A DNA stretch of 64,000 nucleotides from Candidatus Poribacteria bacterium (GTDB lineage Bacteria > Poribacteria > WGA-4E > PCPOR2b). The notes beneath the pieces were generated by a model. The model was not told where the DNA came from. It worked only from the letters and a program-made list of their open reading frames with translations, and did no database searches. The stretch covers positions 5,696,001-5,760,000 of the forward strand of contig OZ244042.1 of assembly GCA_965215015.1 (NCBI GenBank), read 5' to 3'. Both the position numbers and the translations under genes were made by a program. Positions 1 through 64,000 of the stretch are shown here, piece after piece (positions within the stretch are counted from its first letter, which is position 1; each line of letters begins with the position of its first letter).

Positions 1-55
1 TGGCAAGTATATTGATCCGGTTGAGGTGTATTCACAGGAAGTGTTAACAAAATGA
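1..55 (+). CDS. 3' end of an upstream gene (GKYIDPVEVYSQEVLTK*), possibly YidD-like
   Basis: Open frame from position 2 ends in TGA (53-55) overlapping the ATG at 52 (ATGA coupling). Identity is a guess from the terminal DPV motif. Confidence 0.3.
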   Translation, partial: GKYIDPVEVYSQEVLTK

Positions 56-915
56 TTCATCAGCACGCCATTTTTCTCATCGTACTCTGCTGCGTTTTTC
101 CCGCATTGATGGCAATTGCAGACGGTCCGCCAATTGATTATTATCAGTCTGAAAACGTCCGCAAGTTTGCGGATTACCTCTACACTCAAGGCGACTATCT
201 CCGCGCAGCGGGTGAATATCAGCGTTACCTCTTTTCTGAACCAACCCCTTTGGGGGACAACGTTTTACGCCGAATAGCTGATAGCTATCGTTTGGGTGGT
301 CAACCTGACCGTGCCGTTCAATTTCTCGAAACGCAATCCGATTCCAATTTGGCACGATATGAGTTAGGCGCGACCTACTTTTTGATGAAACAGTACGACG
401 AGTCCATCCGCTTTCTCAAAGAATCACAGGATCTGTTTCAGGGAGAAGAGTATCGCTGGAAGTCACAGATACTGATTGGCGTGAATAAGCTGATGCAGAA
501 GCGGTGGGAAAATTCGGTTCAACACTTCGACCAGTTTAACTTGAGTGGGCTGCCGGAGGCTGCTGGTCAGCGTGTGTCAATGTACAAAAAGTACGCCGAA
601 GATGGGAGAAACCTTCCGTCTAAAAGCCCACTGTTGGCAGGATTCTTCTCCACTGTGCTACCCGGTAGCGGCAGGGTCTATGTTGGACGTCCCAACGATG
701 CACTGTTCACTCTGTTCCTTCTGGGGGTATTGGGGTGGGGGGCTTACGACGGGTTTTCCGAAAATGGCGTTTCATCACGCAAGGGATGGACATTAGGGAC
801 GATTGGGGGTATTTTCTATCTCGGCAATATCTATGGCTCTGTCGTCGCAGCACAGGTGCATAATCGGCGAACGGAAGCAGCGTTTTTGGCGACAATCCCG
901 CTTGAGATTCCGTAG
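52..915 (+). CDS. TPR-repeat protein with C-terminal membrane segments (TM2-like)
   Basis: Signal peptide, TPR-like helices (YLRAAGEYQRYL; ARYELGATYF), then KSPLLAGFFSTVLPGSGRVYVG and hydrophobic helices. Confidence 0.65.
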   Translation: MIHQHAIFLIVLCCVFPALMAIADGPPIDYYQSENVRKFADYLYTQGDYLRAAGEYQRYLFSEPTPLGDNVLRRIADSYRLGGQPDRAVQFLETQSDSNLARYELGATYFLMKQYDESIRFLKESQDLFQGEEYRWKSQILIGVNKLMQKRWENSVQHFDQFNLSGLPEAAGQRVSMYKKYAEDGRNLPSKSPLLAGFFSTVLPGSGRVYVGRPNDALFTLFLLGVLGWGAYDGFSENGVSSRKGWTLGTIGGIFYLGNIYGSVVAAQVHNRRTEAAFLATIPLEIP

Positions 916-929
916 CCAAATCTCGGTTG

Positions 930-2030
930 TTACTGCTTGGATTCAAGCAGTGTAACCCCTGTGGTTCGGTCAAACAGATGTACCTTGGTTGGCTTAAAAC
1001 GGATTGGCACACAGTCGCCGCGGTCAATACGTGCCTCAGGGTGGGTTCGTGCCTTAAAAGTCACGCCCTCCAATTCCAATGTGAGAAACAGGTCGCTGCC
1101 CAACGGTTCTCGCACCACAACGGTGGCGTAGGCGGTGGGTGCCTCATGTGACAACACCTCAATATCTTCTGGCCGTACCCCGAGCTGTACCTCTGCCGAA
1201 GCGTTCTCAATCAGGCGTTGTGTCGGTGCAGGCGTAAATTCACAGGTATATCCTGCCCCCTTTACCAGCCACTGATCACTCCCGCCGTTTTGCAATTGAC
1301 CATCGAAGAAATTCATCGGTGGACTTCCCACAAAGCCAGCAATGAACGCATTAGCAGGTTGATTGTAAATTGCTTCAGGCGTTCCCAGCTGTTGAAGTTT
1401 ACCCTCATTGAGTACTACAATCCGATCCGACATGATGAGCGATTCCGCCTGGTCGTGTGTGACATAGACAAAGGTTTTTTTTAATTCAGCGTGCAGCCGC
1501 TTGAGCTCGGTGCGCATCGTCACACGCAATTTGGCGTCGAGATTGGACAGGGGTTCGTCGAGCAGAAACACATGGGCATTCCGGACGATGGCGCGCGCTA
1601 ATGCCACGCGTTGTCGCTGTCCCCCGCTGAGTTCACGCGGCTTCCTTTTAAGCAGATGATCAATCTCCATCGCCTTCGCCGCCTCCTGCACGAGCCGTTC
1701 AATCTCGTCCGTCGGTGTACGGCGCATCCGCAACCCAAAAGCGATGTTATCGTATACTCGCATGTGCGGGTATAGCGCGTAGGTTTGGAAAACCATTGCT
1801 ATATCGCGTCGTTCCGGTGGAACATCGGTTACATCGTCGTTGTCGAAAAACACCCGTCCGCTCGTCGGATCCTCTAGTCCTGCGATGATATTCAACGTTG
1901 TGGTCTTGCCACACCCCGACGGTCCCAGCAACGTCAAAAACTCGCGATCGACAATTTCTAGGGTCAGGTCGTCTACCGCAACGACCTCTCCAAAATGTTT
2001 CGTAAGATGCTCGATAACAACTTTTGCCAA
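930..2030 (-). CDS. Sugar ABC transporter ATP-binding protein (MalK/UgpC family)
   Basis: Walker A GPSGCGKTT, signature LSGGQRQR, LLDEPLSNLDAKLR, TOBE-like C-terminus. Likely TTG start at 2030 after GAGGAGG. Confidence 0.93.
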   Translation of the reverse strand: MAKVVIEHLTKHFGEVVAVDDLTLEIVDREFLTLLGPSGCGKTTTLNIIAGLEDPTSGRVFFDNDDVTDVPPERRDIAMVFQTYALYPHMRVYDNIAFGLRMRRTPTDEIERLVQEAAKAMEIDHLLKRKPRELSGGQRQRVALARAIVRNAHVFLLDEPLSNLDAKLRVTMRTELKRLHAELKKTFVYVTHDQAESLIMSDRIVVLNEGKLQQLGTPEAIYNQPANAFIAGFVGSPPMNFFDGQLQNGGSDQWLVKGAGYTCEFTPAPTQRLIENASAEVQLGVRPEDIEVLSHEAPTAYATVVVREPLGSDLFLTLELEGVTFKARTHPEARIDRGDCVPIRFKPTKVHLFDRTTGVTLLESKQ

Positions 2031-2078
2031 AAAATCCCTCCTCTTCTTTTCTTTGCGTTTTAGCACCCTTTTGCAAGG

Positions 2079-2936
2079 CTATCCCGTCACCGCGCCGCCA
2101 ATGCCGTGAATGATGAATCGTTGGAAGATGAACGCAAGGATAATGGGGAGCAGCACCACCAAAACCCCACCGGCGGCAATAATTGTAAAGTCGATTTGCA
2201 GCTCCTGTGCAAAGTCCGAGGCCACTACAGTCACGGGCTTTGAAAATATGGTAGAGGTGAACAAGAGGGCAAAGAAAAATTCCCCCCACGACGAGATAAA
2301 GGAGAAAATGCCCACCGCAATCATGCCGGGCGTTGTCACTGGCAGGAACACGCGGAACAGTGCACCGAGACGAGAGCATCCATCAACCCGCGCCGCGCGC
2401 TCCAAATCGAGCGGCACTGTCTGGAAATAGCCCTTGAGAATCCAGATAGTGAACGGTAGCGTAAAGGTGACATGGGCGAGAATAACCGCAATGTGGGTAT
2501 CTAACAAGCCGTAACTGCGCATGACGAGATACATCGGTATCATAATCGCCACCCCCGGCACACTGCGTGAACCCAGATAGAACAGCAACAGTGCGAGGTT
2601 ACCACCAAAATTCATCCGTGCCAGCGCGTACGCTGCGAGCGATCCGAAGAACAGATTGATAAACATCACCGTGCCTCCGATGATGAAGCTGTTGACGATC
2701 GCGCGCGGAAACTGCCGTGCGGTCGCCGCCCCGATTTCCGCACTGTCCCCGTATATACGGAAATACATCAGATAGTTTTCCAGCGTCGGGTCACGTGGAA
2801 TCCAATGCAGCTGAGTCGCTTCGCGTTCTTGCATGAAGCTAACCAACACAACCCACAAGTACGGTATTACAATATACAACGCCGCGATCAGCACAAGGAC
2901 ATATAAAATAGTTCGTTTGACAACTGCTCTATTCAC
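2079..2936 (-). CDS. Carbohydrate ABC transporter permease (MalG-like)
   Basis: Six hydrophobic segments; EAA-type loop LERAARVDGCS. Confidence 0.92.
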   Translation of the reverse strand: MNRAVVKRTILYVLVLIAALYIVIPYLWVVLVSFMQEREATQLHWIPRDPTLENYLMYFRIYGDSAEIGAATARQFPRAIVNSFIIGGTVMFINLFFGSLAAYALARMNFGGNLALLLFYLGSRSVPGVAIMIPMYLVMRSYGLLDTHIAVILAHVTFTLPFTIWILKGYFQTVPLDLERAARVDGCSRLGALFRVFLPVTTPGMIAVGIFSFISSWGEFFFALLFTSTIFSKPVTVVASDFAQELQIDFTIIAAGGVLVVLLPIILAFIFQRFIIHGIGGAVTG

Positions 2937-2948
2937 GAGATTCCTTTC

Positions 2949-3920
2949 TTAGCCCTGAACGGTGCCTCGACGATACAGCACTCGAATGTAAATAATCGCC
3001 AGCCCCATCGTGATGAGCGTAATCAGGTAGGAGTAGGCATTTGACCCGCCGAAGTTGAGGCGTCCGAAGGCTTCCTTGTAAGTCTGCCATGCGATGACAT
3101 AGGTTGCATCGCCAGGACCGCCCGCTGTCAGTGCGTAGATGATATCGAAGCCGCCGCGGAAAGCGTTCATCGTTTCAATGATAGCAACAATCATAATCGG
3201 GTGCAGCAGCCACGGCAGCGTGATGTGTTGGAAGCGACGCCATGCGGTCGCGCCGTCCACTTGCGCCGCGCGGTATTGCTCGCCGGGAATTGCCTGTAAC
3301 GCGGCCAAAAAGATAATACATGCAAATGGCACACTCCGCCAGACATGTGCGGCGATGGCGGCGTTGAGCGCGACAAACGGCGAAGCCATGCCTAGATACT
3401 CAATCTCAGCACCTGTCAGGCTATTGAACACCCCGACGAAATCGCCGATCATCTGGTTGAATGCGCCGTGTTCACCGAATAGCCCCGCCCACATCAAGCC
3501 GTTGACGATACCCGGCACCGCCCACGGAATCAATAACAGTGCGCGCGCAAGACCCCGCCCTTTGAATTGCTCATTGAACAGTACGGCAATACCTATCGCG
3601 ACAACGATAACCAACGCTACGGACATTCCTCCAAAATAGAGGGTAACACGCAGCGAATGCCAAAAATCGTAACTGGTTAATACGTCAATATAATTGCCCA
3701 GGCCGACGAAGGCGTACTCTTCTGGACGCCGCAGGTTGTAACGGTGTAGACTGGTCCACAATGACACAACAACCGGATATGCAATCAGCGCAAGGATGAG
3801 AATGACGCTCGGTACGTTGAGTAGATAGGCGAAAATGCGGTCGCCACGTTCTTTCGTCGTCAAGCCCGAAACGGTTTTGGGCTCTGCAACGGTTTCATCT
3901 TCCAAAGTGTTTTCACTCAC
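2949..3920 (-). CDS. Carbohydrate ABC transporter permease (MalF-like)
   Basis: FVGLGNY, LLLIPWAVP, YRAAQVDGAT...FQHITLP, LTAGGPG motifs. Confidence 0.92.
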   Translation of the reverse strand: MSENTLEDETVAEPKTVSGLTTKERGDRIFAYLLNVPSVILILALIAYPVVVSLWTSLHRYNLRRPEEYAFVGLGNYIDVLTSYDFWHSLRVTLYFGGMSVALVIVVAIGIAVLFNEQFKGRGLARALLLIPWAVPGIVNGLMWAGLFGEHGAFNQMIGDFVGVFNSLTGAEIEYLGMASPFVALNAAIAAHVWRSVPFACIIFLAALQAIPGEQYRAAQVDGATAWRRFQHITLPWLLHPIMIVAIIETMNAFRGGFDIIYALTAGGPGDATYVIAWQTYKEAFGRLNFGGSNAYSYLITLITMGLAIIYIRVLYRRGTVQG

Positions 3921-3941
3921 AGTTAAATTTCCTCATCAACT

Positions 3942-5315
3942 TTATGTCCACTCCTGCTTCAATTCCCGGCACCGCTTCGCAATCCGCGCTAGCCCATCGC
4001 GTGGAGACAATTGACGGATAAGAATCTTTTGGATTTCGGGCTGCGAATAGAAGTTGAAATCGGGATACCATGGGGCTCTGATATTTTCACGAATGCGTGC
4101 CACTGCCGACAATGCCCTTACCATCTCGATGTCGCCCCATAGTTCGGTTAGGTCAATAATTTCAGGGTCGTCAAGCAAGGACTTGAATGCGAAGCCCAAG
4201 CCCCGCACGCGATACCAATGCCGTGCTGTGTAATAGTCACCTGCCGCATCTTTGCCGCCCAGAAACTGCATTAACTGCCAAGCATCTAACAGGTACTCCT
4301 CACGGCAGTGGGTTGTTAAGCAGTACATCCGCGTCCAACCGAGCGTGCCATTTTGACCCGGTTCAAGGGAAGGAATGTAGGTCATTTTAAGGGGTTTCGC
4401 ATAGTGGGTCTCAGATTCTCGGATGCCCTGCGCCCGAAGATACGCTTCGGCGACAGCACTATTCTCGCGATTATTGACCCATTCCAAATTGTGCCGGGTA
4501 ATCATCGCAAACGCTTGACGCCCTGCTGCCAAATTTTCCAAAATCAGGGGCGAAGTCAGGGAGTTAATATCGATAATACGGTGCCTGTGGATACCGTCGA
4601 CAATCCACTGAAGGATTTTCTCCGCACATCGTCCTTCATCATCAGGAAAAATTGGGTTGAGCTCGTCATCAAACAAATCAATCTCAGAGGCGTAGTTCAA
4701 TGTCCACCAGTCCGTGAAACCGGTAACGGTCTGCCGAAAACCCAGCATAATCGGATACTCGACTAAATCGCCATCAGGACTGCGGACCCTCGCCTCTTTT
4801 ATTTTTCTCGCCTGTTCCGTCAATTCGTCCAGCGTCCGTGCTGCTTTCTCATACCCCGCTGCCTGCACCATCGACTCATTGTATGCCCATATCATAAAAT
4901 CCGCGTAATAGGGCAGCCCGTAGCGTTCCCCTTTGTAACTCATCGCCTCTAGGTTATAGTCAAAGATGTCGTCGCCGTATTCATCCGCTCCGGGCATACT
5001 TTCGTACGGACGGATCCACCCAGCCTCAATCCATTCAACAAAGTCATCATCGCGCACGTAGCAGCAGTCCATCGGTGTTTTGCCGACGAATAAAGCGACC
5101 ATTTTATCGTGGTAGTTGCCCGACACTGCCTCGTAGGCGACATCGATGTTTGACTGCTGCTCGAAATATTCAATGTTCTTACGCACCAGGTCCGGCTCAT
5201 AGGGCCAGCCTTTGAAAATGACGCCTTCGGGCGCATTCCGCCAGCAGCCTGCCATCAAGCCGGCACCTGCCAACGCCGATGTTTTGAGAAAATCACGCCG
5301 CGTTATACCTGCCAC
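3942..5315 (-). CDS. Extracellular solute-binding protein (family 1), Tat-exported lipoprotein
   Basis: TRRDFLK twin-arginine motif, lipobox LMAGC, YGLPYY motif; lies in the ABC operon. Confidence 0.88.
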   Translation of the reverse strand: MAGITRRDFLKTSALAGAGLMAGCWRNAPEGVIFKGWPYEPDLVRKNIEYFEQQSNIDVAYEAVSGNYHDKMVALFVGKTPMDCCYVRDDDFVEWIEAGWIRPYESMPGADEYGDDIFDYNLEAMSYKGERYGLPYYADFMIWAYNESMVQAAGYEKAARTLDELTEQARKIKEARVRSPDGDLVEYPIMLGFRQTVTGFTDWWTLNYASEIDLFDDELNPIFPDDEGRCAEKILQWIVDGIHRHRIIDINSLTSPLILENLAAGRQAFAMITRHNLEWVNNRENSAVAEAYLRAQGIRESETHYAKPLKMTYIPSLEPGQNGTLGWTRMYCLTTHCREEYLLDAWQLMQFLGGKDAAGDYYTARHWYRVRGLGFAFKSLLDDPEIIDLTELWGDIEMVRALSAVARIRENIRAPWYPDFNFYSQPEIQKILIRQLSPRDGLARIAKRCRELKQEWT

Positions 5316-5453
5316 TTCTCCCTTTCTCGCTCATAGTTTGTCAACCTTGTGGTCGAGATCTGAATCTCGACCTAACTAGGTTTTATAGTTTCTAGCAGGT
5401 CTCCTGACAGTTACTAAATTGACGCTAGCAACAGATCGATACGCTCTAGTGTA

Positions 5454-6827
5454 CTAGGTCCACTCCCGCTTGAATTCCTGACACCGTTTTGCCATCCGTC
5501 CGAGTCCATCGCGGGGAGATTGTTGACGCAGCAAAATTTTCTGGATCTCCGGCTGATAGTAAACATTGAAGTCAGGGAACCACGGGGCTTTAATGTTTTC
5601 CCGGATGCGAGCGACCTGCGATAGTTCTTTAACCAGCTTGATGTCCCCCCACTTCTCCGTCAACGCGACGATTTCAGGGTCATCCATCAGGGAGATGAAC
5701 GCGAATCCTAAGCCCCGGAGCTGGAACCAACGCCGCGCTGTGTAATAGTCACCAGTTGCATCCTTACCTCCGAGGAATTGCATCAACTTCCATCCTTCCA
5801 ACAGCTGATCTTCTTGACAGTGAGCCGTCAAGCTATACATCCGTGTCCATCCCAGCGTACCGTGCTGTCCGGGCTCAAGAGAAGGGAGACGCGCCATCTT
5901 GATCACCTTTGCATGAAGAGCTTCCGTTTCGGGGATGCCGCGTTGGTTCAGATATGTTTCAGAGACAGCGGAGTTTTCGCGATTGTTTATCCATTCTACG
6001 TCATATTTACTCATCAGGCAAAACGTCTGTCTACCCGCTGCAATGTTCTCCCGAATATCCGGCATTGTCAATGAATTGATGTCGATAATCCGGTGCTTGT
6101 GGATACCATCAACAATCCACTGAAGGATTTTCTCCGCCCGCCGCCCCTCATCGTCGGGAAAAATTGGGTTGAAATCATCGTCAAACAGATCGACCCCACT
6201 CGCGTAATTCAGTGCCCACCAGTCGCCGAAGCCGGTGACGTTCTGACGGAAGCCAAGCACAATTGGAGATTCGATAACATCCCCGTCGGGGGATTTCACC
6301 CGTGCCTCTTTGATTTTGATTGCTTGTTCGGTCAACTCTTCCAGTGTCTGCGCGGGTGCATCAAAGCCTGCTGCCTCAAGCATCTGCTCGTTATAGAGCC
6401 AGACAGTAAAGTCAGTATAATAGGGTAGGCCGTAGCGTCTACCCCCATAGGTCATGGCGTCGGAATTATAATCGAAGATATCTTCTAGATACTGGTCGGC
6501 ACCGGGCAGGTCGTCACAAGGACGCAGCCATCCCGCCTCGACCCACTCCGCCAAATCATCATCGCGCACGTAGCAGCAGTCCATCGGTGTTTTACCAACG
6601 AATAACGCAACCATCTTATCGTGGTAGTTACCCGATATGGCCTCGTAGGCAACTTCGACATTCGATTGCCGCTCGAAATATTCGATATTTTCGCGCACGA
6701 GGTCCGGCTCATAGGGCCAGCCTTTGAAAATGACGCCTTCGGGCTTTTTCCGCAGGCAGCCTGTCATCAAGCCAGCACCTGCCAACGCCGATGTTTTGAG
6801 AAAATCGCGCCGCGTGATTCCTTTCAC
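5454..6827 (-). CDS. Extracellular solute-binding protein (family 1), Tat lipoprotein; paralog of 3942-5315
   Basis: Likely GTG start at 6827 after GGAGG; TRRDFLK, LMTGC lipobox; colinear with and highly similar to the downstream SBP. Confidence 0.88.
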   Translation of the reverse strand: MKGITRRDFLKTSALAGAGLMTGCLRKKPEGVIFKGWPYEPDLVRENIEYFERQSNVEVAYEAISGNYHDKMVALFVGKTPMDCCYVRDDDLAEWVEAGWLRPCDDLPGADQYLEDIFDYNSDAMTYGGRRYGLPYYTDFTVWLYNEQMLEAAGFDAPAQTLEELTEQAIKIKEARVKSPDGDVIESPIVLGFRQNVTGFGDWWALNYASGVDLFDDDFNPIFPDDEGRRAEKILQWIVDGIHKHRIIDINSLTMPDIRENIAAGRQTFCLMSKYDVEWINNRENSAVSETYLNQRGIPETEALHAKVIKMARLPSLEPGQHGTLGWTRMYSLTAHCQEDQLLEGWKLMQFLGGKDATGDYYTARRWFQLRGLGFAFISLMDDPEIVALTEKWGDIKLVKELSQVARIRENIKAPWFPDFNVYYQPEIQKILLRQQSPRDGLGRMAKRCQEFKREWT

Positions 6828-6864
6828 CTCTGTCCTCCGGTTGTTGATTTGCTTTCCGAGTGCA

Positions 6865-6893
6865 ATTTTAGCCGATTTCTCGTTTCTTGTCAA
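6865..6893 (-). promoter_or_regulatory. Sigma70-type promoter of the ABC operon
   Basis: On the minus strand: TTGACA-17 nt-TAAAAT, about 40 nt upstream of the SBP start. Confidence 0.6.
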
Positions 6894-6999
6894 GGATTGT
6901 CTTCTAATTTATAAATTGGGATTCCGTGAGGCAATTTGCAAGGATTTTGGATCTGTCGATATTCCATTTGAGGGGTGCTCATTATTCAATGCGTGTACT

Positions 7000-7230
7000 C
7001 GCTCGATTTGGGCAAGGTCGCCTTGGCCAATTGTCGGGGCGAGGTCTCCTCGCTCAACGGGTAAGGGTTGGGAGAACCAACCCCTACCTACGAATTGTTA
7101 AGATTTAATAGATTTCTAATTAGCAGTAGCAAAATGTCAACACGCCCTGCCTATCGACACAATCGCATCGTTGACAAGCAGAACAAAGGGATTAGGTTTA
7201 ACCGTTCAACCCAACCTACGCCCACCCCTC
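7000..7230. repeat. Cluster of REP-like short palindromes
   Basis: Imperfect hairpins gggcgaggtctcctcgctc, gggttgggagaaccaacccctac and caacccaacctac in a non-coding region. Confidence 0.4.
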
Positions 7231-7650
7231 AGGTCCCAATATGTCACACGGCAGGGTCCTAAAAAAGCGGAGAACGAGAAAGCGAGAATTGTATAATAAC
7301 TCCTTTCTCGGGTAGATGGGGTCAGGTGTTGATGGTTATCCTGTGAATCCGTAAATCCAAACCCCCAGACTATTGCACAACCGCGCGACGGTGCGGGTAT
7401 CTGCTCGATTCCGATAATAATTCGTGCAATTCGCTTCATCTGCTGAATCCGTGATTCAGGCAATAATTATGAGCACGCCTCATTTAATCGAATTATCCAA
7501 CCCAACATAATATTACATTTCTTTAATACTTTTAACAAATTTGTGTTTTTTTGATCGACAAGCACTTGCATTTTTGATAAATTAAATTATATAAGAGGTA
7601 TTGTAATCAACAATACTAACCAACTCAGGAAACTGAGAATGATTAACAAA

Positions 7651-7743
7651 CCTATCCTGTAAGTCAAATGGGAAGCCCGGTGCAATCTCCAGGCTACTCC
7701 ATAGGGTTTTCCGGATAGACACCTTAATAATTATGGAGGATAA
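7651..7743 (+). ncRNA. Candidate compact (class II-like) cobalamin riboswitch sequestering the RBS
   Basis: GTC-AAATGGGAA-GCCCGG-TGCAATCT-CCAGGC (J3/4 plus T-loop stem), loop CTCCA (7697-7701), GG-TTTT-CC, GGATA-GAC-ACC, then hairpin TTAT-GGAGG-ATAA with the SD in the loop. CTCCATA (7697-7703) is complementary to TATGGAG (7732-7738). Recognised by eye only. Confidence 0.45.
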
Positions 7744-7747
7744 GACA

Positions 7748-8674
7748 ATGTTACGGATAAAAGTATCTTTAATCCTTATAACGCTCCTTGCTATTGGAGC
7801 CATTTGGAGCTTACCCTCAACCGTCGAGGCCCGTGATGTCACATTCCTAGTGTTTAACAACTCGCCCGACGCCTGGGGCGTTTGGGGACCGCCCGCCCGA
7901 GATCCTGCTACATTCGATGGCGGAAAAATTAAAACCGCACTTCAAGGTTTGTGGTACGAGGCAATCTTTAAGCAGTTTGGCTTTACAGAAGGTCAGGACT
8001 ATTTAGAAATCGTTGGTAACGATGTCCCAAAATTTGACAAGGAAATTTGGAGTGGCAAGTGGGATGTCATCGTATTCAGCTACCATATTTGGCGGGATAG
8101 CCCTGAGTTACAGGCATGGATTCAGGACAACGGCAAAAGACTCAAGGAGTTCATGGACGAAGGCCATGGCGTTATCAGCACCGGTGGCAGGGATCCCGAG
8201 GATCGACCGTTAGTAGCCCTGTGGGACGAAATGGACAAGGCACTGGCTGGATTCCCTGTGGCGGATAAATGCTGTCTTGCGTATGTCCCGGACACCCCAT
8301 TGACCAAAGACATGGTGGGCGGCATTATTGATACCTCGAAGTCTCCAGATCCGACCTTCGTGGGGGACGGGGATTTCCCCGGTTACGATAGAAGTAAACT
8401 GCCGGGGCACGCTAATGTGGCAGCCGAAGATATCGGCGATCCTAATATTGCCATTATTGTCTATGGAAGAGTTCAAAGAGGGGCTTATGTTCTGAGTGGT
8501 AGTGCCGAAATTACCAATATGAACATGGGCTTTGGCCAAAAGGAGCTTGGGGCAGGAAATTCATGGCTGCTCTGGCGGAACATGATCGATTGGTTTGAAG
8601 ATGCAAACCTTCGGGCAGTGAATCCGAAGGCAAAGCTCCCTATGACTTGGGCGCAGATCAAGGCCGGTCGATAG
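7748..8674 (+). CDS. Secreted protein of unknown function with C-terminal AVNPKAKLPMTWAQIK motif
   Basis: ATG 7748 after GGAGG; signal peptide ending VEA. WDVIVFSY...LKEFMDEGHGVIS hints at a class I glutamine amidotransferase-like fold (weak). Confidence 0.7.
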   Translation: MLRIKVSLILITLLAIGAIWSLPSTVEARDVTFLVFNNSPDAWGVWGPPARDPATFDGGKIKTALQGLWYEAIFKQFGFTEGQDYLEIVGNDVPKFDKEIWSGKWDVIVFSYHIWRDSPELQAWIQDNGKRLKEFMDEGHGVISTGGRDPEDRPLVALWDEMDKALAGFPVADKCCLAYVPDTPLTKDMVGGIIDTSKSPDPTFVGDGDFPGYDRSKLPGHANVAAEDIGDPNIAIIVYGRVQRGAYVLSGSAEITNMNMGFGQKELGAGNSWLLWRNMIDWFEDANLRAVNPKAKLPMTWAQIKAGR

Positions 8675-8698
8675 ACAATAATTGTCAACCTAATACTT

Positions 8699-8720
8699 GG
8701 GGCAAGTTAGACTTGCCCCC
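8699..8720. other. Intergenic hairpin GGGGCAAGT-TAG-ACTTGCCCC
   Basis: Perfect 9-bp inverted repeat between the first two array genes; no clear U-tract, so possibly an mRNA stabiliser or operator. Confidence 0.45.
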
Positions 8721-8779
8721 TTCCCACAACTTTTATAAGCATCAAAGGAGGATAGCTAAAAAACCAAGGAGGGATTATT

Positions 8780-9646
8780 ATGTCTCGCACTATTTTATTA
8801 TTCCTAGTTGGCATCTCATTAATTTATTTGTTCTCAATAGATGCGGATGCCAAAGTCCTCGGCTACTGGACGTTTGACGACCAAAAGAAGGTCGGGGAGG
8901 ATTTGTCAAACTTCGGTAACGATGGAGAGATAAAGGCAGGTGCTTGGACACGACAGGGAAAGGTCGGCGGTGCCTTGAACCTAACAGGTGGAGGAGACCA
9001 AGCACCGCACTATTTTGAGGTGCCCCATGACGATAGCCTGAATGTCAAGGACCAGGTGACCTTAATGTGTTGGATCAGTTTTAGTGGACCCGGGGAAGAA
9101 CAGAGTTTAATTTATAAAAATGGGCCCTTTATACTGGAAGGCGATAAGAAAGATCGAACGTTTTGGTCCTCTTACGCATTGGTCAAGTGGCGTGATAGAT
9201 GTGCCTGCGGCACTTTTGGGTTCGATGCGAACACAGAAGGTGGCCGATCGGCGGTGCTGCCTGGGGATCCACTAATTCCCGAAGCAAATGCTTGGCACCA
9301 CGTTGCCGCAGTGGCAGACGGCACCGAAATTAAAATCTACCGAGACGGTAAAGAGCGAGCAAAAGGGGCACAACGGGGTCCGTTTAAAAATTCCGAGCAG
9401 GTTTTGACAATTGGTTACGATCACCGCGTTCCGGTGGACCGTGTCGGTGGTGCGAGACGGCACCTGCGAGGCACCATAGATGAAGTGATGATTCTCGATG
9501 TGGCACTGACCCCGGACCAGGTTCAAGAGGCATTTAATCTCGGTGAAAAAGGGAAGTCCCTCACCGACATGGTAGAGATTTTTTCGGTCGAAGCCGAAGG
9601 TAAATTAGCCACGCAGTGGGGCGCGATTAAATCAAGAAGACAATAA
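8780..9646 (+). CDS. Secreted LamG/ConA-like domain protein, array copy 1
   Basis: Signal peptide ending ADA; YWTFD, GKVGGAL, VPHDDSLN, TLMCW, WHHVAAV.DG, IDEV motifs; tail FSVEAEGKLATQWGAIK. Confidence 0.88.
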   Translation: MSRTILLFLVGISLIYLFSIDADAKVLGYWTFDDQKKVGEDLSNFGNDGEIKAGAWTRQGKVGGALNLTGGGDQAPHYFEVPHDDSLNVKDQVTLMCWISFSGPGEEQSLIYKNGPFILEGDKKDRTFWSSYALVKWRDRCACGTFGFDANTEGGRSAVLPGDPLIPEANAWHHVAAVADGTEIKIYRDGKERAKGAQRGPFKNSEQVLTIGYDHRVPVDRVGGARRHLRGTIDEVMILDVALTPDQVQEAFNLGEKGKSLTDMVEIFSVEAEGKLATQWGAIKSRRQ

Positions 9647-9734
9647 ACGCCTTTCGCGCTGCACAAATATGATTCTATATCCACAATCTGTATTGTGATG
9701 GATAATGGATTTTTTGGCAAAAGGAGGGCTATTT

Positions 9735-10601
9735 ATGTCTCGCATCGTACTAATGTTTGTGGTTTTGTGCATCCATTTTCTCAGCGTGTTGCCTAGCGAC
9801 GTTGATGCTAAAGCTCTCGCTTACTGGACATTTGATGACAAAAATGAATTAGGAAAGGACTCCTCGGGCTTTGACAACCACGGCGAGCCGAAAAAGGCTG
9901 CTGTCCATAATCTGAAAGGGAAAGTCGGTGGTGCCTTGAGACTGGACGGCACCTCATGGCTTGAAGTTCCGCATGATGACAGCCTCAACGCCAAGGAGCA
10001 GATTACCCTAATGTGTTGGGTAAATTTTGATGCCGGTGCCTTAGGGGAATCGAGCGAGGTGTCCTTGATTTACAAGAATGGCCCCTTTATATTAGAAGGG
10101 GATCAGAAAGATCGGCGATTCTGGACCTCCTATTCATTGGCAAAGCTTCGTCCAAGAAAGAAATTGGGCAGCTTTATATTTGAAGCCCAAATGACCGAGG
10201 GGCGTGTGTTTACAGCCCCCGGGGATAAAGAGCACCCCGAAGCAAACGAGTGGTATCACATTGCGGCGACCGCTGATGGCACAAAGGTTCGACTGTATAC
10301 CAACGGAGTGGAAAAAACCGTTGCCGACCAGAGGGGGGAATTTAAGCCTTCGGAGCAAGTGTTAACACTTGGCTTTGATTTACGCATTCCGCCTGAACGC
10401 GATGGATCTAAGCCCTATCATTTTGGATTGCTCGATGAAGTGATTATTCTCGATAGGGCAATAACCCAAGCCCAAGTCAAAGAAGCGATAGAGTTAGGCG
10501 AAAAAGGGAAGTCGCTCGACAATTTTCAACTGCTCTTTGACGTTGCCCCCCAAGGCAAACTGGCTGTTAAATGGGGGGAACTTAAAGCAAGAAACAAGTG
10601 A
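9735..10601 (+). CDS. Secreted LamG/ConA-like domain protein, copy 2
   Basis: ATG 9735 after AAGGAGG; same scaffold; tail FDVAPQGKLAVKWGELK. Confidence 0.88.
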   Translation: MSRIVLMFVVLCIHFLSVLPSDVDAKALAYWTFDDKNELGKDSSGFDNHGEPKKAAVHNLKGKVGGALRLDGTSWLEVPHDDSLNAKEQITLMCWVNFDAGALGESSEVSLIYKNGPFILEGDQKDRRFWTSYSLAKLRPRKKLGSFIFEAQMTEGRVFTAPGDKEHPEANEWYHIAATADGTKVRLYTNGVEKTVADQRGEFKPSEQVLTLGFDLRIPPERDGSKPYHFGLLDEVIILDRAITQAQVKEAIELGEKGKSLDNFQLLFDVAPQGKLAVKWGELKARNK

Positions 10602-10688
10602 AACGGACCAATAACACAATTTGATACCATCTATCTCCCTCGAGCAAAGATGGGCAGATAGATTGTTTCGATGAAAGGAGTGTTATCA

Positions 10689-11549
10689 ATGTCTCGACGA
10701 TTAATCGTTTTGAGCTGTGCCATCATTTACTGTCTCTGCTTCCCCCTGATGGCTGTTGATGCCAAGGTACTCGGCTATTGGGCTTTCAATAGCAAAAATG
10801 AACTTGGCGAGGATTCGGGTCCATTCCGCAACGATGGAGAGGTGAAAGGAGAAGGAACTGCCGAATGGATTGCAAAAGGCAAGGTGGGGGGCGGATTGAA
10901 GCTAAGTAACGGGTGGCTTGAAGTCCCTCACGATGATAGTCTCAACGTGAAGGACCAGATTACGCTGATGTGTTGGGTTCAATTTAGTGGCGATGGCGAT
11001 CCATTTGGCGGCACAGGCCGGGATCAGTCCCTCGTTTGGAAGAATGGTCCATTTGCCACAAACAGGCGGTTTTGGACCTCTTATGCCTTGCGGGTATGGC
11101 GCAGGCATACCAACTTTGGTAGCTTCGGGTTTGATGCCAACTTGACAGAGGGTCGGAGTGCAACAGCAGATCCGGACTTTCCTGACCCAGGGGATGCGGA
11201 CAAAACGTGGTATCACATTGCGGGTGTCGCCGATGGGACAGACATCCGGATTTATACTAACGGAAAACTGAAGCAAGCTGTCATACAACGAGGGGAATTT
11301 CAAGCAACAGATCTTCCCTTAACGATTGGCTACGATTTACGCCACGGTTTGCTAGCCGGGCGTGAGTTTTTCTTGGGAATTATTGATGAAGTGGTGGTGG
11401 TTGATAAGGCACTGACCGAGGCGCAGATTAATGGAGCGATGGAGTTGGGTAAAAACGGGAAGTCGCTTGAAGGGTACAATCCTGTCTTCGCTGTTGAACT
11501 CGAAGGTAAATTAGCCACCCAATGGGGTGAGATTAAAGAGACGAAGTAA
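10689..11549 (+). CDS. Secreted LamG/ConA-like domain protein, copy 3
   Basis: ATG 10689 after AAGGAG; tail FAVELEGKLATQWGEIK. Confidence 0.88.
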   Translation: MSRRLIVLSCAIIYCLCFPLMAVDAKVLGYWAFNSKNELGEDSGPFRNDGEVKGEGTAEWIAKGKVGGGLKLSNGWLEVPHDDSLNVKDQITLMCWVQFSGDGDPFGGTGRDQSLVWKNGPFATNRRFWTSYALRVWRRHTNFGSFGFDANLTEGRSATADPDFPDPGDADKTWYHIAGVADGTDIRIYTNGKLKQAVIQRGEFQATDLPLTIGYDLRHGLLAGREFFLGIIDEVVVVDKALTEAQINGAMELGKNGKSLEGYNPVFAVELEGKLATQWGEIKETK

Positions 11550-11623
11550 GGGTTGTCTGTGTCTAAAACCAAACACACGCGTTCGTTACCTAAATTGACT
11601 TTAAGATGAAAGGAGAATGTCCA

Positions 11624-12481
11624 ATGTTTCGTGTCGTTTTAAGTGCTGGGATTTTGCTAATCTGCCTTTTGTGTTGTTCGACGATGAGTGCTGACGCGAA
11701 AGTCCGCGGTTATTGGGCTTTCAACAGCAAAAACGAACTTGGCGAGGATTCCTCTCCAAACCGCAACGATGGAGAAATAAAGGGCGACGGTTCAGGGGAG
11801 TGGATTGCAAAAGGCAAGGTCGGGGGCGGGTTGAATCTAAATAATGCTTGGCTTGAAGTCCCTCATGATGACAGTCTTAACCTGAAGGATCAGGCAACCC
11901 TTATGTGTTGGGTCAAATTTGCCAACCCCGGCGATTTTGCTGCTGGCGGTGGTCGGGAGCAGTCCTTGATTTGGAAGTATGGACCTTTTGAAACCAACAA
12001 GCAATTTTGGGCATCTTATGCCTTGCGCGTGTGGCGTCCCAAATCGAACTTCGGTAGCTTTGGATTTGACGCTAATATGACGGAGGGACGCAGCGCGGCA
12101 GTCGATCCAAAATTTCCTGAACAAGGCGACATAGAGAAAACATGGTATCACATCGCAGCGGTCGCTGATGGTACGGAAATCCGAGTCTATACCAACGGTA
12201 AAGAGGTGGGAAAGGGAGCTCAAAGGGGTGAGTTTCAGGCTTCCGACCTCCCTCTAACGATTGGCCACGACTTACGTCCCATATTAGTACATCATGCTTT
12301 TGTGAACGGTATCATGGATGAGGTTGTGGTCGCTGACAAGGCACTGACCGCTGCCGAAATCAACACAGCAATGGAATTGGGCGAAAAGGGGAAGTCAATT
12401 GAGGGATTCAATCCCATCTTTGCTGTTGAACCCGAGGACAAATTAGCCACCCAATGGGGCGCGATTAAAGAGACAAGGTAA
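11624..12481 (+). CDS. Secreted LamG/ConA-like domain protein, copy 4
   Basis: ATG 11624 after AAGGAG; tail FAVEPEDKLATQWGAIK. Confidence 0.88.
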   Translation: MFRVVLSAGILLICLLCCSTMSADAKVRGYWAFNSKNELGEDSSPNRNDGEIKGDGSGEWIAKGKVGGGLNLNNAWLEVPHDDSLNLKDQATLMCWVKFANPGDFAAGGGREQSLIWKYGPFETNKQFWASYALRVWRPKSNFGSFGFDANMTEGRSAAVDPKFPEQGDIEKTWYHIAAVADGTEIRVYTNGKEVGKGAQRGEFQASDLPLTIGHDLRPILVHHAFVNGIMDEVVVADKALTAAEINTAMELGEKGKSIEGFNPIFAVEPEDKLATQWGAIKETR

Positions 12482-12554
12482 CGGTTGTCTATGTCTACCC
12501 CCGTGAGGTACGCTCGTTGCCCAATCCGGCTTTGAGATGAAAGGAAAATTTTTA

Positions 12555-13409
12555 ATGTTTCGTGCCGTTTTAGGTATTTGGATTTTGTTAATCTGCCTTT
12601 TGTGGTGTTTGACGATGAGTGCTGACGCGAAAGTCCGCGGTTACTGGGCTTTCAATAGCAAAAAAGATATTGGCAAGGATTCGTCTCCAAATCGCAATCA
12701 TGGAGAACTAAAAGGTGAAGGTTCAGCGGAATGGATTGCAAGGGGCAAAGTTGGGGGCGGGATAAAATTTGATGGCAACTCTTGGCTTGAAGTGCCTCAC
12801 GATGATAGCCTCAACGTGAAGGATCAGATTACTCTGATGTGTTGGGCAAAATTTGGCAATCCCGGCGATTTTACAGGTGATGGTCGGGAGCAGTCCTTGA
12901 TTTGGAAGTATGGACCCTTTGAAACTAACAAGCGATTTTGGGCATCTTACGCTTTGCGCATATGGCGTCCCAAATCGAAATTCGGTAGTTTTGGATTTGA
13001 TGCCAATATGACGGAGGGACGCAGTGCAGTCGTTGATCCAAAATTTCCTGAAGTAGCTGACTTGGAAAAAAACTGGTATCACATTGCAGCGGTCGCTGAT
13101 GGTACGGAAATCCGAGTCTATACCAACGGTAAAGAAACAGCAAAAGGGCTCCAAAAGGGCGAGTTTCAGGCTTCCGACCTCCCTCTAACGATTGGCCATG
13201 ACTTGCGCCCCATATTAATACATTTTGCTTTTATGAACGGTATCATGGATGAGGTTGTGGTCGCTGACAAAGCACTGACCGCTGCCGAAATCAACACAGC
13301 AATGGAATTGGGCGAAGACGGCAAGTCAATTGAGGGATTCAATCCTATCTTTGCTGTTGAACCCGAGGACAAATTAGCCACCCAATGGGGCGCGATTAAA
13401 GCTTGGTAG
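12555..13409 (+). CDS. Secreted LamG/ConA-like domain protein, copy 5 (closest to copy 4)
   Basis: ATG 12555; long runs of DNA identity with copy 4; tail FAVEPEDKLATQWGAIK. Confidence 0.88.
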   Translation: MFRAVLGIWILLICLLWCLTMSADAKVRGYWAFNSKKDIGKDSSPNRNHGELKGEGSAEWIARGKVGGGIKFDGNSWLEVPHDDSLNVKDQITLMCWAKFGNPGDFTGDGREQSLIWKYGPFETNKRFWASYALRIWRPKSKFGSFGFDANMTEGRSAVVDPKFPEVADLEKNWYHIAAVADGTEIRVYTNGKETAKGLQKGEFQASDLPLTIGHDLRPILIHFAFMNGIMDEVVVADKALTAAEINTAMELGEDGKSIEGFNPIFAVEPEDKLATQWGAIKAW

Positions 13410-13527
13410 GGGTGGGGTCCCCCCTGCAGTGTTGTCCGGGGCGGTTGTTCCCTGATTCGCCGCGAGGTTCGGCAAACTCCCGGCATTCTCACGAACTCTA
13501 TCGCGACTACAGATAGGAGGGTAATCA

Positions 13528-14403
13528 ATGTTTCGTATTATGTTAGTTTTTGGCGTGCTGTTAATCTATCTTTTCTGCTGCTCCTTGACTAACACTGATG
13601 CCAAACTCCTCGGTTATTGGACTTTTGATGATAAAAATAAATTGGGCGAGGATTCCTCTCCAAACCGCAATCATGGAGAAACGAAAACGTTCGTCGGTGA
13701 AGTAAAATGGACGGACGAAGGCAAGGTGCGGGGAGGGATGCAACTACCGAATGGTCAAGAAACTTGGCTTGAGGTCCCTCATCATGAAAGCTTGAATGTG
13801 AAGACGGGGCAAATCACCATGATGTGTTGGGTCAAATTTACAGATCCCGGTGCTTTTACAGGTTTTGGTGAGGATGGCTCCTTGATTTGGAAAAATGCCC
13901 CTTTTGCGGAAAACAAGCGATTCTGGACCTCGTATGCCTTGCGGCTGTATCGCCCTGGGATTAATCGGGGGTCCTTCTCGTTTGATGCCAATATGACGGA
14001 AGCACGATCAGCGGCAATCGATCCAGATTTTCCGCTCGTTGTGGATGAATGGTATCACGTTGCAGGGACTGCTGATGGCACAATGGTTAGAATCTACACC
14101 AACGGAAAAGAGAAAGCCGTTGGTGATCAGCGGGGAGTATTCCAACCTTCTGATAATCCTTTGACAATCGGGTTCGATCTACGCGATCCGGACGAACCTG
14201 TTGCTCGCCACTTTCTGGGATTTGTTCGGGGTATCATGGATGAGGTGGTGATTTTAGACCAGGCGCTGACCGCAGGTCAAATCAAAGAAGCAATGGATTT
14301 GGGCGAAAACGGAAAGTCGCTTGAGGGCTTCCAGCCTGTCTTCGGAGTCGAACCTCAAGGCAAGTTAGCCATTAAATGGGGCGAGATTAAAAGGGTAAGG
14401 TAA
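13528..14403 (+). CDS. Secreted LamG/ConA-like domain protein, copy 6
   Basis: AGGAGG SD; same scaffold; tail FGVEPQGKLAIKWGEIK. Confidence 0.88.
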   Translation: MFRIMLVFGVLLIYLFCCSLTNTDAKLLGYWTFDDKNKLGEDSSPNRNHGETKTFVGEVKWTDEGKVRGGMQLPNGQETWLEVPHHESLNVKTGQITMMCWVKFTDPGAFTGFGEDGSLIWKNAPFAENKRFWTSYALRLYRPGINRGSFSFDANMTEARSAAIDPDFPLVVDEWYHVAGTADGTMVRIYTNGKEKAVGDQRGVFQPSDNPLTIGFDLRDPDEPVARHFLGFVRGIMDEVVILDQALTAGQIKEAMDLGENGKSLEGFQPVFGVEPQGKLAIKWGEIKRVR

Positions 14404-14467
14404 TTTAATCTTTGTTAGGATTTCAACACCGTAATGCGGTTAATTCGACTAACAGGAGGTACGATCA

Positions 14468-15322
14468 ATGTCTCGACGATTTATCATTTTTGGGGGAGTG
14501 CTCATCTGTCTTCTCGGTTCTTTTCTAATGGAGATTGATGCCAAGCTCCTCGGTTATTGGACATTTGATGTCAAAGCAAATGCACAGAGAGATTCTTCTC
14601 CAAATAACAACCATGGTGAATTCAAAGGGGGTGCCGCATGGACACCAAAGGGACAGGTCGCCGGCGGCGTTGTGCTTGATGAGGGAGCAGATTCCTACTT
14701 TGAGGTGCCTCATGACAACAGTCTCAATGCAGATGATCAGATAACGTTGATGTGTTGGGTCAGATTTACGGCAAACCATTTTGGCAGAGATCAGTCCTTG
14801 GTTTGGAAAAATGCGCCTTTCGCTGAGACGAACAAGCGGTTTTGGGCTTCCTATTCACTGCGGACGTTTCGTGAAGGGTTCAAGCTGGGGGGGTTCGCAT
14901 TTGATGCCAATACGGCAGACGGACGAACGGCCGCGGTAGATCCAGATTTTCTCGAAGTGAATAAGTGGTATCATGTCGCTGCAGTCGCCGATGGCAAGGA
15001 GGTCAGAGTTTATACCGACGCGAAAGAAAAAGTCGTTCAGGCACAGAGAGGGGCGTTTCAACCAACTGAATTCCCGTTGACTATTGGCTTTGATTTGCGG
15101 GACCCGGGAGCCGGCAAAGTCCGCCGGGATCAGTTGGGATATGTTCAGGGCATCATGGATGAAGTGGTGGTTCTCAGCCACGCCCTGACCCCTGCTCAGG
15201 TCAGAGAAGCCAAAGAGCTAGGAGACAGGGGAAAATCACTCGACAAATATGCTCCAGTCGCTGCGGTCGAACCTGCCGGCAAGATAGCCGTTAAATGGGC
15301 AGAGATTAAAGCGCGAAGATGA
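14468..15322 (+). CDS. Secreted LamG/ConA-like domain protein, copy 7
   Basis: AGGAGG SD; same scaffold; tail AAVEPAGKIAVKWAEIK. Confidence 0.88.
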   Translation: MSRRFIIFGGVLICLLGSFLMEIDAKLLGYWTFDVKANAQRDSSPNNNHGEFKGGAAWTPKGQVAGGVVLDEGADSYFEVPHDNSLNADDQITLMCWVRFTANHFGRDQSLVWKNAPFAETNKRFWASYSLRTFREGFKLGGFAFDANTADGRTAAVDPDFLEVNKWYHVAAVADGKEVRVYTDAKEKVVQAQRGAFQPTEFPLTIGFDLRDPGAGKVRRDQLGYVQGIMDEVVVLSHALTPAQVREAKELGDRGKSLDKYAPVAAVEPAGKIAVKWAEIKARR

Positions 15323-15410
15323 ACTTTGTCTGCTACTTTTTTGCCTTCTGACGTATGTCGCAAAACAAGTGAGCGTAATCGGGGCTAGATTGTTGTGACG
15401 TAGAAATTCC

Positions 15411-15440
15411 TTGACAAGCCAACCGCGTTCGATGTAGACT
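15411..15440 (+). promoter_or_regulatory. Sigma70-type promoter ahead of the partial tRNA-Leu copy
   Basis: TTGACA (15411)-18 nt-TAGACT (15435). Confidence 0.5.
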
Positions 15441-15521
15441 GTAGCAGTTGTTATTAATAGAGTGGCAAAAGAATTCGCCGGGATGTTGGAATTGGTAGAC
15501 AAACTAAATTCAGAATATAGT
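15438..15521 (+). repeat. Degenerate direct repeat of the tRNA-Leu leader and 5' half (att-like scar)
   Basis: actgtagcagttgtta...ggcaaaagaattcgccgggatgttggaattggtagacaa.cta.attcag.at.tagt matches 17126-17206; lacks the T-arm and 3' acceptor strand. Confidence 0.85.
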
Positions 15522-15701
15522 TTGACGCATACCTTTTTCAAAATGTGAGTGAATCCAGTCATTTGGAATAGTGGCTGTGATTTGCTAAAGATGAACGACT
15601 GGTGTCTCAGGTGAATCATCGCTATTTCAATTATAGTCTCGTCTCGATTTTGAATCGGGATCAGAGCGTCTAAAATCTGTTTTTTTCCGAAGAAGGAAAA
15701 C

Positions 15702-17080
15702 ATGAGACGCGAATTTTTCAACAGCCGCTTTTTAATTATCTTGGGAGGACTTCTGGTTATTGGCGGGTATTACCTGTTCCAGCGAGAAAGGAATCCAGAA
15801 GGTCCTCCTCCTAAACAGTTTCAGTCCCCGATTGAGGACAAGCACTCATCCAGTCAAAGCCTGTCCCAGATTGTGAATGGGACAGAGAAGCGAGAGCCCC
15901 CTGCTCGGATTAAATCTGTTCACTCCCATCAGCCATTTTCCGTAGATTCTTCAGATGTAGACACTTTACGTATTCCCCCTTCAAAGCTAGAACGGATAGA
16001 TGCGCTATATGCGAGTCTGCCCTATGCCCAGGCTAAAGAGAAAGCGGTTGAGGTTCTAACAGAGGGGATGGACACGCTCAGTGCGGCCAAGCATCTGAAA
16101 GACCTGAACAAGTATGGTCTCGTAGTCGGTTTGTCTGATTACGTCCGCGAACATGCAGACAGAGCCCTGGCCGAGAATCCTGGCTCCTTTGAGGCACTGC
16201 TCCTCTGGACTCAACTCCGCCCTCCCGAACAGGCTGCCGAAAGGGAAGCTGGTTTTCGGAAATTACTCCGGATGAATCCCAATTCGGTTGAGGCGTTAGT
16301 TGGATTAGGCACCCGGCTTGCTTTTGAGGGCAGACCTGAAGAAGCACTGGGACCCCTCGAAAAAGCAAGCCGGCTTGACCCAGGGAGGCCCCCATCCATA
16401 TTAGGATTAACTTATGAACTACTTGGCCAATATGATAAGGCATTAGTTGCCCTCAAACAATCGTATAAAATGACACGCTCACCGGTAGAACTAGCTCATA
16501 TTCGAGCTATCGAAGCCGGGGACCCTCTCTGGAAGCCGCAAAGGTGTGAGTCTTTTGGACAACCCCCGGAGTCATCTTCTCCTGAAACGTCCTCTGAATC
16601 TCCACCCCAAGAAGATGTCCTTCCCATTCCCGATACGCCTTCGGGTTTGATTTGAAAGGTGAAACAGGCTTTGATGACCAGCTAAGGGACATCACGCCGC
16701 CACGCGAAGACAGAGGCGTAACCGCAGCAGAACAACAAGCCATCGAGGAGCTAATTCAGATTATTGAAGAATACGAAGCGTCGTTAAGCAGCCCGTCAGT
16801 TCCATCCGCTGCCGTTGAGGGACGGATAACGGATTTGGAGCGTTCTATTGAATCCCGACCCAATCGGGCGGAGAGTTATCTAAAGTTGGAGCGGGCTTAC
16901 CAAGAAGCGGGCGAGGATAAGAAAGCCGCCGAAGTGTACCGCCGGGCAAGGGAGCGTTTCCCGGAATCGGAGCGGGTGCGGCGGAAATTGGAGGCATTCC
17001 GGAATGAGCGTGAGCGTCCAAGGGAACGCAATGATGAGGATGATTCATATTCTGATGAAGCCGAAGAGGCGGAGCAATAA
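15702..17080 (+). pseudogene. Membrane-anchored TPR protein, frameshifted by a 5-bp duplication (ORFs 15702-16655 and 16652-17080)
   Basis: N-terminal TM, TPR repeats (SVEALVGLG, YELLGQYDKALVAL). TTTGA-TTTGA at 16646-16655; removing one copy fuses the two ORFs into a protein colinear with 30095-31402. Confidence 0.8.
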
Positions 17081-17161
17081 ACCTATCCCTCGACTATCCG
17101 GGAGTGGTAAAAGTTCATCGGTTTAACTGTAGCAGTTGTTAAACCGGCGGCAAAAGAATTC

Positions 17162-17247
17162 GCCGGGATGTTGGAATTGGTAGACAAGCTAGATTCAGGA
17201 TCTAGTGGGCTCTTTCGCCCGTAGGGGTTCAAATCCCCTTCCCGGCA
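17162..17247 (+). tRNA. tRNA-Leu (anticodon CAG), CCA not encoded
   Basis: Acceptor GCCGGGA/TCCCGGC-A, D-loop GGAATTGGTA, anticodon arm CTAGA-TTCAGGA-TCTAG, long variable arm, T-arm AGGGG-TTCAAAT-CCCCT. Confidence 0.95.
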
Positions 17248-17256
17248 TTCATTACC

Positions 17257-17293
17257 AAAAGCGACGCCCATATTATGTGGCGTCGCTTTTTTT
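17257..17293. terminator. Bidirectional intrinsic terminator
   Basis: AAAAGCGACGCC-loop-GGCGTCGCTTTTTTT between the convergent tRNA and CDS. Confidence 0.8.
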
Positions 17294-17310
17294 ATTTAAC
17301 CCCTTCTCTT

Positions 17311-19155
17311 TCATCGAATCACCGCGAACTTCCCGCTTACCGAATTTTTTCCCCTTTGATCCTTCCTCAAAGATTCAATATGATAAATGTAGATACCGGC
17401 GGAAATTTGGTTTCCTTCCCCATTCCGTCCATCCCAACGTTGGATGGAAGTGTTGTTGCGATGGTCAATCTGTTTGATGAGATCGCCGGTACTGTTATAG
17501 ATTCGGATTGTTGCGCGGTGGGGCAGATTGCGGAACTCCATTGGATGCGTACCCCCATTCAGGCGGTATGGATTCGGGACAAAGATCACTTTATCTAGGT
17601 TTGGTTCGGGAGAGGCGATGGGTTCTTCAGGAATGGTGATATCTACGATTTGGGAGAGTTGACTCTCGCCACCGGAGGAGTTTATCGCAGTGATTGCGTA
17701 GAAATACTGCCAACCCGGATAAACATCCTGATCAACAAAAGTGGAAGCCCCCGGTGGAACCGAGGCAATCTGTGTCCACGGATCGCGGCCGGTGTGATTA
17801 CGATAAATAAGATAGCGGTTGATATCGCGTGTAGATTTTGTCCAACCGAGGATAATCTGGTCTCCGTTGCGTGTCGCTGCTAAGCCTACTGGCGTATCTG
17901 GGGCACTACCTGGTGTAATACGGACTTCTGAGGAGTCAAATTCGAGTGGCTGTCCACTGGTATGGACTGGACGAATTTTGTAGGTGTACTCCACACCGGT
18001 TTGAATCTCTCCGTCGTCAAAGGTAGTTTCTTTGATAATTTGCCCAATCTGCCGAAACTGACTCTCATCACTTGCACGCCTCAAGATGGTATAGCCTTCC
18101 ACACTTGGATTGATTGGTTCCTTCCATTTCAACCGGACAGCTCCTCTCACAATTTCTGCGGTCAATCGTTGCGGGGCAAAGGTAACGGCTCTCGCTGCAT
18201 TGATATTCTTTTGAAGGTCTGCCAAGTCCTCGCCGGCGACAAGAGCAAAGGTAACAGCGATAAACTGTTTGGCTGATATGTCATAAGGCCCTGCTGAGAT
18301 AATGGACGCATAGTCCCACGGTAGGAGGTCAAGAACCTCTAAATCGTTCTGACTCGCAGCAAAAACATTTGGATTGGTCATGAAAACGGATCGGCTTTCA
18401 TCTAAAAAAAGGTTCGCGGTCGGTTGTCCTTCGGGTCCGTAAAACGGGAAGATTTGATGGGTGCTTAACTTTCCATCTAGTAGGGTGAGACCGGTATGCA
18501 CCGGATTGAGTCCATCGGTATCATCCCCATCGTAGGTAAATAACGTTTGATGTGCTTCATCCCAATCTACCCAATCACGGCTTAATTCTCCAGCTGCTAA
18601 ATCTGTTCCATCAACATCCCAATTTGTCATTGTTGCAACATAGATTCCCTCAAGTCTTTCATTGCTATCGTTTTTGATAACCAACTTCATCACAATGAAA
18701 TCGTCTGCATCGGGATGGTTGTTAGTACTCCAAGAAAAGCTCTGCTGGTCAACCGAAATATTGATCGGAAAATCGATGGTCCCGATGGAATCGTATCCTG
18801 TGGTAATCGTCTGTTGTTCATCAGGATCTATTCTTTCGGTGTGCATTGATGTGGCCCCCCACTCCCCATCTCCGAGTCTCGGTTCAGCGGGGTCTATATC
18901 CCACGTACTTGCCACATTTCCATTCGCATCACCGACCCAAATCTCCGACAACTGGTGTAGATAGTAGGTATCTCCAGATTTGGGAAATCTAAAGTTGGCA
19001 TGGAGCCCATCTTCTCCGACTGCGCTAAGTGAACCAGAGCCGATTATTTGGAACTCAACATTTCCTGATATATGTACTTGAGCAGAACCAATATTGGGGT
19101 TGATTAGGCTAATGAAAAGGCAAATCACACCTAAAAGGGCCTTCTGAATTTTCAT
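17311..19155 (-). CDS. Secreted protein with two fibronectin type III repeats and a C-terminal T9SS-CTD/FlgD-Ig-like domain
   Basis: Likely start MKIQKALLG at 19155 with signal peptide. FN3 motifs (VRLKW...GYTILRR...YTYKI; IILGW...YLIYR...YFYAITA). C-terminus VPNPY...IRIYNSTGDLIK...WDGRN..G..ISAGIYIY...GKFAVIR. Confidence 0.8.
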   Translation of the reverse strand: MKIQKALLGVICLFISLINPNIGSAQVHISGNVEFQIIGSGSLSAVGEDGLHANFRFPKSGDTYYLHQLSEIWVGDANGNVASTWDIDPAEPRLGDGEWGATSMHTERIDPDEQQTITTGYDSIGTIDFPINISVDQQSFSWSTNNHPDADDFIVMKLVIKNDSNERLEGIYVATMTNWDVDGTDLAAGELSRDWVDWDEAHQTLFTYDGDDTDGLNPVHTGLTLLDGKLSTHQIFPFYGPEGQPTANLFLDESRSVFMTNPNVFAASQNDLEVLDLLPWDYASIISAGPYDISAKQFIAVTFALVAGEDLADLQKNINAARAVTFAPQRLTAEIVRGAVRLKWKEPINPSVEGYTILRRASDESQFRQIGQIIKETTFDDGEIQTGVEYTYKIRPVHTSGQPLEFDSSEVRITPGSAPDTPVGLAATRNGDQIILGWTKSTRDINRYLIYRNHTGRDPWTQIASVPPGASTFVDQDVYPGWQYFYAITAINSSGGESQLSQIVDITIPEEPIASPEPNLDKVIFVPNPYRLNGGTHPMEFRNLPHRATIRIYNSTGDLIKQIDHRNNTSIQRWDGRNGEGNQISAGIYIYHIESLRKDQRGKNSVSGKFAVIR

Positions 19156-19189
19156 TTTTTTCCCTAACTTTGATGGCATTTTTAACAAA

Positions 19190-19456
19190 TAGGACTGGCG
19201 CAGTTGAGTGTATCGTAACACCATTCAACCCGCGTCCCGATAGACCATAAATCGCCCCACCGGGTATTTAGCAGGAGGAGGGCACGCGAAGCGGGTCTAC
19301 TACTTTGGGATGTAGCCGCCCGATGAATCGCCGAGGATACCCGGACTGTAGCGCAATAGAATACCAGATACTATGGGGCGATAAAAGAGCAGACACTGTC
19401 GCGTCACACGATTGGCCCAATCGGCCCGGATTGAGGGTTTAACTGCGTAAGTCCTA
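19190..19456. mobile_element. MITE-like element, family 1
   Basis: Terminal inverted repeats TAGGACTGGCGCAGTT / AACTGCGTAAGTCCTA (14/16 match); non-coding interior shared with 47275-47646. Confidence 0.7.
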
Positions 19457-19469
19457 AAATTATTGGAAT

Positions 19470-19498
19470 ATCATAGCAGCAGTGGAAAGAGGTGTCAA
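19470..19498 (-). promoter_or_regulatory. Sigma70-type promoter for the FN3 gene
   Basis: Minus strand TTGACA-17 nt-TATGAT; the MITE lies between it and the start codon. Confidence 0.6.
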
Positions 19499-19584
19499 GT
19501 TCAGAAAATACTTGCGGAATATTTTAAAATAAACTACAATCTAAAATATTGAGGTGAATACCCACATTCAAATCGGAAAGAACT

Positions 19585-20535
19585 ATGACTTCTCAGAAAA
19601 AGACAGGTTTTGTATACCATGCTGATTATCTCAAGCACGATACCGGAGCGCAAAATCCCGAGCGTCCAGAACGTCTACAAGCGAGCATTAAGGTGCTGCA
19701 AGCCTCTGATTTTTGGGAAGAGTTGCATCAGATTGAGGCTACCCCTGCAACGCCTGAGCAGCTCTGTTACGCACATATCCAAGAGCATATAGATCGAGTC
19801 AGGTGGCACTGTGAAAATAGTCTTCCCCTCGATTACGATACGCCCACCTCGCTCGCCTCCTATGATATTGCGCGTCTTTCAACCGGAGGGGTATTGAGGA
19901 TAGCAGATGCTGTCATGGCAGGCACCGTAAGCAACGCCTTTGCCCTTGTCCGCCCACCCGGACATCATGCCACCCCGACTCGCTCAATGGGATTCTGCTT
20001 GTTTAACAACGTTGCGGTTGCCGCCCGATACCTCCAACGTGAACATGGGGTAGACCGCGTTGCAATTATCGATTGGGACGTCCATCACGGCAATGGGACG
20101 CAGGATATCTTTTATGATGACCCCTCCGTTTTCTTCTTCTCAGTGCATCAGGTGCCTCTCTACCCCGGCACAGGTATGGCAAATGAGATCGGTACAGGTG
20201 GTGCTGTTGGCACAACTTTGAACATACCGATGTGTCCGGGCAGCGAACCTAGCAACTACATCGAAGCCTTTCAAAAGACGCTCAAGCCAGCGTTAATCGA
20301 TTTTTCTCCCGATTTCCTAATAATCTCTGCGGGTTTTGACGCACACCGTTTAGACCCTCTGGCAGCAATCAATATGACCGCAGACGGTTTTGCTAGTCTG
20401 ACCGACATTCTTTGCGAAATTGCAGCGGAAACTTGTGAAGGGCGGCTGATCTCAGCGTTGGAGGGAGGATATGATCTTAAAGGGTTATCCGGATCGGTTG
20501 CCGCTCACGTCGGGCGGTTGATAGCAAACGCATGA
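19585..20535 (+). CDS. Histone deacetylase family amidohydrolase
   Basis: PERPERL, RPPGHHA, GFCLFNNVA, DWDVHHGNGTQ, SAGFDAH, LEGGY motifs. Confidence 0.93.
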   Translation: MTSQKKTGFVYHADYLKHDTGAQNPERPERLQASIKVLQASDFWEELHQIEATPATPEQLCYAHIQEHIDRVRWHCENSLPLDYDTPTSLASYDIARLSTGGVLRIADAVMAGTVSNAFALVRPPGHHATPTRSMGFCLFNNVAVAARYLQREHGVDRVAIIDWDVHHGNGTQDIFYDDPSVFFFSVHQVPLYPGTGMANEIGTGGAVGTTLNIPMCPGSEPSNYIEAFQKTLKPALIDFSPDFLIISAGFDAHRLDPLAAINMTADGFASLTDILCEIAAETCEGRLISALEGGYDLKGLSGSVAAHVGRLIANA

Positions 20536-20568
20536 ATCAGATTTTTGACGCTCCGATTGCATTAGGGC

Positions 20569-21243
20569 TCAAAGCAATTCACATGCTGCTACAAACTCTG
20601 ATGAGGTCGAAGTATACCCGATGATATGTTCAAAGTTGCGCAACATCACCTTTCGCAGCCATCCGCCCTCTGGTAAGCTTGGATCGACCGTATCGGGATA
20701 CTCGGCGGAATGCGTACAATCCCGCAGCATGATGACCCGATAATTGTGTTCGACTGCGCCGGCGAGGGTTTGGTATAGACAGGCACGTTGACTGAACCCA
20801 ACCGCGACCAGATTCTTGATGTCGTAGCACCGCAAATGGTAATCAACATGCGTTTCGTGGAACCCTGACCATTCCCGCTTGGGGAAGTCCGGTTCATGGG
20901 GCAACGGTTGAATCGACGGGGAATAATTCGGTTTATAGGGTATCCTTGATGCCGGCGATGGTCTCGTTTCAGCGAGGGCATCGCCCCAGCGGGTCCCGTG
21001 GATTTCTCGTTTGATGCTCCCCGGCTCATCAACAAGGGAGAAGTCGTTGTGAATGAAAACGACCCTCATGCCTGCTGTGCGTGCAGCAGCTAATGCCGGA
21101 GCAATCCCATCTTCCACATACCAATTTCCGGTGCCACAATCGCTATCCACAATCATGAAAGCGGTTCGCTCCAATTCGAGTTCCAATTCGCCGTACTGAG
21201 TTTCGTTGCTGTACCAACGCACAGGAAGTGTTAAGCCAGCCAT
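20569..21243 (-). CDS. Isochorismatase-like cysteine hydrolase
   Basis: Start MAGLTLP at 21243; TAFMIVD, K..WSGF.ET, VAVG....CLYQT, YRVIMLRDCT motifs. Confidence 0.8.
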   Translation of the reverse strand: MAGLTLPVRWYSNETQYGELELELERTAFMIVDSDCGTGNWYVEDGIAPALAAARTAGMRVVFIHNDFSLVDEPGSIKREIHGTRWGDALAETRPSPASRIPYKPNYSPSIQPLPHEPDFPKREWSGFHETHVDYHLRCYDIKNLVAVGFSQRACLYQTLAGAVEHNYRVIMLRDCTHSAEYPDTVDPSLPEGGWLRKVMLRNFEHIIGYTSTSSEFVAACELL

Positions 21244-21265
21244 AGTAAACCTCCTCTCCAATCCA

Positions 21266-22609
21266 TTAGTAGCTCGATGGTTTCGGCGTTGCGGGGGGCC
21301 AATACCCGTCGGGATCTTCATCCCAAGCGTGTCCACATAGCCGAGAGATCACACACCACTCCGCAGATGTGAGATGGGTGTGATTATGAAAAAGGAAACG
21401 CTTCAGACCGGCTTCCTCCGAGGCTGTGAGAATGCGGTGAAGGTCTCCGGCGGTCATTGGATCCCCACCGTGCGGCATCCGTCCCGTATCCACCCAAGGG
21501 ACAATTTTCTCCGGCTGACTGACTGCTGCTAAGGCTCGTTCGGTTTCAGTTGTCACAACTTCGTCGAAAAAGGCTGGGGGAAATCCCAAATCCATATCCG
21601 ATAGAGAGTTTACCTCCGGTAAATCCACGCCTAACCACGCTTTCATCACCGTAAAGCAATCCTGTTCGGTCAGGCGCGGATTCCATTCTTGAATCTGTCC
21701 TATCCAACGGGCGACGGTGCCGTACATGCCATCGAAGCCGCGATGCCAGAAGTAGTGCTTGACAAGCAACACATCGACAATCTGATCCCAAGCGTGGAAA
21801 TCGAGCGCAGTCATGCCAGAGAATACTGCCGAACGGGGACCATTTCCCAATAACAACTGGCGCGGAGATTTGTCCAATTCACGGCGAAATGCCTCTCCCG
21901 TTTTAATCCCATCCTCCCGTCGCCAGCGCAGCCAGTAAACCGCATCCTCATTGATATCAAAGAGATTCATCTCTGACAACACACCGTAGGGGCCGTAGTA
22001 ATGGACTTCGGCAGGGGTTAAACTGCGAAAACGATTATGGAGATGGGACCTGCCGCGTTCAAGGCGGTCCGGATCGTATCCTCTGATGGCGGCTTGGGCT
22101 TTGATTGATTTGGGAATATCCGCAAACACGGCGTTGCCGTGATGCCACTCTAATTCATAAGCGGACTCGGTCCAACCATCCATGATACCGCCATCAACCT
22201 GTGGAAAGCTGCCGAATGTCTCATCCCAGACCGCTGCCATGACGCCTGCGCCGTAGGGATCCTCCTCCAACGGCAGTGGTTTCGCACCCGTTGCCCCGCT
22301 GCCGGGGGCAAAAATGAAAATCTCCCAGCCGCGCGCTTTGGCGTTATCGAGCATCGTATGGAGCAGTCTCTCTTTGGAGGAATCGGTCTCTGTGTTGCGG
22401 GCATTTGGCTCCAACCCGCGATTGCGATAGGCTTGAGGGTTGGACGGGAAAGCGGGAATGGTGAATTGACCCTGTGCATCCGCAAAGAGTGTGCGCCCGA
22501 AAACAAAGCCTTTGATTCCGCCAGCTTCCCAAGCATCAAAAATCCGTTCATAATCGTTCATCACCGGTTCGAGGGGTTGACCGATACGCATCCACGCTTG
22601 CAGTGCCAT
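21266..22609 (-). CDS. Hypothetical protein, possible glycoside-hydrolase-like TIM barrel
   Basis: Long ORF; start MALQAW at 22609 after AAGGAG; no family recognised with confidence. Confidence 0.6.
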   Translation of the reverse strand: MALQAWMRIGQPLEPVMNDYERIFDAWEAGGIKGFVFGRTLFADAQGQFTIPAFPSNPQAYRNRGLEPNARNTETDSSKERLLHTMLDNAKARGWEIFIFAPGSGATGAKPLPLEEDPYGAGVMAAVWDETFGSFPQVDGGIMDGWTESAYELEWHHGNAVFADIPKSIKAQAAIRGYDPDRLERGRSHLHNRFRSLTPAEVHYYGPYGVLSEMNLFDINEDAVYWLRWRREDGIKTGEAFRRELDKSPRQLLLGNGPRSAVFSGMTALDFHAWDQIVDVLLVKHYFWHRGFDGMYGTVARWIGQIQEWNPRLTEQDCFTVMKAWLGVDLPEVNSLSDMDLGFPPAFFDEVVTTETERALAAVSQPEKIVPWVDTGRMPHGGDPMTAGDLHRILTASEEAGLKRFLFHNHTHLTSAEWCVISRLCGHAWDEDPDGYWPPATPKPSSY

Positions 22610-22817
22610 GTTGTGAGCTCCTTTTGGGCAAGAACGAAACACCGGTCCCTAAAGAACTTAAAATGAACGGAGTTTCGTCTCGTTGGAAAAGTTACAGATA
22701 TAATCATCGCAAAGGAAGTGAACTCCTATGTACCCTCATGTCTCGGACGAGTACGGCGGAGGTTTGCCAAAATTGTTAATAAAAGAACGCTTTGACCTAT
22801 TCTGTTTCAACAGGGAG

Positions 22818-23770
22818 CTAGCAGCCTCCGTTCACCCCGCACAATACCAGAAATCCTATAGCGATATAGATACAGACTAATATCCTGTTAGTTTTGCGTT
22901 CTTCGGCTTCCCTAACTGCTTGTTGTCTCTCTTCCATCTTCCGCTTTGCTTCCACTTCCCGTCTTAGGTGTTCTTGTTGTTCCCCGCGTTGGTGTTCAAT
23001 TCGCTGTTCATACCTGTTGGTAGGTTGTTTTATCCTTGGAGTTTGTGTTCTTGGGTATTCAAAAATAGTTTTACATTTAGGGCAGGTAATTCTCAATCGT
23101 TTTTTTCTTACAGGAATTCGCAACTTTTGCGGGCAATTTGGACAACCTATATTCTTCTTGCTCTCTAACTCCTTTTCCTTGTCTCGTTCAATTCGGCGTT
23201 GTTCAGCTATCCGTTCATAGTAAGTTGTTAATGCCTGTGCTGCCCTTGGATACTGTTGTATTCCTTTCAGTAGTTCAATTGCGTTAAGTTTAGTAGAGCT
23301 ATTATAACTCCAGTTATCACTGTCTACAATATAGATAAGGGGTGAAAGCATTCTATGAATTGAATTTGGATTAACCTCAAGGTGAGAAAATAGTTTTGCA
23401 ACCGCATCATCTCTAATACGCTGATTCTCCGCCCTTAATTCCCTTTGAAGATTTTCAGTTCAGGGAGACTCCTATCTGTTGCTTTCAGGTGCTCGGAGTA
23501 GATTTCTCTAATCGCTTTTATTCCTATCCCTGCCGTGCACTTAAAAAATTCTCGATTATCACTCACACGGTATCGAGCAAGTTTGCTATGAACTTCCCTC
23601 TCAAGTATTTCATATCTATCAGAAGGAAAATTATGGACAACCCTGAATGGAGTGGGAACCCCAGTTGATACTGACAGCTCTCTCGCTCGTTCACAGCTAT
23701 TACGAGCAGTTTTGCCAATTTTTATTAAACCCGGCATTGAATCATTTTCCAAGATATAGACATATCCCAA
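22818..23770 (-). pseudogene. T5orf172/GIY-YIG-like domain fused to a helical region, Zn-ribbon and C-terminal TM; frameshifted by a 5-bp duplication
   Basis: YVYILEN...GLIKIGKT...R...L...TGVPTPF...LE..VH..L..YRV..NREFF; CPNC...CPKC. TTCAG-TTCAG at 23454-23463; deleting one copy joins ORFs 23435-23830 and 22818-23351 in frame. Region is AT-richer than its neighbours. Confidence 0.7.
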
Positions 23771-23853
23771 GATCGCACCCCCTAAGAATGTTCTATGTGA
23801 GCTTGTGTACCCTCTTGGCTTCACGAACAAAGAATTTCATTTTCCTAACTCTC

Positions 23854-24612
23854 CTACGCATTAGGCATGATGTAGCGTCGTCGGTGATAGGTAATACGGA
23901 ACCCCTGTCGTTGGTATATTCGCTCGGCGTTGCTGCCCGTTGCCGTCTCCAGGGTTGTCCAGCGGTTGCCCATCGCCTGTGAATCCGCAACCGCTCGTGC
24001 GATCATGGCGGAGGCGACCCCTTTGCGGCGGTGTTCAGACAGTGTTGCGACATGGTCAACGTAGTCCATGCCAAATTGTGAGTAAACCAGCGTCGTGCCC
24101 GCCGGTGCACCGTCCACACGCGCTAGATAGCGGCGCACTTCGGGCACAATCAACACATCGCGTCCAATCTCTCCCATCGTCTGTGTATGACCGAACCCAC
24201 GACACATGACCTCCGCCCAAAGGTCATATTCACTATCGGGCGAGACATTGATTTCTGCAACAGTTTGGGGGGGCGGCGGTGCGGTGGAGGGGGCATAAAC
24301 CATCGCCGACGCCAACATACCTTCTGTGAAACCACGCCTCTCCAGCCGCTCGCCAAGATCCGTGGGACGGTCTAGCGGCGAAAGGGTGAACATGCAGTCG
24401 TATTTTTTCTGTTGAAACAGGCGAAGTGCGTCGTCAATCAGTGTGTCTACTTGGGTGTCGTCCACATTCACCTGTACGACGCGATGAAAAAAGTCCATCG
24501 CTGCGCGGTCGTGGCTGAAAGCCAGGGCGCCGTTAAGGTCCTGGTTGTCACACCACGAAGCGCGAAGGGCAACCCAGAGCTTTTCAAAGGTCGTCATCAG
24601 TTCGTCGGGCAT
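23854..24612 (-). CDS. GNAT family N-acetyltransferase
   Basis: VATLSEHRRKGVAS acetyl-CoA motif; AERIYQRQGF. Confidence 0.88.
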   Translation of the reverse strand: MPDELMTTFEKLWVALRASWCDNQDLNGALAFSHDRAAMDFFHRVVQVNVDDTQVDTLIDDALRLFQQKKYDCMFTLSPLDRPTDLGERLERRGFTEGMLASAMVYAPSTAPPPPQTVAEINVSPDSEYDLWAEVMCRGFGHTQTMGEIGRDVLIVPEVRRYLARVDGAPAGTTLVYSQFGMDYVDHVATLSEHRRKGVASAMIARAVADSQAMGNRWTTLETATGSNAERIYQRQGFRITYHRRRYIMPNA

Positions 24613-24756
24613 AATTACCTCCTATTTCACACTATAGCCGTTCTACATCTTCATATTCCTACGTCAACCCACAAGGAACGCGCAGGGAAACTCAACTTTG
24701 CCGGATACAATAAGGGTCGTGTCCCTGTTAATGATGTACAATTGGTATTGATCACA

Positions 24757-26034
24757 TCAGGACGGTTCTGACGCCCTTGGTTGAACGACAGCAGCAAATC
24801 GAGGCTCAACCAATCGGAAGGTCAGCAAGGCACCGCAGAAGACCAAGATTGAGCACGCGATAAACACGGATTCAAAAGAGAATTGATCGATTAACAGACC
24901 AACCACCGGCGACCCCAGCAACGGCACCGTCTGAAGAACACTCAGCAGCCCCAAATATTGCGGGTGCTTTGCCTGTGGAGAAATCTCAAGGGTGTAGTTT
25001 GTAAGGATACGGCCCGATACCGGGGTAAATCCCAAGCAAGCATACACAAGCCAGTACCAATGTCCGCCCGTCGGGAGGCGGCTCAGACCAACGGCTAGCA
25101 GCGGCACACAGGCGGCGATAAAAATTAATACACGCAACACAATCCGATTGCCGTGTCGATCTGCGATATTTCCCATTACCAAGGCACCAAGTCCACTGAC
25201 CGTGTTCTGTGCAATTAACAGCGTCACAAAGTTTCTTGAGACCAATCCCAATGTCCGTTTTCCAAAAACAGTATAGTGCGGAAAAATGGGCCAACCTGTG
25301 TAGAACAACATCAGGACTATCGCGAGTATGCGAAAATTCCGATCATACCGCAGCAGCATCAGACCGGAACTGAGATACTTGAGAAACGGCACGGTTTGGG
25401 GGGAATAGTCATCAGGGGGTTCACGAAAAAACAGACTGGAGCACGCAGCAAAACCGAAGAACAGCCCCGTTGTCACAAATATCCAGGCATAGTTGGCACT
25501 GTTGCCACGAACCCAGTGCGGCATGACAAGCCAAACGATGATAATTGCAAGCGTACAACCGATGAGGCTGGCATAAGCCAATAGACGCCCCCGTCTCCTA
25601 GGACGGATCAATTTTCCCTGTAATGTGCCGTGAGCGAGGACATTACTGCCGTAAGTCAGCCAGTGCAAGCCATACAGCGTCAGAAAGATTGCTACGATTG
25701 TGTTGTTTGACCAACGCCCAAATTCAAGGGTCAATGCCAATACTAACCAAGGGAGGGTGATGCCAAAAGCAGAAAGTATAAACACAATCCGTTTTTTAGG
25801 CATTTTTGCCACGCGGTGTGCGATAAGAATCTGAGGTATACTTTGCCCAATTCGAGAGATGAGGGGCAGAAACCCCCGGATAACCCCCGATAAGGTGTAG
25901 ACATCCAGAAACCCCGGCATCACCACCGATTCGGTCTTGAAAATCCAACCGAGTCGCATGAAAATCTGGTTTGCCGCAAATACGATGAGATTGCGTTGTT
26001 CATGCTGCTCGACCCCTTTCTCAATTGTGCCCAT
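24757..26034 (-). CDS. MFS transporter
   Basis: About 12 hydrophobic helices; GNIADRHGNR motif-A-like loop. Confidence 0.85.
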   Translation of the reverse strand: MGTIEKGVEQHEQRNLIVFAANQIFMRLGWIFKTESVVMPGFLDVYTLSGVIRGFLPLISRIGQSIPQILIAHRVAKMPKKRIVFILSAFGITLPWLVLALTLEFGRWSNNTIVAIFLTLYGLHWLTYGSNVLAHGTLQGKLIRPRRRGRLLAYASLIGCTLAIIIVWLVMPHWVRGNSANYAWIFVTTGLFFGFAACSSLFFREPPDDYSPQTVPFLKYLSSGLMLLRYDRNFRILAIVLMLFYTGWPIFPHYTVFGKRTLGLVSRNFVTLLIAQNTVSGLGALVMGNIADRHGNRIVLRVLIFIAACVPLLAVGLSRLPTGGHWYWLVYACLGFTPVSGRILTNYTLEISPQAKHPQYLGLLSVLQTVPLLGSPVVGLLIDQFSFESVFIACSILVFCGALLTFRLVEPRFAAVVQPRASEPS

Positions 26035-26061
26035 AAAGAAAAATTACCCGTCCAAGACCAA

Positions 26062-26112
26062 AACAAAAAGTCGTCACCCCAACGGTATAATGCCAATCGG
26101 AGTGACGACTTT
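26062..26112 (-). terminator. Intrinsic terminator after ilvC
   Basis: AAAGTCGTCAC...GTGACGACTTT inverted repeat followed by a T-rich tract on the minus strand. Confidence 0.65.
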
Positions 26113-26142
26113 GATGAGAATATGCGATTCAAGGTACGATTC

Positions 26143-27135
26143 CTACCCCTCAAGCCAACTCATCATGCTCCGTAAATCCTTTCCTACCTTTTCAATCTGC
26201 AACTCCGACTCTCGGCGACGGAGGGCTTGTAACACCGGTTGATTCGCCTGATTTTCCAGTACCCATTCCCGTGCAAATTCTCCGTTCTGCACCTCTTTGA
26301 GAAGTTCCCGCATCCGTTCTCGGACATCCTCATCAATCACACGAGGACCGCGGGTCAGATCTCCAAATTCCGCGGTGTTACTGACATCATTGCGCATTTT
26401 GCTGAGTCCCCCTGTATAGATAAGATCTACAATCAGTTTCAGCTCATGCAGGCACTCAAAAAACGCCATTTCGGGCTGGTATCCCGCCTCAACGAGGGTG
26501 TCGAAGGCAGCTTTGATCAGGGCAGTAGTTCCACCACAAAGCACCGCTTGTTCGCCGAAGAGATCGGTTTCCGTCTCTTCACGGAAGGTGGTCTCGATGA
26601 CGCCAGCTCGCGTACCGCCAATCCCTCTGGCATAAGCGAGCGCAAGATCTCTAGCGTGTCCCGTTATGTCCTGTTGGATAGCAATGAGGCAGGGCACCCC
26701 GCCGCCTTCTTCAAAAACCTGTCGCACGAGCAGCCCCGGTCCTTTCGGTGCAATCATCGCCACGTCAATGTCGTTCGCCGGAACAATCTGACCGAAATGG
26801 ATGCTGAAACCGTGCGAAACCATCACCATATTACCTGCCTGTAGGTTCGGCTCGATCTGATTCTGATACACCGCCCCGTGTTGTTCATCCGGGATAAGAA
26901 TCTGAACGACATCCGCTTCAGCGGCGGCTTCGTCAATACTTTTTACCGTCAATCCTTCCGACTCTGCTGCCGGTTGAGAACGGCTGCCGGGGCGCAGGCC
27001 GAGGACAACGTTTGCACCGCTGTCCTTGAGATTCAATGCTTGTGCACGTCCTTGACTGCCGTAGCCGATGACAGCAACCGTTCGTTCCTTGAGTAAATCA
27101 AAATCTGCATCGCTATCGTAATAAATTGTTGCCAT
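26143..27135 (-). CDS. ilvC: Ketol-acid reductoisomerase
   Basis: [64 protein letters not shown]. Confidence 0.97.
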
Positions 27136-27178
27136 GAATCCTCCTTTATGTGAAACGTGAAAATGCAATATCAGTGCA

Positions 27179-27673
27179 TCACTTTGCGATGCCGCGCATG
27201 ATTGCAATTTTGCCGGTGCGGGCAAGTTCTTGAATGCCGTAGGGACGTAGCAGATCGATCGCCGCCTTCAGCTTCCCCTCGTCGCCGGTCACTTCGATGA
27301 TTAAGGAATCAGGACCGACGTCAACTGTGTGGGCGCGGAAGATCTCCACAATTTGAAGTATTTCTCCGCGCCGCTGCGGCTCGGCATGGACTTTAATCAG
27401 CACAATCTCTCGCTCGACGTGGTTTTCAACGGTGAGATCTGTCACCTTAATGACGTCAATCAGCTTGTTCAGATGCTTGTAAATCTGCTCAATAATCTGT
27501 GCATCTCCATGTGTAACAATTGTCATGTGTGAAACGCCTGGATCATCAGTCTCTGCGACGTTGAGGCTATCAATGTTGAATCCACGTCCACTGAACAACC
27601 CTGCAATTCGCGCGAGGACCCCGAATCGATTTTCAACAAGCACAGAAAAAATGTGTCGTTCTTCAGTCATCAT
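27179..27673 (-). CDS. ilvN: Acetolactate synthase small (regulatory) subunit
   Basis: [30 protein letters not shown] domain; ELARTG. Confidence 0.96.
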
Positions 27674-29346
27674 GCTAAACCTCGTATAACGTCGCCAAGG
27701 CCCGCACCCGCCGGAACCATTGGGAATACATTTTCCTCTTCATCAACGATAAAGTCGATGACAACAGGGCCATCGTCAATACCTTTTGCTTTCTCCAATG
27801 CCGGCCGGACATCCTCGATTCGCTCAACACGGATTCCTGTTGCCCCAAATGCCTCGGCAAGTTGTGCAAAATCGGGGTTGTCGTGATAATCAACCGCGGC
27901 GTAACGTTTCTGGTGGAAGAGCTCCTGCCACTGCCGAACCATGCCGAGATACATATTATTGATGATGAAGATTTTGAGCGGCAGTTTCATCGTGATGGCG
28001 GGGACAAGCTCTTGTATCGTCATGATGTATGAGCCATCGCCATTGATGTTGACAACCGTTTTGTCGGGACAGCCAAGCTGTGCGCCAATCGCTGCGGGCA
28101 AGCTGAATCCCATGGTGCCGAGACCACCGGAATTTAACCATTGACGCGGTTCGGTGAATTTGAAATATTGGGCCGCCCACATCTGATGCTGTCCGACATC
28201 TCCAACGACTATCGCATCGGAATAAAGGTCATAAATCTGCTCAATTACATACTGCGGCATAATGTTATCACCCTTTTGATCGTACTCAAAAGGATACTGC
28301 TCTTTCCACTCATTAATTTGGCGCATCCACGGTTCGATGTCCACGCGATGCACCCGTTTGTTCATTTCCGCCAATACGCGCTTGGCATCGCCCACAATCG
28401 GCACATCAACCGGGACGTTCTTGCCAATGCAAGAGGCATCAATGTCAATATGAATCTTCTTCGCGTGCGGCGCGAATTTCGTCAAGTCTCCCGTAACGCG
28501 GTCATCGAACCGGGCACCGACCGCAATCACCAGATCGGAATCGGTAAACGCATAGTTCGCACAGCAGGAGCCGTGCATACCGGGCATCTCCATTGCCAGC
28601 GGATGGGTTTCGGGAAATGCGCCCAGGCCCATCAGTGTTACAGTAATCGGAATGCCTGTTTTAATTGCCAGCTCCCGCAATTCTTCAGAAGCGTTAGCAA
28701 GCGTCACGCCCCCCCCTGCGTAGAGTATCGGACGGTCAGCGTTGTGAATCAACTCAACCGCTTTCGCTATCTGGCGCGGGTGCCCATCAACCTTCGGTTT
28801 GTAGCTGCGGATGTTCACCTTCTCTGGGTAACGGAATAACGATTCGTGGATCTGAGCATCTTTGGCAAAATCGACGACAACAGGCCCAGGTCTACCTGTG
28901 CTGGCAATATGGAACGCTTCCGCTATAACATCGGCGACTTCATCGCCACTTTTGATTAAGTAGCTGTGTTTGCAGACCGGGCGCGTCACGCCTATCACGT
29001 CACATTCCTGGAAGGCATCGTTCCCCATCAGGTGGGTAAAAACCTGCCCTGTGATCGCTACCATTGGAATAGAATCCATAAAGGCGGTCGCGATACCGGT
29101 CACTAGATTTGTGGCACCGGGCCCCGAAGTGGCAAGTGTAACGCCGACTTTACCTGTTGCCCGTGCATATCCATCGGCGGCATGGGACGCGCCTTGTTCG
29201 TGCCGCATCATGATTAGTTTAACATCGGGGTGCTCGTAGAGGGCGTCAAAGATTGGCATCGCTGCGCCGCCGTTCACACCGAAAATATACTCCACACCCT
29301 CTTGTTTGAGACTTTCAATCAGTATTTTTGCTCCTGATAGTTCCAT
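27670..29346 (-). CDS. ilvB: Acetolactate synthase large subunit
   Basis: RHEQGA.HAADGYAR, TSGPGATN, RFDDRVTG, DVGQHQMW, GDGS...NN.YLGMVRQWQ. Confidence 0.97.
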   Translation of the reverse strand: MELSGAKILIESLKQEGVEYIFGVNGGAAMPIFDALYEHPDVKLIMMRHEQGASHAADGYARATGKVGVTLATSGPGATNLVTGIATAFMDSIPMVAITGQVFTHLMGNDAFQECDVIGVTRPVCKHSYLIKSGDEVADVIAEAFHIASTGRPGPVVVDFAKDAQIHESLFRYPEKVNIRSYKPKVDGHPRQIAKAVELIHNADRPILYAGGGVTLANASEELRELAIKTGIPITVTLMGLGAFPETHPLAMEMPGMHGSCCANYAFTDSDLVIAVGARFDDRVTGDLTKFAPHAKKIHIDIDASCIGKNVPVDVPIVGDAKRVLAEMNKRVHRVDIEPWMRQINEWKEQYPFEYDQKGDNIMPQYVIEQIYDLYSDAIVVGDVGQHQMWAAQYFKFTEPRQWLNSGGLGTMGFSLPAAIGAQLGCPDKTVVNINGDGSYIMTIQELVPAITMKLPLKIFIINNMYLGMVRQWQELFHQKRYAAVDYHDNPDFAQLAEAFGATGIRVERIEDVRPALEKAKGIDDGPVVIDFIVDEEENVFPMVPAGAGLGDVIRGLA

Positions 29347-29412
29347 AGTATTCTCCTTATTAAGTTTAATCAGGATTCAAAGATTGGTGATTTCTCAGGA
29401 TAAAGAAAAGGT

Positions 29413-29535
29413 TCATGTCAAGAGAAAGTACAAAGCAAAGATACCCGGAACATCGCGCAACAGTCCCTCCCCCGCTTGCGGGGGGATTAGAGGGGGTCGA
29501 AAAAACTCGATTTCTTTGCACTATTTCTTACATGA
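29413..29535. mobile_element. MITE-like element, family 2, carrying a REP-like GC-rich hairpin
   Basis: Imperfect ~23-bp TIRs TCATGTCAAGAGAAAGTACAAAG / CTTTGCACTATTTCTTACATGA; second copy at 52770-52975. Confidence 0.6.
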
Positions 29536-29696
29536 TCGAAAAGCAAAAGAAGAAATCCTGTTTGAATCCACGAATTTAATTTGAACAACCACAAGCTCCT
29601 TTGAGCATACACAGGCGAATTTGAAACCCAGTCCTAATTAACCTTAAGGAAACTCCGCTGTAAATCCTAACGGTTTTTCTTACGAATACGTCCAAT

Positions 29697-30030
29697 AAAA
29701 AAGCCCTCCCGTTCCAATCCTCAGTAGAAGTTCCCCGATTGAAGATTTCAAGGAACAACTTTCGAGGATATACTTGGAGACGAGAAGGGCTTCCTCTAAA
29801 GTCCTTACCGCGGTACCACTCCAATTCCCTTTCGCTGATCAAATACCGTGTGTAAAAGGGCACTCATTGGTATGCGTAACGTGCATCAACCCGGCTAACC
29901 CTACGTGGGGTTTTCAGGCTAGCAGCTCCAGGGCGACCTTCAGTCGGGGTTACTTGGGGAAACCTCTCAGCCGGTGGATTTCCCGCTCTGTCAAGACCGC
30001 TCGACTTACTCCTCCCCTTCATCGCTTTTT
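29697..30030 (-). ncRNA. T-box riboswitch (Val specifier GUC) upstream of ilvB-ilvN-ilvC
   Basis: Minus strand: GCGATGAA, AGTA, CAGAG, GCTGA, GAA-G-GTC-G specifier loop (codon at 29935-29937), T-box GGAG-TGGTACC-GCG (29812-29818) with antiterminator 3' strand CGTCTCC, terminator AGCCCTTCTCGT...ACGGGAGGGCT-TTTTT. Confidence 0.9.
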
Positions 30031-30094
30031 TGCATTCAGTTTTGAACAAGATTACTTATCGGGAAGAAAATCCCTAAAAACCCTGTTAATTCAA

Positions 30095-31402
30095 TCAATT
30101 TCCCTCTTCATCGGAGCGTTCCGGGGGACGTTCACGCCCCTCCTCAAACCCCTCCGCCTCCCGTTGAACTCGCTCATCTTCAGGGAAACGCTCCCTTGCC
30201 CGATGGTACATTTCTGCGGCTTTCTCATCCTCGCCCACTTTTTGGTATGCCCGCGCCACCATTAGATAACTCTCCACCCGATTGGGTCGGGATTCAATAG
30301 AACGCTCCAAATCCGTTATCCGTCCCTCAACGGCAGCGGATGGGTCTGACGGGCTGCTTAGCGACGCTTCATATTCTTCAATGATCTGAAGCAGCTCCTC
30401 GATGGATCGTCGGTCCGCTGCGCTTGCTTCCCTGCTTTCGCTTGGCGGCGTGAAGTCTCCCGGCTCGTCATTAAATCCGGTTTCACGACCAGTGCCTTCC
30501 ATCGAATCCGGTGGGGGCTTTTCCTCCTGAAACGGTGATCCGGGAAACGTTTCTTCAGGAGCAGATTCTTCAGGCAATTGTCTCTGAGATTCACGTTGGA
30601 TCGGCTTAAAGATAGGGTTTCCTGCCTCAATCGCTTGAATATGCATAAGAGATACTGTAGGATGCCACCTACGAATGTCAAATCCAGGGGGAGGCAACTT
30701 ACAACTCTTCTTAAAAGCCACTAATGCTTCATCATACATGCCCAGTCTTTCGTAACTTTCACCTAAGGCAAGATACGCCGAACCGCGCGACGGGTCTGCC
30801 GCAATAGCCGCTTTGAGATAGGGAATAGACTCCGCTGGCTGGTCGGTGTTGATTGTTGTTCCGAGTCCATACAGGGCATCCACAGAAGTGGAATCCATCC
30901 CGACCAATCGTCGAAAGATGGCTTCTCTTCCATTTTCTTCATCAAGAGGGAGCAATTGACCCAATAAGAGAAGTTCCTCAAAAGCCCCTGGATTTTCAGC
31001 CACCGCCTTCCGGGCATATTGCCGGGCGTAATCCGGAAACCCCGTTCTTTTTAACCTTTTGGCTGCGGTGAAGGAATCAACGCCTTCGACTATAGGCGCA
31101 ATTATCTCTAACATCGGGTCTGTCCCCAACTCATCGGTAGGCGGAGAGGCGTCTAATGATGCTTCAGTAGTTCCGTGTACAGAAACACCAGATTTCTGAT
31201 TTGCACGAGCAGGCTGATCTGCTCCGGTTGAAAGTGAGGGTTCTGAAGGCGTTGTTTCCATTTCAGGCGGTGTTACTTCTCCTATCAGATTCTCATCTTT
31301 GTCCAAAGTCAATGGTTGTCTATACAAGATAAAGAAAATTACTCCGAATACCGATAGAATTATGAAGGGGAGCGTCCAAATCCGTTGTAATTTTTGCATC
31401 AT
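30095..31402 (-). CDS. Membrane-anchored TPR protein (intact family member)
   Basis: N-terminal TM, TPRs (SVDALYGLG, SAYLALGESYERLGMYDEAL), Pro/Glu-rich linker, conserved C-terminal TPR-like module. Confidence 0.8.
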   Translation of the reverse strand: MMQKLQRIWTLPFIILSVFGVIFFILYRQPLTLDKDENLIGEVTPPEMETTPSEPSLSTGADQPARANQKSGVSVHGTTEASLDASPPTDELGTDPMLEIIAPIVEGVDSFTAAKRLKRTGFPDYARQYARKAVAENPGAFEELLLLGQLLPLDEENGREAIFRRLVGMDSTSVDALYGLGTTINTDQPAESIPYLKAAIAADPSRGSAYLALGESYERLGMYDEALVAFKKSCKLPPPGFDIRRWHPTVSLMHIQAIEAGNPIFKPIQRESQRQLPEESAPEETFPGSPFQEEKPPPDSMEGTGRETGFNDEPGDFTPPSESREASAADRRSIEELLQIIEEYEASLSSPSDPSAAVEGRITDLERSIESRPNRVESYLMVARAYQKVGEDEKAAEMYHRARERFPEDERVQREAEGFEEGRERPPERSDEEGN

Positions 31403-31457
31403 TCAATTTTGACTAAGATTGACTATCGGGAAAATTCCAAAAACCCTGTTAATTCAA

Positions 31458-32728
31458 TCAATTTTCTTCTTGATCGGAACGTTCTAGCGGACGTTCAGGC
31501 TCCGCCTCAAACGCCTCTGACTCTCGTTGAATTCGCTCATCTTCAGGGAAACGTTCCCTCGCCTGTCGGTAGACTGCTGCGGCTTTCTCATCTTCGCCCG
31601 TTTCTTGGTAAGCCCGCGCTAACCTTAAATACTCTCCGCCCGATTGGGTCGGGATTCAATAGAACGCTCCAAATCCGTTATCCGTCCCTCAACGGCAGCG
31701 GATGGGTCTGACGAGCTGCTTAGCGACGCTTCGTACTCTTCAATGATCTGAATCAGCTCCTGGATGGATCGTTGGTCCGCTGCGGTTGCCTCTCCATCTT
31801 TGGGAGAAAGGGGTTCTTCAAGAGGTAATTTATCGAAGCCGGTTTTACGTTCCAAACCCGAAGGCGCGTTGGGAATGGGAGGCGTATCTTCTTGCGGTGG
31901 TGCTTGAGGAGGTGTTTCTTTAAAAGGAAGCTCTTTGGACTCCCGGGCTTCAGACAGCAAGGGTTTTATGCGAGGATTCCCAGCTTCAATCGCTCGAATA
32001 TGTGCGAGAGTCGCTAGACCCTGATTAATCGCATAGGCTTTCTTGTAGGACGCCAGTGCTTCGTCATATCGTCCCATTCTTTCGTAACTCGTTCCCAACA
32101 CGTAGTGGGACGCAACATAGGACGGATTCTCTGCAATAGCGGCTTCAAGATAAAAGACCGCATCTTGTGGTTGGTTATCACTGAGCATTTGTCCCAGTCC
32201 ATGTAATGCCTCGACAGAGGTCGAGTCTATTTCAACCAATTGCTCGAAAGCCGCTAGTCTCTCGCCATCCTCCCGAGGAAGTAGCTGAGCAAACAATAGT
32301 AGTGCTTCAAAAGAATCTGGATTTTCTGCTACAGCCATCCGTGCATATTCTCGTGCGTAATTCCATTCACCTGTTTCTCTGAGTTTCTTGGCTACGCTCA
32401 ATGGAGACTCCCCCTTGAACAAGGACGCTAATCTTTCTCGTTCAAGATTCGTTGTCCTCTCACCAACGAGAGGGGAAGTCGATTTTGACGTTTCGATAAC
32501 TGTATCTGCAGAAACACGAAATCCCCGGTTTGTACTTGAATTTGCTCGGTTATTTTTTACCGACCGCGTTGACAGCTCAATTTCCATTTTAGGCAAGACC
32601 ACTTCTGGAGAGGAGAGACTGCCATTGTCCAAAGTGGATTGGGGTTTCCTTAGGGAGAACAAAACCACTATGAATACAGCGAGTGCAGCAACAAGAACTA
32701 TCAAAATCAATCGGTGCTGGCGCATCAT
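31458..32728 (-). pseudogene. Membrane-anchored TPR protein paralog with a 1-bp deletion near the 3' end
   Basis: ORF stops at RAESI* (31625). Paralogs read GAG AGT TAT CTA, here GAG AGT ATT TAA; the shifted frame continues with the homologous tail (ARAYQETGEDEKAA...EEN*) to 31458. Could also be a sequencing error. Confidence 0.7.
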
Positions 32729-32889
32729 AATCTCTCCTTCTTAAATACCTCAATTTTCTGAGATAAACGGTCGTGCTAAAATAGAGCATAGCAGCAAGTG
32801 ATTCCATTTAACCAGAAGGGGTGATGCGTCCGCGTGAGATAGATCACACCCCTGGTGAGAAGGTTAATCTTCTCTGAGTTTGTACCCTT

Positions 32890-32950
32890 GAAAAGTGTAG
32901 AAGTGAAATCCATTCCACAAATGTTATCGAAAGAATCCCACTTCTACAGC
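32890..32950 (-). terminator. Terminator-like hairpin after sodA
   Basis: TGTAGAAGTG...CACTTCTACA followed by CTTTT on the minus strand. Confidence 0.5.
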
Positions 32951-32961
32951 CAGATGTCGCC

Positions 32962-33576
32962 TTAGCCTTTTGCAGCGGCGTAACGTCGGGCGACCTCCTC
33001 CCAATTGATAACGTTAGCCCACGCTTCGATATAAGCGGGACGCAGGTTTTGATACTTCAGATAATATGCGTGTTCCCAAACATCAAGACCAAGTATCGGT
33101 GTATGGCCCTGCATGATGGGGCTATCTTGGTTAGCAGTCGAGTAGATTTGCAAACCGCCAGTTTCATCAACAACCACCCATGCCCAGCCGGATCCGAAAC
33201 GGGTTGTCGCAGCCGTCCCGAACTGTTCTTTAGCAGCTTCAAGAGATCCGCAAGCAGACTCGATTGCAGCCGTTACCTCTGCTGTGGGGGTGCCGCCACC
33301 GTTGGGGCTCATTATGGTCCAGAAGAGTGAATGGTTGGCATGGCCGCCACCGTTATTGATAACAGCTTGCCGTTTGTCTTCCGGCACCTGGTCGATGTTA
33401 CGCAGCAAGTCTTCGACCGACAGAGCTGCTAAATCATCAAGCCCTTCAAGGGCAGTGTTAAGATTAGTGATGTAAGCCTGATGGTGTTTTCCGTGATGGA
33501 TTTGCATCGTTTGCTCGTCAATATGTGGTTCTAAAGCATTGTGAGCATACGGCAGGGCGGGTAATGTGTGTGCCAT
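32962..33576 (-). CDS. sodA: Superoxide dismutase, Mn-type signature
   Basis: [50 protein letters not shown]. Confidence 0.95.
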
Positions 33577-33820
33577 TAGGATTTGCCTCCTTGGGAGTTC
33601 CTTTAATTTTAAAGTTAATAAGCTAACACCAACAAAGCACATAAGTGCTAAGCATATAGTCCTTAGAATTTAATTATAACATATCGCATAATCAAAACCA
33701 AGCCATTTTTATCATGGGACTATTTAGTTTTCGATTTTCTCCCTGTCTGAGCAGTGTGTCGGGATTTGGAAATCTCTCCTACAGAAGAACTAAATGACCC
33801 TAATTTTTATCAATGCTTGA

Positions 33821-33849
33821 TTGACCGCCCTGCTAATCTGTGATAAAAT
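33821..33849 (+). promoter_or_regulatory. Sigma70-type promoter of guaA
   Basis: TTGACC-17 nt-TAAAAT with a TG extended -10. Confidence 0.6.
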
Positions 33850-33884
33850 AGGTTTACGACTTAATAGATTAGAAGGCTAGGCAC

Positions 33885-35423
33885 ATGAAACGTGAAACCA
33901 TAGTTGTTTTAGATTTCGGTTCCCAGTATACACAGCTAATCGCGCGACGCGTCCGCGAACACAAGGTGTACTGTGAGATCCACCCCTACAACGTTCCGCT
34001 AAATCAGCTGGCAGCCATACAACCGAAAGGTATCATCCTTTCTGGCGGTCCCGCAAGTGTCTACGCAACGGAGGCACCCCTGCTCGATCCGAAGATTTTA
34101 ACGCTCGATGTGCCGATTCTCGGTATCTGTTACGGTATGCAGCTCATCGCACACCTCTCCGCCGGTGGGAAAGTGCACCCTGCCGTTGAGCGTGAATTTG
34201 GTTTAGCAGAATTGACCGTAGATTTGCCGATTCCGTTATTTGCAGACCTGCCAAAGACGGTAAATGTTTGGATGAGTCACGGCGACCGAATTGATCTCCT
34301 GCCTGACGGCTTTCACTCTGTTGCCCATACCCATAATTCCCCAATAGCAGCGATAGCCGATTTGGATCGGGACATCTACGGTTTGCAATTCCATCCGGAG
34401 GTTATCCACACGCAAGACGATAACCGGCTGCTTGGTAACTTTGTCTACGAAATCTGTGATTGTAGCGACGAATGGACGATGCAGTCCTTCATCGCAGAAA
34501 CTACAGAGAAGATTCGCATCGAAACAGGTGGTGCTCGCGTGTTATGCGCCGTGAGCGGCGGCGTTGACTCGACAGTGCTTGCAACGCTACTTAAACGGGC
34601 TGTCGGGGATGCACTGGTCTGCGTTTTTGTCAATAACGGCTTATTGCGGAAGAATGAAGCGGATCAGGTGCTGTCAACTTTTCGAGAGCTCGACATTGAT
34701 GTTTATCATGTGGACGCTGCCGAACGGTTTCTCGAATATCTTTCAGGTGTTGAAAGCCCGGAGCAGAAACGCAAAATCATCGGAAATCAGTTCATAGAAG
34801 TATTCAAAGAGGGATTGGCACAAATTGGGCAAATCGACTTCCTAGCGCAAGGCACGCTCTACCCTGACGTAATCGAGAGTATATCTGTCAAAGGACCCGC
34901 GGCGACCATTAAAACGCACCATAATGTCGGTGGACTTCCCGAAAATCTGCCATTCAAACTAATCGAACCCCTGCGTGAACTGTTCAAGGATGAAGTGCGA
35001 GCCGTCGGATCAAGGTTGAATCTCCCGAAATCGGTCTTGGGACGGCACCCGTTCCCCGGTCCCGGTTTAGCTGTCCGTATATTGGGGCCCGTCACACAAG
35101 AACGTCTCGACATGCTGCGGGAAGCAGATCAAATCTTCATGGCAGAGCTGCAGAAAGCAGGACTATATGATGAAATCTGGCAGGCGTTGACTGTGTTTCT
35201 GCCGGTTAAGAGTGTCGGCGTGATGGGCGACGAGCGGACCTACGAAAACGTTGTAGCGTTGCGAGCTGTGACGAGCACCGATGGCATGACAGCGGATTGG
35301 GCGAAGATTCCTCACAATGTATTGGGTATCATTTCCAACCGCATTATCAACGAGGTGCGTGGCATCAATCGTGTCGTTTACGATATTAGCTCGAAACCCC
35401 CGAGTACGATTGAGTGGGAATGA
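33885..35423 (+). CDS. guaA: GMP synthase (glutamine-hydrolysing)
   Basis: [64 protein letters not shown]. Confidence 0.98.
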
Positions 35424-35472
35424 ACCAGTCTGGATCTCACTAACTCATCCGAACACCGAAAGGAAAACGAAC

Positions 35473-37014
35473 ATGCCCACCCCTCCTAAGTATCAGATTA
35501 TCTACAACTGGGATGGTGCTCCTCATGGCTATTCTGAGCCGCCGCAATCTATAAACGCTTTCCTCGAAAAGGCCTACGCTCCGCTGGAAGATACGCAGAT
35601 TGGTGCCCATTTCTGGTGCATCGGCGAACATGCTGCCCGCTGGCAGAGTGATGTCCTTGAACAGCTCGGCGATATTCATGGTCGGCGTTATGAAAATGCT
35701 CAGGCGTACGTTCACACTGAAAACCTCCGTCAGATGGTAGAGCGTGGCGAAGACCCACAGCAAGCCATTATCGACCGTGGGCATCAACTTGGGATGCATG
35801 TCTATGCCTCAGTACGCATGAATGACAATCATTTCAGTGGGGCACAGGTCGCTGACTTGGAGAGCCTGCGCCATACGGAGCTGACCCAGATGCGGATCGA
35901 ACATCCGGAATGGTTGCTTGGCAATCAGACCTCGGAGTGGTTCGCGCTCTCATGGAATTTCGCTGTCCCCGAAATACGGGAACACCGCTACGCACACATC
36001 AAGGAGATCTGCGAAAGATATGACTGGGATGGTGTCGAATTGGACTGGCAGCGACACGCCTTTCACCTACCCGCCGACGAAGGCTACCGGCTCCGATATG
36101 TCCTGACCGACCTGCAGCGAGCCGTGCGGCAGATGACCGATGCGCTAGCGGAGAAACGCGGCAAACCGTTCTACTTAGCAGCGCGCGTGTCTGGTACGCT
36201 AGAGATGTGCCGCAACATCGGATACGATATTCCGACTTGGGTGAATGAGGGATTAGTGGACATTCTAATCCCCGCCGGTGGTGCTGCGACGGATCCCTCC
36301 TTAGATGTCGCAGCTTTTGTCGAACTGTGCCGAGATCAGCCGGTTGCGGTCTACCCCGGATTTGATGGTGGTTTGCCCGGACCCTCCGTCGGGCCCGAAG
36401 AGGCCGAGACCAAAGACCGAATGCGTACGCGCGCCATTGCTAGCCGCTACCACAGCGCAGGTGCCGATGGCATCTATGTCTTTAACTGGCACGCAAACCG
36501 CGATTCGAGGCGGGAATTGCTCTCACAGATTGGCTCGCCGGATACACTGCGGGGCACAGACAAAATTTATGCGGCAACCCATCGCTTCCTACAGGAGGCA
36601 GGAGAATGGCGGGGTGCTTATCGAAATGACCGCCTTTGGGGTGAGGTCCCGGTTGCTTTGAAACAGACGCTCACCGGCGAGGGACCAACAGTTACACTAA
36701 ATGTAGTAGACGATTTATCGACTAATATCCCCAAACAAGTCGAGTTACGGGTGCGGTTAGATCAGTGGGTGCGCGGAGATGTGGTGCGGGTCTCGTGGGA
36801 TGGGAGAACTCTTGATGACCCGACAATCCGCTATTGCACTATCAATGACCCACATCGTATCTCGGATGTGAGTGGGGCGGCGTGGTTGTGTTTTGAGATG
36901 GATGGGCCTCTATGTGCGGGTTCGCACGAGGCTAAGGTCGTGCTTGAGGAACGTCACCCGAAGGTTGCCTCTGACATTGTGATGACAGATGTAGAATTGG
37001 TCGTCCACTTTTAA
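35473..37014 (+). CDS. Glycoside-hydrolase-like (GHL10-like) TIM barrel protein
   Basis: Start MPTPPK at 35473 after AAGGA; YASVRMND, HPEWLL, WNFAVPEIRE, YDWDGVELDW.R, ADGIYVFNW motifs. Confidence 0.65.
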   Translation: MPTPPKYQIIYNWDGAPHGYSEPPQSINAFLEKAYAPLEDTQIGAHFWCIGEHAARWQSDVLEQLGDIHGRRYENAQAYVHTENLRQMVERGEDPQQAIIDRGHQLGMHVYASVRMNDNHFSGAQVADLESLRHTELTQMRIEHPEWLLGNQTSEWFALSWNFAVPEIREHRYAHIKEICERYDWDGVELDWQRHAFHLPADEGYRLRYVLTDLQRAVRQMTDALAEKRGKPFYLAARVSGTLEMCRNIGYDIPTWVNEGLVDILIPAGGAATDPSLDVAAFVELCRDQPVAVYPGFDGGLPGPSVGPEEAETKDRMRTRAIASRYHSAGADGIYVFNWHANRDSRRELLSQIGSPDTLRGTDKIYAATHRFLQEAGEWRGAYRNDRLWGEVPVALKQTLTGEGPTVTLNVVDDLSTNIPKQVELRVRLDQWVRGDVVRVSWDGRTLDDPTIRYCTINDPHRISDVSGAAWLCFEMDGPLCAGSHEAKVVLEERHPKVASDIVMTDVELVVHF

Positions 37015-37073
37015 CATGATCACCATCTGAGGGAGATGCTAGTTGATACCCTTGAACTAGCGGGGAACTATCA

Positions 37074-37529
37074 ATGACACCAGTCAGTCAATATCAATCT
37101 GAACAAACGACAGTGGAAACGGCAGCTGAAAGCAAGTTAGTAATTATCTGCCGAGCTGTCGCTTTTACACTCCTGATGCTATATGTCGTATTCGGTCCTT
37201 TTTATAAGCAAGTCCTTAAGGGAAAATCAGATGCCTTTCGGTCGTGGCAGATGTATCATCTGCGGGGACTCGATGTCTGTGATGTGCAATTTTACATCCG
37301 ACATCGAGATGGACGCATCGAGCACATTGATCGTTTCCAAGTATTCGGTCGTGACAAATTGCTGAAATCACACCACCATTCGCGTCGGCTTATGGGCGAG
37401 GAGGATGTATTGCGTGTGGGACGACGCATCCGACAAAAAGTGGGAGCTACCGTTGATTTGCGGGTAAACGCACGTATCGGTACGCGCGAAGGGTGGAAAA
37501 CCCTATATGTGGATAAACGCATTGAATGA
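37074..37529 (+). CDS. Single-TM protein resembling the post-HTTM luminal domain of VKGC-like proteins
   Basis: One TM followed by FRSWQMY...VQFYI...G..EHID...LRVNAR; directly upstream of an HTTM gene. Family resemblance is by eye. Confidence 0.5.
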   Translation: MTPVSQYQSEQTTVETAAESKLVIICRAVAFTLLMLYVVFGPFYKQVLKGKSDAFRSWQMYHLRGLDVCDVQFYIRHRDGRIEHIDRFQVFGRDKLLKSHHHSRRLMGEEDVLRVGRRIRQKVGATVDLRVNARIGTREGWKTLYVDKRIE

Positions 37530-37559
37530 CAGGGGTAACGAACGGAAACATAATCAGCC

Positions 37560-38393
37560 TTGCAAGCCATATTACGCAGCCTACAACATTTCTATAACTG
37601 GGCATTGTGTTATCGTGACTCCACCCGTTCAGTGGGGTTAATCAGAATCGGTTTGGTTCTGCTCCTCTGGTCTCGGTGGGCGGGTGAACTGATACTCTGT
37701 CGGGATATACGGCCAGGGACCATTCTACTCAATTCCGCGTTTTTCCTCTTTACTGGGCTCATGTGCGTCGGGCTATGGACACGCGTGTCATCGATGGGGA
37801 CAGCCCTCATTATTTCGGTGATGTTTGTCACGAATGAATCATGGAAGCATCATCACGCCTTCCTCTTGGTCATGGCTGCCCTCTTTATTGCGTTGACACC
37901 GTGCGGTCGCTCATACTCGTTAGATCGCTGGTTGGCACTCCGTCGCGCCTTAAAATCAGGTTTACCACCGCCGCCTGAAATCGGCAATTTGTGGGGGCTA
38001 CGCCTAACTGCTATTCAATTGTCGATGGTCTACTTCTGGACTGCCTACGAAAAACTTTACTGGGGATTTTTGAGTGGTGACCGCATGGAACTCCTCGCTT
38101 ACAACTATTATGCGGGGTATGACTACGCAAGTATCCCTGGGTTTTCTGCGTTCTGTTTTGTTATCGCAATTGCTACTGTGATACTGGAATTTCTACTAGC
38201 TTTCGGACTGTATATCCCCAAATTCCACAAATACTTGATGCCCGCTGGGATCGTCTTGCATGTCCTTTTCTACATCTTATTGCCCATCCGTACTTTTACT
38301 TTGACCATGATTCTTCTGTACCTCGCTTTTATCCCAGCGGCTTCCGTTCATCGTTTCATCAACAATATGCACGAAGGTTACAGACCTGCTTAG
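37560..38393 (+). CDS. HTTM-domain membrane protein (vitamin K-dependent carboxylase / SdpB-like)
   Basis: LIRIGL, GLWTR, PCGRSYSLD, QLSMVYF..AYEKL...FLSG, ILEF.L, GIVLH motifs. Confidence 0.8.
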   Translation: MQAILRSLQHFYNWALCYRDSTRSVGLIRIGLVLLLWSRWAGELILCRDIRPGTILLNSAFFLFTGLMCVGLWTRVSSMGTALIISVMFVTNESWKHHHAFLLVMAALFIALTPCGRSYSLDRWLALRRALKSGLPPPPEIGNLWGLRLTAIQLSMVYFWTAYEKLYWGFLSGDRMELLAYNYYAGYDYASIPGFSAFCFVIAIATVILEFLLAFGLYIPKFHKYLMPAGIVLHVLFYILLPIRTFTLTMILLYLAFIPAASVHRFINNMHEGYRPA

Positions 38394-38412
38394 AGGAGAA
38401 GACAACAAAACC

Positions 38413-39660
38413 ATGCAAATCACCGATATCGAAATACATACTATCTGCCCCCCGTTTCAGGCATGGAACAGTGAAGCATTGACACGCTATCAGGGGCCTG
38501 ACTTCCGCTATCGCACAGTCTTTGTCGTTCATACTGATAACGGATTGGAAGGCTTAGGTGAGCACATCGGCAAATCGTGGGATGGGATAGACGAATGGAT
38601 TGAGCAGCTGCGCGGTACGAATCCGTGCGATTGGCTAGCGCACCCGTCTCTCCCTATTGCCCTTGCGCCAGCTATCTACGATTTGGTCGGCAAGTACAAT
38701 GATGTCCCCGCCTATAAGCTGTTCGGGCCACAAGTCCGTTCACGCGTCCCGATGGCGGCATGGACAGTCTCGCAGACACCTGAGAAGATGGCGGCGGAGG
38801 TGGAGCACGCAGCCGCTGCGGGTTACACATGGCTCAAGTTCCACACCTTCCACTGCCACAACGTTGTAGCGCAGACGGAGGCGATGCAGGTTAGACTTGA
38901 GGAGAGGGCGTCACCGGGATTCAAGATTCATTACGATATCAATTTCGACAATACGGTGGAGCATGTCTTGGACTTGGCGCGGGAGTTGATACAGTTCCCC
39001 ATCGCGGGCGCGATTGAAGACCCGTTGCGTACACACGATTTTGAAGGGTATCGTGTACTGCGAGGGAAGTGTCCGCTGCCGATCTACTTTCACCATCTGC
39101 CATTGGGCGGACGGGAGGCGTTGATGGGACTCGCGGATGGCTACATGCTAGGTCATGCACCTGTCGGGCAGGTCGTTCAGCGGGCGGGGTTGTTTGAGGC
39201 AGCGAATATACCGTTCATGATGCAGAACACGGGGGGTAATATCACACGAGCGTTTATCGCGCACATGGCATCGGTTTTCCCTATGGCGACGCTGCACCAC
39301 GTCACCTGTACCCACCTTTGGGCAGAAGATGTCGTGAGGCCGGCGTTGGAGGTCGCTGGCGGGATGGCGTGTGTGCCGGAGGGGCCAGGGTTAGGCGTGA
39401 CGCTTGACCGTGATGCGCTTGCCCACTGGTCTACGGTTGAACCTGAGCCGTTGCCACGCGCTTTGATACAGATTCAATATGCAGGGCTCGCGCCGATTTA
39501 CGCGCGACTGCCAATCCGTTCTTTGAGCGACGGTCAGGGCACGGGACCAAGTTTTGTCGATGGATATGGCCCCGGTTATAATCAGCCGGTTGATATGTGG
39601 TTCTGGGATGACGATGGCTCCTCGGCATTCGCTGAGGCGTGGGAGCATACCGCAGGATGA
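38413..39660 (+). CDS. Mandelate racemase/muconate lactonising enzyme (enolase superfamily) protein
   Basis: VHTDNGLEGLGE, AIYDLVGK..DVPAYKLFG, K.H, D.N, IEDP, VPEGPGLGV. Confidence 0.85.
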   Translation: MQITDIEIHTICPPFQAWNSEALTRYQGPDFRYRTVFVVHTDNGLEGLGEHIGKSWDGIDEWIEQLRGTNPCDWLAHPSLPIALAPAIYDLVGKYNDVPAYKLFGPQVRSRVPMAAWTVSQTPEKMAAEVEHAAAAGYTWLKFHTFHCHNVVAQTEAMQVRLEERASPGFKIHYDINFDNTVEHVLDLARELIQFPIAGAIEDPLRTHDFEGYRVLRGKCPLPIYFHHLPLGGREALMGLADGYMLGHAPVGQVVQRAGLFEAANIPFMMQNTGGNITRAFIAHMASVFPMATLHHVTCTHLWAEDVVRPALEVAGGMACVPEGPGLGVTLDRDALAHWSTVEPEPLPRALIQIQYAGLAPIYARLPIRSLSDGQGTGPSFVDGYGPGYNQPVDMWFWDDDGSSAFAEAWEHTAG

Positions 39661-39958
39661 TCGACATTGAAGTTAGCTCACCCATTCTAAAAAGCCAGTT
39701 TGAATCCCAATCTTATCGGGCGGGCGACATGTGTGTCGCATAGAGTTGACCCACGATAAATCGAGAAAACTGCTCTTAACTCAGCAAACTTGATGGGCTA
39801 TCTTAGATAAAGCGTTTGCCGCAAAACTTGGTTTTGGACAGTAGATTCAGGTGATTCGAGATGGTTGTGGTATCTAAATTGTGTGTAGTCAATCAGCCAA
39901 ATAAATTTCGTTTGACAACGATTCGCGTCAAATCCGATCTAACTCCCTTGAAGTGTGC

Positions 39959-40654
39959 TTACCGGGGGAACAAGGTCGTCAACTCTTGAATACTTGATAG
40001 AACGTAATCCGGTGCCGATGCCACCAATTGTGCTTCTGTCTGAGATCCCGTCAACACAGCGACCGTCCATGCCCCGGCGTTCTTACCTTCCTGAACATCC
40101 ACCACGGTATCCCCAATTTTGACAACCGCTCGTCCATCTGTAATACTGAGTTCTTGCATTGCGTCATGAATCATCTTTGGATTGGGACGCCCTACGCCGA
40201 CCTGCTCCGCGCTTCCTACATAGTCAAGCAGACCGTTATCCAGCCACCCCAGTCGGGAGACGATTGCCTGAACAACCTGCATCGGAAAGCCGCTTCCTAC
40301 TCCAATATGGATATCCTTGGATTTGAGGTATCTGAAGAGTTCAGTTGCACCATCAATTTCCGAGATACTCGAAAGGTTGCTTTCCAGTGCATGGAGAAAA
40401 TCACGATACACGCTATCTCCAACACGCTTGGCATCGGTGAAAGATAATTCTGCAACCTCCTTCAGAAGAATCTGGATAGCTTCAGACTTCTGCCTTCCCC
40501 GATGCTTGTTAATTAGGGCTGGGGCCAGTTCAATCCCGTGTTTCGCAAAAGCACGCATCATGCTTATGACCATCAGCGGGTGTCCGTCGACTTCATCGTT
40601 GACAGTGGTCCCAGCGAGGTCAAACATTGCGAGCTGAATTGGTTGGGAAAACAT
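39959..40654 (-). CDS. HAD family hydrolase, phosphonatase-like
   Basis: FDLAGTTV, GRPNP.MI, VVKIGDTVVD..EG.NAG motifs. Confidence 0.85.
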   Translation of the reverse strand: MFSQPIQLAMFDLAGTTVNDEVDGHPLMVISMMRAFAKHGIELAPALINKHRGRQKSEAIQILLKEVAELSFTDAKRVGDSVYRDFLHALESNLSSISEIDGATELFRYLKSKDIHIGVGSGFPMQVVQAIVSRLGWLDNGLLDYVGSAEQVGVGRPNPKMIHDAMQELSITDGRAVVKIGDTVVDVQEGKNAGAWTVAVLTGSQTEAQLVASAPDYVLSSIQELTTLFPR

Positions 40655-40719
40655 AGATTTATCCCCAAATATTGAGCGTTTGATCGGCACCAACCTCTAT
40701 TTTTTATTTAGGAGCGGTA

Positions 40720-42084
40720 TTAGATGATCTCGAAGTATCGTTTGAGTTCCCAATCCGTTATGGCGCGACCGAATTCCATAATTTCATGCTCGCGTGAGAT
40801 TGCGAAGTGATCCACAAATGCATCGCCGAGGCAGGCGCGACTGATTTCGCCCCCTTCCAATCTCTCTGTTGCTTCCGCTAGCGATCTTGGCAAAGGTTCA
40901 AATCGCCCTTGGGGGGCTTCGTAGGCATTTCCGTTGAACGGTTCGCCGGGGTCAAGTTGATGCTCAATGCCGTATAATCCAGCGGCGAGGCTTGCCGCCA
41001 TAGCGATGTGCGGATTGGCGTCAGCACCGGCTAGCCGATATTCCGTCCGCGTGGATTTAGGGGAGGTCCCGGGAATTGCGCGAAGGGCAGTTGTGCGATT
41101 TTCGATTCCCCAAGAGGCGTTGGTAGGTGCCCAGGCACCGGGGACTGTCCGCTTGTAAGAGTTGATTGTCGGACAGATGAGTGCCATCATTTCAGGCATT
41201 GCAGCGAGCTGTCCCGCGATATAGTGTTTCATTGTTTGCGACATGCCTGACGCATCTGATTCATCGGCAAACAGATTTATGTCGCCTTCTAAATTCCATA
41301 AGCTCTGGTGCAGGTGGCCGCTGCAACCGGGGTAATCTGGACTCCACTTCGCCATAAAGGTTGCGACAAGTCCATGTCTGACTAAAATCTCTTTCACGCC
41401 AGTTTTGAACAGTGCGGCTTTGTCTGCAGCATTGCAGGCTGTGTCGTACCGAATCGCGGTTTCATACACGCCGGGTCCCGTCTCCGTGTGTATCCCTTCC
41501 AGTTCAACGCCATACTCCCCCATCCCATCTATAATTGCGTGAACGAACTCCGCAGCCGCAGATGCCCGTAATACGCTATAGCCGAACCAGCCGGGCGAGA
41601 GCGACGTCATGTTCTCAAATCCTTTGTCCTCTAGGGAGTGGGGGGTCTCCCGGAAGATAAAGTACTCGTACTCCGCTGACATGAAGGGCTGGAATCCCAT
41701 ACCATTCGCTTTACGGACGACCGTTTGGAGCAGTTGGCGCGGGGAAACTGCAAGTGGCTGATCTTCGCCCTCGTAAAAGTCAAGCAAAAACAACGCCGTA
41801 TTTGATTCCCAAGGCACCACGCGATATGTACTCAGGTCAATCTTCGCGAGGAGATCCGGATACCCAGTATGCCAACCGGTGACAGTCGGCTGCTCGTAGA
41901 GCTGATCGATCATGTCCCAGCCAAATGTCACATCACAGAAACCTAAGCCCTTTTCAATGGCAGAAAAAAATTTTTCGAGCGAAATATATTTGCCGCGCAT
42001 AACGCCATCAATATCGAATCCAGCGAGTTTAATCTTCTGAATTTTGTCGCTTTCAAGATGTACTTTAATCTGATTTATTTCCAT
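40720..42084 (-). CDS. Glutamine synthetase family protein (gamma-glutamyl ligase-like)
   Basis: DIDGVMRGK, E.EYF, HTETGPG.YE, ATFMAK, SGHLHQSL, NSYKR, WG.ENRT, EYR..GADANP, ITDWE..RY. Confidence 0.9.
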   Translation of the reverse strand: MEINQIKVHLESDKIQKIKLAGFDIDGVMRGKYISLEKFFSAIEKGLGFCDVTFGWDMIDQLYEQPTVTGWHTGYPDLLAKIDLSTYRVVPWESNTALFLLDFYEGEDQPLAVSPRQLLQTVVRKANGMGFQPFMSAEYEYFIFRETPHSLEDKGFENMTSLSPGWFGYSVLRASAAAEFVHAIIDGMGEYGVELEGIHTETGPGVYETAIRYDTACNAADKAALFKTGVKEILVRHGLVATFMAKWSPDYPGCSGHLHQSLWNLEGDINLFADESDASGMSQTMKHYIAGQLAAMPEMMALICPTINSYKRTVPGAWAPTNASWGIENRTTALRAIPGTSPKSTRTEYRLAGADANPHIAMAASLAAGLYGIEHQLDPGEPFNGNAYEAPQGRFEPLPRSLAEATERLEGGEISRACLGDAFVDHFAISREHEIMEFGRAITDWELKRYFEII

Positions 42085-42137
42085 AAAGCCCCTCTTTCGC
42101 ACTAAAATGAGGTGTCCAACTTTTGCCGGAACCTAAA

Positions 42138-42363
42138 TAGGACTTACGCGTCAAACACTCAAAGGAAATACCAGAAAAAGTCGCGCAATGTTCATGGTTG
42201 GTTGAGCCATGGCTATATTACTATAGTCATGGTATACTCGGCAATTCATCGTGGCAGAACACCATTTCCAACGCCCAATGAATTGGGCAACTACAGTAAG
42301 GGTGTCATCAAGAAACCCGTAGGGAACACCAATCGTTGGCCCCACTAAAGTGCCTAACTCCTA
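42138..42363. mobile_element. MITE-like element, family 1 (degenerate)
   Basis: Ends TAGGACTTACGC and TGCCTAACTCCTA (reverse complement TAGGAGTTAGGCA). Confidence 0.55.
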
Positions 42364-42401
42364 TTAAATTTGCCGCGTTAGCTGGCGGTGCCCGATACCG
42401 G

Positions 42402-43361
42402 CTAATGATCCGGCAAAGCTCCCTCAATTTGGTCAACAAGGTGAATCGAATGAATTACATCACGGAGATCGCTGATCGGGACTTTCTTGTTACGGACGCA
42501 GTCTACAAAGTGCTCATGCATTGTCAGGACGCCTTCATACCGAGGTGTATCCCGTTCGTCAACGCCATCAACTTCCCACCCCCCCATCGTGCGGCTCTGG
42601 TTGTCCTCGTAAATCTCAATCTCCGCTGGGATCTTCATGTAACACCCAATCCCCACACCGTGAAGCTCTGAGCGAAGCACGCGGCCCCCTGAGGCCCGAT
42701 TCCCAAGTAGCACGCCTGTTACATCGTTATCAAAGCGAACGAGGGCGGTGTAACAGTTTCGACTTTCGCTGCCGAATTTGTCCTGATACCCTGTCACCTC
42801 GACAGGCTCACCACCAGCCATATACCGCAAAAGATCGACAACGTGACACACATCGTTCCAGAGTGTTGTCGTAAACTCCTCGCCATCGCCACCGAGAATC
42901 TGCTTGTTGAAGGTGGTTATTGCTGTAGAGACACGTCCCTTCTCCACCACGCGGCGCATCGCCTCACGGGTCACCGCAGCATAACGGCGTTGAAAACCGA
43001 CCATTGCATAGACCTCATTCGCGATTGCTGTGTCGAGCAACTGTTGTGTCTCATCGCTGTTAGCACCGGGCGGCTTTTCGATGAAGATATGTTTCCCTGC
43101 GTTGAGGCAATCGAGGGCGGGTTGTAATATCCACTCCTCACGCATCACGCAGTAGATAATATCCAAGTCAACACTATCGAGCATTTCGCGGTGATTTGTG
43201 AACGTATGCGAAAATTCATATTTCTTGGCGACCTGACTAAGCCGTTCTTCGTCAAGTTCGCATACCGCGACCATCTCGACCTCATCTTCGAGACGGTTCA
43301 CATTCGGGTAGTGCGCGCCTTGACTTCGGCCGCCCGCACCGATAAATCCTGCTTTTAACAT
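42402..43361 (-). CDS. Gfo/Idh/MocA family oxidoreductase
   Basis: Start MLKAGFIGAGG at 43361; GKHIFIEKP, VGFQRRY, ND.CH..DL. Confidence 0.9.
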   Translation of the reverse strand: MLKAGFIGAGGRSQGAHYPNVNRLEDEVEMVAVCELDEERLSQVAKKYEFSHTFTNHREMLDSVDLDIIYCVMREEWILQPALDCLNAGKHIFIEKPPGANSDETQQLLDTAIANEVYAMVGFQRRYAAVTREAMRRVVEKGRVSTAITTFNKQILGGDGEEFTTTLWNDVCHVVDLLRYMAGGEPVEVTGYQDKFGSESRNCYTALVRFDNDVTGVLLGNRASGGRVLRSELHGVGIGCYMKIPAEIEIYEDNQSRTMGGWEVDGVDERDTPRYEGVLTMHEHFVDCVRNKKVPISDLRDVIHSIHLVDQIEGALPDH

Positions 43362-43570
43362 GGCGATTCCTTTCTGAGGTCTTGATCTAAGGAGTTGGAT
43401 AGGGTTATTATTAACCAATAGTGCTAGTTTGCACCTGTTGATGTGCTCTCTGGTCAAAGGCCGAAAGTGAAATATGAAAACAATTTGTTCATTGTTTCAT
43501 GGTCGCTATATTCGGGAGTCGGTGAAGCACCGCGGGTGCGGCGTATTTTTTTATCGTATCACGTTTTCTA

Positions 43571-43599
43571 TTGGCAAGGCAACTAAATTCGTGTATAAT
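43571..43599 (+). promoter_or_regulatory. Sigma70-type promoter
   Basis: TTGGCA-17 nt-TATAAT upstream of 43664. Confidence 0.55.
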
Positions 43600-43663
43600 T
43601 CGACAGAGCGATAATTGGAACTTTTGCCAATGAAATTACAACGCAGGAACGAGGAAAAGCTCG

Positions 43664-44035
43664 ATGACTAAAACGCAGAAAGAAACCATGGAGGCACTAG
43701 TGACGGAATTCCAGCAGGGGACACTGACGGAAGCTAGTCTGCGGGTGGGAATTGCGGAAATCGTGGGGGCAGAAAACCCGAAACGACAGGATGTCCTCTA
43801 TCTGCAAGCTGTAACCACCTCCCCCGGAGCGGCGGTAGTGGGTATGCTGCTAGTTGAGGATGGAGAACTTCGTGAAGGGCCCCCTAATCCGGACGATTGG
43901 CCCTATCAGACCGTCCTAGACGCTGTCCGGGATGGTTGGCGCATCATCTCTTTCCCGAATATGGCACTGCTTACTGTGGATGAAAAAGAGTTCTACGGCT
44001 TGGGTGCCGAATTCATTCTTGAACGCTGGAGGTAA
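43664..44035 (+). CDS. Hypothetical protein, first gene of the PhyH operon
   Basis: GAGG SD; tightly spaced with the next gene; WPYQTVLDAVRDGWRII.FP motif of unknown family. Confidence 0.7.
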   Translation: MTKTQKETMEALVTEFQQGTLTEASLRVGIAEIVGAENPKRQDVLYLQAVTTSPGAAVVGMLLVEDGELREGPPNPDDWPYQTVLDAVRDGWRIISFPNMALLTVDEKEFYGLGAEFILERWR

Positions 44036-44038
44036 ACC

Positions 44039-44902
44039 ATGCGAATATCGGAACGGAAAACCTACGACTGCGAACCGACCATGACAGATACCCAGGTGCT
44101 GAAGTTCTGCAAGGATGGCTATCTGATACTTGAAGGTGTCGTCCCCGATGCCGTCAATCGTAGGGCGATAGAATACTGTGACCAATACCCTAATATGGAA
44201 CCAAGCGGTATCCTGATGGAAGACTGGTTCGTTGAGAATGTGATAGTTCATCCGGAGGCTGCTGGTGCTGTGCGTTCTCTTCTGGGGGCTAACTTTCACC
44301 TGCCGATACTGATGAGCAATCATCGTGTGCAGTGTCCCATTCAAGCTGTGGGTGGGTGGCATGTGGACGGTAACTATCACTACACACACGAACTCAATTT
44401 TCTACAAGTTTTTTACTACCCCCAGGATACGCCCATTGAGATGGGACCGACGCAGATTGTGCCCGGCACCCATCTTGTGCGAAACAAGGCGAGGTTCATG
44501 GGACATTTGGCTAGCATCAAGGGGGCTATTCCCACCACCGCACCCGCTGGTTCTATCTTTCTCACTGTATACCACATCTGGCATCGCCGCGGACCGTCAA
44601 CCGCTTCGGGCATCCGCAACCTGCTCAAGTACTTCTACTGGCGTACAACCCCACCACGACGGGACTGGGTAATCGAGCCGGATTTCGATTTTGCTACTGC
44701 TGAATACGCTGGTCCCGGCGGGGCATATGTGGAGCAGTTCCGCGACGCAATCAAGGTGTCGGAGATGTTCTTATGGCTCTGTGGGCGCCACAAGTCGTTC
44801 CAGAATCTGGGTGGGCAAAGCTGGCCCCTGCCCGCGGATCGCAATGACCTTCCCTACGGCTTCCCCGCAGGATTACCTCAACCCCCATCTATTGAGTTAT
44901 AA
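44039..44902 (+). CDS. Phytanoyl-CoA dioxygenase (PhyH) family Fe(II)/2OG oxygenase
   Basis: F.KDGYL.LEGV, WHVD (HxD), GPT.IVPGTH, IWHR, R motif. Confidence 0.88.
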   Translation: MRISERKTYDCEPTMTDTQVLKFCKDGYLILEGVVPDAVNRRAIEYCDQYPNMEPSGILMEDWFVENVIVHPEAAGAVRSLLGANFHLPILMSNHRVQCPIQAVGGWHVDGNYHYTHELNFLQVFYYPQDTPIEMGPTQIVPGTHLVRNKARFMGHLASIKGAIPTTAPAGSIFLTVYHIWHRRGPSTASGIRNLLKYFYWRTTPPRRDWVIEPDFDFATAEYAGPGGAYVEQFRDAIKVSEMFLWLCGRHKSFQNLGGQSWPLPADRNDLPYGFPAGLPQPPSIEL

Positions 44903-44925
44903 GAGATCCCAATCTAACGAGGTGA

Positions 44926-45957
44926 ATGATGAGCAACGAAAAATTACGGGCGGGCGTTATCGGTTGCGGCCTGGGAGCGTATCATGGATACGCCTACGCC
45001 AATGCCTCCGAATTTGAACTTATCTCAGTCTGTGATCTGAAACCTGATGTCCTTGACAACTTCTTTGAGCGCTCAAAGATTACCCGCGGTTCTGTCCGCG
45101 AGTACACCGACTATCGCGCCATGCTCGAAAAGGAGAATCTGGATGTCGTCAGTGTGGCGACGCCGGACGATTATCACACCAATCCGGTCTGTGACGCATC
45201 GGACGCCGGGGTCAAGGGGATTCTCTGTGAGAAACCGCTGACAATCAACCTTGAAGATGCCGATCGGATTATTGAAACAGTTGAACGAAACGAAACCAAG
45301 ATGTCGGTGGATCATACACGGAGCTGGCTGCCGCTATACCAAGGGGTACGAACCGCGGTCCGGGAGGGTGAAATCGGTGGACTGACCCGCATTATCGCAC
45401 ACATGGGAGGGCGTCGATCAATGCTTTTCCGTAATGGCACGCATCTCATCGATGCAGTCTGCTACTTCGCTGATGCGGACCCGGTCTGGCTCATCGCCGC
45501 ACACGAGCAAGGCTTTGAAGATTACGGACTTGAGTATAAGGGGGAAGGTGGGAGAAATCCTGACCTCGATCCAGCATCGTCAATTATCATTGAATTTGCC
45601 AACGGGGTGCGCGGCATTGTGAACAGTGCCAAGATGACGCCCGCCGGTTGCGAATTCGATCTTCAAGGACCAAATGGGCGCTACGTTTTGAACGACAACC
45701 ATTGCAAAGCGTGGAAGACAGATCAGCCTGAGGGAACAGCGACGGAAGCACAGGCACCTCAAGGTGAAACCTACGGGAATTTCTTCGGCGATGCTTTGAT
45801 TCATCCTGTCCGGGAACTTGCCCAGATGGTTTGGAACGATGTGTCGAGTAGTTCACCACCACGCCGCGCCCGACATACACTGGAAATTATGTTAGGGGCA
45901 TTGCAATCACAATCACGTGACAGCGCGAAAATTCACTTGCCTCTGCCGCGGGCTTAA
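44926..45957 (+). CDS. Gfo/Idh/MocA family oxidoreductase
   Basis: GVIGCG, LDVVSVATPD..H, CEKP, NGTHLID. Confidence 0.9.
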   Translation: MMSNEKLRAGVIGCGLGAYHGYAYANASEFELISVCDLKPDVLDNFFERSKITRGSVREYTDYRAMLEKENLDVVSVATPDDYHTNPVCDASDAGVKGILCEKPLTINLEDADRIIETVERNETKMSVDHTRSWLPLYQGVRTAVREGEIGGLTRIIAHMGGRRSMLFRNGTHLIDAVCYFADADPVWLIAAHEQGFEDYGLEYKGEGGRNPDLDPASSIIIEFANGVRGIVNSAKMTPAGCEFDLQGPNGRYVLNDNHCKAWKTDQPEGTATEAQAPQGETYGNFFGDALIHPVRELAQMVWNDVSSSSPPRRARHTLEIMLGALQSQSRDSAKIHLPLPRA

Positions 45958-46025
45958 GAATACTGGTAACCGTTCAAGGGGTATTGTCTAATCATATACA
46001 CTAACCTGTAGGAGGTAGTTCTTAC

Positions 46026-47099
46026 ATGTTTAGGAAAAAGGGGCGTCATCACGGGGGGCATCACCATCACTACCATCATGGACATGGTCACGGCCACCAC
46101 GACCATAGTGGCCACAGCCCTGACCATGACGAACACGGTCATACACACGGCGTCATTGACCCGTCCATTATAACTACAGAGCGCGGCATCTGGGCAATAA
46201 AGTGGTCCTTCTTAGGATTGATGGTAACCGCGCTGTTACAGGTTGGCGTGGTTGTGATTTCCGGGAGTGTTGGACTGCTGGCTGACACGATCCACAACTT
46301 TGGCGATGCAGCAACTGCAATCCCGTTGTGGATTGCTTTTTCCTTTGCCCGATTAAAACCGAGCAAACGGTTCACCTACGGCTATGGGCGTGTCGAGGAC
46401 TTGGCGGGTATCGCTATTGTACTTACGATACTGTTCAGTGCGGTCGTTGCAGGATGGGAATCAATTAATCGCTTCTTTAACCCTAAAACCGTTGAACACC
46501 TTTGGGTTGTTGCTGCCGCATCGGTGACCGGTTTCATAGGCAATGAAGGGGTTGCAATATTGCGGATTAAAGTTGGGAAAGAGATTGGGAGTGCTGCACT
46601 TATTGCGGATGGCTACCATGCGCGCGTTGATGGTTGGACCAGCCTCGCCGTGTTGGCGGGGGCGATTGGGATATGGTTCGGCTATCCGCTTGCAGACCCC
46701 ATCGTCGGGGTGCTTATTACCATTGCGATTTTTGGGATTGTGTTGCAATCGGGAAAAGCGGTATTTACCCGTCTATTGGACGGTGTGGAGACTGACGTAA
46801 TTGATGAGATAAATCATGCTGCTCACCATGTTGAGGGAGTTGAGGAGGTAACAGATATTCGCAGCCGCTGGATTGGGCACCGCCTACATGCGGAAGTGAA
46901 TATCGCCGTAACGCCACACCTCTCGGTTGCTGAAGGACATGCAATAGCAAAAGAGGTTCAACATCAGCTTTTCCATCACCTGAGCTATCTGTCGAGGGCG
47001 GTTATTCATATCGACCCGGTCGAAGAATCTGGCGAACATCACCACAGTATTATGGAACATCATCATGACGGTTTACCAACTCACTCACATGTTGTGTAG
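46026..47099 (+). CDS. Cation diffusion facilitator transporter with His-rich termini
   Basis: ADTIHNFGD, YGYGRVEDLAG, LIADGYHAR.D, ADPIVG, IHIDP; N-terminal His/Gly tract. Confidence 0.92.
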   Translation: MFRKKGRHHGGHHHHYHHGHGHGHHDHSGHSPDHDEHGHTHGVIDPSIITTERGIWAIKWSFLGLMVTALLQVGVVVISGSVGLLADTIHNFGDAATAIPLWIAFSFARLKPSKRFTYGYGRVEDLAGIAIVLTILFSAVVAGWESINRFFNPKTVEHLWVVAAASVTGFIGNEGVAILRIKVGKEIGSAALIADGYHARVDGWTSLAVLAGAIGIWFGYPLADPIVGVLITIAIFGIVLQSGKAVFTRLLDGVETDVIDEINHAAHHVEGVEEVTDIRSRWIGHRLHAEVNIAVTPHLSVAEGHAIAKEVQHQLFHHLSYLSRAVIHIDPVEESGEHHHSIMEHHHDGLPTHSHVV

Positions 47100-47211
47100 T
47101 GTACAGATTGGGAGTCAACCGTTATCGGCCATGAGCTTTTTCAGCAGTCCGGCTACACGCAAGTTCGGCTGTCAGAAAGGGAAGTGTTGGGGCAATACAA
47201 AGGGATATGTT

Positions 47212-47277
47212 ATGAAACGGACAATAGTTTTGTTGAGCGTGGGTTTGATGATACTTTTATCGGGATGTGGAGAATAG
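47212..47277 (+). pseudogene. Lipoprotein signal peptide remnant truncated at a MITE end
   Basis: MKRTIVLLSVGLMILLSGCGE*; the TAG stop is the first three bases of the TIR TAGGAGTTACGCA. Confidence 0.55.
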
Positions 47278-47646
47278 GAGTTACGCACTTGAGTTTGTAG
47301 TCAGGCGATTCAATCCGCGTCGTAATAGATGGTAAATTGCCCGACATTAGTAGGCATACGGAATATGCCTACTAATGTGCCAATGACGGCACGGCGGAGC
47401 GTGCTTACTACTTTGGGATAAACTGTCGCTGCCCGATTCATCGGGTGTTGCGAGGCATGTCCCTCGGTGATCAATCGCCGAGGATACCCTGACTCTAGCG
47501 TAATAGAATACCAGACACTGTCGTGCCACACTATTGGCTCCATCCGCCCGGCACATTGCGCGAGAGTCCGGGGATTTTCAACCAACGATGAACATTGCAC
47601 GACCTTTTCTGGTGTTGGTTTCAAAGGGTCAACTAGGTAAATCCTA
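47275..47646. mobile_element. MITE-like element, family 1
   Basis: Left TAGGAGTTACGCAC, right AACTAGGTAAATCCTA. Interior shares ctactttgggat and aatcgccgaggataccc..aatagaataccaga with 19190-19456, and ccttttctggtgttgg with 61341. Confidence 0.65.
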
Positions 47647-47682
47647 ACTGTTTAAAAACACACTTCAAGGAGAGAATAGTAA

Positions 47683-49224
47683 ATGCAGCATCTGGAACCA
47701 GTAGATATGCTGAGTCATATCCAACTGGGGTTGAATTCGCTTGTAGGGGGCCTTGATCCGACGAATAAACACATGCCGTATTGGTCTATCGGCTTTGCTG
47801 AAGGACAGTTAAAAGCGTTTAGTCACTCCGGCGCATGGGACTGGTGTCACGCTGTCGCCAGAGCCATTCATGCTATCGGCATGGTGGAGCGCGCCACCGG
47901 GGAATGCGTCGACGAAGCCATTTGGACGGATCTCGGCGATCTCCAGATTGCTCTGTTCGATAAAGCGGACAACCTGCCCGGTACAGCGGATAACGATACA
48001 GGTGAACGTTTTGTCCATCTCCACAACATACGGGAATCCACACACGCCCTGAATAGTCTCATTCGTCGCGGCGATGAGCGGGCACGGGAGTGGAGTCGGC
48101 GGATGATTCGGACCGTCCGTGCTGCACTGGACGCCGACGGTGCTATCCAACTTGACCGCCTTCCCTCTTACGTCTCAGAATATAATCACCAACCGTCGCA
48201 GGAAGGTCGTGCCGTTGATGCACTAATTCGGAACTATCGCATCACAAACGATGAAGCTGCCTTAGAATTGGCGGGACTCATGACTTCCTATGCGCTGGAA
48301 CACTGTTTTACACCCGAAGGCGGGCTTAAAGAAGAAGCGGGGACACATGGCCACTCCCTCAACGCCATGGTTGCCGGGATGCTTGACTTCGCACTCCTCA
48401 CCAACGATGCAAATCTGTTGAGCAGAGTCAAAGCCATCTACGATGTCGGCTGTCCACGCTTCAATAGCAGTTTCGGTTGGTCGATGGAATCGCTGCATAA
48501 ATTTAACCCGCGCGGCGAATCCAACAACACCGGCGACCTGTTGCGTGCGACCCTACTTTTGGGACTCGCCGGCTGGCACAACTACTTCGAGGATGCAGAA
48601 CGTATACTTCGCGGACATCTTCTGCCTTCGCAGGTTATTGATGTGGATGATCTACCCGACAATCCTGATGAAGCGGATGATAGCCTTCATCGCCGCGCCT
48701 CACGTTTGCGCGGCGGTTTTAGCTTCCCAACGCCCAATGATTACCTGCTCCATCCAGACGCGACTATTACAACGTATGATATTACGTCCGGTGCCGTGGA
48801 TGGGATGTGCGAAGCCTTGTCGTCCATCATTACTTCAGATGCTGCTGGTGTACGCGTCAATCTGCTATTCAGCCATGAGGCGGAAGGGGTGCGTCTTACC
48901 AGTCATCTTTCTCGAATAGGACAGCTTGAGATTGAGAACCGAAGTGGGCGGCCTCTGCTGGTGCGTATCCCGTCTTGGGTAGATAAGCAAGACGTTTGTC
49001 TGAAAGTAAACGGTGTGAAGTCTCCGAAAATATTCATCCAGTCATATCTACTTAATACTGGGAATGAGATTCCTTCATCCAGTCTTATTACTTTTCCGAT
49101 GCGCGAAACACGGACCGTAGAGAGCGTATGCTTTGAAAACTATACCATTGATTGGCGGGGGGACCAGATTATCGCTATGTCGCCACCGGCGAAGCATCGG
49201 CCGATGTTTCCACCATGCGAATAG
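47683..49224 (+). CDS. Hypothetical protein, possible (alpha/alpha)6 glycoside hydrolase (GH127-like)
   Basis: AAGGAG SD; GESNNTGD..R, YFEDAER..RGHL, VRVNLLF, LLVRIPSW resemble GH127-like proteins (weak). Confidence 0.6.
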   Translation: MQHLEPVDMLSHIQLGLNSLVGGLDPTNKHMPYWSIGFAEGQLKAFSHSGAWDWCHAVARAIHAIGMVERATGECVDEAIWTDLGDLQIALFDKADNLPGTADNDTGERFVHLHNIRESTHALNSLIRRGDERAREWSRRMIRTVRAALDADGAIQLDRLPSYVSEYNHQPSQEGRAVDALIRNYRITNDEAALELAGLMTSYALEHCFTPEGGLKEEAGTHGHSLNAMVAGMLDFALLTNDANLLSRVKAIYDVGCPRFNSSFGWSMESLHKFNPRGESNNTGDLLRATLLLGLAGWHNYFEDAERILRGHLLPSQVIDVDDLPDNPDEADDSLHRRASRLRGGFSFPTPNDYLLHPDATITTYDITSGAVDGMCEALSSIITSDAAGVRVNLLFSHEAEGVRLTSHLSRIGQLEIENRSGRPLLVRIPSWVDKQDVCLKVNGVKSPKIFIQSYLLNTGNEIPSSSLITFPMRETRTVESVCFENYTIDWRGDQIIAMSPPAKHRPMFPPCE

Positions 49225-49287
49225 CACGCCGATAGGCTGTCACCTAAAGCAGAGAGTGTGACTACTTACGATAGGTTAGATAAGGTT

Positions 49288-51549
49288 ATGACGAAGTTGC
49301 TTGAACAGATGTCTGATACAGTCAGGCAGAAAATTCAGAATGTGCTGACTCATGAAGAAGAGGAGTTCATTCGTGTTTCCACCGATCTGAATCCTGATGG
49401 AAACTTTGGAGAGCAGTGGATCGTCGTCACGGATAAGCGAGTGATTGTGGTGCCTGTTGCTTTGAATCCCGATCCCATCGGGACGGAAGGGACCAACGGG
49501 TTGGTTGATGTACCAATCAAGGAATTGGTAGGTGTCCAGATCGAACCCTTAGTCGGAGGGGGACGCTTGGAAATCGAAAGAGAAAAGCAGGGAACCCTCT
49601 TCGTTCCTTACTCTAGCTCGCTTGCCGAGAAGTTTTCTGAGGTCGCACGTGGGCTTGAGCAAATTCGCCAACAAGACGAATTTTTGATTAAAACGGAGCT
49701 TGACCAGACACGATGCTCCAAATGTGGCAGGTTGTTGCCTGAGAAGAACGGAATCTGTACAGCTTGTATCCGTCGGTTGGCGACATTAGGGCGAATTGCC
49801 AGTTATTTGAAACCCTATAAGTGGCGTGCGGGGCTCTTGGCAATCGTTTCACTGGTAACCATCGTTTCAGATCTTGCCCCACCGCAGGTGATACGGCATA
49901 TCGTTGACGATGTCTTCTTTCCACCAGAGGGAACGGCTAATAGCATCGATGATAGAATGGCACTTCTGGGGTTGTTCGTGCTGGCGTTAATCGGTGCTCG
50001 CCTGCTGCGTTGGGTTTCGGAGTTGGTGCACGGCTGGACAGTCAGCTGGTTGAGTGCACGGGTGACAGCAGATATTCGCAGCCATCTGTATCGGCGGTTA
50101 GAGATGCTTTCAATCCAATTTTACGACCAGCGTAGGGTGGGAGCCCTGATGTCTCGTGTGACGCGGGACAGCGACATGCTGCGGGAGTTTCTGGTTGATG
50201 GGCTGCCCTACTTGGTAATCAATACCCTGATGATTTTCGGCATACTCGGTTTTCTGTTTTGGATGCATTGGCAACTTACCCTTTTCATATTAATTCCCAT
50301 CCCGCTCATCATCATCTGGGGCAGATTCTTCTGGCGACGGATGCGACGAATGTTCAACAAGCATAACCAGGGCTGGGCGCATCTCAGTGCACAACTAAAC
50401 GAGGCTCTTGCCGGTATTCATGTCGTAAAAGCTTTTGCTCAAGAAGTTCGCGAAATACGGGAATTTGAGAAGAGGAACACCGATTTGATGCTGATTGCTA
50501 GGAAAACCGCACGGCACTGGTTCGTATTCTTCGCAGTAACGAGTTTCCTGACCGGAGGCGGGAGCTTGATCATTTGGCTGGCTGGAGGGGTGGAGGTACT
50601 AAGAGAAAACTTAACCCTCGGCACCCTCACGGCATTTTCCAGTTATATGTGGCTCGTCTACGGACCGTTGGAGTGGTTCAGCCGGGTCAATAGCTGGATG
50701 ACACGCGCTTTTGCCGGTGCAGAACGTATTTTCGAGGTGATTGACGCTCCACCCGAAGCTTACAATGATCCGGAGGCAACCTCACTCACAAAAATAAAAG
50801 GACAGGTCACTTTTAAGGATGTTACCTTCGGCTATGACAAGAGCAAACCGGTCCTCCACGAAGTGGACCTTGAGGTTGCACCGGGGGAGATGATTGGGCT
50901 CGTGGGCAAATCCGGAGTGGGCAAAACAACCACTGTGAACCTCATCGCCCGGTTCTACGATACAGACCGCGGCACCATTGAAATTGACGGTGTGGATGTG
51001 CGCAAAATCCGTCTAGAAGACCTACGCCGTCAGATCGGTATCGTGCCACAAGAACCGTATCTTTTTAGTGGAACAATTGCCGAGAACATTGGATATGGTC
51101 AGCCGGGGGCGACTTTTGAGGAGATTATGCAGGCAGCACAAACGGCGAATGCACACAATTTTATCGTAGCAAAGGCGGATGGCTACGACACAAATGTCGG
51201 AGAACGGGGAAACAATCTGTCGGGTGGAGAAAAGCAGCGGGTCTCTATCGCTCGCGCTATCCTGCACAACCCGAAAATCCTTATTCTGGATGAAGCAACC
51301 TCGTCGGTGGATGTGGAGACCGAAAAAGAGATTCAAGAGGCTGTCACCCGGCTAATTGAAAATCGGACAACCTTTGCTATTGCTCATCGACTTTCGACGC
51401 TACGGAACGCTAACCGACTGGTAGTCCTCGATGGCGGAAGAATCGTAGAGGCCGGCACACACAGTGAATTGATGGAGAAGAAGGGTGTGTTTTACGACCT
51501 TGTTGAGTTACAGCAACAAACCTCTGAAATTATAGGAATCAGAGAGTAA
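49288..51549 (+). CDS. ABC exporter (fused TMD-NBD) with N-terminal extension and CxxC...CxxC Zn motif
   Basis: GKSGVGKTT, LSGGEKQR, ILDEATSSVD, AIAHRLST; CSKC...CTAC. Start may instead be GTG 49258. Confidence 0.9.
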   Translation: MTKLLEQMSDTVRQKIQNVLTHEEEEFIRVSTDLNPDGNFGEQWIVVTDKRVIVVPVALNPDPIGTEGTNGLVDVPIKELVGVQIEPLVGGGRLEIEREKQGTLFVPYSSSLAEKFSEVARGLEQIRQQDEFLIKTELDQTRCSKCGRLLPEKNGICTACIRRLATLGRIASYLKPYKWRAGLLAIVSLVTIVSDLAPPQVIRHIVDDVFFPPEGTANSIDDRMALLGLFVLALIGARLLRWVSELVHGWTVSWLSARVTADIRSHLYRRLEMLSIQFYDQRRVGALMSRVTRDSDMLREFLVDGLPYLVINTLMIFGILGFLFWMHWQLTLFILIPIPLIIIWGRFFWRRMRRMFNKHNQGWAHLSAQLNEALAGIHVVKAFAQEVREIREFEKRNTDLMLIARKTARHWFVFFAVTSFLTGGGSLIIWLAGGVEVLRENLTLGTLTAFSSYMWLVYGPLEWFSRVNSWMTRAFAGAERIFEVIDAPPEAYNDPEATSLTKIKGQVTFKDVTFGYDKSKPVLHEVDLEVAPGEMIGLVGKSGVGKTTTVNLIARFYDTDRGTIEIDGVDVRKIRLEDLRRQIGIVPQEPYLFSGTIAENIGYGQPGATFEEIMQAAQTANAHNFIVAKADGYDTNVGERGNNLSGGEKQRVSIARAILHNPKILILDEATSSVDVETEKEIQEAVTRLIENRTTFAIAHRLSTLRNANRLVVLDGGRIVEAGTHSELMEKKGVFYDLVELQQQTSEIIGIRE

Positions 51550-51610
51550 CAGCAGCGGGTTAGACTAAACAACATTCCTCATTTATCAACTTAAGAAAGG
51601 GATACCAACT

Positions 51611-52681
51611 ATGGCAACAACACATAGATTTCAAGCAAGGCACCTGCATTCTATCACACGACGGATATTTGTCGCAGCAGGTGCAACCCGCCACATCGCT
51701 GACGATGTGGCAGAAATTCTGGTCAACGCGAACCTCGCTGGACACGATTCACACGGCGTACTTCGCATTCCTGCGTATCTGCGTAGCATTGAAGGTGGTG
51801 GGCTTGTCCCCAATGTGGAACCAGAAGTCGCTAGAGAGACTATTAATACCATGGTCTTCGATGGGAAAAACTGTTTTGGTCACTACATCGCTCGACAGGC
51901 GATGAACCGCGTAATTGAGAAAGCAAAAGCAGCAGATATGTGCAGCGTAAGTATCATCAACACCGGTCACATAGGGCGGCTAGGTGAGTATGCGGAAGCG
52001 GCGGCGGCTGCCGGCTGTATCGGCATTATTACCACCGGCGGGGGCGGGCGAATGCAGGGAATTACAGTGCCCTTTGGCGGTGCCGGCGGTGCGACGGGCA
52101 CCAACCCGATTGCTGTCGGTGTTCCAACTGGTGACAATGCTCCTTTTGTCATTGATATTGCCACTAGCATGATTGCCGAGGGCAAAATCCAGGTCGCACG
52201 AAGCAAAGGCGAAGACCTACCCGAAGGCTACATAGTAGACAAGGGCGGAAATCCGAGCGTCAAACCTGCGGACTTTTACGATAGCGGATTCCTCTTACCC
52301 TTTGGTTTGCACAAAGGCTATTCAATTGGCTTGCTGGTCTGTCTACTTGGGGGATTATCCGGCACTTTTGATATTGAAAAGGGCACAATGGGTGGCTGTT
52401 TTATGCAGGTGATAAATGTCAATGCACTGACACCGTTGGAGGAATATCAACAGGGGGTGCGTGCCTTCCTAGATGGTATCAAGTCAATCCCTCCCGCGCC
52501 GGGCTTTAACGAAGTGCTCGTCCCTGGCGACTTTGAACATCGGAATCGCACCCAGCGTCTGGATGACGGACTTGAGATTCCCGATACTATCTGTCAGCAG
52601 ATTTCGGAGTGTGCAGAAAAACTTGGTGTTTCAATGAGCGAAGATGCGGTTGAAGCTGCCGACGCCGAGCGGTACGAATAA
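51611..52681 (+). CDS. Ldh_2 (malate/L-lactate/sulfolactate dehydrogenase-like) oxidoreductase
   Basis: ANL.GHDSHGV.RIP.Y, GHIGRLGEY, GTNPIA, D.ATS..AEGK, PFG.HKGY. Confidence 0.9.
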   Translation: MATTHRFQARHLHSITRRIFVAAGATRHIADDVAEILVNANLAGHDSHGVLRIPAYLRSIEGGGLVPNVEPEVARETINTMVFDGKNCFGHYIARQAMNRVIEKAKAADMCSVSIINTGHIGRLGEYAEAAAAAGCIGIITTGGGGRMQGITVPFGGAGGATGTNPIAVGVPTGDNAPFVIDIATSMIAEGKIQVARSKGEDLPEGYIVDKGGNPSVKPADFYDSGFLLPFGLHKGYSIGLLVCLLGGLSGTFDIEKGTMGGCFMQVINVNALTPLEEYQQGVRAFLDGIKSIPPAPGFNEVLVPGDFEHRNRTQRLDDGLEIPDTICQQISECAEKLGVSMSEDAVEAADAERYE

Positions 52682-52769
52682 AGCGTGAAACGTGATACGT
52701 AAGAAGTAGATGCTATGAAGGCGTTATTTTTTTTACGTTGGACTTTTCACGGGCTCTAAGCATTTTTGT

Positions 52770-52975
52770 GCATATCAAAAGAAAGTGCAAAGAAAAATAT
52801 CTGGAACCTGGTGCAACAGTGTCTGGTATTTTATCGCCCCATAGTATCTGGTGTTCTATAGCGTAACAGACTTGGTATTTTCAATTTACCAAGAACCATA
52901 GTCTAACACGATTGGTATTTGACCCCGAGTTTCTCCGAAAAAAAACCGGGGTCTTTGCACTATTTCTTAACATGA
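52770..52975. mobile_element. MITE-like element, family 2
   Basis: TIRs GCATATCAAAAGAAAGTGCAAAG / CTTTGCACTATTTCTTAACATGA; interior 52816-52859 is an inverted copy of 19356-19399. Confidence 0.6.
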
Positions 52976-53022
52976 GCGAACATTTTTTGATACAATTTTA
53001 ATCTGGGGCGGGCTAACTGATT

Positions 53023-53319
53023 ATGCTATTTTTCATTATTTGGATTATTTGTATACCCCTGATAATCTGGGTTGTTCTACAGATTATTTCCAGACGGAGA
53101 GGGAACGGAGAAGCCGATCCCGGCGTTCAACTTGAGGAATGTGCAATCTGCCATGAAGAGTTTCCGATGGATACGCTGCTAGAGAAAGAGGTCGGCGGCT
53201 ATAGCCGAGTTTACTGTTTTTGCGGCGACTGTATTGAACAGCTGCGCCTCGAATATCAGGCAAAGGTGGGACGCAGAGATGAGGAGAATAAGCAAGTCAG
53301 TGAGTCCACACCCTTATAA
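53023..53319 (+). CDS. Small membrane-anchored Zn-finger-like protein
   Basis: N-terminal TM, CAIC...CGDC. Confidence 0.65.
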   Translation: MLFFIIWIICIPLIIWVVLQIISRRRGNGEADPGVQLEECAICHEEFPMDTLLEKEVGGYSRVYCFCGDCIEQLRLEYQAKVGRRDEENKQVSESTPL

Positions 53320-53441
53320 ATTGCGTTCAAGTGTTTGCTGAACCACTGAATGGTTGAACGCAATCTGCTCCACTGAATACATCACACAATTTTGCGGTTC
53401 ATGCCGATTTCACTAGGATGAACCCCACGAAGGAGGTCAAT

Positions 53442-54485
53442 ATGTACGATTTGGTTACATTTGGCGAAGCGATGATACGGCTCACTTCGCCTGAGTTTAG
53501 GCGGCTTGAGCAGACGTCGACACTATTGATGGACGCTGGCGGGGCGGAGCTAAATGTCGCAGTCAATGGGGCTCAGTTAGGACTGCACACCGCCTGGGTT
53601 TCTCGCTTGGTTGATAACTGGTCGGGGAAATTCATTGCTAACAAGGGGCGTGAGTTAGGCGTCGATATGTCTCATGTTATGTGGACACCGTTTGACGGCG
53701 TTGGGCTAGAACGGAACGGTTTCTATCATGTCGAATTAAGCGCCGGTCCCCGTGCTAGCACCGTTACCTACGACCGCGGCTATTCAGCAATCTCAAATGT
53801 CCAACTCGGTGAAATCAATTGGGCACAGATTTTTGACAGTGCACGCTGGTTCCATCTGAGCGGCATCACTCCCGCACTATCTGAGTCCGCAGCGGCGGTA
53901 ACCAAAGAAGCACTTCAGGCAGCACGCGCCGCAGACGTAAAAACAAGTTACGACCTAAATTTCCGGTCAAAGCTGTGGAGTGCAGAACAAGCCCAGGCCG
54001 CGAATCACGAAATGATGAAGCACGTCTGTGTGCTCATCGGCAACGAAGAGGATTTTGAGATGGCACTCGGCTTCAAAGCGGAGGGCACAACTGAAAGCTT
54101 CAGCCAACTTGACCCGGAGAGCTATAAAGAGGTTGCCCAACGGGTTTGCAAGGCATTCCCCAATATCGAAATGATTGGCACCACCTTGCGCGACGCAAAA
54201 ACCGGTTGGCTGAACGATTGGCGCACGCTCCTGTTCGACGGATCGGACTTCTATCTATCACGCATCTACGAAAACCTCGAACTAGTCGATCGCGTTGGGG
54301 GCGGCGATAGTTTTTCCGCGGGCTTAATCTATAGCCTACTCAACGGTAAATCACTCCAAGAAGCGGTTGATTTCGGTGGCGGTTACTCCGCGCTAGCACA
54401 CACCTTCCCCGGCGATTTCAATTGGGCAACTGCCGAAGAAGCTGAAAAAGCGATGCAGGCGGGCAGCGTCAGAATTAGACGCTAG
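53442..54485 (+). CDS. PfkB family sugar kinase (2-keto-3-deoxygluconate kinase-like)
   Basis: ATG 53442 after AAGGAGG; FGE.MIRL, GGAELNVA, HLSGITPALS, DLNFR.KLW, DRVGGGDSF.AG. Confidence 0.9.
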   Translation: MYDLVTFGEAMIRLTSPEFRRLEQTSTLLMDAGGAELNVAVNGAQLGLHTAWVSRLVDNWSGKFIANKGRELGVDMSHVMWTPFDGVGLERNGFYHVELSAGPRASTVTYDRGYSAISNVQLGEINWAQIFDSARWFHLSGITPALSESAAAVTKEALQAARAADVKTSYDLNFRSKLWSAEQAQAANHEMMKHVCVLIGNEEDFEMALGFKAEGTTESFSQLDPESYKEVAQRVCKAFPNIEMIGTTLRDAKTGWLNDWRTLLFDGSDFYLSRIYENLELVDRVGGGDSFSAGLIYSLLNGKSLQEAVDFGGGYSALAHTFPGDFNWATAEEAEKAMQAGSVRIRR

Positions 54486-54550
54486 GTGTTTGAAATACCT
54501 CGCTTTCCCAAACCGGGCTTCATCTCATCACCGATTGGCTCATCGGTTTT

Positions 54551-55192
54551 TTAACTCGTCCATCGGACGGTTTCGCTTAAGGGTTTTCGTTCGGGCGTTG
54601 GTACTTCAGCTGGATAGCCCATGTAATAAAATCCGATGATATACTCCTGATCGGCATCAATATCGAGCAGATCGTAGGTATTCTGCTCCATCGTGATTGC
54701 GCCGGTGCTCCACTGCATCCCGACCCCTCGTTCCCAACCCGCCAGTTGAATATTCAACATAGCGCAGCAGGCCGCCGCGTAGTCTTCACGCTTCCGTTGT
54801 TCATCTCCGTCTTGGAGGCACGAAACCGCTACAATTGTGGGTTTGGAGGTGAACTTCTTGAAGCCTTGTTCCCCAACCTTGGCAAGGGTTTCCTCATCCG
54901 CAGCTGCGGCTGCCTTCGGGTTGGACGTAATTTTTTCAATCTGGATTTCACGATACCGTTCAGCAAGGATGAGTTTCGTTTCTTCGCCGATGACGGTGAA
55001 TCGCCACGGCTCGGTTAGGTGGTGATTGGGGCTCCAAATACCTGCTTCAAGAACTTCTTCAAGGACATCTTGGGGCACCGGGTCGGGCTTAAAATGAAAA
55101 ATCGTCCGGCGAGATCGAATCGCCTCTGTAACAGGGAATCTCTGATCGGTTGGAGCAGAATGTATCTCAGTCGTCAAATTATCTTGACTCAT
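54551..55192 (-). CDS. Nitroreductase family protein
   Basis: IRSRRTI..F, SPNHHLTEPWRF, NIQLA.W..GVG..W.TG, GYP. Confidence 0.88.
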   Translation of the reverse strand: MSQDNLTTEIHSAPTDQRFPVTEAIRSRRTIFHFKPDPVPQDVLEEVLEAGIWSPNHHLTEPWRFTVIGEETKLILAERYREIQIEKITSNPKAAAAADEETLAKVGEQGFKKFTSKPTIVAVSCLQDGDEQRKREDYAAACCAMLNIQLAGWERGVGMQWSTGAITMEQNTYDLLDIDADQEYIIGFYYMGYPAEVPTPERKPLSETVRWTS

Positions 55193-55245
55193 CGTTTCCT
55201 CCTTTTTTTGAAAATGAGTCTCACTTTCAATTAAAATTTGAAAAG

Positions 55246-55274
55246 ATTATAACCCCATGGCGAACATTTGTCAA
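55246..55274 (-). promoter_or_regulatory. Consensus sigma70 promoter for the nitroreductase gene
   Basis: Minus strand TTGACA-17 nt-TATAAT (perfect consensus). Confidence 0.75.
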
Positions 55275-55535
55275 GAGGTTTCTCGCAAAAAAATGCAAGT
55301 AACTAGTAAATTGTATTATGCGTTTTTAAAAAATACAGGTTAGCAATGTCGGCTCGATTTGGCCCTAACAGCATTATCACTCCAGTGAAAGTGTTATGGA
55401 TTTTTTTAGGGCTATTTAGTTTTCCGTTTTTTGACCGATTTTGGTGGGTAGACGGAAGATTGTCCCTACATCGTAGGCGTGGCATCTTGCCCCGTTCAAA
55501 GAATTCAACGACCGTATGGATTTCTTTGAATAGGG

Positions 55536-55564
55536 TTGACCTCACCAATGTCGTGTGATATACT
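55536..55564 (+). promoter_or_regulatory. Sigma70-type promoter for the aldo/keto reductase-envC-gatB-rlmN run
   Basis: TTGACC-17 nt-TATACT with a TG extension. Confidence 0.6.
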
Positions 55565-55627
55565 GTCCACGAAGATAAGTCAATCATAAGGATGGTATAA
55601 CCATCTTTAATCCAAAGGAGTCATTCA

Positions 55628-56389
55628 ATGCAAGTTGTAGATCTTGGTAGAACAGGGCTGCGGGTTTCGCGGCTTTCGATTGGAACAGGTACGCACGGAT
55701 GGGGTGGAAAATCGGATCAGACAGCATTGGGGTTGAAGGGATTGGTGGACCTACTCCACTTTGCCCATGACCAAGGCGTGACCTTTTGGGATGCCGCGGA
55801 TCAATATGGCAGCCATTCCTATATCAAGGAAGCCCTCAAGGGATTAGATCGATCTTCAATCGTCATCACGACAAAAACTGTTTCCCGCACGAGGGGATCA
55901 GTTGAAAATGATATCAAACGCTTCTTGAAGGAGATTGGATCGGACTATGTGGATATTGTGTTGCTGCACTGCCTCACTGAATTCGATTGGCCCACGCGCT
56001 ATCCGGATGCAATGGAAGCCTTAACGCGGTGTAAGGAGCAAGGACTCATACGCGCGCACGGCGTTTCGTGCCACGACTATGGCGCATTTCAAACAGCTGC
56101 CATGACCAAATGGGTCGAGGTTGTACTAGCCCGGATTAATTACACCGGAGTCCACATGGACGCATCACCTGCGGACGTTATCCGGACGATGGAACAGATG
56201 GCAGCGTTTGGCAAAGGTATCTACGGCATGAAGGTACTTGGACAGAGCAAGCTAGCTGAAGAGGATGGCCCGAGAAAGGGTATCGAATTTGTCATGGGCC
56301 TGCCTTGTGTTCACGCGATGACAATTGGTATGACGAGCCAGCACGAAGTTGAAGAAAACGTTGCAATTGTCAATGAACTCGCTGATTAA
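55628..56389 (+). CDS. Aldo/keto reductase
   Basis: LGRTGLRVSRL.IGT, D.ADQYG, ITTK, DYVDIVLLH, GLIRAHGVSCH. Confidence 0.9.
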   Translation: MQVVDLGRTGLRVSRLSIGTGTHGWGGKSDQTALGLKGLVDLLHFAHDQGVTFWDAADQYGSHSYIKEALKGLDRSSIVITTKTVSRTRGSVENDIKRFLKEIGSDYVDIVLLHCLTEFDWPTRYPDAMEALTRCKEQGLIRAHGVSCHDYGAFQTAAMTKWVEVVLARINYTGVHMDASPADVIRTMEQMAAFGKGIYGMKVLGQSKLAEEDGPRKGIEFVMGLPCVHAMTIGMTSQHEVEENVAIVNELAD

Positions 56390-56426
56390 CCCAAGTCCCT
56401 ACTTATTTTGGTAAAGGAGATTATCT

Positions 56427-57620
56427 TTGAAACTATTCGGTTTGAAGATCTCTAGTCTCTTTGTCTGTACTATTGCTGTGATTTTCTTTCAGTTTTCCTT
56501 ACAGCTCCCGGCGCAAACTTTGGATCAGGCAGAACAGTGGCAGCGCGAGCATGAGGGGAAAAAGGAGGAAAAGCGTAGTCTGAAAAAACGAAGGGACTCA
56601 ACTATCGAAAAGGAACAAGGGGTCTTGCAGAAACTACAGGAGATTGAATCCAAGTTAGCCGCCAACGAAAAAGAACTTGCTCGTTATCAGCAAGAGATTG
56701 AAAATCATAAACTCAACGCGGCGGAACTTCAAAGAGAATTGAGAGAATTGGTTTCTAAAGACAAGGAACAAAAGAAACGGACTGTAAGTCGAATTCGTGC
56801 TATCTATAAGCTGGGTTATAATGGGAATCATCAGCACATGTTGAAGATGTTGCTTGGTGCTCAAGATTTACAAGACCTTGTGAAAAAGTATAAGTACATG
56901 GACGTTATTGCCGAAGCAGATCAAGATATGCTAAAGCGAATACAACTTCGACAGGAAGAAATTTCGCAAACCTCCCATGAACTTGTTCGCCAGATCCAAT
57001 TGAAAAAGGAGGCAACGAAAGCTAGGCAAATCGAACGTTTACAGCTGCTCGATCAAGAGCGGAAGCGTCAACAGCTACTGCATAAGTACCGGACAGAGAA
57101 AGGGATTCATAGCCAAGCGATAAGGGAGTTAGACGCTGCTGTTGCACAGTTGGAGGAACGCCTCGGAATCATCAGCGAGGCACATCTTATAGAACAAGCG
57201 GAAACGATTAAAAGTATTCGGCCCGCGCTGTTTGGCAAACTCCCTTGGCCCGTTGTTGGAGTGATTGTGCCGAACCGAACAGACACCGACCGCGGTCTCA
57301 CCATTCGAGCAAAAAAAGGGGTACCCGTACGATGTGTTGCAGATGGTATTGTTGCAAATATCAGACCAATCTTTAGCTATGGCAACACGGTTATTGTTTT
57401 CCACGGAAATGGATATACCTCCCTGTATGCACATCTGTCAGGTGCATCCGTGAAACAGGGGGATACTGTTCGAGGGAAACAAGTTCTCGGAACCGTCGGC
57501 GAAACCGGGTCGTTGATTGGCCCAGTGCTTTACTTCCAACTCTGGCAATACCCTAAATCTTTGAATAAGGGACCTGAACCTTTGAATACGCGAAGGTGGT
57601 TGACAAGAAACATGAGGTGA
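56427..57620 (+). CDS. Murein hydrolase activator EnvC-like protein (coiled coil plus degenerate M23 domain)
   Basis: Signal peptide, long coiled coil, GKLPWPV.G, YGNTVIV.HG.GY.SLYAHL, VGETGSL.GP.LYF (lacks the HxH motif). Confidence 0.82.
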   Translation: MKLFGLKISSLFVCTIAVIFFQFSLQLPAQTLDQAEQWQREHEGKKEEKRSLKKRRDSTIEKEQGVLQKLQEIESKLAANEKELARYQQEIENHKLNAAELQRELRELVSKDKEQKKRTVSRIRAIYKLGYNGNHQHMLKMLLGAQDLQDLVKKYKYMDVIAEADQDMLKRIQLRQEEISQTSHELVRQIQLKKEATKARQIERLQLLDQERKRQQLLHKYRTEKGIHSQAIRELDAAVAQLEERLGIISEAHLIEQAETIKSIRPALFGKLPWPVVGVIVPNRTDTDRGLTIRAKKGVPVRCVADGIVANIRPIFSYGNTVIVFHGNGYTSLYAHLSGASVKQGDTVRGKQVLGTVGETGSLIGPVLYFQLWQYPKSLNKGPEPLNTRRWLTRNMR

Positions 57621-57666
57621 TATGAGCGGCCTTTCAATCGACATCCCGATTGGTAGGGAGCAAAAT

Positions 57667-59118
57667 ATGGCATACAAATACGAATACGAAACCGTTATTG
57701 GTCTGGAGATTCACGCTGAATTATCGACAAACAGCAAACTCTTTTGCAACTGTGAGGTGGAGTTCGGATCTGAGGCAAATACGCGAACCTGCCCCATCTG
57801 TTTGGGGATGCCCGGTGTGCTGCCTGTGATGAATCAGCGGGCGGTCGAGTTCTCCATTCGCGCCGCTTTAGGATTGAATTGCAAAATTGCGTCTTACAGC
57901 AAGTTCGATCGGAAAAATTACTTCTATCCAGATTTGCCCAAAGGTTACCAAATCTCACAGTATGATCTACCCCTTGCCTACGACGGCTATGTTGATTATG
58001 AACTGGAGGGTGAGACAAAACGCGTTCGTATTAATCGCATCCATCTAGAGGAGGATGCGGGAAAGCTAGTCCATGCAGACATAACGGGAAACCCAAATCA
58101 GAGCTATGTGGACTTCAACCGTTCATGTGTGCCGCTGTTAGAGATTGTCAGCGAGCCCGATCTACGTTCTCCCGAAGAAGCGATCGCCTATTGGCGTGCT
58201 GTCAAAGAAATCCTAGAATATGTTGAAGTCAGCGATTGCAACATGGAAGAGGGAAGTTTCCGCTGTGATGCGAACATCTCCCTGCGTCCCGTCGGTAGCA
58301 AAGAGTTGGGGACACGGACTGAATTAAAAAATAAAAATTCATTTCAGCATGTGCTGACTGCCTTGGAATACGAGGAGAAGCGCCAAGCGCGGATTCTCGA
58401 TCAGGGGGGGCAAGTTATCCAAGAAACCGTGCTGTTTGATATCAACACCGGCAGGACCGCATCGATGCGAAGCAAAGAGGAAGCCCACGATTATCGCTAC
58501 TTTCCTGAACCCGACCTTGTTCCTTTTGAGGTAGACGCAGCAGAAGTTGAACGTATCCGATCAGCGTTACCGGAATTACCCGCCGAGCGTCGCAAGCGTT
58601 TTGTGGAAGCATATGGCATTCCCACTTACGATGCAGAATTTCTTACTGCCACGCGGCAGCTAGCGGACTTTTTCGACGAAACAGCACGGCTCAGTGGCGA
58701 TCCGAAGTCAAGCAGTAACTGGATCATGAGTGACCTATCGGGGTTGTTGAACAATGCAGGGATAGAGATTCAGGATACTAAAATAACTCCCGCTCATCTC
58801 AGCGAACTGATTCAACTTATTAAAAATCAAACAATCAGCGGCAAAATTGCTAAATCTGTCCTACCCGATGTTTTTGAAACCGGTAAAACTCCAAAGCAAA
58901 TCGTCGAGGAGAAAGGACTGGCACAGATTTCCGACGCCTCTGCGATCGAATCAGTCGTTGATCAGGTCATCGGAGAAAATCCGGGACCCGCACAAGATTA
59001 TCGGGACGGGAAGCAGAAGGCAATCGGTTTCCTCGTCGGTCAGGTGATGAAAGCGACCAGAGGCAAAGCCAACCCGCAGATGGTCAACCAACTCTTGCGC
59101 CAGAAACTTGATGAGTAA
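57667..59118 (+). CDS. gatB: Asp/Glu-tRNA amidotransferase subunit B
   Basis: YETVIGLEIHAEL, FDRKNYFYPDLPKGYQISQ, HLEEDAGK, RSKEEAHDYRYFPEPDL, GQVMKATRGKANP. Confidence 0.98.
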   Translation: MAYKYEYETVIGLEIHAELSTNSKLFCNCEVEFGSEANTRTCPICLGMPGVLPVMNQRAVEFSIRAALGLNCKIASYSKFDRKNYFYPDLPKGYQISQYDLPLAYDGYVDYELEGETKRVRINRIHLEEDAGKLVHADITGNPNQSYVDFNRSCVPLLEIVSEPDLRSPEEAIAYWRAVKEILEYVEVSDCNMEEGSFRCDANISLRPVGSKELGTRTELKNKNSFQHVLTALEYEEKRQARILDQGGQVIQETVLFDINTGRTASMRSKEEAHDYRYFPEPDLVPFEVDAAEVERIRSALPELPAERRKRFVEAYGIPTYDAEFLTATRQLADFFDETARLSGDPKSSSNWIMSDLSGLLNNAGIEIQDTKITPAHLSELIQLIKNQTISGKIAKSVLPDVFETGKTPKQIVEEKGLAQISDASAIESVVDQVIGENPGPAQDYRDGKQKAIGFLVGQVMKATRGKANPQMVNQLLRQKLDE

Positions 59119-59156
59119 GGTGCCATCAAAAGACTCGTCAAAGCCCCAGTGTTATC

Positions 59157-60254
59157 ATGACAATCCACAGCAAGCGATATTATCAGGAGGCAGATAAAAT
59201 CAACCTAAAAGGGTTGACACTGTTTGAATTGGAAGAACTCTTCACACAGTGGGGCGAACCGAAGTATCGTGCACAGCAACTGATGTCATGGATGTATCGC
59301 AGGCGGGTGGGGACATTCGAGGCAATGACGAACCTGTCCCATAAGCTAAGGCAGAGGTTGGCGAATCTGGCTTACATCAACGAGGCACGTATCCTCACGC
59401 GCACAACCTCCAACACCGACACAGCAATCAAATACCTGTTTGAGCTCACTGATGGCAGCCGGGTCGAAAGCGTTTTGATGTATGATCAAGACCGAATTAC
59501 GGTCTGCCTCTCCTCACAGGTGGGCTGCGCGATGGCATGTGATTTTTGCGCGACCGCGAAGATGGGATTTTTTCGTAACTTGACGGTGGCGGAGATTTTG
59601 GACCAGTTGATAACAATTGAACGTGAAATGGACGATGAAAAAGGTGTGACGCATGTTGTGTTCATGGGGATGGGAGAGCCGCTGGCGAACTACGATCAGA
59701 CCGTGAAGGCAATCCGTTTGATGACGGACGCGAATGGGTTAGGGATATCTGAGGGGAAAATCACCGTCTCCACCTCCGGTTTAGCCCGTCGCATACGGCA
59801 ATTTACCCGCGAGCGGCTCAAGTGCAATCTCGCCCTTTCGTTAAATGCCACAACCGATGAAGCCCGCACCCACCTGATGCCAATCAACGCCAAATATCCA
59901 ATTAATGAAGTCCTCGACGCTACGCGGGAATGGGCACTTACAACACAACGTCCCGCCACGCTCGAATACGTTCTAATCCGCGGTGTGAATGACAGTGTTG
60001 CAGACGCCAAACGCCTCCGCAAACTGATGGGGCAGCTGCCGTGCAAGCTAAACCTCATCCCGTTCAACGAGATCGAAGGTGCGGATTTTCAACGTCCCAA
60101 ACTCGATCAGATTGAGCGATTTCGCCGCATTGTTGCTGATGGGCACCATGTCGCACCGATCCGATTCAGCAAAGGCAGAGACATCGCCGCCGCCTGTGGT
60201 CAACTCCGAACAATTTACGAGAAACAGGGGGCGATGCTAGCTCAAGTATCATAG
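59157..60254 (+). CDS. rlmN: Dual-specificity RNA methyltransferase RlmN
   Basis: CLSSQVGCAMACDFCAT, VVFMGMGEPLAN, EYVLI.GVND, NLIPFN, DIAAACGQL. Confidence 0.95.
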   Translation: MTIHSKRYYQEADKINLKGLTLFELEELFTQWGEPKYRAQQLMSWMYRRRVGTFEAMTNLSHKLRQRLANLAYINEARILTRTTSNTDTAIKYLFELTDGSRVESVLMYDQDRITVCLSSQVGCAMACDFCATAKMGFFRNLTVAEILDQLITIEREMDDEKGVTHVVFMGMGEPLANYDQTVKAIRLMTDANGLGISEGKITVSTSGLARRIRQFTRERLKCNLALSLNATTDEARTHLMPINAKYPINEVLDATREWALTTQRPATLEYVLIRGVNDSVADAKRLRKLMGQLPCKLNLIPFNEIEGADFQRPKLDQIERFRRIVADGHHVAPIRFSKGRDIAAACGQLRTIYEKQGAMLAQVS

Positions 60255-60289
60255 CAAATGCCAATTCATCAACCAGATCGGAGATTTCA

Positions 60290-60820
60290 GAGAATACAGA
60301 GTCTCTGAAATTTTTGAAAAGACTTTTGTCGATTGTTATCACCCAAACTGAGCTCGTCCCTTTTAATCCTTCCTCATGTTGTCGCGAGTTTATCGCGTTT
60401 CTTTACAGTGCCAATGATGGATTCCGAAATCACTTCAAAGTCATCGATAAGCCCCGTGTCCTGCACGGAATAGTTCACAAGCCCAATTCTGCCACTGCGC
60501 TTCTCGCCGTGCCTAAATTCAATAGTTTTCTCAAGCTGCTCCTCAAGTCCAGCATGGACGACATGCCCATCCCCTCTGACCTCAATTTTGAACTCAAACC
60601 ACTTATCAACCGGCGTATGCTCCACCCGGGGATCTGCTTATTGATTGTGAGTTCCCACGCCTTACCAATTCGCTTGTAACTTTTGTGATATATCCTCATC
60701 GTACCCCCCTAGGTGGGACATCAATAGCAGAAACATGAACATGGTAGTGTGGTAAATTGGGAGATTCTTCCAGACGATAAAACACACCCACTTCGCAAAC
60801 CTGACCCTCAATCCACTTGA
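60290..60820 (-). pseudogene. Fragmented gene (DUF1080-like C-terminus) with the KLATT[W->stop]GRIK tail
   Basis: WFEFKIEVRGD...SGRIGL...IDDFEV...KRDKLATT-TGA-GRIK; frameshifts upstream; abuts the IS605 right end. Confidence 0.55.
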
Positions 60821-60824
60821 GTCT

Positions 60825-61340
60825 TTGACACACTTCCCCACCTTCTTAAAGGGTAGGGATTTTTGTTCGTTGCTTTAGGGTGTTGAATTGCTTTATCAAC
60901 GAAGTTAGCTCCGATTCTACTGGAGACTTACGCCCCCTTCTGAGCGGGTGGATGCCCCAACCCTATAGATATTAACCGCCGCATTGTGGTCTCTATCCAA
61001 CTGTATATCACAGCTTGGACACTGCCAGGTTTTATCACGAAGGTTCAGGCCTTGATTGATTGCACCGCAAACATGATAAGTCTTACGGGAAGGATACCAC
61101 TTGGCTATGGATCGAATTTCCCTAATTTTCTTAGAAGCGATATACTTCAGTTTCTGCACAAAATCGGAGCCCCCCAATCACTGACCTTCCGTCCCCAAAG
61201 GCTTTTTATGCCCTACTGGTTGAGGGGCTCCAGTGAAATTCAATTATATCTATCTGTGAGATCATGGACAAGTTCCCAATGGAAATTAGCCCGTTGATTC
61301 GCAATCTTGCGGTGTTTCCAAGCAAGATTGATTTACGCGC
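60825..61340 (-). mobile_element. tnpB: Decayed IS200/IS605 element: tnpB 3' fragment plus right-end/omegaRNA region
   Basis: KHRKIANQRANFHWEL...LWGRKVSD (with stops and a frameshift), then FVQKLKY...YPSRK...CG...WQCPSC...DRDHNAAVNI. Right end AAATCCCTACCCTT...AAGGTGGGGAAGTGTGTCAA ends at 60825. Confidence 0.8.
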
Positions 61341-61384
61341 CCTTTTCTGGTGTTGGCATTGAGCCTTCAACTGCGTAAGTCCTA
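61341..61384. mobile_element. Orphan right end of MITE family 1 truncating tnpB
   Basis: CCTTTTCTGGTGTTGG...AACTGCGTAAGTCCTA; terminus identical to 19441-19456. Confidence 0.6.
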
Positions 61385-61544
61385 AACCGTTTTCTGAATT
61401 GGCTAGTATTGATTTTCACATCAATTGCTTTCTTTATATAAAGCACCAATTGAAAAATGATTCAATGTAGGTTATAATAGCAAAGATGGTGTAAAAATTC
61501 GGTACAAATTCTGTAGAAATATAATTACAGAGAGCAGCAAGAAG

Positions 61545-62354
61545 ATGAGTGTAAAATCATCGCAACCCATTATTCGTCCTTTGCATTACGTACTCCTGAT
61601 TTTATCCCTCTTTCTCATTGGCTGGATAGGTAGTTGGTCTCAGACGATTAAGCGTGGAAATATACACTATGAGGCAGGGGCGTACGACGCCGCGCTCGAA
61701 GCCTACCTATCAGCAGCAAAAGATCGACCTGAAGATGCGATTTCCCGCTACAATCTGGGGGCAGCACTATACCAAAGAGAGGAATTTGAGAAAGCGGCAG
61801 ATGAATTTAGGCGGTCACTCGACGCAGCAGATCCAATCTATAGGGCGCAAGGATACTACAATTTGGGCAATACCCAAGCGCAACTCAATGATATAGAGGG
61901 GGCAATTCGATCCTACAAAAGTGCATTGCGCTTGAACCCAACGGATTTGGACACCAAGCATAACCTAGAACTTGCACTTGAGAAGTTGGAACAAAATTCG
62001 CAGCAGAACCAATCAAACTCCGGAGATGAGGGCAAAGACCGGCAGGAACAAGATTCGCAACAACAGAATCAGGATCCACAGGACAGCGACGAACAGGAAC
62101 CGAATCAGCAAAATCGGGAGCAGCCGGCAGAATCGAATCAACAGCAACCGAATCACGAATCATCGGAGCAGGAAGCCACCTCTGAAGCATCTCCACCGCA
62201 AAAAGGACAGGAGTCCATGCAGCAGTCAGCTAGAATGTCCAAGGAAGATGCCATTCGACTGTTAGAGGCTGTCAAAGATAATGAAAAAGAGATTCAGAAG
62301 AAATTATTACAAAAACGATTTTCGAGGCGTCGGCGAACTGAGAAGGATTGGTAG
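61545..62354 (+). CDS. BatC-like TPR protein with Gln-rich linker
   Basis: GN.HY..G.Y, YNLG.ALY, YYNLGN, TKHNLELAL, Q-rich tract, MSKEDA.RLL.A, terminal EKDW. Confidence 0.85.
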   Translation: MSVKSSQPIIRPLHYVLLILSLFLIGWIGSWSQTIKRGNIHYEAGAYDAALEAYLSAAKDRPEDAISRYNLGAALYQREEFEKAADEFRRSLDAADPIYRAQGYYNLGNTQAQLNDIEGAIRSYKSALRLNPTDLDTKHNLELALEKLEQNSQQNQSNSGDEGKDRQEQDSQQQNQDPQDSDEQEPNQQNREQPAESNQQQPNHESSEQEATSEASPPQKGQESMQQSARMSKEDAIRLLEAVKDNEKEIQKKLLQKRFSRRRRTEKDW

Positions 62355-62370
62355 GAGGTAAGGCAAAAAT

Positions 62371-64000
62371 ATGGGGACCAGGGAAGCACAGAACAAAGCG
62401 TTCAAAGGTTCAGGTGTTTGGAGATTAAGGCGTTCATCTGTACTTCACGTTTCATGTTTCGCGCTTTTTGAATTCTTGTTTTTCATTCTTTTCGACAACG
62501 TTGCTTATAGCCAAGACATCACTGTATCAGCAGATGTCACTCCTAAAATTATTAGTCTCAACGAAACGGCGACTTTGCGTATAACGATTTCCGCTAATCA
62601 GCAACTGGGAAATGTTGCACCGCCAAAGCTAAAGGCATTGCCGGAATTCAAGGTTTCTTACGGCGGTTCATCCAGCCAATACAATCTCTCCGGCAATCAG
62701 TTGTCTGTGTCGGTGACTTGGACTTACCTGTTGAGACCTAAGAAGGTGGGACAATTTACGGTGCCGGAGATTCACATCTCCCATGGCAACAAAACCTACG
62801 CGGTAGATCCGTTACCCATCAAAGTGTTACCGCAAGCTAAGAGCCCTTTCCAAACTAAATCGACACAAAATGCTTTAACGGACACATTTTCTAGCAGTAC
62901 ACATAAAGTTGAAGCCTCTGTCGATAATTCACGCCCCTATGTCAACGAGCAGATCATATATACCTTTCGGTATCTTTATACCGCCCGCATCCCAAGTTTC
63001 ACCACTCCCAAATACACGCCGCCTTCCTTGAGGCAGTTTTGGACGACAGAATTGGAAAGGAAACAGGGGCACCGGCAAGTGATTGATGGAACCCTCTACC
63101 GGATTGAGGAGATTCAGGTTGGGTTGTTTGCAATTACCGCTGGTAAAGTCACAATTGAGCCGGCGAAGCTATCACTCCCGCTTGCTGCGAGGCGGGGTCT
63201 CCCCCAAACGTCCAAAGTGCTTGTCACAGACCCGGTTGAAGTCAATGTTCGTCCGCTCCCCCAGAAGGGTAAACCTACAGACTTTGCAGGCACCGTCGGT
63301 CAATATCGTATCCATGCACAAACCAATCAGCAGACAATCGAAGCGGGGGAAGGATTCACGCTGCGGGTGGAGGTCTCTGGGACAGGGAATATCAAGACAG
63401 TTCCCGCCCCAATCGTTCCTGCGCTTCCAAATATGGCAATATATGACCCTCAGATTACAGATGCCATGAGTGTAGTGGATTCAAAAATTCGAGGAAGGCG
63501 CACGTATGAATATGTTATTATTCCATCAAAGGAAGGGCGGTGGACAATTCCTGCGATTGACTACCCTTATTTCGATCCACAGACGGAGAGCTACCAGGTT
63601 GCGCGTACTGTACCCATCACTATTAATGTGCTTTCTAACCCGGATGGGACTGCTGGAACAACGCCCCCACATACAACACAATCTGACATACACCTCCTCA
63701 AACAGGACATTCGATATATCAAGCCGGATTCGCTTGAATTATCGAATCAACACCTCTACCCTTATAAGCGTGTATCATTTTGGGTTGCCCAGACCTTGCC
63801 TGTTGCCATTGTGCTGTCTGCGTGGTTCTATCGGCAGCGGCAAGCCAAGCGAGATCCCAAACAGCTTCGAGGGCAGTACGCCGCGAAGAACGCCCTGCAA
63901 ATCATTGAGGCCGCTGAGAAACACACCACGAATGAACCAATAGCGTTCTATAGCGCGCTCGCCCACGGATTGTACTATTACATTGGAGACATCTTCGATA
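62371..64000 (+). CDS. BatD-like protein (runs off the window end)
   Basis: ATG 62371 after AGGAGG; open frame to the end; YLLRPKKVGQFTVP, PYVNEQI.YT, VNVRPLP..GKP.DFAGTVG.Y, SGTGNI, YPYFDP....YQ, DIRYIK. Confidence 0.85.
   Translation, partial: MGTREAQNKAFKGSGVWRLRRSSVLHVSCFALFEFLFFILFDNVAYSQDITVSADVTPKIISLNETATLRITISANQQLGNVAPPKLKALPEFKVSYGGSSSQYNLSGNQLSVSVTWTYLLRPKKVGQFTVPEIHISHGNKTYAVDPLPIKVLPQAKSPFQTKSTQNALTDTFSSSTHKVEASVDNSRPYVNEQIIYTFRYLYTARIPSFTTPKYTPPSLRQFWTTELERKQGHRQVIDGTLYRIEEIQVGLFAITAGKVTIEPAKLSLPLAARRGLPQTSKVLVTDPVEVNVRPLPQKGKPTDFAGTVGQYRIHAQTNQQTIEAGEGFTLRVEVSGTGNIKTVPAPIVPALPNMAIYDPQITDAMSVVDSKIRGRRTYEYVIIPSKEGRWTIPAIDYPYFDPQTESYQVARTVPITINVLSNPDGTAGTTPPHTTQSDIHLLKQDIRYIKPDSLELSNQHLYPYKRVSFWVAQTLPVAIVLSAWFYRQRQAKRDPKQLRGQYAAKNALQIIEAAEKHTTNEPIAFYSALAHGLYYYIGDIFD

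Follow-up and report, generated by a model that had tools for sequence, protein, structure and literature searches.

A conserved row of seven LamG paralogs headed by a ThuA-like gene in Candidatus Poribacteria, a possible fixed panel of exported glycan binders

Organization of the locus

The window analysed here comprises 64,000 nt of Candidatus Poribacteria contig OZ244042.1, and all coordinates are positions within it. The locus consists of the following features:

7555..7583, + strand: predicted sigma-70-like promoter with extended -10 (9/12 matches, TG)
7595..7724, + strand: conserved three-hairpin 5' leader RNA without an Rfam match, probably a 5' UTR with a stabilising role
7748..8674, + strand: leader gene for a protein predicted to be secreted, of ThuA-like / class I glutamine-amidotransferase-like fold and bearing the tail
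8780..9646, + strand: LamG paralog class P1 (PF13385 score, class tree)
9735..10601, + strand: LamG paralog class P2 (PF13385 score, class tree)
10689..11549, + strand: LamG paralog class P3 (PF13385 score, class tree)
11624..12481, + strand: LamG paralog class P4, 84% identity with P5 (PF13385 score, class tree)
12555..13409, + strand: LamG paralog class P5 (PF13385 score, class tree)
13528..14403, + strand: LamG paralog class P6, structure modelled (PF13385 score; pLDDT 88, ConA-like sandwich)
14468..15322, + strand: LamG paralog class P7 (PF13385 score, class tree)

All seven LamG paralogs exceeded the curated cut-off of PF13385 (Laminin_G_3, 27.6 bits) with scores of 59-73 bits, and paralogs 2-7 are 49-54% identical to the first. 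As described in the initial annotation, they are co-oriented ORFs (284-291 aa) with SD-preceded starts; sequence comparison found the near-invariant blocks listed there in all seven, and the predicted signal peptide of each has DA as its last residues, followed by K, the cleavage site being judged by eye. It was also confirmed that the leader gene, although unrelated to the LamG paralogs, encodes the C-terminal tail common to all of them. LamG proteins had been called reportedly abundant in Poribacteria: the genome carrying the array does have 26 PF13385 matches over the cut-off, but no such statement was found in print, and the parts of PMC3909097 and PMC5087111 that were consulted do not mention LamG or laminin.

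The same tail is present in 83 ORFs genome-wide and is thus not specific to the locus. By pattern, the predicted mature chains of 123 of 125 array proteins begin with K or R after A-x-A-type ends. Judged by this pattern the proteins have no lipobox, which counts against the interpretation preferred below; their surface display is putative.

The genes are separated by gaps of 64-118 nt. SD-like sites precede 108/125 array genes, and terminator-like hairpins occur in 3 of the 106 gaps between array genes. Judged from the sequence, the operon-like layout fits co-expression. All 17 upstream regions that were aligned keep the promoter, usually in the form TTGACA. Single promoter or terminator sites carry little weight, the scans having returned 21 promoter sites against 9.2 expected and 12 terminators against 9.6.

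In the 5' leader RNA 96.4% of the cells were paired and nine pairs showed two-sided change. Of 61 genomes, 17 have this RNA, each as a single copy, and the RNA model recovered only the 17 sequences from which it was built. When the window and nine related loci were searched against Rfam, at gathering thresholds and by E-value, nothing relevant was found, with no match at E 5-10. The cobalamin riboswitch (RF00174) was tried as a candidate and did not match the upstream region; the sole match in the genome is at C1:544829-545025. A short riboswitch-like stretch in the leader RNA of this genome varies across genomes.

Distribution in the genus

A syntenic row of six to eight LamG genes was found in 16 of 20 genomes from the genus. 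Besides the array in the window there are 15 full ones, whose genes are 80-94% identical to their counterparts in the window. The operon is absent from two complete genomes of the genus, which counts against our preferred reading. One genome (G002) has three LamG copies only, another (G024) has its array members in other genomic contexts, and at one locus (L063) a single short-looped copy stands alone. In two distant metagenome contigs (L080 and L081), probably of one lineage, a LamG gene lies directly 5' of a leader homolog. One array homolog (P0061) is a chimera; the protein of G024 flagged as mosaic (P0100) proved to be divergent and not chimeric.

In 17/17 leader-bearing loci the operon adjoins genes for a sugar ABC transporter, which are transcribed divergently and include two TAT-exported binding proteins; in G004 and G008 this transporter is kept without the operon. 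The locus contains no gene for a glycosidase, a sulfatase or a TonB-dependent transporter, which counts against a glycan-related role. The SusC/SusD pair is likewise absent from the locus; the genome has 14 PF00593 matches, the nearest about 164 kb away. Neither reverse transcriptase nor recombinase genes were seen among the 27 ORFs scanned (window 52-32728).

Loop variation among paralogs and orthologs

In a class tree the array positions sort into nine classes across species, and 101 of 111 database homologs, some of them from the same genomes, fell into the same nine. Within classes the four loops (L1-L4) differ by 8.3% and the scaffold by 8.8%, whereas between classes the corresponding values are 67% and 32%. 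Most indels between paralogs sit in loops, and 27 of the 39 class-diagnostic columns are in L1-L4 and L1b, with five further ones in L0. Loop lengths are constant within each class. Loop and scaffold conservation within classes did not differ (permutation P 0.38), within-class dN/dS was 0.092 for loops and 0.084 for scaffold, and the values for variable loop columns at first, second and third codon positions were 0.17, 0.15 and 0.76.

Young paralog pairs have a loop dN/dS of 0.13-0.22 against 0.05-0.08 for the scaffold, two to three times higher; no loop reached 1 even between the youngest paralogs, some saturated pairs being not computable. Class P4, weakly supported as a clade apart from P5, has more variable loops (15%, dN/dS 0.15), which also counts against the preferred reading. 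General gene conversion was not detected, synonymous identity being equal for same-genome and different-genome paralog pairs with two exceptions, a 3' segment of P4/P5 (73% versus 66%) and segments of P5/P6x. Four runs of one study, read as contigs that drop rare variants and possibly stem from the same sample as the source genome, contained no joints and only such differences as fit P4/P5 cross-mapping.

These data bear on the description of the loops as hypervariable and diversified in an antibody-like manner. Comparison of arrays across related genomes, proposed as a check, revealed the same row with loops kept class by class: orthologs in other genomes retain the loop sequences, and variability is found only among paralogs. 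The proposed dN/dS check indicated purifying selection. With the constant lengths and the preponderance of third-position changes, this speaks against antibody-like diversification. The loop strings quoted in the initial annotation were all found in the sequence, but the segment after SY.L, listed there among the length-variable inserts, has nine residues in nine of nine classes; it varies in sequence only. Two length-variable loops exist in addition to the four originally noted, one before W/F-EVPH and one between GPF and FW.

The loops thus differ from copy to copy while purifying selection conserves them from species to species, and the array changes through rare duplication, loss and recombination. 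Diversity between copies together with near fixity between species identifies an old fixed panel rather than a variable system of the antibody type. Its mode of diversification, tandem duplication followed by divergence, is ordinary.

Predicted fold and invariant residues

One paralog, P6, was modelled and yielded a ConA-like beta-sandwich (pLDDT 88). Its best fold match was AbnA domain 4 (5hon; Z 22.3, rmsd 2.4, 196 residues aligned, 20% identity), followed by CBM40 (Z 16.5) and pentraxins (Z 15-17.5); the list also includes toxin domains, pappalysin, neurexin and laminin domains, which are protein-binding or structural domains. A common fold does not demonstrate function, and the list is mixed. 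In AbnA domain 4 arabinan is bound in a concave cleft (PMC9110388). In NCBIfam, the LamG portion of TafC, a fimbrial tip protein, matched weakly and far below cut-off.

Eight residues (K97, F107, W108, R117, R135, D140, D192 and R194 in P6 mature numbering) are present in at least 95% of the 125 array proteins; among 23 further LamG-like proteins with the tail the share is at most 25%. In pentraxin 3flp, segments that presumably form the calcium/ligand site align with the array's DLR motif and NKRF loop. The fold matches, combined with the invariant, array-specific Lys/Arg/Trp/Asp set, lead us to read the array as a fixed panel whose members likely bind anionic glycans. Loops L1-L4 come after every other strand of the model, and from this strand order we infer that they may lie on one rim of the sandwich.

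The leader protein

The leader protein had no match in Pfam and nothing credible among PDB sequences; by features it was grouped with the DUF4960 cluster (0.94). Its model (pLDDT 79) has a predicted ThuA-like / class I GAT-like fold, matching 1t0b (Z 14.8, rmsd 4.0, 214 aligned), 3rht (Z 13.5) and 2gk3 (Z 13.2); the best VIA matches were uncharacterised ThuA-like proteins, IFT52 and amidotransferases. The likely nucleophile elbow, where a catalytic Cys would be expected, is placed at TGGRD; it has Gly in 17 of 18 leader rows and Cys in one. The leader also matched 8aa2_G (E 1.5e-4, Foldseek rmsd 8.9), a structure not among the 50 VIA matches listed. A fitting length suggests that this chain is the levan-binding protein Bt1761, presumably a SusE/F-type surface glycan-binding protein. 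The binding domain of Bt1761 is described as ThuA-like (10.1101/2022.08.15.503959).

Discussion

We give about an even chance to the view that the operon encodes a fixed panel, a ThuA-like leader and seven LamG proteins, of exported, non-catalytic binders of related, likely acidic, glycans. Of the original proposal of a germline-encoded panel of binders with different loops, the panel itself remains the best reading, whereas antibody-like diversification is not supported. In such a panel the single promoter and structured 5' UTR would drive one transcript, type I signal peptides would direct Sec export, and the tail may address or dock them at the envelope, a role that it would also have in some 75 further proteins. 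The invariant Lys/Trp/Arg/Asp set would bind a common anionic core and the loops of each class would select groups flanking it, having diverged after each duplication and then become fixed, possibly by sub- or neofunctionalisation.

The principal alternative, unlikely yet deserving attention, is a fixed panel of adhesins or recognition proteins that bind proteins of host matrix or cell surface through the loop rim. The predicted placement of L1-L4 agrees with it, as do the long loops, which are specific to each class and expose hydrophobic residues; neurexin binds neuroligin through a 'hyper-variable surface' at one end of its sandwich (PMC3084293). The closest folds, however, are carbohydrate-binding domains, and loops facing host proteins would be expected to change, whereas these are conserved over 16 genomes. 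Frozen loops and conserved gene order in those genomes could also mean that all eight proteins assemble into one hetero-oligomer or filament with the loops as fixed interfaces, and the pentraxin-like fold and sub-threshold TafC match point the same way; a copy number of 6, 7 or 8 (3 in G002), the chimera P0061 and the lone copy in L063 make this improbable. Still more doubtful is a role as periplasmic capture proteins feeding the adjacent transporter: its constant presence beside the operon is set against its persistence without the operon in G004 and G008 and the other contexts in which the members of G024 lie.

Two further ideas are very improbable. An actively diversifying, antibody-like repertoire is largely refuted: between paralogs the loops show twice the divergence of the scaffold, collect most indels and, in young pairs, have the higher dN/dS, but within classes they are as conserved as the scaffold, vary mainly at third positions without dN/dS above 1, and are accompanied neither by general gene conversion nor, among the ORFs scanned, by a reverse transcriptase or recombinase. 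Corrinoid (B12) capture could be suspected from the structured leader RNA and its riboswitch-like stretch; this stretch is variable, Rfam is silent, the genome's one cobalamin riboswitch lies elsewhere, and the upstream RNA thus fails to bear out the corrinoid binding contemplated initially.

The preferred glycan-binding panel resembles several known systems. AbnA domain 4 has the same PF13385-type sandwich over the whole domain, but the array proteins stand alone without a catalytic domain, are encoded by 6-8 genes, have basic invariant residues and lack a demonstrated Trp platform, their ligand being a prediction. Surface glycan-binding proteins of Bacteroidota utilisomes, such as Bt1761, are likewise non-catalytic products of an operon that are exported, as predicted for the array, and share the ThuA-like fold of the leader; unlike them, the array has a C-terminal tail instead of a lipobox, and neither SusC/SusD nor glycosidase. 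With LNS/LG domains (neurexin, laminin) and pentraxins the array would share variable loops on one rim and ligand-site segments that align with invariant motifs, but its variation arises by gene duplication and not by splicing, and the acidic calcium ligands of pentraxins are apparently partly replaced by Arg/Lys. Diversity-generating retroelements (DGRs), VLR- or antibody-type and cassette-shuffling systems also combine a fixed scaffold with differing loops; the array differs in its purifying selection and lack of within-class variation, and neither generator nor template was seen in the ORFs scanned. No description of the array or the tail was found in the literature searched, although tables of PMC3909097 and PMC5087111 may list the genes.

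A more speculative extension, which we consider unlikely, would be an undescribed display system of Poribacteria in which the 20-residue tail, derived from the segment before a T9SS-like C-terminal domain, would attach dozens of binders to a single scaffold at the envelope, the operon contributing a co-expressed set of 6-8 metal-free, arginine-based lectins, each reading its own pattern of sulfation or uronates in host matrix glycans.

If the panel reading is true, nine small soluble proteins of defined sequence, whose specificity loops are frozen, could be screened directly for the glycans, of host or water column, recognised by a dominant uncultured symbiont, and the classes would form a natural series showing how loop changes retune a LamG site. 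The array proteins also offer test cargo for the unexplained tail of Poribacteria.

Organization of the array

Eight co-oriented ORFs were found at 7748-15322 of a window that lies on a single 5.94-Mb contig, separated by gaps of 64-118 nt. As the initial annotation had stated, seven of them are LamG paralogs (284-291 aa, 49-54% identity to the first, 7/7 above the PF13385 cut-off) and the eighth, the leader gene, carries the same tail: the pattern V.P..KL...W[GA].IK ends all eight ORFs. Homologs carrying source names are from Candidatus Poribacteria. Two upstream features were conserved in 17/17 leader-bearing genomes:

7555-7583 (+), promoter-like site
7595-7724 (+), 5' leader RNA of 130 nt with three hairpins, upstream of the array

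In the 17 genomes, 96.4% of cells in the RNA pairing were paired, and nine two-sided pair changes were counted vs 3.6 in shuffles, an excess inflated by relatedness. The RNA has no match in Rfam, occurs as a single copy and does not sequester the SD, so we read it as a putative stabilising 5' UTR. The gap before the promoter (6966-7496) holds several short dispersed repeats with many genome copies, and G005 and G018 have additional ORFs, transposase-like by appearance, between transporter and promoter (L014:13476-14504, L025:14921-15766).

Downstream, two TPR ORFs, absent from all other loci compared, lie between a tRNA gene (CAG anticodon, 17162-17247) and a degraded duplicate of that gene's 5' part at about 15477-15521, which suggests that 15477-17247 is a small insertion at the tRNA. 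An ordinary T-box leader precedes branched-chain amino acid genes at 29773-30031 (-).

Distribution

Among 61 genomes searched, 20 belong to the genus (source genome G000 included). The array was present in 16 of these, flanked each time by a sugar ABC transporter on one side and a tRNA gene on the other, with unchanged gene order and six (one genome), seven (seven) or eight members (eight). The cross-genome comparison suggested by the initial annotation returned 6-8 members in fixed order, with loops conserved by class. In G004 and G008 (each single-contig, 99% complete) the flanks are joined without the operon, and the G016 contig is broken at the locus. G002 has a divergent three-gene form (58-60% identity; leader 50%); at this locus (L012:7465-12192) the 5' leader RNA is near-identical, yet the four ORFs are just 50-60% identical to the common form. 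Since G002 clusters with the operon-less G004 and G008 in a three-flanking-gene tree (support 1.0, midpoint root), its form would have arisen by replacement or else preserve an earlier state. G024, from a different genus, has three members over two contigs, and L063 one short-looped copy. In G021 (L029:7540-13203) a separate cluster contains five tail-bearing LamG-like genes.

The leader gene occurs in 17/61 genomes, and 13-18 leader homologs were found among database proteins. A LamG gene precedes the leader homolog in loci L080 and L081; L078 and L079 have a leader without one.

Conservation of the loops

The alignment comprised 125 proteins, 119 from the 16 full arrays and six from G002 and G024; the G021 genes (31-36% identical) were excluded. 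Positional classes P1, P2, P3, P6 and P7 (n=16 each) had support of 0.995-1.0 in a tree that included 16 mis-trimmed rows; loop and scaffold statistics used re-trimmed rows. The other classes are P4 (n=16), which separates poorly from P5 (n=14), P6x (n=6) and P5b (n=3).

Between classes, residue difference was 66.7% in loops vs 32.5% in scaffold, and gap mismatch 17.4% vs 1.4%; the paralogs thus do differ in their loops, as had been noticed. The further claim, that the loops are hypervariable in an antibody-like manner, was not borne out. Within classes (P5b excluded) loops L1-L4 differed by 8.3% and scaffold by 8.8%, with dN/dS of 0.092 and 0.084 (dS 0.56, permutation P 0.38). Loop lengths were constant within classes except in one P4 row for L0 and one for L1, and several loops were invariant across all members: P5 L1 and L4 (14/14), P7 L2 (16/16) and P6x L4 (6/6). 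P4 was the most variable class (15% difference, dN/dS 0.154). For the youngest paralogs dN/dS was 0.13-0.22 in loops vs 0.05-0.08 in scaffold; the highest single-loop values were 0.49 (P4/P5 L4) and 0.81 (P1/P2 L3, near saturation), and by pairwise counting among related, non-independent genomes no loop exceeded 1. Variable codon columns were mostly third positions.

Of 122 database matches 120 were listed and 111 analysed; 101 fell into the same nine classes, the remainder being one clear P4/P6x chimera (P0061), one P4/P5 mix and eight divergent or unassigned proteins. P0061, P4 in its N-terminal and P6x in its C-terminal part, is consistent with deletion via recombination between paralogs. 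Relatives P0114, P0116 and P0120 have very long loop-region inserts; P0120 is also a fusion protein with propeller repeats and a dockerin.

Predicted structures

The P6 model is a ConA-like sandwich (pLDDT 88, pTM 0.87; tail region of low confidence). Its closest fold is AbnA domain 4, which has been shown to bind arabinan in a Trp-rich concave cleft (PMC9110388). Next came clostridial neurotoxin complex jelly-roll domains, pappalysin, pentraxins and CBM40, a list that for this model would indicate only fold, not function. L1-L4 come after alternate strands and so likely share one rim. The predicted rim resembles the neurexin 'hyper-variable surface' (PMC3084293).

Invariant residues specific to the array include K97, F107, W108, R117, R135, D140, D192 and R194. 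Segments of pentraxin 3flp, which we take to be its calcium site, align with two array-specific invariant motifs. We infer a basic site for an anionic group, common to the paralogs and framed by class-specific loops. TafC matches were far below the cut-off and limited to its LamG part (domain layout from PMC11821415).

The leader model (pLDDT 79) has a ThuA-like fold, with a weaker match to 8aa2_G, and by feature comparison the leader matches a DUF4960 cluster. The levan-binding domain of Bt1761 is likewise ThuA-like (10.1101/2022.08.15.503959).

The tail across the genome

At a threshold of at least 8 bits, the tail profile detected 84 C-terminal windows and one mid-protein window in G000. 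The 83 ORFs kept, most of which were used to build the profile, are distributed over 36 clusters: 36 are propeller-like (presumably TolB-like), 20 LamG, nine Kelch-like (a label we assume) and the rest smaller sets. They contain 25/26 above-cut-off LamG matches of the genome, and the 7748-15322 array is its largest LamG cluster. The segment preceding a FlgD-Ig/T9SS-like C-terminal domain scored 7.3-10.5 bits against the tail profile in 5/28 scored proteins (2/3000 random windows exceeded 7 bits); a sixth case lies within a frameshifted gene. These tail-like segments are at G000:C1 247632, 249567, 4050544, 4423122, 4424598 and 2132280. Because this domain is described in Poribacteria without T9SS structural genes (Kamke 2014, PMC3909097), the tail could serve within an address for export or docking. 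A ~640-aa membrane protein family has 29 members in G000:C1 (e.g. 2311618-2313540), of which seven lie less than 3 kb away from a tail-bearing gene, compared with a mean of 1.4 and a highest count of 5 over 300 null draws; none adjoins the LamG array.

Interpretation

By analogy with the related folds, there is about an even chance that the panel consists of glycan binders. That the proteins are instead protein adhesins is rather unlikely, assembly into a hetero-oligomer is improbable, and a role in feeding the sugar ABC transporter slightly more so. An antibody-like system is very improbable, its loops being as conserved within classes as the scaffold and free of dN/dS above 1; a corrinoid system, corrinoids having been among the ligands first suggested, is given equally little credence. 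A literature search, with supplements outside its coverage, found no printed description of the array.

The genome comparisons show that the panel of LamG paralogs is real, and that it is a fixed feature at the level of the genus. Its repertoire is closed and old, changing by duplication, loss and rare recombination.
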